Positions 1 through 64,000 of a stretch of DNA of 64,000 nucleotides are shown in pieces. Under the pieces are notes generated by a model that had not been told where the DNA came from, ran no database searches, and was given only the letters and a program-made list of their open reading frames with translations. This DNA is from Vicugna vicugna. Taxonomy: Eukaryota. Location: contig MU062233.1 of NCBI GenBank assembly GCA_013265495.1, positions 6,478,554 to 6,542,553 of the forward strand, given 5' to 3'. The translations under genes and the position numbers were made by a program. Position 1 is the stretch's first letter, and each line of letters starts with the position of its first letter.

Positions 1-99
1 TTTTGTAATATCATAAAGTTCTTCACTAACCTACTACTTGAGGCAAAAAATTTGTTAAGTACAAATTGGTCCTGATACTTGCCAGTAGTAGTTTAAAAA

Positions 100-225
100 A
101 TAGTTAATCTTTATTGAGCGTGTACCATGTATGTATGTGCCAAGCGTTGTTCTAAGCTCCACATGGATTAGCTCACTCTAATCTCACACGTGCTATCATT
201 ATCCTTACTTTATAGAGGCCAAGAG
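100..225 (-). mobile_element. MIR fragment
   Basis: tttattgagc...gtgccaagcgttgttctaagc matches the reverse complement of the MIR 3' end. Confidence 0.75.
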
Positions 226-1279
226 AGGGAGTATTTGTTTTGAGAATAAAAGACTAATGCCCTGCCCGTAATTTTCCAACCTGTCTAAGCTTATCTCATT
301 TATAGACTAGGATTTATTGCACTAGGGTGACTGATTTAGACCTCTTTGGAGTCTCATTTATCACCTCTTTCCTGCGGGACTAGGGCAGCGGCATCTCCAG
401 TTACTCTTCCTGATTTAGCTACATCATAGTATTCCTTACTCTACAGTATGTGTGCAGAGCATGGAGGGGAACCAGTGAAAATCTTAAATGATATTCTGTA
501 TTATGGTGCTGGGATGGAGGTGAATCCTTCCTTATCTTTTCTAATGTCTTTCCATGTTAAATGTTACTTTTATAATAAATAAGGGTATCCAGGAGATTCG
601 GTAACTAACAGTGCCAGACAGTCTGTGATTAAGACAGGATGAGCAGTGGAAGTCCATGATGCTTACTGTTTTTTATGTACTAAAAGGCATAACTAGCTTT
701 TCTTTCATCTGCCGAGTACACATCAAGGTCCCTAACTTTACTGTCTGTTTCTCAGTGGTTCTTTTCTCCTCCCAAAGTGCTACTGCTGTTTGGCAGGAAC
801 AGATACATTATAGTGTAAGTCAGACTCTGGCAGAAACCCCAGGGATGGTGCAGAGGGCTTCGGGTCACTCCTGTTCATATCCTGCAGCCTGTCTGCCAGC
901 ATGCGCTGGGATGCTCGGAGCCTGACCGCATGCAGCTTTCATTAGGGGAACATCGATCAGTTGGCTCCCCCCAGCTCAAACATAAGCACCCTGGTTAACA
1001 ATGTCCACCTCTGGTTCACCTCACCCTTCAAGCAAGGGCAACTTCCCTGGTATTAATTCTCTTATGTCAGGGATATCCAATTTTAAACAATGTTAGTTCC
1101 ACTTTTATGTCAAATATATGTGGAAGAAAAGTTTTTTAATCACCGAGTTGTTCCATCCTTCATGATTAGGAGCAGTCTGTCCAAAATGAAGGATATCCCT
1201 ATCAGAACTAGCCTGGAAATTGTATCTTGTTCAGGGCCAAATGTGGTGACTCTCACTGTTACCTTTTTCTTTACGTTAG

Positions 1280-1345
1280 ACAGAAAAGCTGACTCGGAGA
1301 GAAGTGGAAGCTAAATTTTGTAATCTGTCTTTGTCGTCTAATAGC
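1280..1345 (+). CDS. EIF2AK4: EIF2AK4/GCN2 coding exon (exon 27 if the gene has 39 exons as in human): TEKLTRREVEAKFCNLSLSSNS
   Basis: ttacgttag|ACA...AGC|gtaagt, 66 nt, phase 0/0. Translation matches the recalled mammalian GCN2 HisRS-like domain. Confidence 0.96.
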
Positions 1346-2989
1346 GTAAGTACCTTCTAACATTATGATTACAGCTCTCTCTGTAATTCTCTGATACCAG
1401 AAAGTGTCGCTGAATTCTTGCTGCAGGTCTGCAGCAGCGCTTCCTGCTGCCTCCCTTGAGCATTAATAGGTACCATGGCAACCTCTGGATTAGGGGGAAG
1501 AGAAGCCAGTGCTGGGATCAAAGAATGCCTCTCCATGCTGCTTCTTAATGTGCTGTAATCACTCTGTTCTTTCCTCATCACCAGATACTTTTCTTTCATG
1601 CCCTCATAAAGGCTGTGTTTGGTGGGGCCTCCTGCTGAGCAGATCTCCTACTTCTTGGCCTTTTCTGAAATAGACTCCTCAGGACTAGTTTGAGGCACAG
1701 AGCTCTGCAGATGCATCTGCGTGTCCACCTCCCATGCCCCTCATGCCTCCTTCTGCCCGCCTTAATATTAGAGGAGATATTAATAATTACAAAGTGACCC
1801 AATAGCATAATATTCTAATATGAAGAACAGGCTTCTAACACCTGAGTTGAATTAAAGCTCTTGCTTTTCTAGTACATTTCCTACTCCTAAAATTCTTTCA
1901 TTTGATCACATTGGCAATGAGGAAGAATCTCATGGAGGTAAACAGGTTTGTCATAATCTCTCTCCTGGCATCAGATTGGGCCTGGATCTTTGGCACAGTC
2001 ACCCACACTTAATTGAGTCCCTAAAAAGCAGATGACAACATGGATTTCTTACATTTTCCTGAATATTTATATAAGAAGAGCTTTGTTTTGTTTTGTTTTT
2101 TAAACTTTCCCAGAACTCTTCTAGACCTTGATCTGACAGTGACAAAATCCTGTGATGATGAGCAAAATTCATATATGGGACAGATTAAAATATGATCATA
2201 CACAAGCCAGGCAGAGTCATTCAAATTTTTGGACACCTACAATGTGTCAGGCACAGAGCTCAGGGTATAAAGAGGAGTCAGTTGAAGAGTCCACAGACAA
2301 CTTTCAGCTTCTTCATGCATATTGACCTTTGAAAGCCGTGAGAAGGGGATACGTGCAGCATATATCTACCCTCAGCTCTTCAAAACAACCTGCACAGGCC
2401 ACACATAGACCATCGTTTAAAGAAATCACCCATTCAGTTTGCAGGTAGGGAAGGTAAACCAGATATATAGCATGAGGAGCTCTAGAAATTATACCAGATT
2501 ACATTTTTAATGTTAAATACTAGAGGAAATACTAATAATTACAAAGTGACCCAATGGCATAATATTCTAATATGAAGAACTGTATTCAGATAATACCCTA
2601 GATGTGTGCACAGCACATACCTATGTGTAGAAATAGTCCCGAGTATAAATGACACAAAGGATCTACGCAGGAAACTGCCCAGTTCAGTGACTCCTACCCA
2701 AAGATTCAAGCCCAAAAGGTTCTTTGAACTAATGTCACTTTTCAAAGATACTTCACACTTGCACCTGATAACTGCATTGATTGCTAAAATGTCAGCTTCT
2801 TTTCTTTTTGCTAAATCTCTACCCACTGGTCATTTGATGTTAAGCATTAATTCAAAGTTGTTTGATTAGTTTAAAATGGAAAAATTAGTATCTAATAAAG
2901 GCATTTGGTACTCTCATTGTTTTAAAAGGGAACTCTAAGGGTACAAGAATAAGGAGTAGATATACTGCAGAAGAGTTTCAAATATCTGA

Positions 2990-3110
2990 CCCCATCTGTA
3001 TTTTACAGATGAGGCACCTAAGGCCTAAAAAGTGTGACTTATCCCAAGTCATATAGAGTTAGTTGATGACGGGGTAAGGACCAAAACCTGGGGATGTTAA
3101 CTCTAGTGCT
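2990..3110 (-). mobile_element. MIR core fragment
   Basis: ttttacagatgaggcacctaaggc...gacttatcccaagtca. Confidence 0.75.
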
Positions 3111-4114
3111 TCTGGTAGTTAATTAATGGGATGATTTAATGTTAAAATTTATTGAGAAGAAAATAATTAATTAAAAAGAAAAAGTAATTTAAACTCAAAG
3201 ACATCATTTTAAAATTAAAAATTTTTATCTTTAATACAGTAAGGAAATTATAGATGTTGATACTTTGGGGTTTTCAAAAAATACAAGTGATTTTTTATTA
3301 TTAAACTATATTAAGCCAAGTCTTCACTCAGCTCTTAGTTTCCACGTCCCAATTTATAGGTGAACCAGGTTCTGCTTGCTTGCAGTCTCAAAGTAGCTAT
3401 AATTTTGTTTCTTAATTTTTACTTTAGCTCCTGGGAATCTTTTTTTCTGGTTTTATGATCATAGTTATTTCCTCTTTCACCTCCTACGTGCCAGGGACTG
3501 TGCCTGGCCCACAAATAGAAATTTGTTAGCCACTGCCCTCTCCTGAGGAAGACGATGAGTGCAGCTGTGAGAGCTGGGGTCTGGGATCGAGATATGAGCA
3601 GAGGGAAGGATCAGGAAGCTGCCTGCAGGACACGGTATCCAAACTACATCTCGGTGCTACAGATAAGAATTATTCAAAGGGAGGAGGGGGAATTCTTGGC
3701 TAATTCAGTGTAGTATCAGGATGAGTCAGACTTTGCCTTCCTGTCCCCCACGGACTTGCCTGTACTAATGGGAATTCATGAGAATGAGGAAGGCAAAAGG
3801 GAACAATACTGGTATGAAAATAGATCATGGAAACTCTGCTAGTGCCAGAGTCTGCTCTGCTGGGGTCAGCGTCAGCTGTAAGTGTGTGCGACTGAAAGTT
3901 AACTGTGAGTAGGTGCCTAAGGCACTTCTGCAGAGTGCTTTAGAGTTGTTGGGAAATCTTTAGTTGGGATTGTGGGAAAGACTAAAATTTCCTTTGACCA
4001 CAACATCCACCCTTTTGGAGGTGCAGACACTCTGCCACACCCCCTGTGAGTATGAGACAAGGCAAAGTGAGTCTCCCATGATTTGGAAGCTAACTGTGCC
4101 TCTCTGCTTTCCAG

Positions 4115-4285
4115 CTGTGTCGGCTCTACAAATTTATTGAGCAGAAGGGAGAGCTGCAAGATCTGACGCCAACCATAAATTCATTAATAAAACAGAAAAC
4201 AGGTGTTGCCCAGTTGGTGAAATATGCCTTAAAAGATCTAGAGGAGGTTGTTGGACTGCTGAAGAAACTTGGCATAAAGTTACAG
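4115..4285 (+). CDS. EIF2AK4: EIF2AK4 coding exon (~28): LCRLYKFIEQKGELQDLTPTINSLIKQKTGVAQLVKYALKDLEEVVGLLKKLGIKLQ
   Basis: ctttccag|CTG...CAG|gtttgg, 171 nt, in frame with both neighbours; recognisable GCN2 sequence. Confidence 0.97.
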
Positions 4286-4716
4286 GTTTGGCAACTGTTT
4301 GATTCTGGCAGTATAAATTTGTAGCATTAGTAATAGCACAAGGAGGAGAAATGGGTTTTATTTTATGAATACTAGTAAGTGTTTTATTTTTCCAGAAGAA
4401 TTCAACTTTCTACATTTTGGAACATTTGATATCTAGTAATAATTTTGGCTTAAATCAGAATTTCTCTACGAGCATCACAATTCCTGTTGTGCAGCAATTC
4501 TTATTATGTCAGCCTCGGAGGAGTGGTTATTCTTGAAGAGAGCAGAGCTTCTCTTACTTGGCAGGCTACAGTTAAGCACGCTGTGTGCCAGATCTTACTG
4601 AATATTTTGATTATGCTAAATAGGCTGTTCTATGCTCTTGATGGAAAATGGCATTTTCAGCTTTGCATTCTAAATCTCGAGCACTTGACACATTTGTGTG
4701 GCATTTCACTTTACAG

Positions 4717-4851
4717 GTCTTGATCAATTTGGGCTTGGTTTACAAGGTGCAGCAGCACAACGGAACCATCTTCCAGTTTGTGGCTTTCATCAGACGGAGG
4801 CAAAGGGCCATATCTGAAATCCTTGCAGCTGGTGGCAGATACGACCTGCTG
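4717..4851 (+). CDS. EIF2AK4: EIF2AK4 coding exon (~29): VLINLGLVYKVQQHNGTIFQFVAFIRRRQRAISEILAAGGRYDLL
   Basis: ctttacag|GTC...CTG|gtgagg, 135 nt; contains the HisRS motif-3-like AAGGRYD. Overlaps ORF 4648-4956. Confidence 0.97.
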
Positions 4852-5019
4852 GTGAGGGCTTGCCCTGTATTTGTGGATTTGTTCTGGCTTAATTTCATTT
4901 CTTCCTCAACTTATTATTTTGAAATTTTGCAAGCCTACAGGAAAACTAAACCGTAGTATAATTGAACACCTGTATATATTTTCATCTAGGAATAGAAGTG
5001 TCTTGCGAACTACATTTGT

Positions 5020-6040
5020 AATCTTTTAAACTTTTATTTAAATAATTGTAGGTATATAGGATGTTGCTGCAAAGATAGTACAGAAAGGTCTTGTGTACTT
5101 TTTACCCCATTTTTTCCAATGGTTAAGCCTGGCATAACTATAATAAAATGCCAAACCCAGGAAATGGACATTGGTACACTGTATGATTCTAATTATGTGC
5201 CATTTTTATCACACGTCGTAAATTCCCATCACCACCACCACAATTGGGATAGAATGTTGACCCTGACCCATACAAACAGTATAGAACTTTGCCTCCCATT
5301 ATGTCCCTCATCCCATCCCCCACTTATAGTTGTCTTCTACATCCCAGGGTGGGAGGGGGGGCCTTTACTGCTTCCCACATGCCTGCGCTGATAGTACAGT
5401 GAAGGGTGGAGGGATGGTGGCCGGGGCATGGGGTGGAGGGTGTTGGCCATGGCTTTGTTATTGCTGGATGGTGGTGGAAGTTCCAGCATCCCCCCTCCAG
5501 CCTCTTCCAGTAGCACCCCAGTGGAGAGGGGGACCTTGTTACTGCTTGGGTTGGGGTGGAAATCTGAGCTCCTGGGGATCCTGGTCTCCACTGACACTTC
5601 TTGGGTAAGCATTACCCCCAGGCAGATAGCAAAGTCCTGGGTCCCCATTCAGTTTTCTCTGATGCCGCCCTGCTAGGACGTGGTGGGGGGCTCCTTCCAT
5701 CTGGGTGAGGGTGACTGTGTTGGCCCCTACTCAGCCTTTATGACTAGGGGTGTCTGTGCTTTTTCTATGTTGTTTGGCTGGAGCAGGGCAGGTATTATTT
5801 AGAAGTTCTCTGTCTTGCTGGGTTGCCCCTCACTTGGTCTTTTGGCTAGAGAAAGCAGTTTTTCCTTGGGGTTTTTTTGTTGGTTCTCCTTGGCATTTCT
5901 GGGTTGCCAGTTCCTCTAGCACCCAATCAAGGATACATGAGACAAGACTAACCCAGGCAACTTGCCGCATGTCATTTCTCACATCCCACAATCCCTAGCC
6001 AGCCTGCCATCCTCTCTTAACTATCAGCGTCATCTTAGGT
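5020..6040 (-). mobile_element. Old L1 (L1MC/L1MD-like) fragments
   Basis: 5020-5320 resembles an L1M 3'UTR. 5330-6040 resembles an L1M 5'/ORF1-side segment. Confidence 0.55.
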
Positions 6041-6114
6041 TTATTTTGTATGTAATGTCTAGGGGTTTAGCTGTACTTAGTAGAAAGAATAGAGAGAAAC
6101 GTACCTACCCATCT

Positions 6115-6406
6115 TGGCCCAGAACCTACATATGCAACTTTAAATTGTCTAGTAACAAAGTAAATTAAGAGAAACAGGTGAAATTAATTTTAAAAATGTT
6201 TTATTTAACACAATATATCCAAAATAATATGTAAGTGTGTAATCAAAATTTTAAAAATTATTAAGGAGCTATTTGACATTCTTTTTTCCATTCTGAGTCT
6301 TTGCAACCAGTGTACGTTTTACACACACAGTGCATGTTGATTTTGATTAGACACTTACAGTGCTCAAGCCCCGTGTGACGAGCAGCTGCCATATTGAACA
6401 GCTCAG
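6115..6406 (+). mobile_element. MER33-like hAT-Charlie non-autonomous DNA transposon
   Basis: aaacaggtgaaattaatttt...aatatatccaaaata... and terminal catattgaacagctcag resemble the MER33 consensus. Confidence 0.75.
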
Positions 6407-6598
6407 CGCTAGATGCAGCATTCGTTAACATTTCCTAAATTTGTGTGCTTGCTTCACTCTCTTGCTACACCCACACACTTCTTTTTGTTGAGCCCTTTGG
6501 TAAGTTGCTATTAGAGTAGATGCCCGCTAATACTGCTTTTCCCATGATTGCAGTTTCTTCTCCGTTTTATGACCAGATTTGTGTGTGTCTCTCCGCAG

Positions 6599-6706
6599 AT
6601 TCCCCAGTTTAGAGGACCACAGGCGCTGGGGCCAGTTCCGACCGCCATCGGGGCCAGCATAGCTATAGACAAGATCACCGCTGCCACCCTTGGCGCGGAA
6701 GAGCCC
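6599..6706 (+). CDS. EIF2AK4: EIF2AK4 coding exon (~30): IPQFRGPQALGPVPTAIGASIAIDKITAATLGAEEP
   Basis: ctccgcag|ATT...CCC|gtgagt, 108 nt. Confidence 0.97.
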
Positions 6707-7280
6707 GTGAGTCCAGGCTTTGCTTTCTGACAAGCTTTGCGGTGTCTTTCCTTTTGCAGTTGTTTACAGGGAGCCCTAGTTGCGGCAGCTGCAACTGAGA
6801 GTGACTGAGGGCTTGGGAGGTTACCTTCACCACGAGAGACAAGCCTAAGTCCTCATGCCAGTCCTTAGCCTCTGCTGCCTAGCTGGGGGACCTGAGTCTG
6901 CTAGCTTCCTTTCCTCGTCTGTGCTAGGCTGTGTAAACATGAGATGCTACACGTGTTAGCAGACTCAGTTCAAAGCCCTTTGTTAAAAATTACTGCTGTT
7001 CCACAAAGTTAGAAATGGTTTTTCCCTTGTGTTTTAGGCAAGATTAGTTTTCCTAGAGAAAAATTATCTTCCTGATGGCCTAGGATAGTTGAAATTATTT
7101 CTACCTTGAAAGACTAATATAAAAGTTTTTTGACTATGTCATTTTGAAGCAAAGACTTCTGGATTTATGTTGCTGTGCAAGATTTTAAGATGCCTGTTTT
7201 CACATGAGTGCTGCCTCCCCGGCCTCATATACGTGCCCACAATCTCGCTCCTCTGTGTAATCACTCTGCTTCTGATTCAG

Positions 7281-7409
7281 GTTATTATAAGCTCTTGTGA
7301 CCTCCTGGTTGTAAGTGTTGGCCAGATGTCCATGTCCAGGGCCATCAACCTAACCCAGAAGCTCTGGTCAGCGGGAATCACAGCAGAAATCATGTATGAC
7401 TGGTCACAG
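7281..7409 (+). CDS. EIF2AK4: EIF2AK4 coding exon (~31): VIISSCDLLVVSVGQMSMSRAINLTQKLWSAGITAEIMYDWSQ
   Basis: ctgattcag|GTT...CAG|gtaatg, 129 nt. Confidence 0.97.
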
Positions 7410-7522
7410 GTAATGAGACAAAAAGCACCTGGGAGTGGAGTACAGACAGTCATGGCTTCGATAGCAAATCATCCTCTATGGCTTTAGTTTCTGCCAACTC
7501 TGTCTCTCTGGTTTGAGCTGCT

Positions 7523-7829
7523 TCCTGTATGAGTTTCTGACTGTTGCAGTAAATTACCATAAACTTAGTTGTTTAAAACAACACTCATTTATTATCTTAC
7601 ATTTCTGGAATTTGGAAGTCTGAAATCACTTTCACTGGACTAAAATCAAGGCGTCCAATAAGCCTGGTTCCTTCTAAAGGCTTTAGAGAGAGACTCCATT
7701 TCCTTGCTTTTTCCATCTCCTAGAAGCTCATGGCCCCTTCATCCATCTTCAGACTCAGCTGTGTAGCACCTTCTTTCCTCTCTGCCCGGTGCTTCTGTCC
7801 TTACATCTCCCCCTAATTGATCTTCCTGT
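7523..7829 (-). mobile_element. MLT1 (MaLR) LTR, cut by an N gap
   Basis: tgtatgagtttc...taccataaacttagttgtttaaaacaacac is the MLT1 terminal signature. Confidence 0.75.
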
Positions 7830-8004
7830 NNNNNNNNNNNNNNNNNNNNNNNNNNNNNNNNNNNNNNNNNNNNNNNNNNNNNNNNNNNNNNNNNNNNNNN
7901 NNNNNNNNNNNNNNNNNNNNNNNNNNNNNNNNNNNNNNNNNNNNNNNNNNNNNNNNNNNNNNNNNNNNNNNNNNNNNNNNNNNNNNNNNNNNNNNNNNNN
8001 NNNN
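7830..8004. other. Assembly gap (175 N)
   Basis: N run. Confidence 0.99.
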
Positions 8005-8627
8005 CAGCCTAGCACACTTCCCAAAGGCATTCTGTGTTTCCCCAGACCTCCCGCAGCAGGCCTGACACCTGCTCTGGGTGTGGAGGTGAGGAAAGTGGCA
8101 CCACTGAGCAACTGCCTACCCTTTTGAATGGGGAGCCTTTAGATGACTAACTTCCGTACAAGCAGATCACAGAAGGGGCTGCATTCCCAAGTGATCAGCC
8201 AAGTTATACATGCTTCACTTTCACTCAAGGTGCCCCAGAGCGTGAAGAGATGCCCAGGTAAACAGAACCCCAACCCACCCACCTTCTCTTCCCACATCAC
8301 CTGCCAAGAGGTCTTTGAAGCTGCTGCTGTCCATTTTTGTGTGTGTTATATAAAAATTCATGTCTGAAGTATGCTGAGCAATAAATAAATTGTAATCATT
8401 TGACAGAGCAGTATCCTATTCCGTTTGTTTACTTGTTTCATAAAAATGTTAGAGAAGTGTTCTGTCTTATATTAAAATTGTAAGCTTGGTAACGATGACT
8501 TCAGCCCTGCACAGCGGCATCCCCTGCAGGCTTCTCTGCTCTGATGCTCCTTTGCTTTATGCTTCAGTTCTGCTTTTCACCATCTACTATTTCTTTTATT
8601 GCCTTTGCTTCCCTCAAAGGCCTTTTC

Positions 8628-8630
<3 letters not shown>

Positions 8631-8674
<44 letters not shown>
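8631..8674 (+). repeat. (GT)22 microsatellite
   Basis: Direct read. Confidence 0.98.
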
Positions 8675-8676
<2 letters not shown>

Positions 8677-8949
8677 TATGGCACCTTTTATGAAGATGGG
8701 AGGTCTTTGGAAACCCTCTTAGTGTGTCCTGACCACACTGAGTGATGTGGCCCCTTAAAACAATTGTGAAAGCAAAGAAAGCAAAAGAAGTCTTATTCCT
8801 CCTTTGAGTTCTTTACTCTTCTTGCTTAATATTTATTTCAACCCTGAAATCAGCGTGTTTAGTAATTCACTTTGATAGTACATTGAACACAGTGTTTTCA
8901 TTCTCATTACTTGAAGCTGTTCCAGGTGCTCTGTGTTTATTTGTTTCAG

Positions 8950-9036
8950 TCTCAAGAGGAATTACAGGAGTACTGCAGACATCACGAAATCACCTATGTG
9001 GCCCTTGTCTCAGATAAAGAGGGAAGCCATGTTAAG
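8950..9036 (+). CDS. EIF2AK4: EIF2AK4 coding exon (~32): SQEELQEYCRHHEITYVALVSDKEGSHVK
   Basis: ttgtttcag|TCT...AAG|gtaaag, 87 nt. Confidence 0.97.
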
Positions 9037-9519
9037 GTAAAGACCAGAGGAAATCTTTGACAATTCAGGAGTCAGATTTCCCAAACTATATTAACCATGA
9101 AGCACTCAACTTCCCACTGAGGTCCTGGGCTTGGGTGTGGGTGGAAATCCATGATTTCATTCTCCTTTTGAATTGCTGGGCCTGTTTTTAGGCAAAGTAT
9201 ATAAAATAAAGAAGAGAGAATCTGAATCTGAATACTTCTCTTTCAGCTTAAAAAAAAAATTAAAAAGCTATGGCTAGGTTTTTTTCCTACTTTTTTCCCC
9301 TTGTTCTGTTTTTCCATCTAAGAAAATGAGAATAATAACTAATGGTGATACTTGCTGGCTGGCATATCCTCTGGCTACTTCCTAACCAATTTTACTATGT
9401 TGCTTTTGACTAAAAATAATCATATATGTGTCACCTCATAACCTTTATTTCTAGTTTTAAAGGGAAAAAGAAATCAACATATTTTCCCCTTGTTTTTCTC
9501 TTACAATGTCTTTGTCTGC

Positions 9520-9940
9520 TTTTGATAGCAGAGTGTTGTTGGTTTCATAAATGAGCTGGATCTTACGTTCTCCAGATCATTTTCTATAGAGTTGCTGTTA
9601 TTTCATCCTCATTTGGCACAATTCACCAGTAAAGCTGCAGAGGCCTAGATACAGAGCTATCAGTTTGCCTCTTTCTCCTTAAATGAGTTTTTGGTAGTTT
9701 GTATCTTTCTCAGAATGTTTCCATTTCACATAAGTTTTCAAACATTCCCTTTCACTATCTGTAGGATCTGTAGTAATAATCCCTTCTTTCATTCCCGATA
9801 TTGGCAATTTATGCCATTTCTCTTTTTTTCCTGATCAGCCCGGCTAGACATTTATCAATTTTGTCTTTTCAGAAAACCAGTTTTTGATGTCATTGATTTT
9901 TCTCTTATTTTTTGTTCATTGGCTTTCTTGCTTTCTTTCT

Positions 9941-9975
<35 letters not shown>

Positions 9976-12420
9976 TTTTTTGGGGGGTGGTAATTAGGTT
10001 TATTTATTCACTTTTGGTTTGGGGGTTTATTTTCTGTTTTTATTTATGCATTTTAATGGAGGCACTGGGGACTGAACCCAGGACCTTGTGCATGCTAGGC
10101 AGGCACTCGACCACTGAGCTATACTAACACCTCCCCCCAACGTTGGTTTTCTATTTCATTGATTTCATTTTTTTCTTCATTCTGCTAAATTTGGATTTAG
10201 AGACAGTCACTAGTTGAGGTTTGCTTTTTTATCCACTCTGACAATCCCTGCCTTTTCATTGGAATGGTTAGACCATTTATATGTAATGCAATTATTGAAA
10301 TGGTTGGATTTAAATCTACCATTTTACTATTTTTTCTTTGTTCCACCTATTCTTTTTTTTCCTTTTTTTTTCCTTTTTTTTTTTTTTTTTTTTTTTTCCT
10401 TTTTTTTTTTTTTCCTTTTATTGCCTTCTTTTTAGATTGAGTATTCCATTTTATCTCTACTGTTGGTTTACTGACTATAATTCTTATTTTTGGTGGGATT
10501 TTTTAGTGACTTCTCTAGGGTTTATAGTATACATCTTTAACTTACCACATTTTGCCGTCAAAACATATTATATGCCTTTACATATAAGAACCTTATAACG
10601 AATACTTTCATTTCCTATCTCTCATCCTTTGTGCTGTTGTTGCCAGTTTTTTTCCTACATGTGTTACTAACTCCATAATACATTGTTATTTTGGGGGTTT
10701 TAATTAGTTATCTTTTAAACTGATTTTTCAAATAAGGGGGGAATGTCCTTTATTTTTATCCACATAGTTATCATTTCTGGAACTGTGTATTCCTTTGTGT
10801 TCAGACAGATATCATTCTGATTTCATTTTCCTTCTGCCTGAAGAATTTTCTAATATTTCTGAGGAGTGCAGGTCTGCTGGTGATGAATTCCCTTAGTTGT
10901 TATTGTCTGAGAAAGTCTTCATTTTGCCTTCAGTTTTTGTTTGTTTGTTTGTTTGTTTTTTGCCTTCAGTTTTGAGAGGTATTTTTGCTAGGTATAGAAT
11001 TCATGATTTACATTTTTTCTTTTTTGCACGTCAAACGTATTTTATTGTCTTCTGACTTGATAATTTTTGTTTAAAAGTCTGCTTTGATCCTCTGTATATA
11101 ATGTATGTTTTCTGGTACCTTTTGAGATTTTCCTTTGTCACAGTTTTCTGCAGTTTGAAAAAGCTGTGCCTTTATGTTCTAATACTTGATATTCATGGAG
11201 CTTTTTTGAACTATAGATTTGTAGTTTTCATCAAATATGGACATTTTTCAGACATTATTTCTTCAAATATTTTTCTGTCCTTTTTCCTTCTGGGACTCTG
11301 ATTTATAGTATATGAATCATTTGATATCACCCCACAGCTCACTGAGGCTCTGCTTTTTGTGATTTTTGTTTTTTCTCTATGCTTTATTCTGGATCATTCA
11401 CTGAACTTTTCTGTAATATCTTATCTGCTATTAGTCCCATACAGTGCATTCCTTATTTCAGATATTGTATTTTTTTCATCTGTATAAGTTACATTTGTGT
11501 CTTATTTTTAATGTCTTCCATTTCTCTCCTCATCATGGTTCTTGTTTCCTTTATATTCTTTATAAGATTTATAATAATCATTTAATTCCATCATCTTGAC
11601 ATCTCTGGTCTGTTTGTATCTATTGATGTTTCTCCTGGTTATGAGTCATATTTTGCTTCTACTTTGTATGCCTAGTAATTTTTGGTTGGTTGTTGGATAT
11701 TACGAGTTTTACATTTTTTGGTGCTGGCTTTTCTTCTGTTCCTATAAATACTGTTGGACTTTGTTCTGGGATGTAGTCAAGATCCTTGGATTCTGTTTGA
11801 TCATTTCCAGGCTTGACTTAAGTATTGTTAGAGCAGGTCCAAAGCAACCTTTAGTCTAGGCCTAATTTTGCCCCACTCCTAAGGCAATGCTCTTAGGAGG
11901 ATTCTGCCTGAAGCCCTGTGAACTAGGAGGTCTTTCTGCTCTGGTAAGAACAAGCACTATTCCCAGGCCTGTGGATTTCAGAAATTATTATGCCTACTCA
12001 TTTCTGGTGGTTGTTTCTCCAGCCTTGGATAGTTTCCTCTCACTCGTGCACAGATCAGTTCTCTGCCAAAGGTGTGAGTGGACTTCTCTCTAAAGCTTCA
12101 GAAATCTCTCTTTCTCTGTGTGTAGCTCTCTCGTCTTCAGTCCTCTGCCCCACAATTTCTAGCCATCTTGGCCTGTCTAAACTCCAGTCAGTCTCCCCAG
12201 AATGGCAAGACTTCTGGTCTCTTCCTCCTTCCATTGCAGACTGCAGACTTCCTCAACTACAAAAATCTGGGGCACTTGTAGGCTCACTTTATTTACCTCC
12301 TCTAAGATAATAGTCCTCCACTGCTTGTTGTCCAGGGTCTGAAAACCATTGTTTATATATTTTGTCTAATTTTCTAGTTGTTTAAGGCAGGAAGGCAGTT
12401 CTTACAGTAGTTAATTCTTC
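9520..12420 (-). mobile_element. Old L1 (L1M-type) ORF2/ORF1/5' remnant, interrupted by a SINE and T-rich tracts
   Basis: T-rich antisense L1 text, e.g. cggctagacatttatcaattttgtcttttcagaaaaccag and tcaaatatggacatttttcagacattatttcttcaaatatttttctg. Confidence 0.8.
9943..10138 (-). mobile_element. tRNA-derived SINE (resembles the camelid Vic-1-type family)
   Basis: Reverse complement of the head GGGG..TATAGCTCAGTGGT..GCATGCACAAGGTCCTGGGTTCAGTCCCCAGT, plus the aacctaattacc-ccccc tail and poly(A). Confidence 0.85.
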
Positions 12421-12619
12421 ATGGGAAGATTTGTAGGTCCCCACTACTAGTCTGCTTGTTAGTCACAAAATCATAAATGACCGTAAGTCCTACTAATCAA
12501 GCAAGCCCCTTGCAGAACAATGATTGCTCCTGTAATATTACCGAGAGATGACCAGCTAGCCTCTGCTGGGTAATTCCGGCATCGTAATGCACTGCTGTAA
12601 TGATTAGCAAATTTTAAAA

Positions 12620-13340
12620 ACTTGAATCAGTATCTGCTTTCCCAAATTTACATTCACTGGTCCTAGTTATGCTCTCTACAATAGTCAAAAACAACAAGTC
12701 TAATTCTTCCTCCTTTTCCTAACTACCTTCAAATAAATTTTAGGAGACCACTGCCATGCCACTCTAAGTGTCCTCGTTTCTGGTTTAAACATTGCAGTTA
12801 CTTAAGCCATTCTGTATAACATGATTTCCAAATCCTTGACTCTCCTAGTTAACCTCTAGACACACTTAACTCTGTCAATGTCTGTCCTTAAATGCAATAC
12901 TAGAATTCTACAGAGCATTCTAAGCATGTTCTGACTAAATGACAGAGTCAATCCAGAAAACATAAGTCTCCTAATAAAGCCTACAAGCGAATTCTTAGCA
13001 ACCATGTGGTTCTTTTGGCTTATACTGAATTTATCGTCAACTAAAACTTTTTGGCCTTTTCACAGTCATCACATGTTTGACTGGCCTTCTACAATGAGAA
13101 CATGATTACAGGACTTCATGTTTATCTCTGTTAAATGTGATCTTGTTCATTTCAATACATTGTTCCAGTTCATCCAGCTTTTTTTGACCTTTCTGCCTCT
13201 GTTAATGGTGGGTCAGTAGCATCATCTTCATATTTGAAAGGCAAGACATCACTTCATTTACCCATTCAGTAAATGCATTTTAAGCATTCACAGTGTAGAA
13301 AGGATTGAATTTAGGACCATGAGGGTGCAGGGCCATTTAA
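12620..13340 (-). mobile_element. Ancient L3/CR1 LINE fragment
   Basis: caggacttcatgtttatctctgttaaatgtgatcttgtt resembles the recalled L3 text. Confidence 0.55.
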
Positions 13341-13679
13341 TCCACAAGCCCTGCTGTCAAGAACAGAAGACATTCATACATCGGTGTGAGCTAGAAAATT
13401 CTAAATACCATAAGAATCCTACAAGAAAGTTCTCTGAGGATTCATCAGCCCAAGAGATTACTACTGAGTAGCACGGAAGTCTTCGAGTGGAGGTGGGATT
13501 AATGCTGGACCCTCATGGATGAGTATAGGTATGTGCTAAAAAGGCTTTTAAGCAAAGGAATAGCAATAGTAATGGTAGTTCTTTCAGCAGATTGTCTCAA
13601 GGAGAGAGGCAGTCCAGCAGAGAACTATTGTGGCATTACTCTGAATAGTCTGTCTGGGGTGGAGCAAGACTGTGACGAA

Positions 13680-14060
13680 GGGCACTTCAGCAGGAAAGAA
13701 TGTTTCTAGCTAGATCTTGGAGAGCCAAAATGCACAACCAAGGAATATGGACTTTTTTTAGCAGTTAGTGGAGAGCCAGTGTATGTTTTGGACAGAAGGG
13801 GACATCAGAGTTGTAGATGAGAAAAATTAATCCACAAGGATGTGTTGCATGGAATGGAGTGAGGGAAAACTGAAGACAGGGATAGCCAAGGAAAGAACAC
13901 CAGGTTCTCCCAAGCCAAGGCAGGGTGCTGGCCATGGAGTAAAGATGAAAGGACAGGCACCATAAAAGTGGGATCACAGGACAAGGGTTTGGAAAGGAGC
14001 AGGGGAGTTGTAGAAACCTTGGTGACTGACCAGAGGATGCGGAAGGGAAAAATATGTGAA
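13680..14060 (-). mobile_element. L2 fragment
   Basis: Purine-rich L2 antisense text (aaggaatatggactttt...ggagagccagtg). Confidence 0.6.
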
Positions 14061-14146
14061 AGAATCGAATGAAATAGGAGTTGGTTCATCTTGGCTTTTT
14101 TTTTTTTTTAATTCTGTCACCTATAAAAAGCTATTCTAATTTACAC

Positions 14147-14357
14147 CAGAGTTTGTCAACAGCCACAATTTCACATTTGGGGCTAGATAATTCTTTGTGG
14201 GGACTGCTGTCCTGGGCATTGTAGGATGTTTAGCTGCCTCCCTAGCCTCTACCCACTGGATGCCAGTATCCCCCCACACAGTTGTCACAACCGGAATATC
14301 TCTAATCATTGCCAAACATCCAGTGGGGAGCAAAGTCGTCCCTGGTTAAGAGCCACC
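14147..14357 (-). mobile_element. MER20 (hAT-Charlie)
   Basis: ggcattgtaggatgtttagc..ccctagcctctacccactggatgccag is the reverse complement of the MER20 core. Confidence 0.85.
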
Positions 14358-14442
14358 AACCTCAACTGTTGACTTAGTCTTACTGTGGTACTCTTGAGCC
14401 TATTGGCTTCAGAAATAATGGATCTGTTTCATTCTTTTTAAG

Positions 14443-14555
14443 GTTAAGTCTTTTGAGAAGGAACGACAAACAGAGAAACGTGTGTTGGAGTCTGATCTTG
14501 TAGACCACGTTGTACAGAAACTGAGGACAAAAGTCAGTGATGAGAGGACTATCAG
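14443..14555 (+). CDS. EIF2AK4: EIF2AK4 coding exon (~33): VKSFEKERQTEKRVLESDLVDHVVQKLRTKVSDERTI(R)
   Basis: ctttttaag|GTT...ATCAG|gtaatt, 113 nt, ends in phase 2. Confidence 0.97.
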
Positions 14556-15115
14556 GTAATTTAGTGAACAAAAGCGCGGAAAACCAGTTGCAATTGCCTA
14601 TATAGAATTTCTGTACATTTATTTAGAAAGCCAATTTGATCCTTTTGGGAAATAAAGATGGGTCAGGATAATTTTTCGTGAACCATTCTATTGCTTATGA
14701 ATAACTCAGCAGTTAAAAGTATATGACCTCCTGTGTAAGACTAGTCATATCTTACTTTCAGTGTTTGTTCTTCATAACACGTCAGAGACTATATTATCAT
14801 TTTGAAAAGCCCAAGGAGCCAAATATGTCTGCCATTATCTTATTTGGTCTGTTAATCAGTGAATTTCAGTAGTGTTTTGTCAGTGGTTTTGAAATATCTT
14901 AACATTCTGAGAAATAATAATGTTCTGGGAAAAGAACTCACATACTTATTATGGGCATACAGATTGGTTCAACTCTGGATAGGATTTATCAAAGTTAAAA
15001 GCCTTGAAACTAAAACTTTAAAAATTGACCCACCAATTCCACTGTAGGAATTCATAATAAAAAGTATTCCATAGGGATATATACACAAAGATGTCTATGA
15101 AGGCACTGTTTATCA

Positions 15116-15595
15116 CAGCAGTTCTCAAACTTTTTGGTCTCAGAACCCCTTTATACGCTTAAAAATTATTTGAGGACCACAAAAGCTTTGTTTATGTGGA
15201 TTTTATCTGTCAATAATTTCTGTTAGAAATTAAAATGTGAACATTTAAAAAATATTTTAGATAATAATAAACCCATTACGTGCAAACCTAAATAACATTT
15301 TTAATAGAAAATAACTGTTTTCCAAAACAAAATAAATTTAGTCAGAAAGAGTGGCATTGTTCTACACTTTCATAATCTCTAATGCTTTAGAAGAAACTAT
15401 ATTGTCTTACCTGTTTCTGCATTCAGTCTGTTGTGATATATCACACGTCATGTAGTCTCTGGAAAATTCCATTACACGTTCATGAGAGGATGAAAATAAA
15501 AGGGATAATTAACGTTTTAGGATTATTGTGAAAATAGTTTCGACCTCACCGACACCCTGTGAAAGGATCTCAGGGACCTCCAGTCCTCACTTACA
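15116..15595 (+). mobile_element. hAT-Charlie1-like DNA transposon fragment nested in an L1ME remnant (about 14930-15960)
   Basis: cagcagttctcaaactttttggtctcagaacccctttatacgcttaaaaattatt is the terminal signature. Confidence 0.7.
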
Positions 15596-15972
15596 ATATC
15601 ACAAGATTCTTTTGTGAAATTTTCAAGTATATCACAGTACTCATTTTTAGAAAGTTGTTCAAATTATGGTAAATACAGTGAAACACTGTGCAGCCTTTAA
15701 AAATGATGATTCTAGTAAAGCTGAGTTAATTACAAGGATGTGTGTCCACAAATAAGATGTATGATATGATCCCATTTTTGTTTCAACCAAAATATATAGC
15801 CCATGCATAGAAAAATGTCTGGTATAATGTACCAAATTTTTAATTATAGTTATTTCTGGTTAGTGTGATTTACAAGGGATCTTAATTTTCTTTAAGCTTT
15901 TCCATATATTTGGAACTCATATATATGCTCATAATCAGAAAGTACAATACTCCACTTTTTTTGGCTTTACAT

Positions 15973-16199
15973 CAGCGATTCTCAGTCAGCAGCGGTTTTG
16001 CCCTCTAGGGGACATTTGGCATGTTTGCATGCAGACATTTTTGGTTGTTACAATTGGAGGTACTACGAGTATCTATTAGAGACCAGGGATGCTGTTAAAC
16101 ATCCAGTAGTGCACAAAACTGACCTCCCTCACCCGCTCCCTGCAAAACAAAGATTTATCTGGCCCAAAATGTTGATAGTGCCAAGACTGAGAAATCCTG
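15973..16199 (+). mobile_element. MER20 (hAT-Charlie)
   Basis: cagcgattctca...ggggacatttggca...gagaccagggatgctgttaaacatcc...tgagaaatcctg, both termini present. Confidence 0.85.
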
Positions 16200-17036
16200 G
16201 CTTGTATTAAAAATAAAAGTTCTTGCTTTTTTCTCCTTACCCAGCCGCTGCCACTGCCCATCTGCACCTAGCTTGACTAAATTCACTTTCAGCCTTTTTC
16301 TAAGGGAATATAATGTTCTCGAAGTCACCAGGTATTAGGATTAAGGATCCAAATCAAAAGCAGAGGTGTAGAAGAGAAAACAAATTATAGAAAACAATTT
16401 ATTAAGAGGGACCATTAGTAATAGTATAGGCAAACATTATTAGACACTTAAAAGGCCAGATGGGATTTGGTTTTAGCAGGAAGAGGTTTAAAATCTTTCT
16501 TCCATGTGAATGATTATTTCCCTCTTCCCAAGATAGAGTGCCATTGTGTCTCTCAAAGGCTATAAATTAATTCAGTCTTTGAAAGAACATCCATTCACAG
16601 CTTTTGAAAGAATCTCATTTACTAAGTGTTCTCCTGTGGGTGGTCACCAAGGTTGCTGCCATAATGAAGGTGGGGCACTGCTAATGTTTCCTTGTCTTGT
16701 GCGGGGAGCAGAAAGAACACCCATTATATTTCATTGAAATTAGCTTCTTATGTTGAGCCAGTATTTAAGACCCAACTGAATAAGTCAGAATGTTGTCCTT
16801 AGAATGTTAATTTGAAATGACATCCTTTTAAATTTTTGTTTGCTCTTAACCAAAAGCATAATTAAGTGCAAATTTTTTTTCTCCACTAATAAGTATTTAT
16901 TAAATAATAAAAAAGTATTTATTAAATACTTTTAATAGAAAAAAAGCCTCCAAGTATATAGCTCACTATAAATTACCTGTGTTGCTTTTGTCTTCTTGAC
17001 TGTTTATTCTAATTGTTTTTGTTTGCTTGTTTTTAG

Positions 17037-17095
17037 AGAAGCTTCCGATAATCTTGCAGTACAAAATCTGAAGGGGTCATTTTCTAATGCTTCAG
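17037..17095 (+). CDS. EIF2AK4: EIF2AK4 coding exon (~34): (R)EASDNLAVQNLKGSFSNAS(G)
   Basis: gtttttag|AGAAGC...TCAG|gtataa, 59 nt, phase 2/1. Confidence 0.96.
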
Positions 17096-17973
17096 GTATA
17101 ATTACTAATTGTAATCTAAACTTAATAATGTTTCTGTGTGTGTTTGCTCTAAGCACTTAGGACTACGGCTAACTCACTACATCAGAAATACACTTTTAAG
17201 GTAACATATATACGATTAATTATACCAAATGGAACTTACCCCTATGCTTTGAAACCCAAATCCTAGAAAATGATAAAACCACTGGGAGTTTGGTGACTCT
17301 TTTTGAGCCTGATATATCTCTGTCTACTGTCTTACTTTTACAAGTAGTTTAATCCTCCTTCAATTCAGTTTATTGTATAGATCAAATGTGGATAAATTTT
17401 CCCCACACAGAAGACTGAAGAAAAGGATTTTGAAATGCCTTGCAGAAAGACACTATATATACCTTTGTTTTCATGACAGCCAAGAGGGGACGGTGGTGAT
17501 AGTTACACCTTTAGTCTCACCACCTCCGTCATCGCGACTGAAAAAGAATGTCCCAGTGGAGTCCATGAGAAGACGTTTGGCTTTTAACAGAAGTGGGTCT
17601 TTTGGGGTTCATTTCTGTTAGCACTGACTTTCTTCTACCATCAGATTTCAAATACGTGAGGAACTTTAATTAGAGCTTGGGAGGCATTAAGTTTGATTTT
17701 TCTTCTTGGGTTCATGAGGTTTGACCCACGTTGCCTCCCTATGCCTTTGTCAGCTGCCACCTGAGGAGAGAAGGCTGGTGATCTTGACAGAAGCATCAAA
17801 ACCATTGGGGTGGGGTTCTGGGCTCCTGCTCAAGTGCAGAGATAGGAAACAAGGCCCAGACATAATCCACAGGATCACCCCTGAGGGGATTCTCATCATC
17901 TCTGCCATCTCTGTGGTGTGTTGTAGAAAGTAGGGCCAGATAAGGCCATAATTTTTAAAACTCTTCGTTTCAG

Positions 17974-18071
17974 GTTTGTTTGAAGTCCATGGAGCAACAG
18001 TTGTTCCCATTGTGAGTGTGATGGCCCCAGAGAAGCTGTCCGCCAGCACTAGGAGGCGGTATGAAACTCAG
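17974..18071 (+). CDS. EIF2AK4: EIF2AK4 coding exon (~35): (G)LFEVHGATVVPIVSVMAPEKLSASTRRRYETQ
   Basis: cgtttcag|GTTTG...CAG|gtacat, 98 nt, phase 1/0. Confidence 0.97.
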
Positions 18072-18409
18072 GTACATGGTCAGTTTCCTGGGCTCTCTAA
18101 TGTGAGCTGCAAAGGAGGAAGAAAACGAGAAAGGAAAAGAAAGTTTCCTGGAAATGCTTTTCTTCCCTCTTCCCAAAGTTGGTGGCTGGAGAAAATTTCA
18201 CCAACACAGAGGACCTCTGGGGCCAGGATCCTGTGCCATTTGTCCTCCAATGGCATCAGTGTACACTGGGCCCTAGAAGCAGCCATTATCACAATTACTG
18301 GATCTAAACAAAAACTTCCTGATCTGGGTCTAATAGCAAATGGGATTTGTTTTTGTTGTAAACAACAGAGCAGAAGAGATCTGTCTACAAAACTTGAGGC
18401 AGGTTTCTC

Positions 18410-18800
18410 ACTGCTGCTTACATGTTTTTGGTATCTGCTGTGTGCCTGATTCTGTGCTAAGTGCCAGGTGAGACAGAAAAGGTATGGCATGGCCTGAGTC
18501 CTTGAAGAGTTTATAACCTTAGAAGCACACGCATTATATAGCTGGAGAACAATAGAAGGAATAAGTAATATTCCTTATAGCTAAGTAATAAGATGCTGAA
18601 TTAAACTGAATGCATGTTAGAGTATGCTGCAGCCATAGGGGAGAGACAGATCAATGTTGGCAAGGATGATCAAGAAAGGCTTTGTGGAGGTGATCCCTGA
18701 AGGAGGGACAGTAGGACGGGCAGTACAGACAAGGCTAATGAGCACAGTCAGGACACTTGTGTCACTTAGGAACTGGTGAGGGTTAGAGAGCGTCATTATT
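18410..18800 (-). mobile_element. L2 3' fragment
   Basis: tgctgtgtgcctgattctgtgctaagtgcc...aaggctttgtggaggtga. Confidence 0.6.
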
Positions 18801-18994
18801 CAGAAATGGAATTAGATTGAAATACAAAAGGTCAAGTTGCCTCATTTTGTAAGCTTTCCTGGCTATTTCTCAGGATGTTGGGTGAAAACTCATTTTTTCC
18901 TTTCTATCATATTTCAGTTCCATGTTCTCATTGCTGTCACCTTCCCCCTTTTCTAAGTTTAGCTTAATGCTAAAATCTTTTACATGCATTTTTT

Positions 18995-19252
18995 GTATAT
19001 ATATTTTAACTGAAGTATAGTCAGTTTATAATGTGTGTCCATTTCTGGTGTACAGCATAATGCTTCAGTCTTACATGAACATACATATATTCGTTTTCAT
19101 ATTCTTTTTCACTATTTTAAGTTACTATAAGATATTGAGTGTAGTTCCCTGTCCTATACAGTATAATATTGTTGTTTATTATATATTAATATCTGCAAAT
19201 CTTGAACTCCCAATTTATCTCTTCCTACCCCCTTACCCTCCTGGTAACCATC
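18995..19252 (-). mobile_element. 5'-truncated lineage-specific L1 3' tail with 14-bp TSD
   Basis: TSD tacatgcatttttt at 18981-18994 and 19253-19266. Body aactgaagtatagtcagtttataatgtg...ggtgtacagcataat. Confidence 0.85.
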
Positions 19253-19567
19253 TACATGCATTTTTTTTTAATAGGACTGAGCTTTTATTAGGTGTCATTT
19301 CAAAATTATTGAGAAATAAGCAACTGGGTGGATTATTAAACAAATAATCGAGATAGGCTATAAAATCTCATTTCCTTAGAGATCATGATACACTAGACAC
19401 TCATCTTTCCAAGGTGGATTAAGAGCAAGTCCTTAGGTAATATTTGGGATCCCTCCTAGACTTTGGTTTGCCACCCATGATTGTTTTCTGAAATGGGAAA
19501 TGAACTATCGAGAAAGATGGCTCAGTTTGACAGGTTCTGAATTCTGACACGCTTTCTTCCCTATTAG

Positions 19568-19636
19568 GTACAAACCCGACTTCAGACCTCTCTTGCCAAC
19601 TTACATCAGAAGAGCAGTGAAATTGAAATTTTGGCT
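19568..19636 (+). CDS. EIF2AK4: EIF2AK4 coding exon (~36): VQTRLQTSLANLHQKSSEIEILA
   Basis: ccctattag|GTA...GCT|gtaagt, 69 nt. Confidence 0.97.
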
Positions 19637-20106
19637 GTAAGTCACTTTAACATTTTGAGAATGGCTTCTGTCCGTACATAACTGTCAAAGCAGTTTCCGC
19701 AGTGGTCAGGCCGTTTTTTTTCTTCAATGTCAGCAGCACTGAGATGCAGGCCTGTTACCACTGTGATGAATTACATAATCTAAATCCGTAAAGAACTGGG
19801 GAGAAAATAGGTTTTGTATTTGTTTCTCCCACTTTCTCTGATAGATGGGGTTCGGAGGAGTGAAAATGAAAAGCACCATTTTTCTAAATGTTTCCGGCCT
19901 TTGCTGGTAGCAGTGTCAAAACTTCGGGGTGTCGTGGGCTTGGAGTATTAGTTCACCAGTGCTGAGGTCTTAGCGCTGTCCGGCTTGGTAAGGCTGCTTA
20001 ACAGCACAGGAGCATCCCCTTCATGTCGCTCCATCCAAAGTGACACCACAGCCACAAGTCTGCCCAGGTTCCCTGTCGTATGACATATGTTTGTGTGTGT
20101 CAACAG

Positions 20107-20151
20107 GTGGATCTACCCAAAGAAACAATCTTACAGTTTTTATCATTAGAG
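20107..20151 (+). CDS. EIF2AK4: EIF2AK4 coding exon (~37): VDLPKETILQFLSLE
   Basis: gtcaacag|GTG...GAG|gtaagc, 45 nt. Confidence 0.97.
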
Positions 20152-20382
20152 GTAAGCAAGATGAACTCTTCTGCATTATGGCCTTTAACATCCCAAAGCT
20201 TTGCTGTTGATTTGCCAAAAGAAAATGGAAAGTGGCTTTATTTTCCTAGTGATAATTAAGTATTTTTCTGGCAGTTCCAGGAATTTACTAATATCATTCC
20301 TTTTACGTGACATATTATTACTAAATCAGATTTTGAAGGAATCATACTTTTCTAGTGACATTCTTTTAAGTTTCAGGTGCCT

Positions 20383-20655
20383 TTATTTTAACACTTAGTG
20401 CTTTTACTGTGTGTCAGGCTCTGGCAGGCCTTGTTCTAAGCATTTTACAAATATTAACTCATTTAATCATAACAACCCCAAGAGATATGTACTGTTAGCC
20501 TTTTTTACAGATAAACAGAATCATTTTACGTCTTATGGAGAACAGAAGCAGAGAGGCTAAATGTCTTACTCAGAGCTAGTAAGTTGCAGAGACAGGATTT
20601 GAACCTAGGCAGACTAGAGGGATCTATATTGTTAACCGCTGAACTACGCTGCTTC
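20383..20655 (-). mobile_element. MIR, near full length
   Basis: tgtgtcaggc...gttctaagcattttacaaatattaactcatttaatc...ggatttgaacctaggcagact. Confidence 0.8.
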
Positions 20656-21456
20656 GAACAAACCTTTATTCCAACTAGGGAAGCTCATTTGCAGAACTAG
20701 AACAATACGGAAGATCTTTTTGTAAAAATTAAATGAATTTAGGTCCTATTTTATATGCTTTTTAAAAAATGGGTACATACCCTTATCAAATAGCCTAATT
20801 GAACTTTAAAATTTTTTAATACCTTTGCTGTATGTTTAACTATAAGAATGGCCACAGATGATTTTTGCAACATGTCATATCAAAGAATACTTTTGTTTCT
20901 CCAATGTTTAGTCACAGATTAAGTTAGATGACAAATGAACTTTGCCCCAGAACTAACATTTAATACATTTTCTATTCTTTTCTTTAAAGGTCATACTCCA
21001 TTTATATAAAATACTGGCTGTATTCTCTGTGCTGTATAGCATATCCTCGTAGCTTATTTTACAAGCTAACTTCCCCTTCCCCCTACTGGTCATGTTGCCC
21101 TGTAAGCAAGCACATAGCACTATGCACTATCCTGGCAGCTCACTGCTTTGTGAGCCACTCAGATGCGTGTACAGCAGAGGTGGTATCTCCATTTCACACA
21201 AAGTAAACAGTTGGCATAAATAACTCATATAAAGTCCCATGAGCACACGGGGGTTGCAGCGCTGTTAACCAGGATCTGTAAGGTAGTCTTATAAAGAAAC
21301 TCGATGCTGCAAAGGAAAGAACCCCAGCAGTCTCCCCACTAGTTCTCTCCCTATCACTGATTTCTTCACTGTATTTACGGGGGGGAATGACACTGAGTTT
21401 TCATTAGTGACCCTGAAAAAGCCAGTTAATACACTCTACTACCTGTTAAGTCTTAG

Positions 21457-21612
21457 NNNNNNNNNNNNNNNNNNNNNNNNNNNNNNNNNNNNNNNNNNNN
21501 NNNNNNNNNNNNNNNNNNNNNNNNNNNNNNNNNNNNNNNNNNNNNNNNNNNNNNNNNNNNNNNNNNNNNNNNNNNNNNNNNNNNNNNNNNNNNNNNNNNN
21601 NNNNNNNNNNNN
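21457..21612. other. Assembly gap (156 N), probably hiding the penultimate EIF2AK4 coding exon
   Basis: N run lies between the exons at 20107-20151 and 22170-22227, and the required WDADEQ...VEKK exon is not found elsewhere. Confidence 0.85.
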
Positions 21613-22169
21613 TCAGGTTTTAACATGGGTTAAAACTCAAGGAGGGTTTTTGGGGGGGGGTTCTTGTTTTTGTTATTGAAGGAGGGGTTTTAAAGTGACA
21701 CATATTTTGTCTTGTGGTTAGATGGTTAATAAGCTGCTATGTGAGAACTACAATTGGTAACCCGTAAATATTCCCCAGGACTGTGACTTACAGTCATGAT
21801 CTTGTCAATAACAAAACACAGTGGTCCCAGTAGCAGCTATCCCAGTCATAATGGGAATCACCCAGGTAACTCCTAGCAATGTTTATATGAAAGAAAACAA
21901 GTGTGACTAATTTGCTTTCTGTCCTTTTGTCAAATGCCAGTTGTTCATGTCGTCATCCGCTTAAAAGGCAACAGCAAAACCTGTGGGGCAAGTGGTGGGC
22001 TCCTTATGTAGACCCTTATACTGTGGACCCTTGCCAGTCACAGCTTCTGTAAAACAATGTAGTTTTTCAGTGACTAGATTTTGTTTTTGATTAAGCAAAA
22101 ACCTCCTACGGTTAAGTCTTCTCAAAACAATTTATCAACCCCTTATCCTGTCTTTTCCTTCTTTTGCAG

Positions 22170-22227
22170 GGTGTCTGTACTATTTCTGTATAGCTACAGA
22201 GATGACTACTACAGAATCTTATTTTAA
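22170..22227 (+). CDS. EIF2AK4: EIF2AK4 last coding exon: (K)VSVLFLYSYRDDYYRILF*
   Basis: Strong acceptor tcttttccttcttttgcag|G GTG; stop TAA at 22225-22227; recognisable GCN2 C-terminus. Needs a preceding exon ending in phase 2, which is not in the called bases. Confidence 0.97.
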
Positions 22228-22388
22228 TCCTAAAGAACCATCATTACACTGTTCAGACAGGAGCTTATACTATAAAATATTGTACATTCATTGTAATTTT
22301 AAATTAACTTTACAGTCTAAGAAGCTGTCCTACAAAGTTGAGCTTTGTAAGTTTTCCATGTGTAATATATTATACATTTGTCTTTTTG

Positions 22389-22396
22389 AATATAAA
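22389..22396 (+). terminator. Candidate non-canonical EIF2AK4 poly(A) signal (AATATA/TATAAA)
   Basis: gAATATAAAaaaa followed by a U/GU-rich tract. The first canonical + strand AATAAA after the stop is at 22842-22847. Confidence 0.4.
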
Positions 22397-22574
22397 AAAA
22401 TGTTTTCATATATTTGCTGTTTTTTAATTGCAAATCTATTAGAACTAAAGGTTTTGTGGAGCTAGAACAGGAGAAATCAGCCTTGTTCCTCTCTTAGCCT
22501 TACTTGAGTAAGCACATAAAAATGTCCAAAGTAAAGGGCATAAAGAAATCAAATATTGTTAACAACTTGGAATC

Positions 22575-22580
22575 TTTATT
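22575..22580 (-). terminator. Distal SRP14 poly(A) signal AATAAA
   Basis: TTTATT on +, about 575 nt past the SRP14 stop; the only canonical hexamer on - in the inter-stop interval. Confidence 0.55.
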
Positions 22581-22873
22581 CTTGATTTTGTCATAAGCTT
22601 ATTTTAAGTTTAGTTAAGGAAACTCATTTGGCTATGAGAACTCATTCAAATTTTCTAAGGGAACTATGATGATACAATTAGACAGCTAGTTAAGGAAAAT
22701 ATCCATGAAACAACACAACTTTTTATAAAATTGTCAGGTTTCAATTCTAGTAACCCATGAGATAGGGCTTAGAGCCTCTTCGTAATTACATCATTCCAGA
22801 ATTAGTAACTATTGTCACAAACTTTATGGGGAGGGAAAAGGAATAAAAGATGGTCAGTGCTGATAAATACAGG

Positions 22874-22879
22874 TTTAAT
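22874..22879 (-). terminator. Proximal SRP14 poly(A) signal ATTAAA
   Basis: TTTAAT on +, about 275 nt past the SRP14 stop. Confidence 0.5.
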
Positions 22880-23153
22880 GATATAGTGCTCTTCATAGGT
22901 GGCTACAGAGACTTTAAACTATAATCCAAGAATATACAACCATGCAACACAGACCACTTAGCCAGCTCTAAAATAGACTGGTTTCTTAAACTACCGTGTA
23001 AACACTGCAGCTCTTCTTCCATCCAAAGATGACCCTAATCTCACGTGACAGGTTATTATATGGGAATCAGAAACCCAGCTTTGTGGCCAAAAGTAAAACC
23101 AAAAGAACAGCATTTAAGTGGTTAGTTGGTGAAAGCAGGAAGTCTGGGTCCCT

Positions 23154-23243
23154 TCACTGTGCTGCTTTGCTCTTCTTGCTCTTGCTCTTTCTGTCCCTCT
23201 TCTTCAGCCCATCCATGTTAGCTCTCAGTAGGTTTGAATAAGC
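23154..23243 (-). CDS. SRP14: SRP14 exon 5 coding part: AYSNLLRANMDGLKKRDRKSKSKKSKAAQ*
   Basis: Recognisable SRP14 C-terminus with basic KRDRK (res 96-100), stop TGA. No acceptor directly upstream, because it is fused to a cDNA-like copy of exons 3-4. Confidence 0.93.
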   Translation of the reverse strand, partial: AYSNLLRANMDGLKKRDRKSKSKKSKAAQ

Positions 23244-23317
23244 CATCTGAAACTTATTCACTTCTTTGGAGCTCACCACGGTGCTGATCTTCTTCTTCCC
23301 ATCAGTAGCTCTTAACA
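23244..23317 (-). pseudogene. SRP14: Intronless copy of the SRP14 exon 3 3' end (41 nt) plus all of exon 4 (33 nt), fused to exon 5
   Basis: 23277-23317 is identical to 25002-25042 and 23244-23276 is identical to 23810-23842. They are joined exactly at the mRNA splice junctions. Confidence 0.9.
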
Positions 23318-23809
23318 ATAAAAGACAGAGCATGACCTTAGTGGGAAGAGCTGCAAACTGGTGGAGCAGCTGCCTCATTTCCATAATAGATTAGGGGAGC
23401 CAAACTCAGAAAGCCGATCTGATAAAGCATATAATTCTATGGGACACTTGTATCCTATGGGAAATGGTATAAGGAAAACACCCTTACATTATAGCAGTTC
23501 TGCAACACTCACCCACGGTGAGTTGCATGTTTTTTACTTTTTTTTTTTTTAAGCAAAAATGGAAACCTGCAGGCAATTTCTTAAGCCATGCGGTAATTAG
23601 AGAGTATCTGAAGCCTAAGACAACAAAATCCAGTTAAAAAAGACAAAATCAGTATTGAAAGTAAAACTCATAGCCTGGCAGCTTTTACTTATAAACTGCT
23701 GGTAAAACATCACAGGACAGCAGTGAACCTGAACAGCAATCTTAACCCAGTGGTAAACATGCTGACTCCTGCCCTGAGGAAAGGGACACAGGGATCACCA
23801 GAAACTCAC

Positions 23810-23842
23810 CATCTGAAACTTATTCACTTCTTTGGAGCTCAC
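23810..23842 (-). CDS. SRP14: SRP14 exon 4: VSSKEVNKFQM
   Basis: cccccttcttttccag|GTG...ATG|gtgagt, 33 nt. Confidence 0.96.
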
Positions 23843-25001
23843 CTGGAAAAGAAGGGGGAAAGGTCACCCATTATCCATAGAGGAATCATCTGCCTCACCC
23901 AGTAACAATTCAAAAGCCTCATGAAGCCAACATCCTAATCCTTAAAAATACTTCTTCCCAATTGCAGAGATCACAATATGCTAAAAGCTATCTTTCTACT
24001 TCACCTTCCTCTACCTGAGGAACATGCAACGTAGCTCTGCACTTTTTTCCACATGAGAATTGTTCCAAGATAGGAAAGAGGCAGAAGTGGGCTCCTTAAG
24101 AAGCGATGCTTCTCCCCTCTGTTGAAATCTTACACATGTGGCACTGACTTTTTCCCCCTCGGCTCTGAGAGATATCAGACGACTTGGTATTAACCTTTTA
24201 TACAAGATACATTTAAGTTACTCCCTCCCCATCTTATTTTAAACCTACCTTCCATTAATTCAGACCCATTTAAGCAAAATGAACGCTACTGCAACAAGAG
24301 ATCTACCTCTGAAGTCTCCTTAGTTTTCTGTATTTCATGATGCCCAACTTTATTTTTAAAAGCCACATAAGCTTGCTTTACTGTAAAAGTCTTCAAGGTA
24401 ACTAAAATAGGGAGACTTAATCAACTAATTATGGTCTATCATATCTTATCATCTGGTTAGAGGGCAGTCCAATTCTACCCCAGCAGCATAAAAGAGTATT
24501 CATTTGGAATCCAAGGAGTCTCTTGCTTTCATATTCAACCTCCACCTTGAAAGGAACACTAGGACTCTTGACTAAATTATATGCTCTCAAATACAAAGTT
24601 TAACATAATACATGTTTGGTACATGAATCACAAAGACACAATAATCATCTTAAAAGTAAAAGCATCATCTGGTACCAAGAAACTGTTCACTGAAAGCCCA
24701 GCACAGTAAAGGAATAAGGAATCAAATACACCAACTGCTCCTGACAGTGCTACTAAGAGTAAGGACCAATATGCTAATTTTATTTCTAACAGGTGTTTGA
24801 CTTTTACCCTTCATTTTAATTTTGCTCTTGAGTTTTCTACTACTAACATAATAAAAGAAGACCCTGATCCCAAAACAGCTGGGGAGGTAGACACTAGGCT
24901 TTATTTAAACAAAACAAAAACACCTGGTTCAGCTATACCCCGTCCTCAGTTAAGTTCAAGTCTTTAAACTCCAAAACTGTAGTTTTAGGAATCCAACTCA
25001 C

Positions 25002-25114
25002 CACGGTGCTGATCTTCTTCTTCCCATCAGTAGCTCTTAACAGACACTTGTTGTCTGAGGGCTCAAAGCCCTCCACAGAACCTTTCCTTGGAATGGGTTT
25101 AGTCCGACCATCAT
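25002..25114 (-). CDS. SRP14: SRP14 exon 3: (Y)DGRTKPIPRKGSVEGFEPSDNKCLLRATDGKKKISTV
   Basis: atttttcatgcag|AT GAT...GTG|gtgagt, 113 nt. Confidence 0.97.
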
Positions 25115-25636
25115 CTGCATGAAAAATACATCCTAGTGAACATGACCACAGTCGCTGTTAGCAGGTAGACAAAAAGTTAATTAGTAGGGAAGGGATACAC
25201 AGGATACCTAATCCACCTCCACTGATCCAGTTCTGTGAACTACATCATTGCTATCACCGACGGCTTGGCCACACCTTGGAAAACTACTTGCTTTGCTACT
25301 TCCACGATGGGAACATTGTAATATCAAAGCAGCTTAAATCTCACTAATCGTAGCGAGGTTTGGGATCCTTGACAAAAAGAAGGGCCCTAACATGCCTGGG
25401 GCCCTCTGGAACCGGAATCGGTCTAAGTGGTTCAGTGCTGGGGGCCGCCAACAGCCAGTCCCTAATACTTCGTTCGGTCCCTCAGCCCTGAACATGCCCA
25501 GTACGAACATGCCCAGTACAAGATGGAGGGAGGCAGGGGAAGGCTGGGCTGCGCGGCAGACAGACTGCCTGTGGCTCCCAGTCACTAGGCACCCGCGCGG
25601 CCTCCCAGCTCTCTTCCGGCGTCCACAGCTGCTTAC

Positions 25637-25709
25637 ACTTCTTCAAGGTGATGAACACGCTGCCCGACAACCGGCATTTCTGGAACAGCCTGGTCAGCTC
25701 CGTCAGGAA
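25637..25709 (-). CDS. SRP14: SRP14 exon 2: FLTELTRLFQKCRLSGSVFITLKK(Y)
   Basis: ttgtattccag|TTC...AAG T|gtaagc, 73 nt. Confidence 0.97.
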
Positions 25710-25851
25710 CTGGAATACAACAAGCCCGGCCCCGTTAGGCAACCCAAATCCCCGTCCTGCCTCGTCACGTCCCAGTCCCTCCCGCAGGGGACAGGTCCCG
25801 AGCTAAGCCCTGAACTACATCAGTCCCCCGGCCGGCCAGCTCTGGCGTTAC

Positions 25852-25875
25852 CTGCTCACTCTCCAGCAGCACCAT
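25852..25875 (-). CDS. SRP14: SRP14 exon 1 coding part: MVLLESEQ
   Basis: gccgggATGg...CAG|gtaacg. The five exons total 333 nt, giving 110 aa plus stop. Confidence 0.97.
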
Positions 25876-26182
25876 CCCGGCGCTGCTGGCTCCGCTCTGT
25901 CAGCATAAGGCCCAAGCGTTTGGAGCCGGAAGTTTCACCCCGGTTGGGCGGGGCTTCCGCTATTAGGTTGCACCTCTCTTCCACCCAATCGCTGCTTCCG
26001 CCCTCTCCCCGCCCCATCCGCCCCGCGCCTGCGCTCTAAGACGCCCCCGTCCCTGGAGAGCTATGAGGCGTAGTGCCCTTGGGCTTCCCGGGATTTCATT
26101 ATGAAGAGATCCTCTCCCCCAGGCAGTGGGAGGGAGTGAGAGCGGGGAGAATGTGATAGAAATCTACGGTTGTGTATATTCG

Positions 26183-26852
26183 GCTGTATGCTGGCCACAT
26201 TACCTAACAGTTTGGCGCTTCAGTTTCCTCAACCTGTAATAATAGTATCCACTTCACAGTGTGGTTGTGAAGGGTGAGCGAATTTGTGTTAAACACCTAC
26301 AACATGATACGAGGTATCATACCGCAGATCACTGCCTGTTCATCAACATTTTAAAAGCACAAACGAGTTTTCTAAATGGAAATTTTAAATGGTTTAGCAT
26401 TGTTTATGATTTTTCTCTAATTTACTGGTCAGACCTCTTATTTCAGAAAGGTAAATAGATGTTAACATTGTTGCTTCCTTTAATCTTGCGGTTTTCTCTT
26501 TATTTTTGGATTTTTAATCAGTATTCTGATAAACTGCTGCTGAATTCTGATAAAATGACTGGCACAATTTTGAATAAGGTTATACAAAGGTATATATGTT
26601 CCACTGGGTTAAATTTTTCATGAAACTTTAAATTACTGAATTTCTTTTCAGTTGCATGTGGTCTTTTGATTGCACATTGTACAAGGATAGTTTTAGTTAA
26701 ATATATTATGTTGTACACCAGAAATTGACCCAACATTGTAAATTGACTATACTTCAATAAAAAAATAAAATAAACGTGATAAATGAAACAAAAAATAAAT
26801 AAACACCTACAACAGCGCTTGGCCCATAGAAGGTGCTCAATAAGCATTAGCT
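26183..26852 (+). mobile_element. MIR split in two (26183-26304 and 26800-26852) by a retro-insertion
   Basis: The halves rejoin into continuous MIR consensus across the duplicated taaacacctacaaca. Confidence 0.8.
26305..26799 (+). pseudogene. 5'-truncated retro-insertion of an unidentified mRNA 3'UTR-like sequence, containing a nested ~70-bp L1 tail
   Basis: 15-bp TSD (26290-26304 and 26800-26814), AATAAA at 26769-26774 and an A-rich tail. Confidence 0.7.
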
Positions 26853-27726
26853 TTTGTGGCTTTCATTATCATTGTCATCATAATACATTTCAGTGGTCTG
26901 CTGAACTCTCCCTCTTCTTTGACTCCCTCTGGCAGCAAAGGCTGACCCCAGCTCTAGCACAAGGGCCTGGAGCTGGGAATTAGTTTCACCTCTGGGTTCA
27001 GTCAGGAGCCCTGGGGTCTAGGCCTGGCTCTGCCAGTAGCCACCTTGAACCTTAGGCCTCGGTAGAGTCAAGCATGAAATCGTGTAACGAGCTTTCACTG
27101 AGGGCCTCTTAGCCTGTGCCAGGACTGTTGTAGGCGCTGGGGGTACAGGAGGATACAAGATAAGTTCCTGATTTCCTGAATCTTGGGTTAAAGGAGTAGG
27201 GAGGAAATAAACAAGAAAGTGTAGCTTCAGATAATGAGTGCCTATGAAGACAACTAAACAGGATGATACAAATGAGAGTGAGGAGAGGACTACTTTAGGA
27301 TGGGGTCAGGGAAATCTCTCCCAGGAGAACTCTGAGCTGAAAGCTAAAGGGACCAGCCTTTCAAAGATCTGGGGACAGGGTGTTTCAGACACAGGGAATG
27401 GCTAGAACAAACACCCCAAAGGGGAAGCAAGTTGCCCTGCGTCCACAAAGCTGCTGCGTAGGGGTGGAGGGTGGGGTAAGAGAGGAGAGGTTGTGTGGAA
27501 GGAGGGGTGAAGGAGTACGGAGAGCTTGGAGAGGTGGCTGGTTGACCCACTGATATAGGGCCTATAAATTTGGATTTTGTTCCAAATACAAAGAAAAGGT
27601 ACTTGTTAAGGAAGTTTTGAAAAGAACAGTGACAATCAAATTTACATTTTTAAAAGATCCCCCTGTCTGTGGTGTGAAGGTACTGCAGAGAGACAAAGCA
27701 AGAAGCAGGGGGACCAATTAGAGGGT

Positions 27727-28117
27727 TGTCTTAGCTTCCTATTGCTGCTAAACAAATTGGCACAAACTTAGTGGCTTAAAACAACATGAGTCTATCCTTT
27801 ACAGGTCTGGAGGTCAGAAGTCTAAAATCAATGTGTCTGCAGGGTTGCATTCCATCTGTTTCCTTGCCTGTCTAGAAACCACCTGCATTCCTTGGATCGT
27901 GGCCCCTTGCTTCCATTGTCACATCTCCAACTACTGACTTTGATCCTCCTGCCTCCCTCTTATAGGGACCTTGTGGTTACACTGCGCCCTCCTAGATAAT
28001 CTCCCCGACTCAAGATCCTTAATGTAATCACGCCTGCAAAGTCCTTTAAACATGTGACATATTCACAGGTTTCAGGCAGGACATAGATATCTTAGGGAAG
28101 GGTTGAGGGCTACCATA
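27727..28117 (-). mobile_element. MLT1 (MaLR) solo LTR
   Basis: tgtcttagcttcctattgctgct...aaacttagtggcttaaaacaaca...gtaatcacgcctgcaaagtcc...taccata. Confidence 0.85.
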
Positions 28118-28256
28118 GAGGTTACTGCAAAAGTCCAGGTGCTAGCAGCATTTGCAATCAGATTAGTGTATACTTTGAAGGTAGAGTCAACAGGACTCAT
28201 ACTCAATTGGATGTGAACATTAAGAGAAAAAGAGAAATCGGGAAAGACTCATAGGC

Positions 28257-28547
28257 TTTTTTTTTAAATTGAAGTATAGTTGATTTACAGAGTTTTGGGT
28301 GTACAGTAAAGTGACTCAATTATACATATATATATTCTTTGCCAGATTCTTTTCTGTTATAGGTTATTACAAGATGCTGAATATAGTTCCCTGTGCTATA
28401 CAGTAGGTCCTTGTTGTTTATTTTATATATAGTGGTGTGTATCTGTTGATCCCAAATTCCCAATTTATCCTTCTCCCCACCCCAACCATTTCTTCTTTGG
28501 TAACCGTAGTTTGTTTATGTCTGTGAGTCTATTTCTGTTTTGTAAAT
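28257..28547 (-). mobile_element. 5'-truncated L1 3' tail
   Basis: ttttaaattgaagtatagttgatttaca...tataggttattacaagatgctgaatatagttccctgtgctatacagtagg; degenerate TSD (11/15). Confidence 0.85.
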
Positions 28548-29684
28548 GATTCAAAGATTTTTGATTTGTGCAACTGGGTGGCTAGTGGTGCCATTTAGTA
28601 AGGGAGGAAAAACTTGAGAAGTAAGAAGTTTTGTAAGAAGATGAAAAGGGTTTTTTGGGGTCTTGGAATATCTGAGATACCTGTTACTTATCCACATGGA
28701 ACTATCAGGTAAGCAGCTGCATATGCAAGTTTGGAGCTCAGTAGAAAGGTATAAATTATAAATGAAAATTGAGGAGTCATCTTTGTTTGTCCATGGAACT
28801 AGCACAGACTAGAACAGTCTGGGGAAAGTCCCTCCTATGGGGCTGCCAGCACAAGACCACTCTGCAATGAGCACCACTATGAATAGCCTCTACAGAGCCC
28901 TGGGCCTTGGTATCATGAGCTCAGAGTCAGAGTCCTGGCTGAGAGCCCCAAACTGGCCAATCCTAGGTCATAGGCTTGAGTCCCAGTTCTGGGGTGGGTG
29001 AGGGAGTGACCCTCTGACTTTTATTTTCCTTGCTTTTCACCAAGACCCACACAATGGAGGATTACAAATAGGTTCAGATCCTAGAGAACCAAAAGCCAGC
29101 AGAGATCTGCTACACAAGATCATCAGGGTGCTGGACATTTGGAAGAAAGTGTAAAATAATCAGGGAGTGTACACATTTCAGATGTGTGGTCAGATCTCCA
29201 GGAACTGTGAGGGCCCACTTGATATTTGTGGTCATGAATTTAAGTGGAACCAGTTACAGCCTTGTGTGATCTCAGAGTTGGCCTGAATGATGACCGTTAT
29301 GCTCTGAGCCTCTATCATTCATTGAATATTGAGCAGTGTTCTTTAGAGCCGTGAGCTTGGACCTGGCGGCACCAGGATGAAGGAACTGGCCCTGTGCTTG
29401 AGGAACACAGAGCCTGGGGCCCTGATTCATCTGGGGCCTCGTCAAGATTAGCCCTCACTGTGGACACATCTCACTGCTTCCTGTGTGGGCTTGGTCACAC
29501 CTTGGTTCCACTTAAGAATCAACAGTCGTGCAAGCCACCATGTGTGACATCTCCAGGCCATCCCATGACAGAATAAGCCACTCTAGTAACAAAAACACCC
29601 AAGTCTGCCAGTTTTAGCATCGCCCTTGGTCCAGTACAATTCAGCTACTGACACAGTGTTCTTGGGCTCTCTCTACCTGTGGGA

Positions 29685-30130
29685 AGTGATTAAGAGCAAC
29701 TGTTCTGTAGTTCAGTGGGTCTGGGTTCAGATGTTACCTCTGCTACTTATTATGTGACCTTAGGCAACCTCTCAAGGTCTAAATCTCTTCCTGAGCAAAA
29801 TGGCAATAATAATACCTATTTCATAGATGTTATAAAGAGTTTATAAATTACTATGCATAAGACACTTAAGCTTGTTCTAATATGGTAAACATGGATATTT
29901 AAATTTAAATTAATTAAAATTAAATATTAATAAAATTAAATTAAAATTCAAGAAAAAAAGAGTTCAATTATTTAGTCTCATTAGCCACATTTCAAAGACT
30001 CAATAGCCCTGTGTGGCTTTGATACTGCAGGTATAAAGCATTTCCATTATCACAGATTCTGTAGGACAGCATGATTGTGGCTGGCACTGAGGTTGGCATG
30101 TAATGAGTGCTCAATAAAGAGTAATAAGCA
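29685..30130 (+). mobile_element. MIR interrupted by a MER3/MER33-like hAT fragment (about 29880-30040)
   Basis: MIR head and tail motifs flank attagccacatttcaaagactcaatagccctgtgtggct. Confidence 0.6.
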
Positions 30131-30299
30131 GAGGGGAGGGTATAGCTCAAGTGGAAAACACATGCCTACCATGCGCAAGGTCCTGGGTTCAATCCCCAGT
30201 ACGTCCTATAAAAATAAAATAAAATAAACCTAATTACCTGCCCCCCTGCCAAAATAAAATAATTAAGCAATATAATACTAAATAAATAAAATATTTTTA
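30131..30299 (+). mobile_element. tRNA-derived SINE (Vic-1-type) with perfect 15-bp TSD
   Basis: TSD aaagagtaataagca at 30116-30130 and 30300-30314. A/B-box-like TATAGCTCAAGTGG and GGTTCAATCC. Confidence 0.9.
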
Positions 30300-32090
30300 A
30301 AAGAGTAATAAGCAATGCTATCATTTATAGACCAGCCACCATCCATCATTTGGACACCACTATCTTGATTTCTGCCATAACCCACATACCACCTGTACTA
30401 TTAGTTAATACTTTTAAGTTGACTCATTTTATACTTGTTAATTTAATATCATTATCATAAATGGAAAATCAGTATTTTTGCCATAAACAAGAGGATGATA
30501 AAAGTAAGTACTATGAAACAAGATGTGGCTAAACTTTAAAATTTGAGATTTAAAAATGAAAAACAATGAATAAAAGCAATAATTCGATTCATAAAAATCT
30601 ACATTTAAAAGTAAATTCTCCAATGAGAAAAAATGGAATTGTTTATGATCCGTCAGGAGTAAAGGTAGCTCAATGAACAATGAAATTGAGAGTCTCCGTC
30701 AATAAGACATGATTAAATTCACCTTGCACCCAAAATCCTACCTTGCGATTAGATTGGTGGCTTTTGGACACCTGGAACAGAGGAGTGTGCGAGGCAGGAA
30801 GTTGGGTCACTTCTCCAAACCACGCGGGCCAGACGCCTTCCCCCTCCTTCTCCCTCATCCAAGGAAAACTGGGGAAGGAAAAATGGCTCCCAAGTCCCTC
30901 CCACATCCAGGGCCTTGAACAAAGGCCTCCACAGCCCCAAGACCAACACAGAGGCCCTCAACCCAGAACACCGGCATCTACTTGAGGCCGGGTTCAGAGC
31001 TGCTACCCGAAGACCTGGGAGAAAAAAACTCCCCATGCTCCTCAGCTGGAGGGGCCTGAGGGTCTGCAGAAGTGTCCTGCTTACACCCCTGAAGCCACCT
31101 CTCCCGAGTGCTGTGGTCACAGTTGTCCCTTCCTCAGAGTACAATTTAGTCTATTAGCTTTAAACCAGGGGTACGGTTTGAATTCGGATCAAGGGTCTTT
31201 TCTAGGCTGAGGTTGATTAATTTACAGCAGCAGCCACTCTCATGCAATCAAGCCTTGCAGTACCTAGAACAGAGAGTGATGATTATAAACAACTACGCTG
31301 CATCCCAGCTGCCTGGGTTTGAACCCCAGGTCTACCTCTCCTCGTCTCAGTGACTGGAGGCAAATTACCTTTTACCCCTGTTAAAAGATAATTAAAAAAA
31401 ATAACGGTGAAATCATGACTCTTACGCACTTATTCAAGCTTTATTTACCTTATCATTAATGAGGGAACCAGGTAAATGATACACCCCATTCAAAGGAGGA
31501 TTACCATAATGTTAAGGAGTTAGACTAGATTGCACAAGTCACTTCCACTTCCAAATTTATAAGAACTACTACTCCTCTCCCTCTGGCCCCACCTGAAAGC
31601 CTAGGAAGTTTCCAGAACCCATGAGTGTCAGTGGTTAGCTCACATGGGATAGGGGAAGCTGGCCATGCCACCAGGCCTTCCCTCCAGCGTCTCAGGGCTG
31701 GGAGCGCCCGGGCTGGGTCCTGCCTGCAGTGCTCCTTGGAGCCGGCAGGGGACGCCCTGACCTCGCCAGACAAGTACAGCCACAGGCAACCCCGGCTTTC
31801 CCAGATCGTCTTGTCCCATCACCTTAGACGGTAAAAATAGCCAAGACTGTGATCGTTATTTTTCAATATCACTTCTGCTGAGGCTAGGAGTTTCTCGTAA
31901 TGGATATTATCATTCATCCCATCACAGATCATCACAAACCAGCACCTGTTCTAGATGCTGGGGTCCCAGGAAGTGGATTGAGTTCTGCATTAGATGATGC
32001 ACAACTTTTTTTCTTAGATGATACCTGACTTATATTTACTGAGAAATTACTAGCACCGGGTGTATTTCTAGTTGCTTTAAGTATATTCTC

Positions 32091-32093
32091 TAT

Positions 32094-32149
<56 letters not shown>

Positions 32150-32206
32150 ATTAAAGTCTAGTCAGTTTGCAATGTGTCTTCTGGTGTACAGCATAATGCT
32201 TCAATC
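32091..32206 (-). mobile_element. Very short L1 3' tail with (TTTA)n microsatellite tail, inserted in a MIR (about 32040-32390)
   Basis: TSD aagtatattctc (32079-32090) / aagtacattctc (32207-32218); (TATT)n at 32091-32147. Confidence 0.85.
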
Positions 32207-33854
32207 AAGTACATTCTCTCTTGAACTCTCATAACAGTCCTGTGAGGTGAATGTTGTTTTGTATCCATTTTCTGGCTGAAGACACTGAGGCAGCAGGAGG
32301 TGGAAAGATGTGCCTTGGTTACACCCCTCGTCAGAGGCGGAGTGGAGTTTTGAACCCAGGGCCCACTGACTTCAGAGCCAACTGCACCGCTGCACTGTCT
32401 CTGACAGGGCAAGACCAGGCAAATGAGCACAACCTGAGGGCAGCCCAGGCTGGAGGCAGGGCTTTCAGATGTCCAGAAAGGTGGGGGGAGAGGGATAGGA
32501 AATGGTGAGAAAGGAGGGAAGTTGCACTGAGGACAGCTTGTGGCACAGCAGAAAAACCTGGGACCCCACTCTCCACCCCTCATCTTTCCCTCCCTCCCAA
32601 GCCCCTGTCCCCCAGCCACCCCCAACCCTCCATACAGGTAAAATCTTGCCTCCTGGATCCTTAATCCTTGGATTCTAGTCCCAACCCAGCATTCTCTGGC
32701 TTGTTTCTGAAGGAAAGTCACTTCTTTAGTCTCTATGAGCCTCCATTTCCTCAGCTGTAAAATGGGAATGTTCTGCTCACACTGCTTTGCTGCAGTCGTA
32801 GGTAAGAAAGCACGACAGAAAGGCCGGGTTTCATGGTTATTCTCCCCTCCTCCGCAAGCAGTGCCCCGAGTGCAAACACGCAGTCCTTCAAAACACCCTC
32901 TCCTCCACCCCCCACCAAAACCCCAGTCTCTCACTAACCTCAGTTAGCAATGCAGAGGCCACCCACCTGGGAGCTAAATCATGCTAACATGTTCATGACA
33001 GATGGTAGATACATCACACACGCTCCATTTTGGTAGGCAACTTAGGCCATATTAAACAAAGAAAAGACTCTTAATGGTGGGGTTTCAGGTGCTGTGGCTT
33101 TGGGGAGATTCAAAGGGATTCCCAGTACCCCACAGACTCCAGCCCATGGACACCCTGGCCCCACGTGCCTGGATGGTCAGCTATATACAGAAGAGGATGG
33201 TGGCACTCATGAAACACATGTAAACTTTAACAGGGTCTCCCCTTCCTGGCAGCGATTTCCTCCCTTGCTGAACCTCAGGAAGGGGAGGGCCACCACACCC
33301 CCTATTGTGCGAGGGGAAACTGAGACCAAGAAAAGCAGGCGTGGTTATTGCTCAAGCTGTCCTAGGCAGGCTGGAGGTCTAGGGGTGTGAAGAACCCTCC
33401 CCTCTTCCTGCCTTCCTCCTCCCCCTACTTTCAAGAGTTTAGTGAGTGGGAGAAGGGGCCCTTTTATTCGTAATGATTAGGGGTCCCAAATTTTTAAATT
33501 TCCTGCCTGGGAGTGAAGGACAGGAAATTATAAAGCCAGAGTTTCTGTACAAATTACCCAGGTGTCCTAACTCCCTAAAGTTACAGATGCTGTTCATCTC
33601 TTAGCCTCTGTCATCATTCATCCTTGATTGTCCAGGGAAGCCCACTCCACTGCTCTGAGAGACAAGCAGATGCAGATTTATATGGGAAATCCTAGACAGA
33701 CACACTGAACAGACTCCCCACCAGGTCAGAGCCAAGTTCTGCCTGGTAATAACATCAATGAATCACTGACTTCGGTGAGTCATAATATTGAGCTGCTAGA
33801 GGCCTCCAACATCTTTCTAGTCCAATGTTTTACCTTCTAGGTATTCAAAAGTAA

Positions 33855-33970
33855 GAAAACTGAGTGAGGCCCAGAGATGGGAAGTGACTTGCCCAAGGTC
33901 ACAAAGCTCATAATGGCAGAGTAGAGGCTGGAAGCCCTAAGCTCCAGGTCCATGCACTTTCCACCACCCT
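33855..33970 (-). mobile_element. MIR core
   Basis: aaaactgag..ggcccagagatgggaagtgacttgcccaaggtcaca. Confidence 0.8.
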
Positions 33971-34354
33971 TCACAGCCCTCTGAATGTCCCATGTAGCTG
34001 GAGGGGAGACATAGGGCCCTCATGCTTACCCTAGGCCAGCTCAGGTGTCTCCTAGCAGGTGGGCTCAGTGTTAGCCTCAGCACCCCCTTGGGAAGGGAAC
34101 AGCCTGGGACCCATCCTCACACGCCAGGCACCAGGCCTCGGGTTAGAGGCTATAGGAGGCAGCTTCCTGCTTGGCCCTCATCCAAGACCATTTCACAATG
34201 AGGGGAAAAGCCCTGGGCTGAGAGTCTGGGTTAGTGCTCACTCCACCTCTACCCCAGCCCCTCTCTGCCCTCCTGGGGAAAAGGAGCAAGGGCCTACCTG
34301 AGACTGGGAGAAAGCTGGGAGACAGAGGCTGGAGAGCCACACTGAGAGTGTTCT

Positions 34355-34907
34355 TGTTGCAGCAAGTTCTTGTTCTTGTTGTTCGTGTTACAGCTCAATG
34401 TTACAGCTCAGTTTTGACAGCAGCCTGGATCCTGACGAGAGACCAAGCAGCACTCAGAGGGTCAGAGAACTCAGGGTTATTATGCCAGCAGGCCCAGAGG
34501 AATTAACACTGCAAGCTCTGGACCACGTTTGTCGGTTTACACAAACTTTTATAGGCTGCCACTCTAGACTTTGCAACACCATATGTAAATAAGGTGTAAC
34601 AAAGTTGACTAATCAGGAATGAGCTTTTTAGAAATAGAGCAATCAGGAGTGATAGAAATGGACCAATCAGGAGTGATAGAAATGGACAGATCAGGAGTGA
34701 GCTTTATGTAAATGAGGTGTTACAATTGGACCAATCAAGAGTGAGCTCAGGGAACCAATAGAATCTTAGGGGTAGATAAGTTCCTCTTTCCTAGAAGCAA
34801 GCCATTTTATAGAGGCAAAAAGCAAGATAATGCCGCCCGGCCAGGGACCAAGATGGTGCTGGCAGGAAAGTAGTGGCCTTGCCTGGGGATCCTGCCGGTC
34901 TTTTTCA
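34355..34907 (-). mobile_element. ERV-type solo LTR with tandem CCAAT-containing U3 repeats
   Basis: TG...CA ends, CTATAAAA on - at 34547-34554, and 24-bp repeats gaccaatcaggagtgatagaaatg. No TSD found. Confidence 0.65.
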
Positions 34908-36180
34908 TGGGGCTCCCACCTCATTCTGAGTGGTGCCCAGAGGTGGGCAGTGGCCCCTTACAGATGCCACTATTCTCCCCTTTCCCTGGCCACCTACCTG
35001 CAAGTGTTCACATGGGGGAATCCTGTGTAGATAGGAAGTGTTCCACCCAGGCCAGCCCCATAATACTCTCATTATTAGTCAGAGGGGAATCTGGAAGCAT
35101 GCTGGGAGAGGGGCAAGACCCTGGGCCCCTTCCTATAATGAGGCATCGTGACTACCAGGCAGAAAATTCTGGGCAGGGAAGCCCAAGCTGTTCTTCTCCT
35201 TCTCCTCTGGGCACGCCCTAGTCTGGGGTGACTGCAACTCAGGCAGGAATCAGCACAGGAGTGTCAGGACAGGAGCAAAGATTTATTGTGCCCCTATGGT
35301 CGGGTCAGCTCCGAGCTCAGCTGGGTAAGGGATCTTGTCCGAAGCAGGAGAAGAGGTTAGGGACCCAAATTCTCCTGTCTTGAAGTCTTAAAGAGGAGAC
35401 AAAACAAACCTAGGTGAAATGTCAAACCACAGAACAAGGAAGTGTGAGGTTGGGGCCCACATGCTCATACTGGACTGTCCAGTACAGCCGATCGGGGGTG
35501 GGGACAGATCAGGGTGTCACTTTGGCAAGGCCGAGGGGGCCCAGAGAACAGGTGAGAGGTGGGGGTTGCCTCTGCAGAACGTGTGGGAAAGGTCTTTCAG
35601 ATGGGGAAGGGAAGACCAGGCAGGGGTGAACACACATGTTCAGGGGACAGGATCCTGTTTGTGCAGTAATGAGGCTGGAAGTGTGCCTGGCCCCGAGCAG
35701 CTTCCTTCCTCTGAGCCCTCACTCCTTGAACTTGGTCTTCCTCTGTATCCATGGGACATCGCAGGCCTCCTGAGGCAGGTGACCACGTGGAGAGTCAGGC
35801 AGGGGTGAGGGGGTGTCGGGGAGCTCAGCCCCTCAGCCGGGGAGCCCTCTGACAACAGGAAGCAGCTGCAGCAGGCTCCAGGGCTATGCTGGTGTCTGTC
35901 ACTCTCCCTCCCCACCGGCTGCAGCCCCTGCAGAACACACTGTTCTTCGAGAAGCTCTGGGGACAGAGGTCCCACACCTGCTCTCCAGGTCAGTTTGGAC
36001 AAGCCCCCCTTGGCTCAGTCTGGGAGCCCAGCAGAGGCCCGACATGGCTCAGCAGCTCCCCTCACCAACCCCCTCAATCCCCTCCTCCTTCCGCCCTCAG
36101 CCCAGTTGCAGCTGACCAAGGCAGTGAAACACAAAGAGCTTTGGGGGAAACAGGCACTGGCTCGTCATAAAGACCTCATC

Positions 36181-36314
36181 CTATATGAAAAGAAATATAT
36201 GTGTGACTGAAACACTATGCTGTACACCAGAAATTGACACATTGTAAACTGACTATACTTCAATTAAATACATACACACATACATACATACACAGGCAAA
36301 AAAAAAAAATAAAA
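36181..36314 (+). mobile_element. Short L1 3' tail with perfect 14-bp TSD and (CATA)n in the tail
   Basis: TSD ataaagacctcatc at 36167-36180 and 36315-36328. Confidence 0.9.
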
Positions 36315-36409
36315 ATAAAGACCTCATCGTAGAATGTCCAATGGTGCCTCTAAAAATAGGATCTAAACTCTAGGTCCCAAACTCTGATCTCATTGGGGAT
36401 GCTAAGTGC

Positions 36410-36590
36410 TGTAGTTTTGCAGAAAGAGCACTGGATTGGAAGTCAAGGTGCTGGTTCTAATCTTAATTCTGCCACTAAAAAGCTGTGTGACCTTCGACAA
36501 GTTACTTTCTATAGGTGGACTTCAGTCTCCTCCCCTGTAACATGGGGAATGGGGACTAATGAGCTCTAGGGCATTTTCTAGTTTAAAAAT
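36410..36590 (+). mobile_element. MIR (MIRc/MIR3-like)
   Basis: agagcactggattggaagtca..ctgccact..agctgtgtgaccttcgacaagttact. Confidence 0.8.
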
Positions 36591-37756
36591 GTGAGACCCC
36601 GATGCTCTGAGGTAGCTTTGGGTTTGCTGCAGTTACTGTCTGGGGCTCGGGTAGCTGGGAGAGAAATTAGGATGAGAGTCTAATCGAGGTCAGGATAAAA
36701 TGGAATTGGGTTCCATTTTGGACCTGAGAGGGTGGGGTTTTGTTTCCCCAGATCCCCAGGATCTGTCCTACTGAAAACACCTCAAGAGGAGCTAATTTTC
36801 TAGAAGGTTCCCCAATGCTTGGTGGAGAGCTAGAATCCTTCCAGAGAGTTTGAGGTCATCCCTCTCAGCCACAGCTGCCCACCCCAGCTTGGAATGAGCT
36901 GGGAGAAAGACACGCCTGAGAGCAGAGAGTAGGGCAGTCGTGCAAGGAAGAAAAGATCCCGGTCCTCCCTACACTCTTCCCCAAATAAGCTGCTCCTTAA
37001 AAATCCCTCCAACCGGGGGCCAAGGCTTTCATGCCACTGTAGCAGCTAAAACTGGACACAGCCATGTAAGATTCCCAGGATGGCATAAATGGCTAAGATT
37101 CTATCTTGCTAGGGCCCAGCGTACACCAGGAGAGGCCTTCAGTGGGGTGGGGACTGAAAGAGAAAGAGAAGAGGGCAGTCCAGACATCCAGGAGCCAAGC
37201 TTTTTCTGAAGCCAGACCTAGGCCTAGCAGCTCAGACCAGTTCCCTGTGGACTGAGATGTGGCAGAAGACCTTGGGCTTCCTAGATGCCCTCCGGGTCAC
37301 TTTCTGAAACCCTCCACATTGGCCTCCCAGGCCTCAGCAGCCCCTGAGAAGAAGAGCCCAGTTTAGCTCCCACACATCTCCTACCCACTCATCATCCAGG
37401 GGGATTGTTGGCGGAGAGGCGGGTGACACTGCTTTCTGGCCTCCCACCAGATCACCCATGTGGCTGAGGTGAAATAGACTCTGAGTGCTTTAAAAAGGAG
37501 CCACAACCCTAGGCTCTTGGAAGTGGCTTCAGTGTGGGATGGAGTGTGCAGAGGGGGAGGGAGGGGAGAGGGTGTGGGAGAGGGGAAGATGCTGGGCTCT
37601 GTTGGCCTTTAGTCTACTGGGCTGTGTGCTGCCAAGACCAATGTTGGCAAAAAGCAAAGGGAGAGCAGAGGAACAGAGCCAGACCAAGCCGATATGTGGT
37701 TCTTCCCAACTGCAGCCCAGAGCAATGCAGACATGGGCTTGGCATGCTCCTGCCTC

Positions 37757-37862
37757 TGTGTGTGTGTGTGGGTGTGTGGGTGTGAGCGTGTGCACGCATG
37801 CGTGCACGTGTGTGTGTGTATACATGCACAAACACAAGTGCACATGCACAAGAGGGTGTGCG
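37757..37862. repeat. Mixed (GT)/(CA) alternating purine-pyrimidine tract
   Basis: Direct read; the source of several overlapping spurious ORFs. Confidence 0.9.
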
Positions 37863-38389
37863 TTCATTGGCCTGGGTGAGCACTGCCCTTCACTACAGAG
37901 AAGATGCCAGAACTCTGTGTTTGCCATCAGGGGCAGTGGTGCTGGGCTGCAGAGCCAGAGCCCTGCAAAATCCTCCTATCCCAAGACACTGCTCCCCACA
38001 GAAACAGAGGGAGGAAAGAGGTGAGAGGCCTGCGGTAGAGGCTGCATCCTCAAGGAGCGCTCAGCCAGGCCGGCAGCCTTCCTCACTCTGTGCAGCCCTC
38101 TCCTTCTGTCTGTCCAGGACCACCCAGTGAGCAACTCCTCTGCCAGGGGCGCCCTCCTTGCACCAGACCCCTCTCCCCGCAACATGCTCCAGGAGGGCCA
38201 GATTTCTGGTACAAGGACAGGCTTCAGGACAGCACCTCTAGTACCATGTTGTGAAGGAAGTGGGCTTTGAAGGAAAGAAAGGATGTGCAAAAACTGAGAC
38301 TAACGGACAAGTGGACGTGGGAGGCAAGAGAGACAGGAAGACAGGTTAGGAGTGGGTGTGATTTACAGGGAAGGTTATAAGGAGGCGCC

Positions 38390-39192
38390 TTTGTTTTGTA
38401 CGTTCCGACACGTCTCACACAGACCCGGAGTCCTGTAATTCAGTTCAGGGGCAGTTCTGATACTAACTACTCAGACTTAGTTTCAGGTCCCACACGTTAA
38501 AGGGCAAAGTCCCCAAGAAGTCTGCCCTTATTTGGGATGACAGATGCAAATGAGGGCCCCAGGCTACCATACTTCTGCCTTGGCTACAAATTCATACAAT
38601 AGTTCCCGTTACCTGCCATTCAGGTTTGATAATTGGCTAGCATGACTCACAGAACTCACTAAATGTGCTATACTTACAATCAGAGATGTATTATAAAATA
38701 TAATTCGAGAACAGCCAAAGGGAAGAGCCGTATAGGGAAAGTATGGGGGGCGGAGTGCAGAGCTTCCGTGCCCTCTCCTCTCGGATCACGTGTGTTGCCT
38801 CACCTGGCAAATATCCATGTGGTCACAAAGCAGGAAGTTCCCCTGAGTTTCAGTGTCCAGGGTTTTATGTGGGGTTTCATGCCATAGACATAGTTGATTA
38901 AACCATTGACCATGTGATGGAACTCTGTCTCCAGTCGCCTGCCTCTCCCCAGAGGTTGGAGTGGGATGGGGAATTTCACTCCCACCTTCCTTCTGGCAGG
39001 GTCAGCCCCTCCCTCCAGAGTATCTAAGGGCCCACCACCAGGTGCCGCATTAGCATAAACTCAGGTAAGGTGGTTAAGGGCTTGTTAGAAATAACGAAAG
39101 ACACTCCACTTACTCAGAAAATAACAAGCGTTTTTTTAAGCTCTGTACCAGGAAGAGGGGACAAAGACCAATTATATTTTTTATTCTACCAC
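38390..39192 (+). mobile_element. MER21-like (ERVL) LTR
   Basis: gtgtccagggttttatgtggggtttcat..gattaaaccattgaccatgtgat..cattagcataaactcagg..gggacaaagaccaa..ttctaccaca. Confidence 0.75.
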
Positions 39193-42100
39193 AGTTGTAA
39201 TCGATGGTTCCTACAGGGCAAAGAGGAGGGCACTGAGTAAAAAGGTAGGATGGGGCAGATTTATAAGGTCAGAAATTGATGGGTAACCCCACTCAGTCCT
39301 AAGGAATGGACGCAAAGGAAAAGCAGTAGAGAACTCCCTCACTGGTGTCTTGGTAGAATCTTTCATCCTGGTTATTGTTCAATTTGCCTCTAGGTGTTTC
39401 ATTAAAAAGAAGGAGGCATCTCCCCAGTCTCTGCTCTGGCACCAAGGCCTCTATAGCTCAGGTCCACCTATTAACATCCCCCCTAGTTCAAATACCATTT
39501 CCTTCTGGAAGCCTTCCCTGACTACCCTAGGGGGAAATTGCTGTGCTCTGAATTCCAAAAGCCCTTTGAGCCAGTCAGTTCACTCACTGCTGCCCTGTGT
39601 TGGGACATAGTCTTATCTCCCCAGTTTGGTCCTAAGTGCCTTCCCTTACCCCTTTCTGCTTTGTTCAAAACAACCAGCAGGGTGGGTAACACTTTGTGTA
39701 AGATTTGTGAGCTTTCCGCAGACATCCATTAGTATCGTTGGCCCCTCCTCTGTCCGTGAAGAACTTGGTGCCTTCCCTTGAAGAGTCTTCTCTCCTTGAA
39801 TAGAGTGTGAATGTCTACCCTGCCAGACTGTGAGCTCCTCCAGGGCAAGGACATGTTCCTAGATCCCAAGCTTTAGCACAGCCTGCCAAGCAGCGGGTGC
39901 TCAGACATGCATGCAGAATGAACTCAGCTCCTCCTAGAAAATGTCACCTTTCCCATATTTAGGAAAGGTCAAGAGAGGAGGGGAATGAGTTACAAGTTAT
40001 ACAGGGAAGTATGAGAAGGGGGTGGGGCCAAAACAAGGGCGAGGCTGGCCTTTCCCACAGGATCCTACACCTCCTGGACCTCCTGTCAGAAGCCTGCTCT
40101 TGGCGGGTGCTCCACTATAGGCAGGTGGAGTGGCAGGATGAGAATTCAGACCAACCTGGGCAGGCAGGCGGGCAGATGGGCAGCTGTGAGCACCACACTA
40201 AGCTCTAGGGGCAGGCCTAGAGAAAGGAGCCCTTGGGGACTGTGTGAAAGCTTTCCCTTTGAGCGGCTTCCCTGGAAACCCCAGAGCAGCGTCCAAGCCA
40301 TGGTTTACTGGACACGAATGGTTACCACCCCCTGAGGGTGGGAGCACGTCTGCTCAGCCACCAGCCCCTCCTCCGAGGCCAGGCCTACTTCTCTCTGAGG
40401 CAACCCTCTGAGGGGTCCTCAGCAGACAGGCCTGGTGGGGGGTGAGTGCTATCCCTGAAGATGACATTCTTATCCACCTCCCCCCAGGCAGGGTCCCATG
40501 ACTTGGAATTGTTCCAGGGAACAGGTGACCAGACAGGAAAAGGGACACGATCCCCAAGGTTTCTCAGTGGCCTCTGAAGCCGGCTGAGAGTCAGTGACGG
40601 TCTCTTGGTGCCTCTCTGTAAGCTTCGGGGCTTCTCAGGTGGGGGTTTGTCTACTGCATCCCCGGATCACAAGGCGTTTGAGTTTTGTCTGGCTGTGGAT
40701 CCACCCTACATGACCGAGCATGGTACCTGGCATCCGAGGGAAGCCAGTTTGGGACTGGAAGGAATGGAGAAGGCCTGCTCCCAAGAAATGGTTAATTAAT
40801 CCTCTCCCCTTCCCCCAGGCCCCTTGCACCTGCAGGCTGCGGTGTGTGGTTTCCCACAGCTGCAGCTGGCTCTGTGGCAGCCCCCTCCCTCCGAGGGAAC
40901 CTGAGAGGCCCCAGGCCTGAGGCCGCTGGGAGGGGCACCTCACCGGGTCCGGCCGGCCGGCTGCTGGGGGTGGCATAGCGGGTGTGCAGCCCTCCGACCT
41001 GGACCTGCCACAGGCAGCGCTCTGGTTGAGTGACCAAACCTGGCTCGGGGTCTGCCGTGCTTCCCACTAAAGCCAAAGGCAGAGACTCCCGTTTTGGAAG
41101 TGCCCACAGAAGCTCTCCACAGGGCCCCTCAGTCCTTCCCTGGCTCCACTCCACTGACTTCTGGAAAAAGCTAATGGCCTCTTTAGTGCGGGCTTGGCAT
41201 CCCTGCCCCCCTGGGGGAAGGAGAAGGAGTGGCGCTCCTGAAGGAGAGGGTGAGTTGAGTGTGAGAGGTGAGTGGAAAGGACAGGAAGGAACAGGAGGAA
41301 GTGAGACTTGGCAGGACCAGGCCTCTGCTGGTCAAGACGGCCTTGAACCCACGACGCTAGACTCTGGCAGGCTCTGTTCTCTGTCTAGCCTAGAAAAGGG
41401 CAGGTTGCCACAGAGCCTGGGCAGATACCCAGCTGCCCTCTGGGCCAGACAACTGTGCTCAAGGGACACCTCAGAATACTACTCACTCTGAGGCAATGAA
41501 ACAAAAACTGTGGGAGCTTTCCTGCTGAGACATTTCCCGGGGATGAGTGAGCAGAGCCGCTGGGCATGCACCCAGTCCCAGGGGGACATCTGGCTGCTGC
41601 TACACAAGGTGCTCTGCCCAGGTCCCAGCTGAGGGATGTTCACTTGGATGCAGATGGAGGGATGGGAAGGCTGAGGTCCGACCATAGGACAGTGACAGGA
41701 CCCAGGGCTCTGGCTTATCTCACGTCCAGCTCCAGGCAAATTGCTTCAATTCAACACTTTCCCTGGGAGGCCTTATGGCCTCCAGCTCAGGGTTTCGGTG
41801 GCCTCCAGTCTGCAGGAAAAGCCCAGCTCCCCCTCGGAGACAACTCCCCAATCCAGGATAAGAAGAGGGAGGGCGATTTGGCAAAGGCAGCTTGAAAGGA
41901 AACAGAGCTACCCATCTGCAGAAACCCCTGAGTCAGATGTGGGGAGGAGGGAGAGAGAGGGCCCAGCAAAAGCCACAAATTCAGTCCTCCCTCCCGTGCT
42001 TCAGGACGAGGACAGCTGCAAGGTGGCAGCCAGGCCTGGAGGCGGTGAGGGTGCGGCTGGGCGGGCACCAGGCAAGCTTCAGTCTTGGCTCCTGCGTAAC

Positions 42101-42889
42101 CTGACACCCCTAAGGGGGTAGAACCGATGCCAACCACCCTGGCTGGTGCCAGGAGTCCACTGTGTACTCCAGACTGGGGCTTGGCCTGTTTGCAGCAGCG
42201 CCACGTGGCCACCAGCACAGAGCTCTGGCTAGGAGTCGCAGCTCATTATGGTTTGCCCTCAGGTGTACGGAGGCGAAGCAGGTGAAAAAACTGAGCTCCC
42301 GGGAAGAGGGGTCTAGGTGAGGCGGCCCGTCACGAGGTGATTCTGCCTCCACGGGGCTACCGATACTGAGGTGTATCTGTGCTCTCTTGCTGTTACTACA
42401 TGATCATTGACATTTACTCATGATGGTTGTCCAGATCCCACGTGTCAAGAAAATTCCAGGAAATCGGTTGCTGCCCACGGACTTGGAGCGCCACCTTCTG
42501 ATTTCTGACTTAGCATCGCTGTTTTCCTCCTTGCTCAGATTCATCCACTTTGACCATTTTATATCAGTAGGGACCCTTCGCTGAGACTGAAATGCTCTGT
42601 TATGGAGTTAAGAATCTTTCTACTTCTGCTTTTATTCCATATTTCATTCAACCAATGTTTAGTGAGTGCCTGCTGTGTGTGATCCGAGGTGCTGGTATTG
42701 GGAACACACTGATGATTAAAACAAGGTCCATCCTTGGTGAGCTGGTGGGCCACACCCCAGACGTCACAGCCAGCATCACAGGGGTTACTGTCTGCACCCA
42801 ACCATGACTACGGAGCATGTTTAATTTCTTGAAAGATCTTAGCATCCTTTAAAGACAAGAACCCCCCAAACAAGACTGTGATTTTTCAA

Positions 42890-43200
42890 TATATTTTTAC
42901 TTATTTTAGTTTTAAATAGGTAATTACAGTCACATGGTTCAAACACAAAAATGACATAAAAATCAAATACGAAAATGAATAAAAATGTGAAATGTTTTCC
43001 TTCTAAGTCTTTCCTAACAATTCTCATCCCCTGATATAAAAAACTTTATATCCTTCCAATATTTCTTTCTGTGTATATAATTTCTTCATCTTCCTCATTG
43101 TTATTCAATAGATATTTTACTATAATCATAGTTTTTCTTTGACACTAGGTGCTGGGAACTATTCCATATCCACATGTAGAGGGTTCTCCATTTTTTCTTC
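42890..43200 (-). mobile_element. L1ME-like 3' fragment
   Basis: AT-rich: aggtaattacagtcacatggttcaaa...tattccatatccacatgtagag. Confidence 0.55.
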
Positions 43201-44580
43201 CAGCTGCAAAGTATTTCTTGTTCTAAACCAGTCCGCAGCAGCTGGCACTAGGGGGTCGCTCTCTAATCTTGCTGTCAGACAGTGCTGAATATGTCCTCTC
43301 AGAGGCGCTGAGGGGCACAGGGTCCAAGGGTTGGGGTGTTTGCAATGCAGAGAGATCTCGCAGACTGTCTTCCTCAGAGGCTGTGTCATTTTCATCCCCA
43401 CAGGCCATGTATGAAAAGGCCTTGTCTCCCTACAAGGCTGAGACTTTTAAAGACAAAGGAAGGAGGCAAAATGAGGGCTCCAAAGAAGCGAGAGACTGAG
43501 AAGGCCAAGTCCAGAGTAGAAGCCCAGATCACTCAGCTTGGCTGAAGATGGTTCACGGATAGCTGACGACTGTGTGGCCAAAGCTATGGTGTTTTGTCTG
43601 TGCTCGAGCGGGAGCTCTCATGGCTGGTAATCAGGGTGCTCTTCCCTAAGGGAGCAACGGACTCCAGGAAGAGAATCTGTGAGGAGGGCCTGAGGGAAGA
43701 GGGCTTAGCTGGTGTAGGCAGTGAGTGGTAAATGAGAGTGAGGACCACGATCCCCAGCGGAAAAAGAAAATGCATGTCAACTGTAACGCGGTAGGGTTTC
43801 ATCAGATCTAGGGAAGAACTTGTAACTTTGAAGGTGTCTCACCCTGTTTTAGGAAGTGGAAGGAATTGTGGAAACTCCTCAGGGAGACGTCCAGAAGCCT
43901 TACCCGATTGTTCGTACGGCACATGTCAAACACCGACTTTGTACCCATGGCTGCCCCAGGTGCTGAGGATAGAAATATGAACAGGACAAAATCCCCTCTC
44001 TAAGAAGGTCTAAAAGGGCAGAAAGCCAGTAGACAAGTCATTAAACAAACAAATATTTCAGATAGTGAGGGGAAAGGTGTGGAGATCGGGGATGGGATGG
44101 AAAAGAGAAGTCCACTCTGAGAAGGTGACATTCAGCAGACACATGAATCCTGAGAAGGGGTGGCCCATTCACAGGTTTGAGAAAGAGTCCAGGATGGATG
44201 AAGGGAAGAGCAAGGGTCGGGGAGGGTGGAGGATTGGGGCTGCTCACAGCACGGTGGGGCAGTGAATGAGGCTGGAGGTGGCAGCCCGACGGGCAGGCAG
44301 CAAATTGGGGAGACTCTGGTGGGCACTGAACCACAGCAAGGATTTTGGGTCTTATTTTAAGAATAACTGGAAACAGAAACTGGTCCCAAAGACGCATATT
44401 GCATGATTCTCTTTATGTGAAATGTCAAAAATATGCAAATCCATAGAGAGAAAAAGTTGATTAGTCTTAAAAGTAGATTTGCCCGGGGCTGGGAGAGTTG
44501 GGAGGAAATGGGCAGTGACTGCTAATGGATACAAGGGGGGTTCTTTTTGGAGGGGGTGATGAAAATGTTCTGACATTGAT

Positions 44581-44710
44581 NNNNNNNNNNNNNNNNNNNN
44601 NNNNNNNNNNNNNNNNNNNNNNNNNNNNNNNNNNNNNNNNNNNNNNNNNNNNNNNNNNNNNNNNNNNNNNNNNNNNNNNNNNNNNNNNNNNNNNNNNNNN
44701 NNNNNNNNNN
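44581..44710. other. Assembly gap (130 N)
   Basis: N run at the end of an L1M tail. Confidence 0.99.
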
Positions 44711-45141
44711 GTTGCTGGCAGGCTGTTTTATCGGGGAGTAGTAGTATCGCTCAGCCTTGCTGCGGGAGAATGAACTGTAAGGAAGCCAGAGCAGAGGCTG
44801 GAGACAGCTGGGAGGCTGCTGCTGCCGTGGGCTGGGCCGGGGGATGGTGACTTGGCCTGGGCTGGTCGCTTTGTGATAGAAGTTAAGGAGGAGGTCAGAC
44901 TGGGGTATATTTAGAAGCTAGAGTTTGATCATGGATTGGACGCGAGGGGTGAGGGAGAGAGATGAATCCAGGCCATTGAACTACAATGGGGAGACCAGAG
45001 GAAGAGTTGGTTTGGGGGAGGGGCCAGGAATCGGAGCTCTGTTTGGACGTGCCGGGCCTCTGAGATGTCCACTAGGCAGGGGAGATGTCAGGATCAGAGT
45101 CACTACCAGGTTGAAGGTCACATGCTAAGGGCCGGCAGTCC

Positions 45142-45676
45142 TGTGAGGTGAGCTCTGCAGCTATCCCCGTCTGTACTGGGCATATTGTGTGCACCAATTC
45201 AGATTCCCGTAGCCACACCTCTGGTTCCAGACGTCACTGTGGTAACCAGTTTTGCATAGGCCTCAACCAGTGTCACACAAATGCAGCCCAACAGTATCCC
45301 TCTGCATGCCTCTTAAAGCCTCCTGACTCCACGGTGTGGGGGACTTCATGGAACCCACTTGGCATTGACACATGAGCCATCGAGGAATGCAAGAGAGTTA
45401 ACATCCCTGGGGGTAACTTGATAGGAGCCAATGGATAAGTGACCCCTCTTTCCTCTGGGAGGCTCTGAAGTACATTGTTTAAAGCTTCTCAGAAGGTTCT
45501 ACAGGATAGAGCAGCAGTCACCCATAGAGGCGGCCAGTCAGTTCACTTCCCGTGATCAGCAACCCTCTACCCGTTTCGCTCTTCCTCTCCCTCACCCCTG
45601 CTCCCCGGGTCATGTTTCCAAATAAACTACTCATCTCAGACTCTGCTCTGGGGAGACCCTGACCCTGGGGAGACCA
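45142..45676 (+). mobile_element. LTR16-like (ERVL) solo LTR
   Basis: ccaatggataagtg..ctctgggaggctctga..ccaAATAAActac..ctcagactctgctctggggagaccc terminal signature. Confidence 0.7.
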
Positions 45677-47199
45677 TCTACTGAGGAGCAGAGGAGTCTT
45701 TAACAACAAGGTCACACAGCTCGTTGCGGGTAGAGCAGAGAGTCACATCCAGGCAGGGGTCCTGAGCTGGAGCTGCTGTTTCCTTTTCTGCTCTGTTCAC
45801 TGTTGCCTCTCAAAGATTCCAACCTCTAGATGGCATTTAAAGTCACAGGCCAAGATGAGACCTAAGCAGGGAGAGACCACAAATAGGAAAGAAGTCCCCA
45901 CACCGTGCTAACATTTAGAGGTCAAGAAGAGGAGGAGCCAGGGAAGGAGCTGGCGAAAGAGCTGCTGTGTAGGTAGAAGGAAACCAGACCAGCATGGGGT
46001 TCTGGACTCCAAACAAAGGCAGTATTTCCAGGAGGAAGGATTTCTCCACTAGGCAAATGCTGTCGAGAGGCTGAATAAGATGACAGGAAACTGACCTTTG
46101 GATGTGAGGTCATTGGTGACTTGGACAAGTGCAGATTCAACGGAGTGGCAGGGACAGATCCTCAGCTGGAGTGGGCTAAGAGGGAATGGAGGTGAGGATG
46201 TGATGAGGGAGGCAATGTGGCAGGAGCTGGAGAGGGTGTAGGGTCAAGGAAGTGTTTGTCTTCAGAATGAGCGACAATAGCAGGTTTATCTGCTGAGGGG
46301 ATGATCTGGTAGAGAGGGGCAGGTAGATAGTGTAGGAAGGAAAAAGTTGATTTGGGGCAAAATCCTTGAATGAGTAAAAGGACTGAACTTGTGTCCAAGG
46401 AGAGGGGCTGGCTGGGAATTAGAGAGGAGGCCATCCACTGTGAGATGAAAAGACAATGACTAGGATACCGAAGCAGGGAACTTGGGAGAACTGATGGTGA
46501 GAAGACAAGTACTTTTCATACGATTACATCTATTTTCTTAGCGAAATAAGCAGCAAGGTCGTTAGCTAACAGCTGGGAACACAGAGGAGGTGTTGAGGGT
46601 TGGAGAAGAGAGGAGATGTGAAACACTCATCTGGAAAGTGGGGCAGTGAATCTAGTAGAGAAACACAGTAGGATTACTGGGCAGGCTGAGTGCCCACTTG
46701 AGGTTTGTGGTCAGAAATGTAAAGTGCGGCTAGTCAGCCTGGCTGTGAATTTTTCCCCTGTGATGTTCAGCTACTCAGCACAGGTGCAGGGTAGGTAGGG
46801 CGTTGGGGTTAAGTAGGGTCACGGTGTGTCAGGAGAGTCCAATGGAAGGGAAAGGGCCAAGAGAGTGGAGGGCTTGTGCAAAAGGGCAATTATGGTTACA
46901 GACCACAGACTGGAGAGGGAGGTTAATGGGAGATCAGGGGACTGATGGACAAGGAAAGAGGGTGAGGCCAGTGGAATGGAGGTGCCAAGGGAGACAAGAA
47001 TAGAAGGGAGGTGACAGAGTAAATGAGCTAAAAACACAGGAAGTGGTGGTCAGAGAGTGAGTGGTTCAAAAGTGTTGAGTTACAGGTTATGGCCATGGGA
47101 GTGGGTGGCAAAGGTGGGAGCAAGGCTGGTACACAGGGGAAGTCAAAGGCCACCAGTGGTAGGTGCTGGGTGACTTATCTCCGTAGATGTCCTTCCCTG

Positions 47200-47515
47200 C
47201 CCACTGTGTCTGCGAGTGCTCCTCATCCCCTGCAACTACTCCTTCACCTGCCTTTTCTTCTTTCGTAGCATCTCTGCCTAACATTCTATTATGCAGTACT
47301 TATTTGGGTTTTTTTGAGGGGGGGGTGTTAGGCTTAAAGATTCTGTGATGAATTTTTTTTAATGCAGTACTTATTTGTTAATTACCCTTGCTCCCGGGGG
47401 AGTGTAAGAACTTTGAGGGCTGGGACATTTTCTCTTCGGTTTACTCCTATATCCCCAATACTAAGAACAGTACCCGGCACACAATAAGTGCTCAAAAATA
47501 TTTGTTGAATGAAAA
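47200..47515 (+). mobile_element. L2 3' end containing a 55-bp TSD-flanked insertion
   Basis: agaacagtacccggcacacaataagtgctcaaaaatatttgttgaatgaa. Confidence 0.75.
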
Positions 47516-50500
47516 CATGAATGTTAAGGTCTCAAAAAATAATGAAGGAAAGGTGGTAGAGAAGAAGACCATGAGCCAGGCACTAGAATATTCTGTGAAT
47601 GAGTGGAATGGCCTGGAGTTATGGTAGATTTCTACAACCCAAAGGGGTGGTGGCCGATTTGGTCTGATGGCATGGCCTTCAAGGGAGATGGAGTTGTAGA
47701 GTGAGGAGGAAGGAGAAAAACCCTAGACATAGCCATCAGGAGCAGGGAGGACCACTCCCCACCTCCAGACTCATTGGTAATGAGGAATGTAGAAGAAACA
47801 GCAACCACAGGAGGAGGCTACAAGGAAGCTATGCTTTGGGCATTAGGGAGGTTTCCGTTAGAGCAGGAAGGTGAAGGGTTGTTCAAAGAGAAGGTTGAGT
47901 ATGTGGGGAGACTTTGCTGACGATCAACTGTAAGTTTCAGAGAGCAAAGTGAAAGGTTTTGGGGGATTGGTCAGATGAGAGGAATTATAGAGCTACATGG
48001 GAGTGAAAGTCTGGTAGAGAAGGAGGTCCAAGATTCTCAGGTTTCTGGTGGTGACTGGGGACACAAGGGGGCAAGGCATGATGGGATTATCCTGATGGTC
48101 TTTCAAGGGAAGGTGGATAAAAGGCCTAATCCTAACCTTCTCCTCCAGCGTGGGCCTTTGGGTGGGATGGGGCAGTGAAGCAGTGATATTGGGGTCAGGG
48201 GAGGGGAAGTCTTGCCAGACACCAACTGTTCAGAGTGGAAAGTGAGGGCAGCATTGGGTACCAGAAGGAAAACTGAGTGGGTGCTCAAGAAGCTGGAATA
48301 TTGTCCCAACCTTTCTTACAAGAAGTTACATAACTTTGGGCAAAATGGGCATCATTTTCCTTACCTATCAAATGGAGAGGAGAGGAGGAGCCTCCCTGCT
48401 CTGTAAATATTGGTCCCTCTCTCCTTTCCCTGACCTCGTGCCTCCTCCCCCTCGGCCTCCCTGCCACAGCCCAGGCTTTATCCTCCCTGAACGCTCAGTT
48501 ATATTAACCACACTCCTGCTGTCAGGATAGCTGGGAGTCAGAGCCAAGGCCTGCCCTCTTCCTCCTCCCTGGCTCCAAAATGCTCCCTGCATTGTCCGGT
48601 GCCACTCAGATTCTCAGCAGCCAAGAGGGTGGGCACACCCTCCCTTGGGCATTGAAGTGAACCTCAGAAATGAGTCAGGAGAGGGAACTTCCCACAGGAC
48701 ATGAGGGACACTCTAGCAGGGACAAGTGACAAAGCCACAGACTGCCATGGAGAGGCTCCCCAGGCCCTCCAGAAGGGAACAAAGCCAGCAGCCATGGCTC
48801 AGGGATGGGCTGTTTACTATCCAGCAACTCCAGGAGCCCGAGGCCTGGCCCAGGGAACCAGCCAGAGCAAGGTTTTGGCCTGGGACTTGATTCGAAGCCC
48901 TGGACTAGAATGTGGGATGGAAGGCGAGGGGGCCCATTCTCATCCAGGAGCCCCGACAGCAAGTGTGTGATCCTCCCTGACCCTGAGCAGGGATGGTACT
49001 AACCACCTTGTTTCCCTCGCTTGTGGGAAAGACAGAACAACAAATGCCAACATCCCCGTAGCACTCACCAAACGTCAGGCATGAAGTAATCCTCACAGCG
49101 ACCCTCTAAATTAGCCTCCACTGTGACTCCCCCTTTAGGGATGAGGTGACAGAGACTTAGAACATCTGAGTAACTCAGCTGAAGTCCCACAGCCAGTAAG
49201 TGACAGAGCGAGGATCTAACCCTCTAAACCACACAGTTTAATCCCCTCAACAACCTGTGAAGCAGGTTATCATTGTCCATGTTACAAATATGTAAATGGG
49301 CTCAGAGTGGTCGAGTTTTTTGCCCAGGGCCGCTGGGCTCACTGGTGGCAGAACCAGCTTTTGGGCCCAGGCTCAACTCCGGAGGCCATCCTCTTCTCTC
49401 GGGGCCACACAGCACCCGGAGCAGGGGGGCGGGCAGCAGCGCGCTGAGGGGTGGGGAGGGTGGGGACTCTTCAGGCTGTCCCGCCCCCGAGGCCTCAGCT
49501 GCGAAAACAAAGCTCTCACAGTCCCAGTCCAGGCAGGGTCTGCAGGGCTGAGGAGGCAGCTGGCCAGATGCCGGCAGGAAGTGTTTTGCTAAGACACATC
49601 CCCACCTCTCCAGAACTCGGGCAGCAATCCCTGCCTCTCCTGAAACTCACCTCGAGCAGGTAGATGCTCTGATGCATAAGGAGAGTGAGACGGGCCCACA
49701 TCTCAGTCTTCTTCGGGACCTATGGCTGATAAATGGCTATTTACATTCCAGCTTCTTTAAGGAATCTCTGGAGACTTGGAAGCCCTTGTCAGCTGGTAAA
49801 GGTTAACCTCACCATTTTTCAGGTTGAATAGCTGAAGGATGGAAGGGTAGATGCCTTCAATGAATTCTTTCTGGTATCTTTTATGTGTAACCTGTGGCAG
49901 GAGGTGGGGACATAGATGCGTCAGGCAGCTACTGCTCTCTAGGAGTCACAGGTTAGGGCTGGGGGGCAGGGGGTGCTGGGCTGCACCCCACAGGCCTGCA
50001 AGCCTTGTAGTTGCCAGTTGCCTAGCTTGAGCCTGAAGAAAGCCCAGAGACAGCGGCAGAGACAACAATGGCTTATTGAATACGGGGAATCTTACACAAA
50101 GTGTCCTGGAGCCACACTCCACTGTCTGCGGCAGATAGCGGTCAGGACATAACAGTAGTCCTCACTGCTCGAGGGAGAGGAGGCTACCATTTATGGAGGT
50201 AGGAATTGACGTCAGGTGGGCTCCTCAGTTACCAGGGAATCATTAAGCCCTATACTTAAGGGGATTGAATAGTCCTGTGTGAAGCAGGGTCTGGTCGGAC
50301 AGGGGATGTCAGAGAGCAAGAGAACAGCCATCTTGAATGACCTGACCATACAGGAGGGATATGCAGGATCCTATGAATGTGCGCTGATGATGGTGAAGCC
50401 ACCACGGCTGGCCGTGTCTTTCCGGGACTTAACACCACTCACACTCAAAGCCTAAGGGTTCCTGCTTCATCTTATGGCCACAGAACCACTCTGCTGCCTA

Positions 50501-50994
50501 TGCCCACCTATAACACATACTATATGTGCTCAGTAAATGTTATTTAGCCTCAGACAGGGCTCAGGAAAGGCTGTGGGGAGAAAGGAGGTGGTGTCTCATA
50601 TGGGCCTTCCTTGAAGGGAATCTGGTTGGTGCAAAGATGCGGGGAGGGGACCTAGGCTGAGAAAACAGCATGAGCAAGGCCACACGGTACATTGTGGGGA
50701 GAGTTCTGTGTGAGATGAGATTAGACCATAACTCGGAGTTCCCAAGTCTTTACTTTCAGGAACCTGGTCACCACATGGTGATTTACATTTCTTGCTCTTG
50801 GGACTTTGACTTTTTTGAGGCTCAGAACCATGTTCTGCTCCACCAGTGTTATCCCTAGCATGGAGCTGCATCTGCCCAGGAAAACCTTTTACAAACTGCC
50901 ACTGAGGCACTAGATAAGCTGACAATGACCCTACGTGATCTGGCTCATCCCACTCATTGCAGTGACCACACCCCATGCTTTAGAGCAAGGATGG

Positions 50995-51139
50995 GGGTCC
51001 AATATGGTAGCACTAGCCAGCTGTGGCTGTCAAGCACTTGAAATGTGGCTAGTGAGACTGGAGACTGCATTGTACATTTTGTCTAATTTTAATTAAACAG
51101 CCACATGTGGCTAGTATTTACTGTGTTGGGCAGTGCAGG
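50995..51139 (+). mobile_element. MER3 (hAT-Charlie)
   Basis: gtccaatatggtagcactagccagctgtggctgtcaagcacttgaaatgtggctagt...cagccacatgtggctagt. Confidence 0.85.
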
Positions 51140-51938
51140 TGTACATTCCTGTCTGGCCATGGACCATCAGCTCCGTAAGAGACCAACTGTGCCTGGTTTT
51201 ACTTACAGACTTCTCCCCAGCACCTACCCAGGGCCTAAACATGATTGGCACTCCCTTAATTAGAAGTTGCCAGATAAATAAATGAGCAAATTCTCCATTT
51301 TCCTCCCTACTCTATAATCTCTTTAAGAGGAGATAGTGTCTTTTTTGTGTATGGGGAAAAAAACCACGTAACGTAAAAGTTTCCATCTCAACCATTTCGC
51401 AGTGTACAGTTCAGTAGTGTTACCCATCGTCACACTGTGGCTCAACAAAAGATTATGTCATTTTGTGTTCTCAGGACCCAGCACAGTGCCTGGCACATAA
51501 GCTTAGTAAACACTGGCTGAAGGACTGGTGAGCACCGTGCTTTTGAGAAGGCCAGAGCGAAGATTCCAGCACCACCTCCTACCCTGGCCCCATACATTCC
51601 CTGAGGCTCTGAGTGAAAGTTCTCTAGCACTGGGTTATAAAGAAGTCGACAATCCACTGGGGTTGGGAATAAAATAAACTTTAAGTTTTTTAAATCTAAA
51701 ATGAAGTTTAATCCACATAATGTAGGGACTGACAGCAGGACATGTACATAATTTATAAACATACGAATATCTGGGGGCACTGCCCCTCAATTTTTTGCCG
51801 ATCAGCTGGAAACCACTTCTCGAGGACCCTGAAATAGACTGATGTTTCTAACTGATGAGCGGAGTCTCTCTCAGCCTCCAGCCACTTTCTTTCCTCAGTT
51901 CAGGGGACCCTTATAAATAGTAATAATAAATAGCAGGT

Positions 51939-52393
51939 TGTAATAGGAGCCTGAGGAAGGCTGCACTAGTCCGAGGGCTGTGGATGCAATAGGGAAGCAC
52001 CTTTCTGTTCCATTACAAGTTCATCACTAAAGAGATGATTGTTGCCCCTAAACTCAAATTATACATAATGGCCCATCTCTGGGTACCCTGCCTCCCAGGT
52101 AACAAGCATTAAGCTAAAATACCTTTGTTTGGCTCACAGGAAACCTCCTGACAAGGCCCCGCCTGTGAATGGCTGCAGGCAGGAAGAAATTAACACGACC
52201 CCTCTAGACTTTACCTCCTCTCCTTTTAGTATAAAAGCAGCCTAAATTCTAACTCCGGGAAGATGATTCTTTAGGACATTCATCTGCCATTGTCTTAGTC
52301 TGCTGGCTTTCTGAATAAAGTCACTATTGCTTGCCCCAACACCTCATCTCTCGACTGACTGGCCTGTCATGTGTGGAGCACTGGCCATCAGCA
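51939..52393 (+). mobile_element. ERV1 (MER4-group/MER34-like) solo LTR
   Basis: TG start, TATAAAA at 52230-52236, AATAAA at 52314-52319, gtctgctggctttctgaataaagtc. Confidence 0.6.
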
Positions 52394-52699
52394 TCTGTGT
52401 GTTTAGTCCTGTCTATTTTTGAGCTCAGAGGAGTCAATACATTTTCAGTCTTAGTCATAAGATTGGGACATCATACCCCAGAAGTGCTCAGAAGGAGTTG
52501 TGAATCAAGTCTGAAGAGAATCCATTTTCTGAACCTCAGTTTTCTATGCTCTCTTTCATAAAAGTGATCTTCCTAAAAAGGCACCTAAGACAAGCCATCC
52601 CCTTTCACACCTGCAAGGAGAGAGGGCTTTATCTCCTACCCACTCTGACCTTCACTGTGGGCACTGCATTGTGGAGTAGGTATGAGAACTCTCAGGGAG

Positions 52700-53668
52700 G
52701 GATAACAAGTCTTTTTGCAGGTCAGGTGGCTTACAATTCTTTGCTTCCAACAAATTAAAGGAGATGCTAATCAAATGGTCAGCAGATCATTAAAAACAAT
52801 ATGATAATAATGATATTAGGCATACACCTTGGAAGAAGTTCAAAGAATTGAATCACATTTCTGTAACAAAACTCATTGGTTTCCATTTATTTACTTACTT
52901 ATGTTAACAATGTCTCTCAATGTTTAAATCTATACAAATAAAACATGGGAAGGAAATAGACGAAGAACTTTCAGTCTAGCAGTAATAGTCATCTACATAT
53001 AGTCATCTACTAATTGGAAAGCAAACCTGCCCCTGCCACCTCATTAAGAAATATATTTCCAATAAAAATTTACTTTTTATGTTTAATAGCTTACATGGCT
53101 ATGATCAATCGAGTACTAATCATTGTGACAACAACTAAAACCATAAAAACAATTGTTAACTAAGGAATTTTTAACTTAAAATTTTTTACTGATATATTAC
53201 TCAATAGAAGATTTTCAGTCATACAAACTATGTCAGGATAAAATCTATAACAGGAGTAGAATAGAAATATAAGCTCGTGGAAGAAAAGGAACAATGTAAA
53301 TTTCCACCTGTTAAAGAATTAGAGTTTGTTTTCCTATTGTTTAAGCAGAGAATGGAGGATATCAAACTGCTACGCTATTTAGATTCCAAAGCCCATTTAA
53401 AAGAGGTTTTAAATTTTTTATTTTAAAATAGTAATACCTATTTTTCTTTCAGTGTTCATAATGACTATAATACATAATCAAATAAAGGCACATGGAAGGT
53501 GAAAAAAAATCAATGTTCAAAAAATGCTAGAAAGGATAGCCTTTGCAACTATTTAAACTTGCGATGAAATTTTTAAATGGCAACGTAAAAACTACAAGAG
53601 GGTATGTAATGTAAAAAAATTCCTTTAGAGGATTTGAAGGTCACACTCTGGGAGTTAAGGATCCAGTG
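52700..53668. mobile_element. AT-rich hAT-Charlie-like autonomous-element remnant
   Basis: Abrupt AT-rich island; the 3' end resembles Charlie termini. No intact ORF. Confidence 0.45.
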
Positions 53669-53779
53669 TTTACAGCGCCTGCCCCCACCCCTAAGGTACC
53701 CATCAGCCTCTGGAAGTGCATCTGTCCTGCTCTGCCTTTACAGGGAATCTTTGATGTGTTCAAAAAAAAAAAAAAAACA

Positions 53780-54260
53780 GTCCACCCGGCCCACTGGGCT
53801 CAGCCCTCAGCCCCTCCCCGCGAGCAGCCCGGAGCCCCACTCTCCCCCTCTGCCCCGCCCGCCCGCCGCCACCTCCTCCCAGCCCTCGCCGGCCTGCCAG
53901 CCGTCCAGCCCCGGAGTAAATAAACCACCGGGCAGGGACCCAGACAATGGGCCTTGGCGAGGAGTTAATGGGCTGGGCCTCTCGCGTTAGCCGAGTGTGA
54001 CCGGAGCTGGCAGGGGGCCTGGCCTGGCGCCAGCATCGATTACGACTAGACGGAGCCAGGGCAGACTTGGCACGGGCGGGCCCCACAGCTGGCAGATTCA
54101 GTCACCCTGGCCACGAGGGCATGAGGCCTGCCCCGGGGGCCGCTGCCACCCGCCAGCGGCCTCCGCTGGCGGCATCACAGCCAGTGGGGAAAGGCCTCCT
54201 GTTGAGCCTCCAGACCCCCGGCCCTGACCTTTGGTGTGCCCCAGGGGATTGTCCCTGATT
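53780..54260. promoter_or_regulatory. Orphan CpG-rich island, putative enhancer or lncRNA promoter
   Basis: Many CpGs and GC boxes, FOX-like GTAAATAAA at 53916-53924; no adjacent coding exon. Confidence 0.55.
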
Positions 54261-55882
54261 GGGCCTCTTCCTGTCCCAGGCTGCTGGAAGGCAACTCTGT
54301 GGCCCCACAGACTGGGGCTGGGAGTGGGGGATGGGACAGAGGATGAGGACTAAAGGAGGCTGCTAAACTTGGCTGGTATCTGTCAGCAGGAAGGGCAGGT
54401 GAAGCAGCCCTCATTTCTGCTCTCCAGATTGGGGCCTGAGCAGACCTTTCTTTTCCTGTCCCTGGAAAACCCTGCAGAGCACCTTGGCTCTCCTCCATCT
54501 CATCAACCCCACCCTGAAGACCTGAAGACTGAGTAGGAGGGGGTGGCAGAGGAGCCAGCCTGAGGGCTCCCTCTTAAGCCTTGCTGCTACGAGCTGTTCA
54601 CGATGCAGTTTACAAGCAGGACTTGGCTGGGTACGAGGGAAATTCTTTGCTTTTTCAAGTTTACTTCTAGCTCTCAGACTCTCCTTGGACGTTCTCCCCT
54701 CGGCAAGGAAGTACAGAATAACCTGTCGTCACTGCACGTGTCTCCATCTCAAGTTGGCTTCTCATCCCATGCCGAGGAGATCCATGGTCTCACAGTCTCG
54801 CTGAGCAAAGATTTTGCTGACTTGGCCTGACGTCAGGGAGACAGATCATTCCTCTGGGCTGAGTCTCCAAATTTTAAGTGATGGTCAGTACATTTCTCCC
54901 CGAAGAGGTCCAGAAAACCCCACGGAGGAGAGAAAACACCTGGCTACGTGCCCAGAGTGACAGTCCCTGCTCCCTGAGGCCATGGGTGGAGAACTGGGAG
55001 GTCAGGTCTTGCGACAGCCTGATCGTCCCACATTCTCTGAGCTGTAGGTGCACAGGTGCGTCCCAGCCCAGGAGGCAGTGATAACCCCGCCCCACCCATT
55101 ACCCAGAGGGGAACGCTGGGACAGGGAGTGAGAGAGGCATTTGAATCAGACCACTGAGAGCAGAGGAAAAGCAGGGAGCTCTCATGCCACCTCGAGTTCT
55201 CCATCCAACCCTCAGTTGCCCTCGCTTTCCTCCTCAAACTCTGGGATCAGAACCTTTACTTTTTCGTAAGCTGTTCTCAGAGGGGGTCTGATATGTGTGA
55301 AGACTGACTAGCTGAGGGTGGGTTGGGCTTAGAGGGTGCGAGAATGTGTGACCTGCTGAATAATGCCAGCTCACACAACACCAGGGACTTGCAGCCTCCA
55401 AACTGTGAAAGACAGATGCAGTGACAAGTAAACTACACTGGTCTGGACTCGGGATGAGAAACACTCAGACATTTTGGACAAAGGGAGGAATTGGGGGAGA
55501 GATGACTTTTCTATAAAAGAAATATGGACATTTGATGGAGAAGTAGAAATACACGCAATTCTTTTTTTTCTACTCCACTTACTTTTTTAGTGTCCTTTGA
55601 GGACCTACAAAAATCACTGAGGTCGTTTAGGAGCATAAAATGTGCTATGCATAACTTGGCTCATAAAATTGTCACCTTTGTTATACGGTTTTAGAGATGA
55701 GGAGTCCTGTTAAAAACGTGTCGTTAATGGAGAGTATTTTTCCCCAATATTTTTTAAAATCAAAAGACTCCTCTGGGAGTTTGAGTTTTCTTCACCCTGC
55801 CCTTCACCGCTACAACGTGGACTCTTCCTTTCGGCGTCTGTTTATATAGGAGCTTGTAGACCATCTGCACTTAACCTTACCG

Positions 55883-56063
55883 CAGGGCCAGACTCATGGG
55901 CGAAGTGACCCAAGCAGCCGCACAGGGCCAGTACGTGCCTAGCATGGCCCTGCACTTGGTTTAATAGTCTGCTGTTGCCATCTTAAAATTCTTCATAATG
56001 TTTTAACGAGGGGCCCGCATTTCCATTTTGTGCTGGGTCCCACAGGTTATGTAGCAGGTTCTG
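55883..56063 (+). mobile_element. MER91-like (hAT-Tip100)
   Basis: cagggccagactcatgggcg...cttggtttaatagtctgctgttgccatcttaaaattctt...ttatgtagcaggttctg, both termini present. Confidence 0.8.
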
Positions 56064-57949
56064 CTCCCACCCCACCAGACCACCTACCTGAGGCTAATGC
56101 TGACCTGCCCGGTTCCGGTCCCTCATTGCTGGCCTCATCAGCACAGTATCTCCCCAGGATCCTAGATGGATCACTTAAACCCTCCTTCCCCGATTCTCTA
56201 CTGTCCCCGGCCAGCTCATCAGCATCTCCATCTTACGCCCCACTTTCCTCTGGCTTTGGGGACGCGGGGCACACCACAGCACCCTGAGCCCATTTCCAGT
56301 CTGGGGTCAGTTCCAGGTTTGCTCCCTACACCAGCTGGTGTGCCCTCGAGAAGCATGCCTCACGCTGAGCGGGAGACCTTCAAAGGAGCCATGCCTTCCT
56401 GGTTGCTGCTGCCTTTGCATCCTGATCCAGTCTGATGGTGTTTTTGCTATTTTCCCGTCAACTTGGTGGGAGAAGTTCAAAGAGACTGTCTTCCTTTCTG
56501 GCTTCCTTTCCAGACGGAGCTGCTTTCTCTCGGAGGCTCCCCTGCCCCACCTCTCTCGAGGAAATCGGTGACTTTCCTCCTCCCTCCCTCACCAAAAAAG
56601 GTTTATTCCTGAGGGTTATCCTGAAAGCAAGTATGTGCCGGGTGCGGGTGGCATCTGAAGCACAAGGGAGGTCAGAGGTCAGCCAACACCCTGACTTGGG
56701 GGTCTTTTTGCCAGACTCTCCTATGGAGTTAGACGCTCAGAGGCTTGGAGAGGGAGAAGCAGGAAAAGAGAGAGCTCCCGGGGCTAGAAGAACATTAGCA
56801 CCTCTAATTAGAGCCTCGGTGTCCTCAGTTCTGAAAGAAGGTGATGGATTTTTCCTGACTTGTTTCTCCTGGACACACTTCCTAGGGGCTGCTGACAAAT
56901 GGGAGTTCACCCCACCTGCTGCCTCCCTGTGGGTGAAGCTCTGCAGGGAAGCTATTCACTGGCAAGAACCTGGTATCCCAGGGGCCTTTGAAGGGGCCTC
57001 TGAACCCAGGATGTATGACAGGCACTCCCGGCCCAATTGGGAGTTTCCCGGTTCTCCCAGGGCATTAGTGTCGCTCAGCACATACTCGATGATTCTAACT
57101 CCCCCAGAAGACCTGGATAGTGCTGAGGGAAGTGTGCAAGCACAGTTGATATGGCGCCTCCATCCCTGCTCTCCCTCCTTCCTCCTCTAACTACTGAAAT
57201 GGGTCAACAGGACCTGGGGGTAGAAACTCCTTGCCTGCTATTTCCATGCCAGACATAACCATTCACCGCAGGAGAGCCTGCCAGGCCCAAGGACAAGCCC
57301 AGGGCTCCATGGCCACCCTTCCAGATCAGCACTGAAGCCAGCCAGACACAAGCTGGGCACCGTCCCCAGACCTGGACACAGGACTAAGTAAGTAGGACTG
57401 TGAGCAGGCCAGGAGGGAAGGTGAAGAGGAGACCCAGAGTCAGCGGGAACACTCTCTGAAAATTTAAATCCCCAACCTGTAGAGGGAACAGGTGTCCAGA
57501 GAGGCTCCAAAGGATAAGCCTTGTGGAGAAGACCCTAACGGCAGAGGAATATCCTTGGGGTGCTGGAGAAAGAGGGGAGGCACCGTGGGGCAGGAGAAGA
57601 GCAGAGGGGCCAATGAGGGAAGTCGGCAATGGCTACTTCTTACCTCTCAAAAGGGAAGAGGAGTAAGGGTGGAAATTTCCACTAAGCAAGACTGTCAAGC
57701 TGCCAGGTAGAAGCGGAAGTGGAAAGAGGCACACAGGGCAAGGAAATCACACCATCAGAATCAAAGTGATTCACTTTGAGCCCAGTGAGAAGAGGAGGGG
57801 AATGGAGTACATGGTGACCTTTTTAGCTGCCTTAGTTAATCATGTGACCCAGCAGTGCCTGGGTCAGAATTAATGAATTAATGCGAATGGACTTGGAATA
57901 AACTTTGTGGCCAGAAATGGTCGGCTGTGCATGAATCGTATGCCTCTCC

Positions 57950-58320
57950 ACAGCATGCGGGTGATGTTGGGAGGCGCCCGCCCAGCCAGGGATTCTATCC
58001 CCCAGTGCTCCGTGCATAAGTGTGGTAGCACATGACTAGTGCCCACTAATGGAAAATGAATGGAGGTGGTGTCTGTCATTTCCAAGCTGATGTCGCTAAG
58101 AAACAGATGTGCCTTCTACTCCTTCACTTTCCCCATCTGTAGTGGCTTTTGAAGTCGGCCAGGTGACAAGCTAGAAGGAGCCTGGGTCCCTGAATCACCC
58201 ACCAAACACCCACGTTAGATAGCTGTGTGAGTGAGAAATAATCTTGTTTTTGTGTTAAGCCTTTGAGATTTGATGGGGAGGGTGAAGGGTCACTATATAA
58301 TATAGCAGTTAGCGTTCCTG
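57950..58320 (+). mobile_element. MLT1 (J/H-like) LTR
   Basis: gaaggagcctgggtccctgaatcacc...gtgagaaataatcttgttttgtgttaagcctttgagattt. Confidence 0.7.
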
Positions 58321-59165
58321 ATATCTCTGACCCAGATGTTGCTCTTAGAGAAAAATTTCCTAAAGAAATCATGAGAAATGCAAAGATTTAGAGAGCCTAC
58401 AATGAGCAAAACCATTAGATGGTTATGATCATAGTGAACACTGCACAGGGCTCTGAAATATGGGACTGTGAAGTGGGCAGCCGAGGAGAGAAAAGAGATG
58501 GGGCAATTGCACGGTGGTAGAAACACTAATAGTTGTGATGGGACCAGTGGAAGAACAGCAGTTGAGAAGAAAATAAGAAAACTGATCAACAAAGTTTGTG
58601 TTTAACAAATGCGTAAACTGAACCACCTGTACAAACATTTTGGAACAGGTTGGGGAAGAGATCCTGGTGTGGAAATCCTTTGTTAATTGCAATCAGAGGG
58701 TAATCAGCATTTTTTCCCTAAGACATTCTTTGACATATTAATAAATTGCTACGGTCTCTTTTATATTTTATATCTAGATTTCTCCAACTCAGGTACCCTA
58801 ACATTAGTGTTTTCATAAATTGGAAGGCTTTTCTTCTCCTTTTCCTAAGTGACCCTTCTCACCATCCTCTCTGGCCCCAAGCAGTGATGGTATTGGCAGA
58901 GTAAGTCCTAATACTGGAAGTTGTGTCTAAAATATGCTATATTTGTAGGCTGCTTATACTTTCAAATTGCTTTCACATACATTTTCACTATTCTGCAAAA
59001 TTGTAATCCCTACTTCAAATGGTGTCTTCCAGACTGGTGACACTCACAGGCACTGGAGGTTTTTAAAGTTCTATCATTTCCTCTTTTTTGTTATAGTAAT
59101 CTCAAATATCGGCAGAAAATGAAAAAAGGGAAAGGAAAAGAAAAAAATTGTTCCCTCTTGGTAAC

Positions 59166-59537
59166 TATGTTAGTGAGGATAGGCTGGGGTATGCTGCAGT
59201 AATAAAGTAACTCTGAAATTCCAGTGGACACAAAAAGACTTCTTTCTTTCTTGTGCTATGTGTTCATTCCAGGTTGGCCAAGGGCCCTGCTCCGCATAGT
59301 CCTCAGGGACCCAGGATGACAGAGGTTACACTGTGTTGTAGCTGCACTACCTGGAACAAGAGGCCACCTCAATCACTGGAACGAAGGAAGAGAGAATAAA
59401 ACATGGCTCACGGGTATTTTCTGCCCCAGACACACAGCATCGCTGCTTATATTTCACTGCTCAGAAATTGTCACATGGCCCCCCTAATATGCAGGACTAA
59501 ACACAGTGTTTAGTGAGCACCACTGTCTCTGCCATAA
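59166..59537 (-). mobile_element. MLT1 (J/K-like) LTR
   Basis: tatgttagtgaggataggctggggtatgctgcagtaa...gtcacatggccccccta...ctctgccata. Confidence 0.7.
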
Positions 59538-60587
59538 TTACTACATCTTCTCCCATCCAGTCTGCCACTTCCTCTCTGGGACTGCCTGTTTTCGGCTTAT
59601 TTTTACGTACGTACGATAATCCAGCTTTCTGAGATTGCACAAGGACGGGGACAGTAAACACGTGCTGTCCTGTCCTCCTCCTGTGCCCAGCAGACAGTGC
59701 TTACTGATCGTGGCACTCTTTTCAGCTTCGTCCAGATGTCGCAACAGAATCCTTCCCAGCACAGGTGGCTGCCAGTTTCTCAGTATTGTCACTAGAGATG
59801 GAACTTACTTGCCATTCCCTGTCTATGGAATTTCACTGACCCCTAGGACACAGAACTGGTTTCCTTGGCTCCACCTCCACTACCTTCTTTGGGGATGGAC
59901 ATGGGACCAATAGATACTGGATCGTTTCTGTTATCTGTACTGTTTACAAATACCTAATCTGGGGCCTCCAATGTTACCAGCAATTTCAGGCTCTGGTCTT
60001 TTCCTTTCAACTTCTACCACTTTGAACAGGGTAAGAACAATCAAAGGAAACTTGACTTCCTTCGCAGCTAACATGGGCTAACACAAAGACTGAAAGAAAA
60101 GAAATCTTTAGGGAAAAACAGAAAGGCAAGTCCCTCTGACCCAGAACTTTGAAATGGATCAGTCCAGACCTCCTCTCCAGAAACCTCTAGAGTTTCACAG
60201 GTCACTCCCCTAAACCAAGAAAGGGAATCTTTCTTTCCTATCTTTAGTGACAGGGAGCAAAGAGAATATCTTTCATTTAAAAAGTTTTCTTTTTAAGGAA
60301 CAAAATGTCTCTTCCTTAAGAGTTAAAAAAAAAGTAGCATCTCAATAAGAAAATCCAGAATGTCCTTCCCCTCAGCCATTAAAACTCTGCTCACCATTTT
60401 CTGTTTCTTGCAGGCTTTATCCTGAGCCCCTGGGGTCTCTGGTAAGAGACACTTTAGAAAATAGAGAAGTTGGGACAGGCTGCTGGCTTCCTTGTGTTTT
60501 TTTTCCTCTAAGCCATTTCCCAAAACTTCTTAAAGTCCTCGCCTTATACAACGTGAAGATTTGTTCTCTTACACCAATAGTCGAGAA

Positions 60588-60735
60588 NNNNNNNNNNNNN
60601 NNNNNNNNNNNNNNNNNNNNNNNNNNNNNNNNNNNNNNNNNNNNNNNNNNNNNNNNNNNNNNNNNNNNNNNNNNNNNNNNNNNNNNNNNNNNNNNNNNNN
60701 NNNNNNNNNNNNNNNNNNNNNNNNNNNNNNNNNNN
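60588..60735. other. Assembly gap (148 N)
   Basis: N run. Confidence 0.99.
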
Positions 60736-62171
60736 AAACAGAGAAGCCTTTGTGTGCAGGGAGCAAGCGATTGGCAGTCCTGAGGCTAAACAGGGGGAGC
60801 GGGAAAGGGAGCGCTGACACAGGTTTCCAAGGTCTGATAGGATGCACTGGAGGGGGGTTAACTCTTTGTGTCAGGCTCCGAGGCTTCTGTGGGGAGAATT
60901 TCAGTCTGTGGCTCATGGTAAAGCGAAGAACTTCAAAAAATAAAAAATAAATAACACCTCCTTGGCTTGAAAAGGGACACACATCCTCCTGTAGCCAGTG
61001 TTCAGTTCCAGGCTGAAGCAACTGGAAGAGAGAGCAATGTCTGTCCAAGGGGAGAGTTTTTGATAGATTATATGACAGAACTTCCTTGGAGTCCTAACAT
61101 CTAAACACTGCAGGCTGTTCCTCTGCCGCTGCTCCCCCCCAGCTCCTCCCCTCCTCATCCTGGTCAGCTGGGACAGCCAGAGAGGAGAACAGGCAGCCTG
61201 GACCACATCTCCTCCTCATTGCCCCTCCCCCAGAGGAGGAGGTTGGCACTGTCAGAGGGAAGCTGGCAGGCTGCTGACTCAGCCCACCCTGGTTGCACCC
61301 CCAGGCACCAGCAGCCGTGTCAGTATCATTCGCCAAGGTGCCGGGCACCAATGGACACTGGGTGAGCTTGGGCTCTGCTCACAGCCAAAACTGAGTGAGG
61401 CAGGTGGCCCTCAGCCCAGCCCCCTATCCTCCACTGCTTGGAGCCCACCTGCCCCAGTGCCTGTGCGCCCTTCCACAGCCCCACCTCTGCCCAGAAATTG
61501 CTTCATTCAATCTTACTGAAGTGAGCAAGTCAAGCTTCCTGGAAGTCTGCAGAATCTGACTTCCAGACTTTGGCAGGGGGAGAAAAAGGAAACGAGATTC
61601 TTTTTGCCACTCAAAGCCTGGGCCCATGGGACTCCCCAGGAGGAGGTCAGAAATAAACACGGTGGTGGATGGCATATCTCGCTGAACAGCACATCAGTCC
61701 TCATCCCCCTCCTCCAACTGTTATTCATCACCTTTCCTTCCACAAAGATTTCTGAGCACCTTGCCAGTGTCAGGTTCTTTGCTGGGTAGTGGGGACACAA
61801 GTGGTGAATGAGACAGATCAGTTCCTGCCACCAGGAGCCTTCAGTCTGTCCAGATGGGCACAGAGCTATTCACATACTAATCAAGAAGATGCTGTGAGTT
61901 GTGCTGGGTAAACAGTGGCTGCCAGTGAAGAGAGGTGTCCCTGATGGCATGACATCCATTCTCCCAGGTGAATTTCAGTTTCCAAGGTCGATGAAATGTC
62001 ACCAGCTCTTCTCTACATCTCAGGGGTTAGGGGGGAATCACCAGAATTTGCTATCCGGAGACAGCAGCAGCATATTGAAGCAGTATTGAGCCTTGGTGCT
62101 CCAGCAAGTGAGTCTGATCTCAGACTCAGGGCTGATCCTTCAGACTGGGTTTGTTATTTAAAACAGTACTC

Positions 62172-62316
62172 AGGGGAGTGATGGAAATGTTAACTATCTT
62201 GATTGTGGTGGTGGTTTCATCGGTGTATACATCTATCAAAATTCATCAAACTGTACATCTGAAATATGTGTAGTTTACTGTACAGGAATCATACAACAAT
62301 AAAGATGTTAAAAAAA
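62172..62316 (+). mobile_element. L1M 3' tail
   Basis: gtgatggaaatgttaactatcttgattgtggtggtggtttc...caataaagatgttaaaaaa. Confidence 0.8.
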
Positions 62317-62334
62317 TAGTACTTAGCCTACTTG

Positions 62335-62337
<3 letters not shown>

Positions 62338-62367
<30 letters not shown>
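62338..62367 (+). repeat. (GT)15 microsatellite
   Basis: Direct read. Confidence 0.97.
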
Positions 62368-62369
<2 letters not shown>

Positions 62370-63208
62370 AATACCCGTGAAATTTGTACCTGATGCTCTA
62401 GGGCACCGAGCAAATGTAATGATGTGTTAGAAATGAGGTTGCTACTGGGCACTGAACCCTCTCCACTTCAAAGACAGGATCACTGGGCAGAACCCTGGGC
62501 TCACTCAGGTGAAAAGCAAGAAGCTTTTATCAGGGGTGCCCGGAGTTCCCAGGACTTTGCCCTTGGCAGCTCCTGGGTCTCCCTCAGCCACAGGGCACGT
62601 TCTCCTTCACCTTCAGTGTCTGATTGCTACTCACCAGCTCATTCAGCATGATCCTCCCAGATACCTCATCAGAAACCCCTTTTCCCCCTGAGTTTATAGG
62701 AAGGCATCCAGGCTCACTGCCCTCCTGCAGGCTGGCTAAGATAGAAGGACGGCTAAGAAAGCCCCTGCCTGGGCTGGGGTGGTGGCCTCCAAAAGGACCA
62801 GACCACTGTCACACTTCAGTACCCCCTGTGCTGATGGAGAAGGGGGTGTCTCTGAAATCAAGAATGCAATACAGTAAACGTGGTCCCGCCAGAGACTATG
62901 CCACCCTCCTTCATGGTGGACACAAGGGTGAAGTGTCTGGGAGGAAGGGTGACTTCTTGCTGTATGAGCAAAGCAGGAGCAGGATGAGGAAAGAGCTTGC
63001 TTTGGTTTCTAAGTTCCTGCAGTACTTATTCTTTTGCTTTTTTCCTTAGAGTCCATAAATCGGGGGACCAAGTGTCAGATAAAGAGACCAAATAAATTGC
63101 CTAAAATCTTATACAAAAATTTTTGAGTCTGTGTATTTTGTGCCTTCTCCTGAGGAGAAGATCCCTTTATACAGTTTCAGCAGAATCTCTTTTGAAAGAG
63201 TTCAGGAT

Positions 63209-63354
63209 GGTGGGGGTGGGTATAGCTTAGTGGTAGAGTGTGCTTAGCATGCATGAGGTCCTGGGTTCAATCCACAGCACTTCCATTAAAAAAAGAAAGA
63301 AACCTAATTACCTCATCCCCCCCAAAAAATTTTAAAAATAAAAAAAATAAAATA
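63209..63354 (+). mobile_element. tRNA-derived SINE (Vic-1-type) with 14-bp TSD
   Basis: TSD aaagagttcaggat (63195-63208) / aaagagttcaagat (63355-63368); same head and tail as 30131-30299. Confidence 0.9.
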
Positions 63355-64000
63355 AAAGAGTTCAAGATCCAACAAAGAAACTGCTGAAGAAAATGCTGGG
63401 CAGGGCACAAATTCACAGATTGGTCTCACCCCAATTTGCAGATGAGGACACAAAGGACCAGAGAGGGGAAGTCGTTCAGCTGGTTAGTGAGAGAGTCAGC
63501 TTAAAACTGCCCCCCTAATCCCAGTCAGGTGGTGCTTCCACTGCCTCATAGCAACTGGCTTTCTTTTAGGACACAACGTGGAGGACTGGGGTCTTGGGGC
63601 ATGTTTCCTTCGAATCTGTGCGTGGGCTTACAGTGGCGTCTGGGTGAGGGCTCCTGGTGAGGGGCTCCGCCAGGACCGTCGACTCGTTCAACGGACCCTG
63701 TCTTCTCTCGCAGGCGGGGCTTGGCATGAGTTCAAGTGCTACCGACAGATCCGCCCCAGGGTAGGATGGAGCGAGGGCCCCTCTGAAAGGCAGCAAAAGC
63801 AGCAGCCAGACAGGTGGAAGCACCACTTATATCACTTACTCTCACCCTCCCTTCAGGGCAATTCCAATTCTAATTCTACTCAGAGCCTTCCCATTTTAGG
63901 GGGGAAAAACTTGTCCAGGGAAGCAGGGGATTAGGGCAGAATGGCTGGTTTTAGGGTCCAGTGAAGTCTCATTTTCCACAGGAACTGGTTCCAAGACCTC

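Follow-up and report, generated by a model that had tools for sequence, protein, structure and literature searches.

A private block of spliced SRP14 sequence at the intron 4/exon 5 border of SRP14 in a vicuna draft assembly is more likely an assembly error than a scar of RNA-templated repair

On the minus strand of the window (the whole 64-kb stretch of vicuna DNA that was analysed), the last coding exon of SRP14 is immediately preceded by a block of spliced SRP14 sequence. As judged from its exon 4/exon 5 joint, the block derives from SRP14 RNA that had already been spliced, DNA template switching being rejected as its origin. An assembly error is the likelier cause, ahead of a rare scar of RNA-templated repair, and we regard the block as probably not a real feature of the SRP14 gene of the animal. 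We have modest confidence in the specific reading that reads from a retrocopy, or reads resembling cDNA, gave rise to the block during assembly or gap closing. We lean to a chimera because the block is absent from five other camelid assemblies, because no indexed sequencing run rises above the share expected without an insertion, and because the llama, guanaco and vicuna drafts were produced by a short-read SOAPdenovo/GapCloser pipeline.

The five coding exons on the minus strand of the window are those of SRP14 (Table 1). Canonical splicing of the true exons gives the 110-aa camelid SRP14, for which exact matches in Camelus ferus, C. dromedarius and Vicugna pacos were recorded in a protein-collection look-up, and in the predicted camelid protein KRDRK occupies residues 96-100, the location given for it in the original prediction. 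True exons 1-4 are intact; this bears out the claim that exons 3 and 4 persist beside their spliced copy. Introns 3 and 4 are present in the window together with these two exons. The donor of exon 3, gtgag, is identical to the first 5 nt of exon 4. Downstream of the coding part of exon 5, genomic 3'UTR is followed by flanking DNA, and there is no poly(A) tract.

Table 1. Positions in the window of the SRP14 features and of the private block
Feature	Position	Strand	Remarks
SRP14 exon 1, coding part	25852..25875	-	encodes MVLLESEQ
SRP14 exon 2	25637..25709	-	
SRP14 true exon 3	25002..25114	-	113 nt; its final 41 nt supply the beginning of the copied stretch
SRP14 true exon 4	23810..23842	-	33 nt, phase 0; flanks cag| and |gtgagt
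Intron 4 3' end, retained	23319..23345	-	branch-like cactaag and pyrimidine tract ctctgtctttta; stops at the A of the native AG
Window-private block	23245..23318	-	74 nt: T (23318) and 73 nt of spliced SRP14 (exon 3 tail and exon 4 minus its last G)
SRP14 exon 5, coding part	23154..23243	-	AYSNLL...KAAQ and stop; stop codon 23156..23154

RNA contigs L006-L010 are Camelus-like (97.5% identical) and carry the canonical SRP14 message only. They align to the window down to at least 22600 (stretch 22600-23153), and the SRP14 3'UTR therefore extends well beyond the ATTAAA near 22875. EIF2AK4 (GCN2) lies on the plus strand below ~22300, tail-to-tail with SRP14, as it does in the other camelid assemblies; a window-private deletion of 9 nt at 20576 falls within its range.

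Read on the minus strand, positions 23317..23244 reproduce the last 41 nt of exon 3 (25042..25002) and all 33 nt of exon 4 (23842..23810). The two pieces of this 74-nt stretch are joined as in the mRNA, and exon 5 begins immediately afterwards, at 23243. The identity is exact and so are both joints, as had been claimed from the letters of the sequence, and a 74-nt exact match with two splice joints reproduced in it cannot reasonably be put down to chance. A repeat finder returns the same stretch as two exact copies, of 46 nt and 35 nt; no other exact short-range duplicates occur in the 64-kb window. The two copies overlap by GGTGAG, because intron 3 begins with gtgag and exon 4 with GTGAG.

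The donors of the block are exons 3 and 4 of the same gene, 0.6-1.7 kb away. The microhomologies at its three joints are 0, 6 (GGTGAG) and 2 (GG) nt; at the joint between exon 4 and exon 5 the genomic donor and acceptor sites share at most 2 nt, yet this joint is exact. A template of RNA (or of cDNA, or a retrocopy) explains both the exon 3/exon 4 and the exon 4/exon 5 joint, and the exactness of these joints supports the original proposal that the block came from spliced SRP14 RNA. The block has neither a poly(A) tract nor a target-site duplication, and exon 5 and the 3'UTR are present once only.

The description of the left joint, in contrast, has to be revised. The original prediction took ctctgtcttttatTGTTAAG for the native end of intron 4, whereas in all five of the other camelid assemblies the intron ends ...ctctgtcttttag|GCTTATTCA, with cttttag as the acceptor. 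In the multiple alignment (MAFFT), the private block falls between the A and the G of this acceptor, and the retained intron end is collinear with ...ctctgtcttttag in L001-L005. The order in the window is ...ctctgtctttta, then T, then TGTTAAG...CAGATG, and then GCTTATTCA; the left joint as written is ...ctctgtcttttaT|TGTTAAGAGC. An insertion of 67 nt had been predicted, together with an allele 67 bp longer than its orthologues. The extra length is indeed private to the window, while its actual amount in the multiple alignment is 74 nt (23318..23245). The microhomology of 7 nt that had been assigned to this joint does not exist either, and one unexplained T stands in its place: this first base of the block (23318) differs from both the intron (g) and exon 3 (C). 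Equivalently, the block may be described as T and the 74-nt spliced stretch 23317..23244 in place of the acceptor g. The block is inserted cleanly, with no flanking sequence lost, and is in register with exon 5 on the homologous side. A possible mark of end joining is the one non-templated T at the left joint; the right joint is seamless and in register with exon 5, which points to homology and not to end joining.

Five public camelid assemblies (L001-L005), from which the gene was retrieved through the exact SRP14 protein, made up the comparison set. Three of them (L002 to L004) we take, from their accessions, to be a wild Bactrian and two dromedary assemblies. The other two are the domestic Bactrian camel assembly (L001/L011; PMC12905343) and the alpaca reference GCF_048564905.1 (L005/L015; PMC13663546). 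The 74-nt block is absent from these five assemblies (L001-L005 and L011-L015). BLAST alignments to all five break exactly at 23319/23244, and from 23244 to 21613 the alignment is uninterrupted, which amounts to a collinearity downstream of the block of at least 1.6 kb, well beyond the polyadenylation signals. Across 22.4 kb, the window shares 99.2% identity with alpaca and 97.5% with Camelus; it is a genome of the llama/alpaca type other than the alpaca reference. The block is the sole window-private insertion of more than 4 nt across the 22.4 kb compared, and the remainder of the span looks clean. Logan-derived matches (P0001/P0135 and similar) were set aside as non-camelid; they are without the duplication.

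Some other length differences were seen in the same region. At 27859-27909, upstream of SRP14 on the minus strand, the window has two private deletions of 21 and 22 nt, ~50 nt apart, each flanked by a direct repeat of 3-5 nt (CAGAT; AAG), and the deleted sequence is kept in all five other camelid assemblies. Intron 2 of SRP14 contains a perfect 15-nt tandem duplication at 25490-25519, with GAACATGCCCAGTAC present twice on the plus strand. This duplication is found in the alpaca reference and not in the Camelus assemblies, which makes it a change of the llama/alpaca lineage. The stretch 26290-26814 aligns unbroken in all five of the other assemblies, and is therefore old and not peculiar to this assembly.

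The block would have consequences for splicing if the allele were as written. With the native AG split, the first AG after the branch site and the pyrimidine tract is that of ttgttaag|AGC. Its use would join exon 4 to AGCTACTGA and is predicted to give ...KFQMSY-stop, a product of 83 aa without KRDRK 96-100; the AG that follows also predicts early termination. In-frame predicted products require AGs within the block. The tttcag|ATG site (23247-23248), by which exon 4 is joined to ATGGCT, would add one Met, and the AAG sites would give in-frame duplications of 15-17 residues. These outcomes, including the 83-aa protein ending in QMSY-stop, reproduce those of the original prediction for the sequence as written. 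Canonical SRP14, as predicted from the letters, is unobtainable by any GT-AG splice from this allele. The basic pentapeptide of human SRP14, the equivalent of KRDRK, is required for elongation arrest, and loss of the C-terminal basic residues abolishes arrest (PMC4238359), as the original prediction had held.

A collection of 15 billion proteins contains the canonical 110-aa protein; the product with one extra Met, the 83-aa product and the ORFs crossing the junctions were each absent from it. This look-up says little, since contigs built from 31-mers would be interrupted at the two repeats of 46 nt and 35 nt.

The shares of sampled 31-mers in indexed sequencing runs give a further view of the locus. 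For 23100-23500, the expected share is 0.798 for a genome with no block, 0.938 for one with no block plus the spliced message, and 1.0 for one with the block; the best indexed run reaches 0.79. For 22700-24300, the corresponding expectations are 0.952, 0.985 and 1.0, and the best DNA run reaches 0.91. None of the indexed runs exceeds the no-block share, although SNPs may explain the shortfall and DNA runs were seemingly unranked in the first search. The run shares fit a genome without the block, and such shares cannot prove absence.

In the artefact reading, the DNA read set would have contained spliced SRP14, the source being either a processed retrocopy at another genomic locus, young or polymorphic, or cDNA carried over into the DNA library. 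Such spliced reads would agree with the gene in exon 5 and part from it precisely where intron 4 meets exon 5, with the result that the assembly graph would branch there and the contig would break. Scaffolding or gap closing may then have put the spliced branch in series between the intron-4 and exon-5 contigs instead of discarding it, and a one-base mis-join (T) would have remained on the side without overlap. Both ends of the block fall exactly where the native genome and the mRNA diverge, and whatever the word size K, the native genome and the spliced message together account for all words except the K words that contain base 23318. Ends at the points of divergence are what one expects of two graph branches entering exon 5 and laid in series. 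The destruction of the only canonical route to normal SRP14 also counts for an artefact.

The N runs of the window are 130-175 nt long and ~13-23 kb apart, and by these lengths and spacings the window may be one of the draft scaffolds of llama, guanaco and vicuna. The drafts of these three species were produced with SOAPdenovo 2.04 (-K 41 -d 1 -M 2) and two gap fillers (PMC7331169 and its supplement), and blood RNA-seq was made from the same animals (PMC7331169). The T, the 74 nt and 25 nt of exon 5 add up to exactly 100 nt, which is one read at the default 25-nt overlap of GapCloser; this arithmetic is numerology and only suggestive. SRP14 readily forms intact retrocopies in mammals, and many 'SRP14-like' entries exist. 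For example, a red deer SRP14-like copy (L016:1501-1833, GCA_910594005.1) is an intact, intronless ORF of 333 nt that encodes 110 aa. This red deer copy sits within the range of another gene (DUF2340 family).

Several points count against an artefact. An overlap- or graph-based contig stage cannot make the no-overlap left joint (intron ...ctttta / T / TGTTAAG), and either a sloppy gap-closing step or a real molecule is therefore required. Within 1.6 kb of the block, neither N runs nor other traces of gap closing are seen, and the surrounding 22 kb looks clean. At K=41, the spliced-only edge of the graph starts at 23312 and not at 23317, which leaves 6 nt unexplained. Moreover, a retrocopy or cDNA carry-over in this genome is a putative source only. 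A reading of the 46-nt shared stretch as k-1 of a k=47 graph was rejected, the only documented K for the llama, guanaco and vicuna drafts being 41, which does not put the edge start at 23317. A literature search on cDNA-contamination artefacts yielded nothing pertinent.

Against the artefact stands the reading that the block is a real allele, probably private and heterozygous, that arose in the germline or early embryo by transcript-templated repair. This we regard as the less likely reading, with a substantial chance of being correct. A break or nick would have occurred at the intron 4/exon 5 boundary, and the antisense 3' end on the exon-5 side would have paired with spliced SRP14 mRNA or cDNA. 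A reverse-transcribing polymerase would have extended this 3' end through exon 4 and 41 nt of exon 3, after which end joining would have connected the extended end with the intron side and added one T. As a speculation, the boundary would be the exact limit of an mRNA:DNA hybrid formed over exon 5, which could explain the position of the nick. The resulting allele would largely inactivate SRP14: the first AG would give the 83-aa protein, which has lost the C-terminal helix and also the basic pentapeptide on which elongation arrest depends, and only the weak internal tttcag would yield a near-normal protein with one extra Met. Such a repair is consistent with the clean insertion, which keeps perfect register on its homologous side and has a single non-templated base at the opposite end. 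Class 2 templated sequence insertions show such hallmarks of end joining and can include spliced exons (PMC5110952), and spliced mRNA is able to template break repair in human cells (PMC12065846). Furthermore, SRP14 is highly expressed and its introns are short, the left joint is not obtainable by overlap assembly, and the neighbourhood of the block is otherwise well assembled. However, the block is in one draft assembly only and absent from five others, the indexed runs offer no positive support, and the break would need to fall within 1 nt of the exon boundary. A housekeeping gene would also be mostly inactivated; loss of the C-terminal basic residues of SRP14 abolishes elongation arrest (PMC4238359). 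The full form of this reading, a real germline scar of one-ended repair in which spliced mRNA of the gene itself served as primer or template for synthesis at a nick at the exon border and the product was then end-joined with the introns kept, is proposed still more tentatively. If it were correct, a naturally occurring intermediate of intron loss, as in the reverse-transcriptase model, would have been caught in a housekeeping gene that is highly expressed. We know of no germline report in which a gene has received its own spliced sequence and retained its introns.

Two further routes were considered. In serial replication template switching (FoSTeS/MMBIR), a fork would have copied a 46-nt piece spanning the exon 3/intron 3 border and a 35-nt piece around exon 4, before going back to exon 5. 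Both donors do lie within 1.8 kb upstream in the same orientation, and the middle and last joints have microhomologies of 6 nt (GGTGAG) and 2 nt (GG). The exon 4 segment, however, stops exactly at its boundary and exon 5 resumes at its first base, where only 1-2 nt are shared, and the first joint has no microhomology. Three switch points that all lie on splice junctions are what an RNA template would predict, and for DNA switching they would be a very improbable coincidence. A FoSTeS/MMBIR templated insertion was rejected on this coincidence of switch points with splice junctions, and we consider it highly improbable. An L1-mediated, 5'-truncated processed SRP14 retrocopy that landed in intron 4 of its own parent gene has an even smaller, nearly negligible, probability. 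The copied sequence begins within exon 3, as in 5'-truncated retrocopies, whereas the poly(A), the target-site duplication and the second exon 5/3'UTR are all missing and the downstream sequence is collinear for at least 1.6 kb. The missing second exon 5/3'UTR and poly(A) tail refute such a retrocopy in intron 4.

The block may also be compared with the nearest known systems. It has in common with the class 2 templated sequence insertions, or TSIPs, of Onozawa and Aplan (PMC5110952) a short RNA-copied patch that can contain spliced exons, the lack of a poly(A) and of a target-site duplication, and, as a possible mark of end joining, a non-templated base at one joint. The known insertions of this type have distant donors, unrelated breaks and end joining on both sides (PMC5110952). 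In contrast, the block has its own transcript as the donor and one side in perfect homologous register with the next exon, and as real DNA it is putative. With RNA-templated double-strand break repair (PMC12065846), the common features would be the spliced mRNA of the broken gene as the template and a cellular polymerase as the reverse transcriptase. The scar of that repair is a precise loss of whole introns (PMC12065846), whereas in the window introns 3 and 4 are kept and spliced sequence is added, as if the RNA had served one end only and the other end had been end-joined.

Compared with an L1 processed pseudogene such as the red deer SRP14-like copy (L016), the block likewise consists of spliced SRP14 in the form of DNA; it differs in being 74 nt only, in having no poly(A) or target-site duplication, and in its place within the parent gene, where it is in register with the exon that follows. 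Short-read drafts are also subject to misassembly and gap-closing errors caused by retrocopies or cDNA. The block resembles such errors in beginning and ending at exon borders, where spliced reads that share exons with the parent gene diverge from it, and in being confined to a single draft assembly. It differs from them in that no gap mark is adjacent, and its no-overlap left joint is unusual for graph errors.

If the block is the artefact that we favour, spliced reads from a retrocopy or from cDNA carry-over can plant a false, gene-breaking insertion at an exon border, and such insertions should be filtered by annotators and in loss-of-function screens on short-read drafts. If it is real, it would be, to our knowledge, the first natural germline case in which a gene's own spliced transcript was copied back with the introns kept. 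It would then be a probable null allele of an SRP subunit, with a direct bearing on RNA-templated repair and intron loss in mammals.
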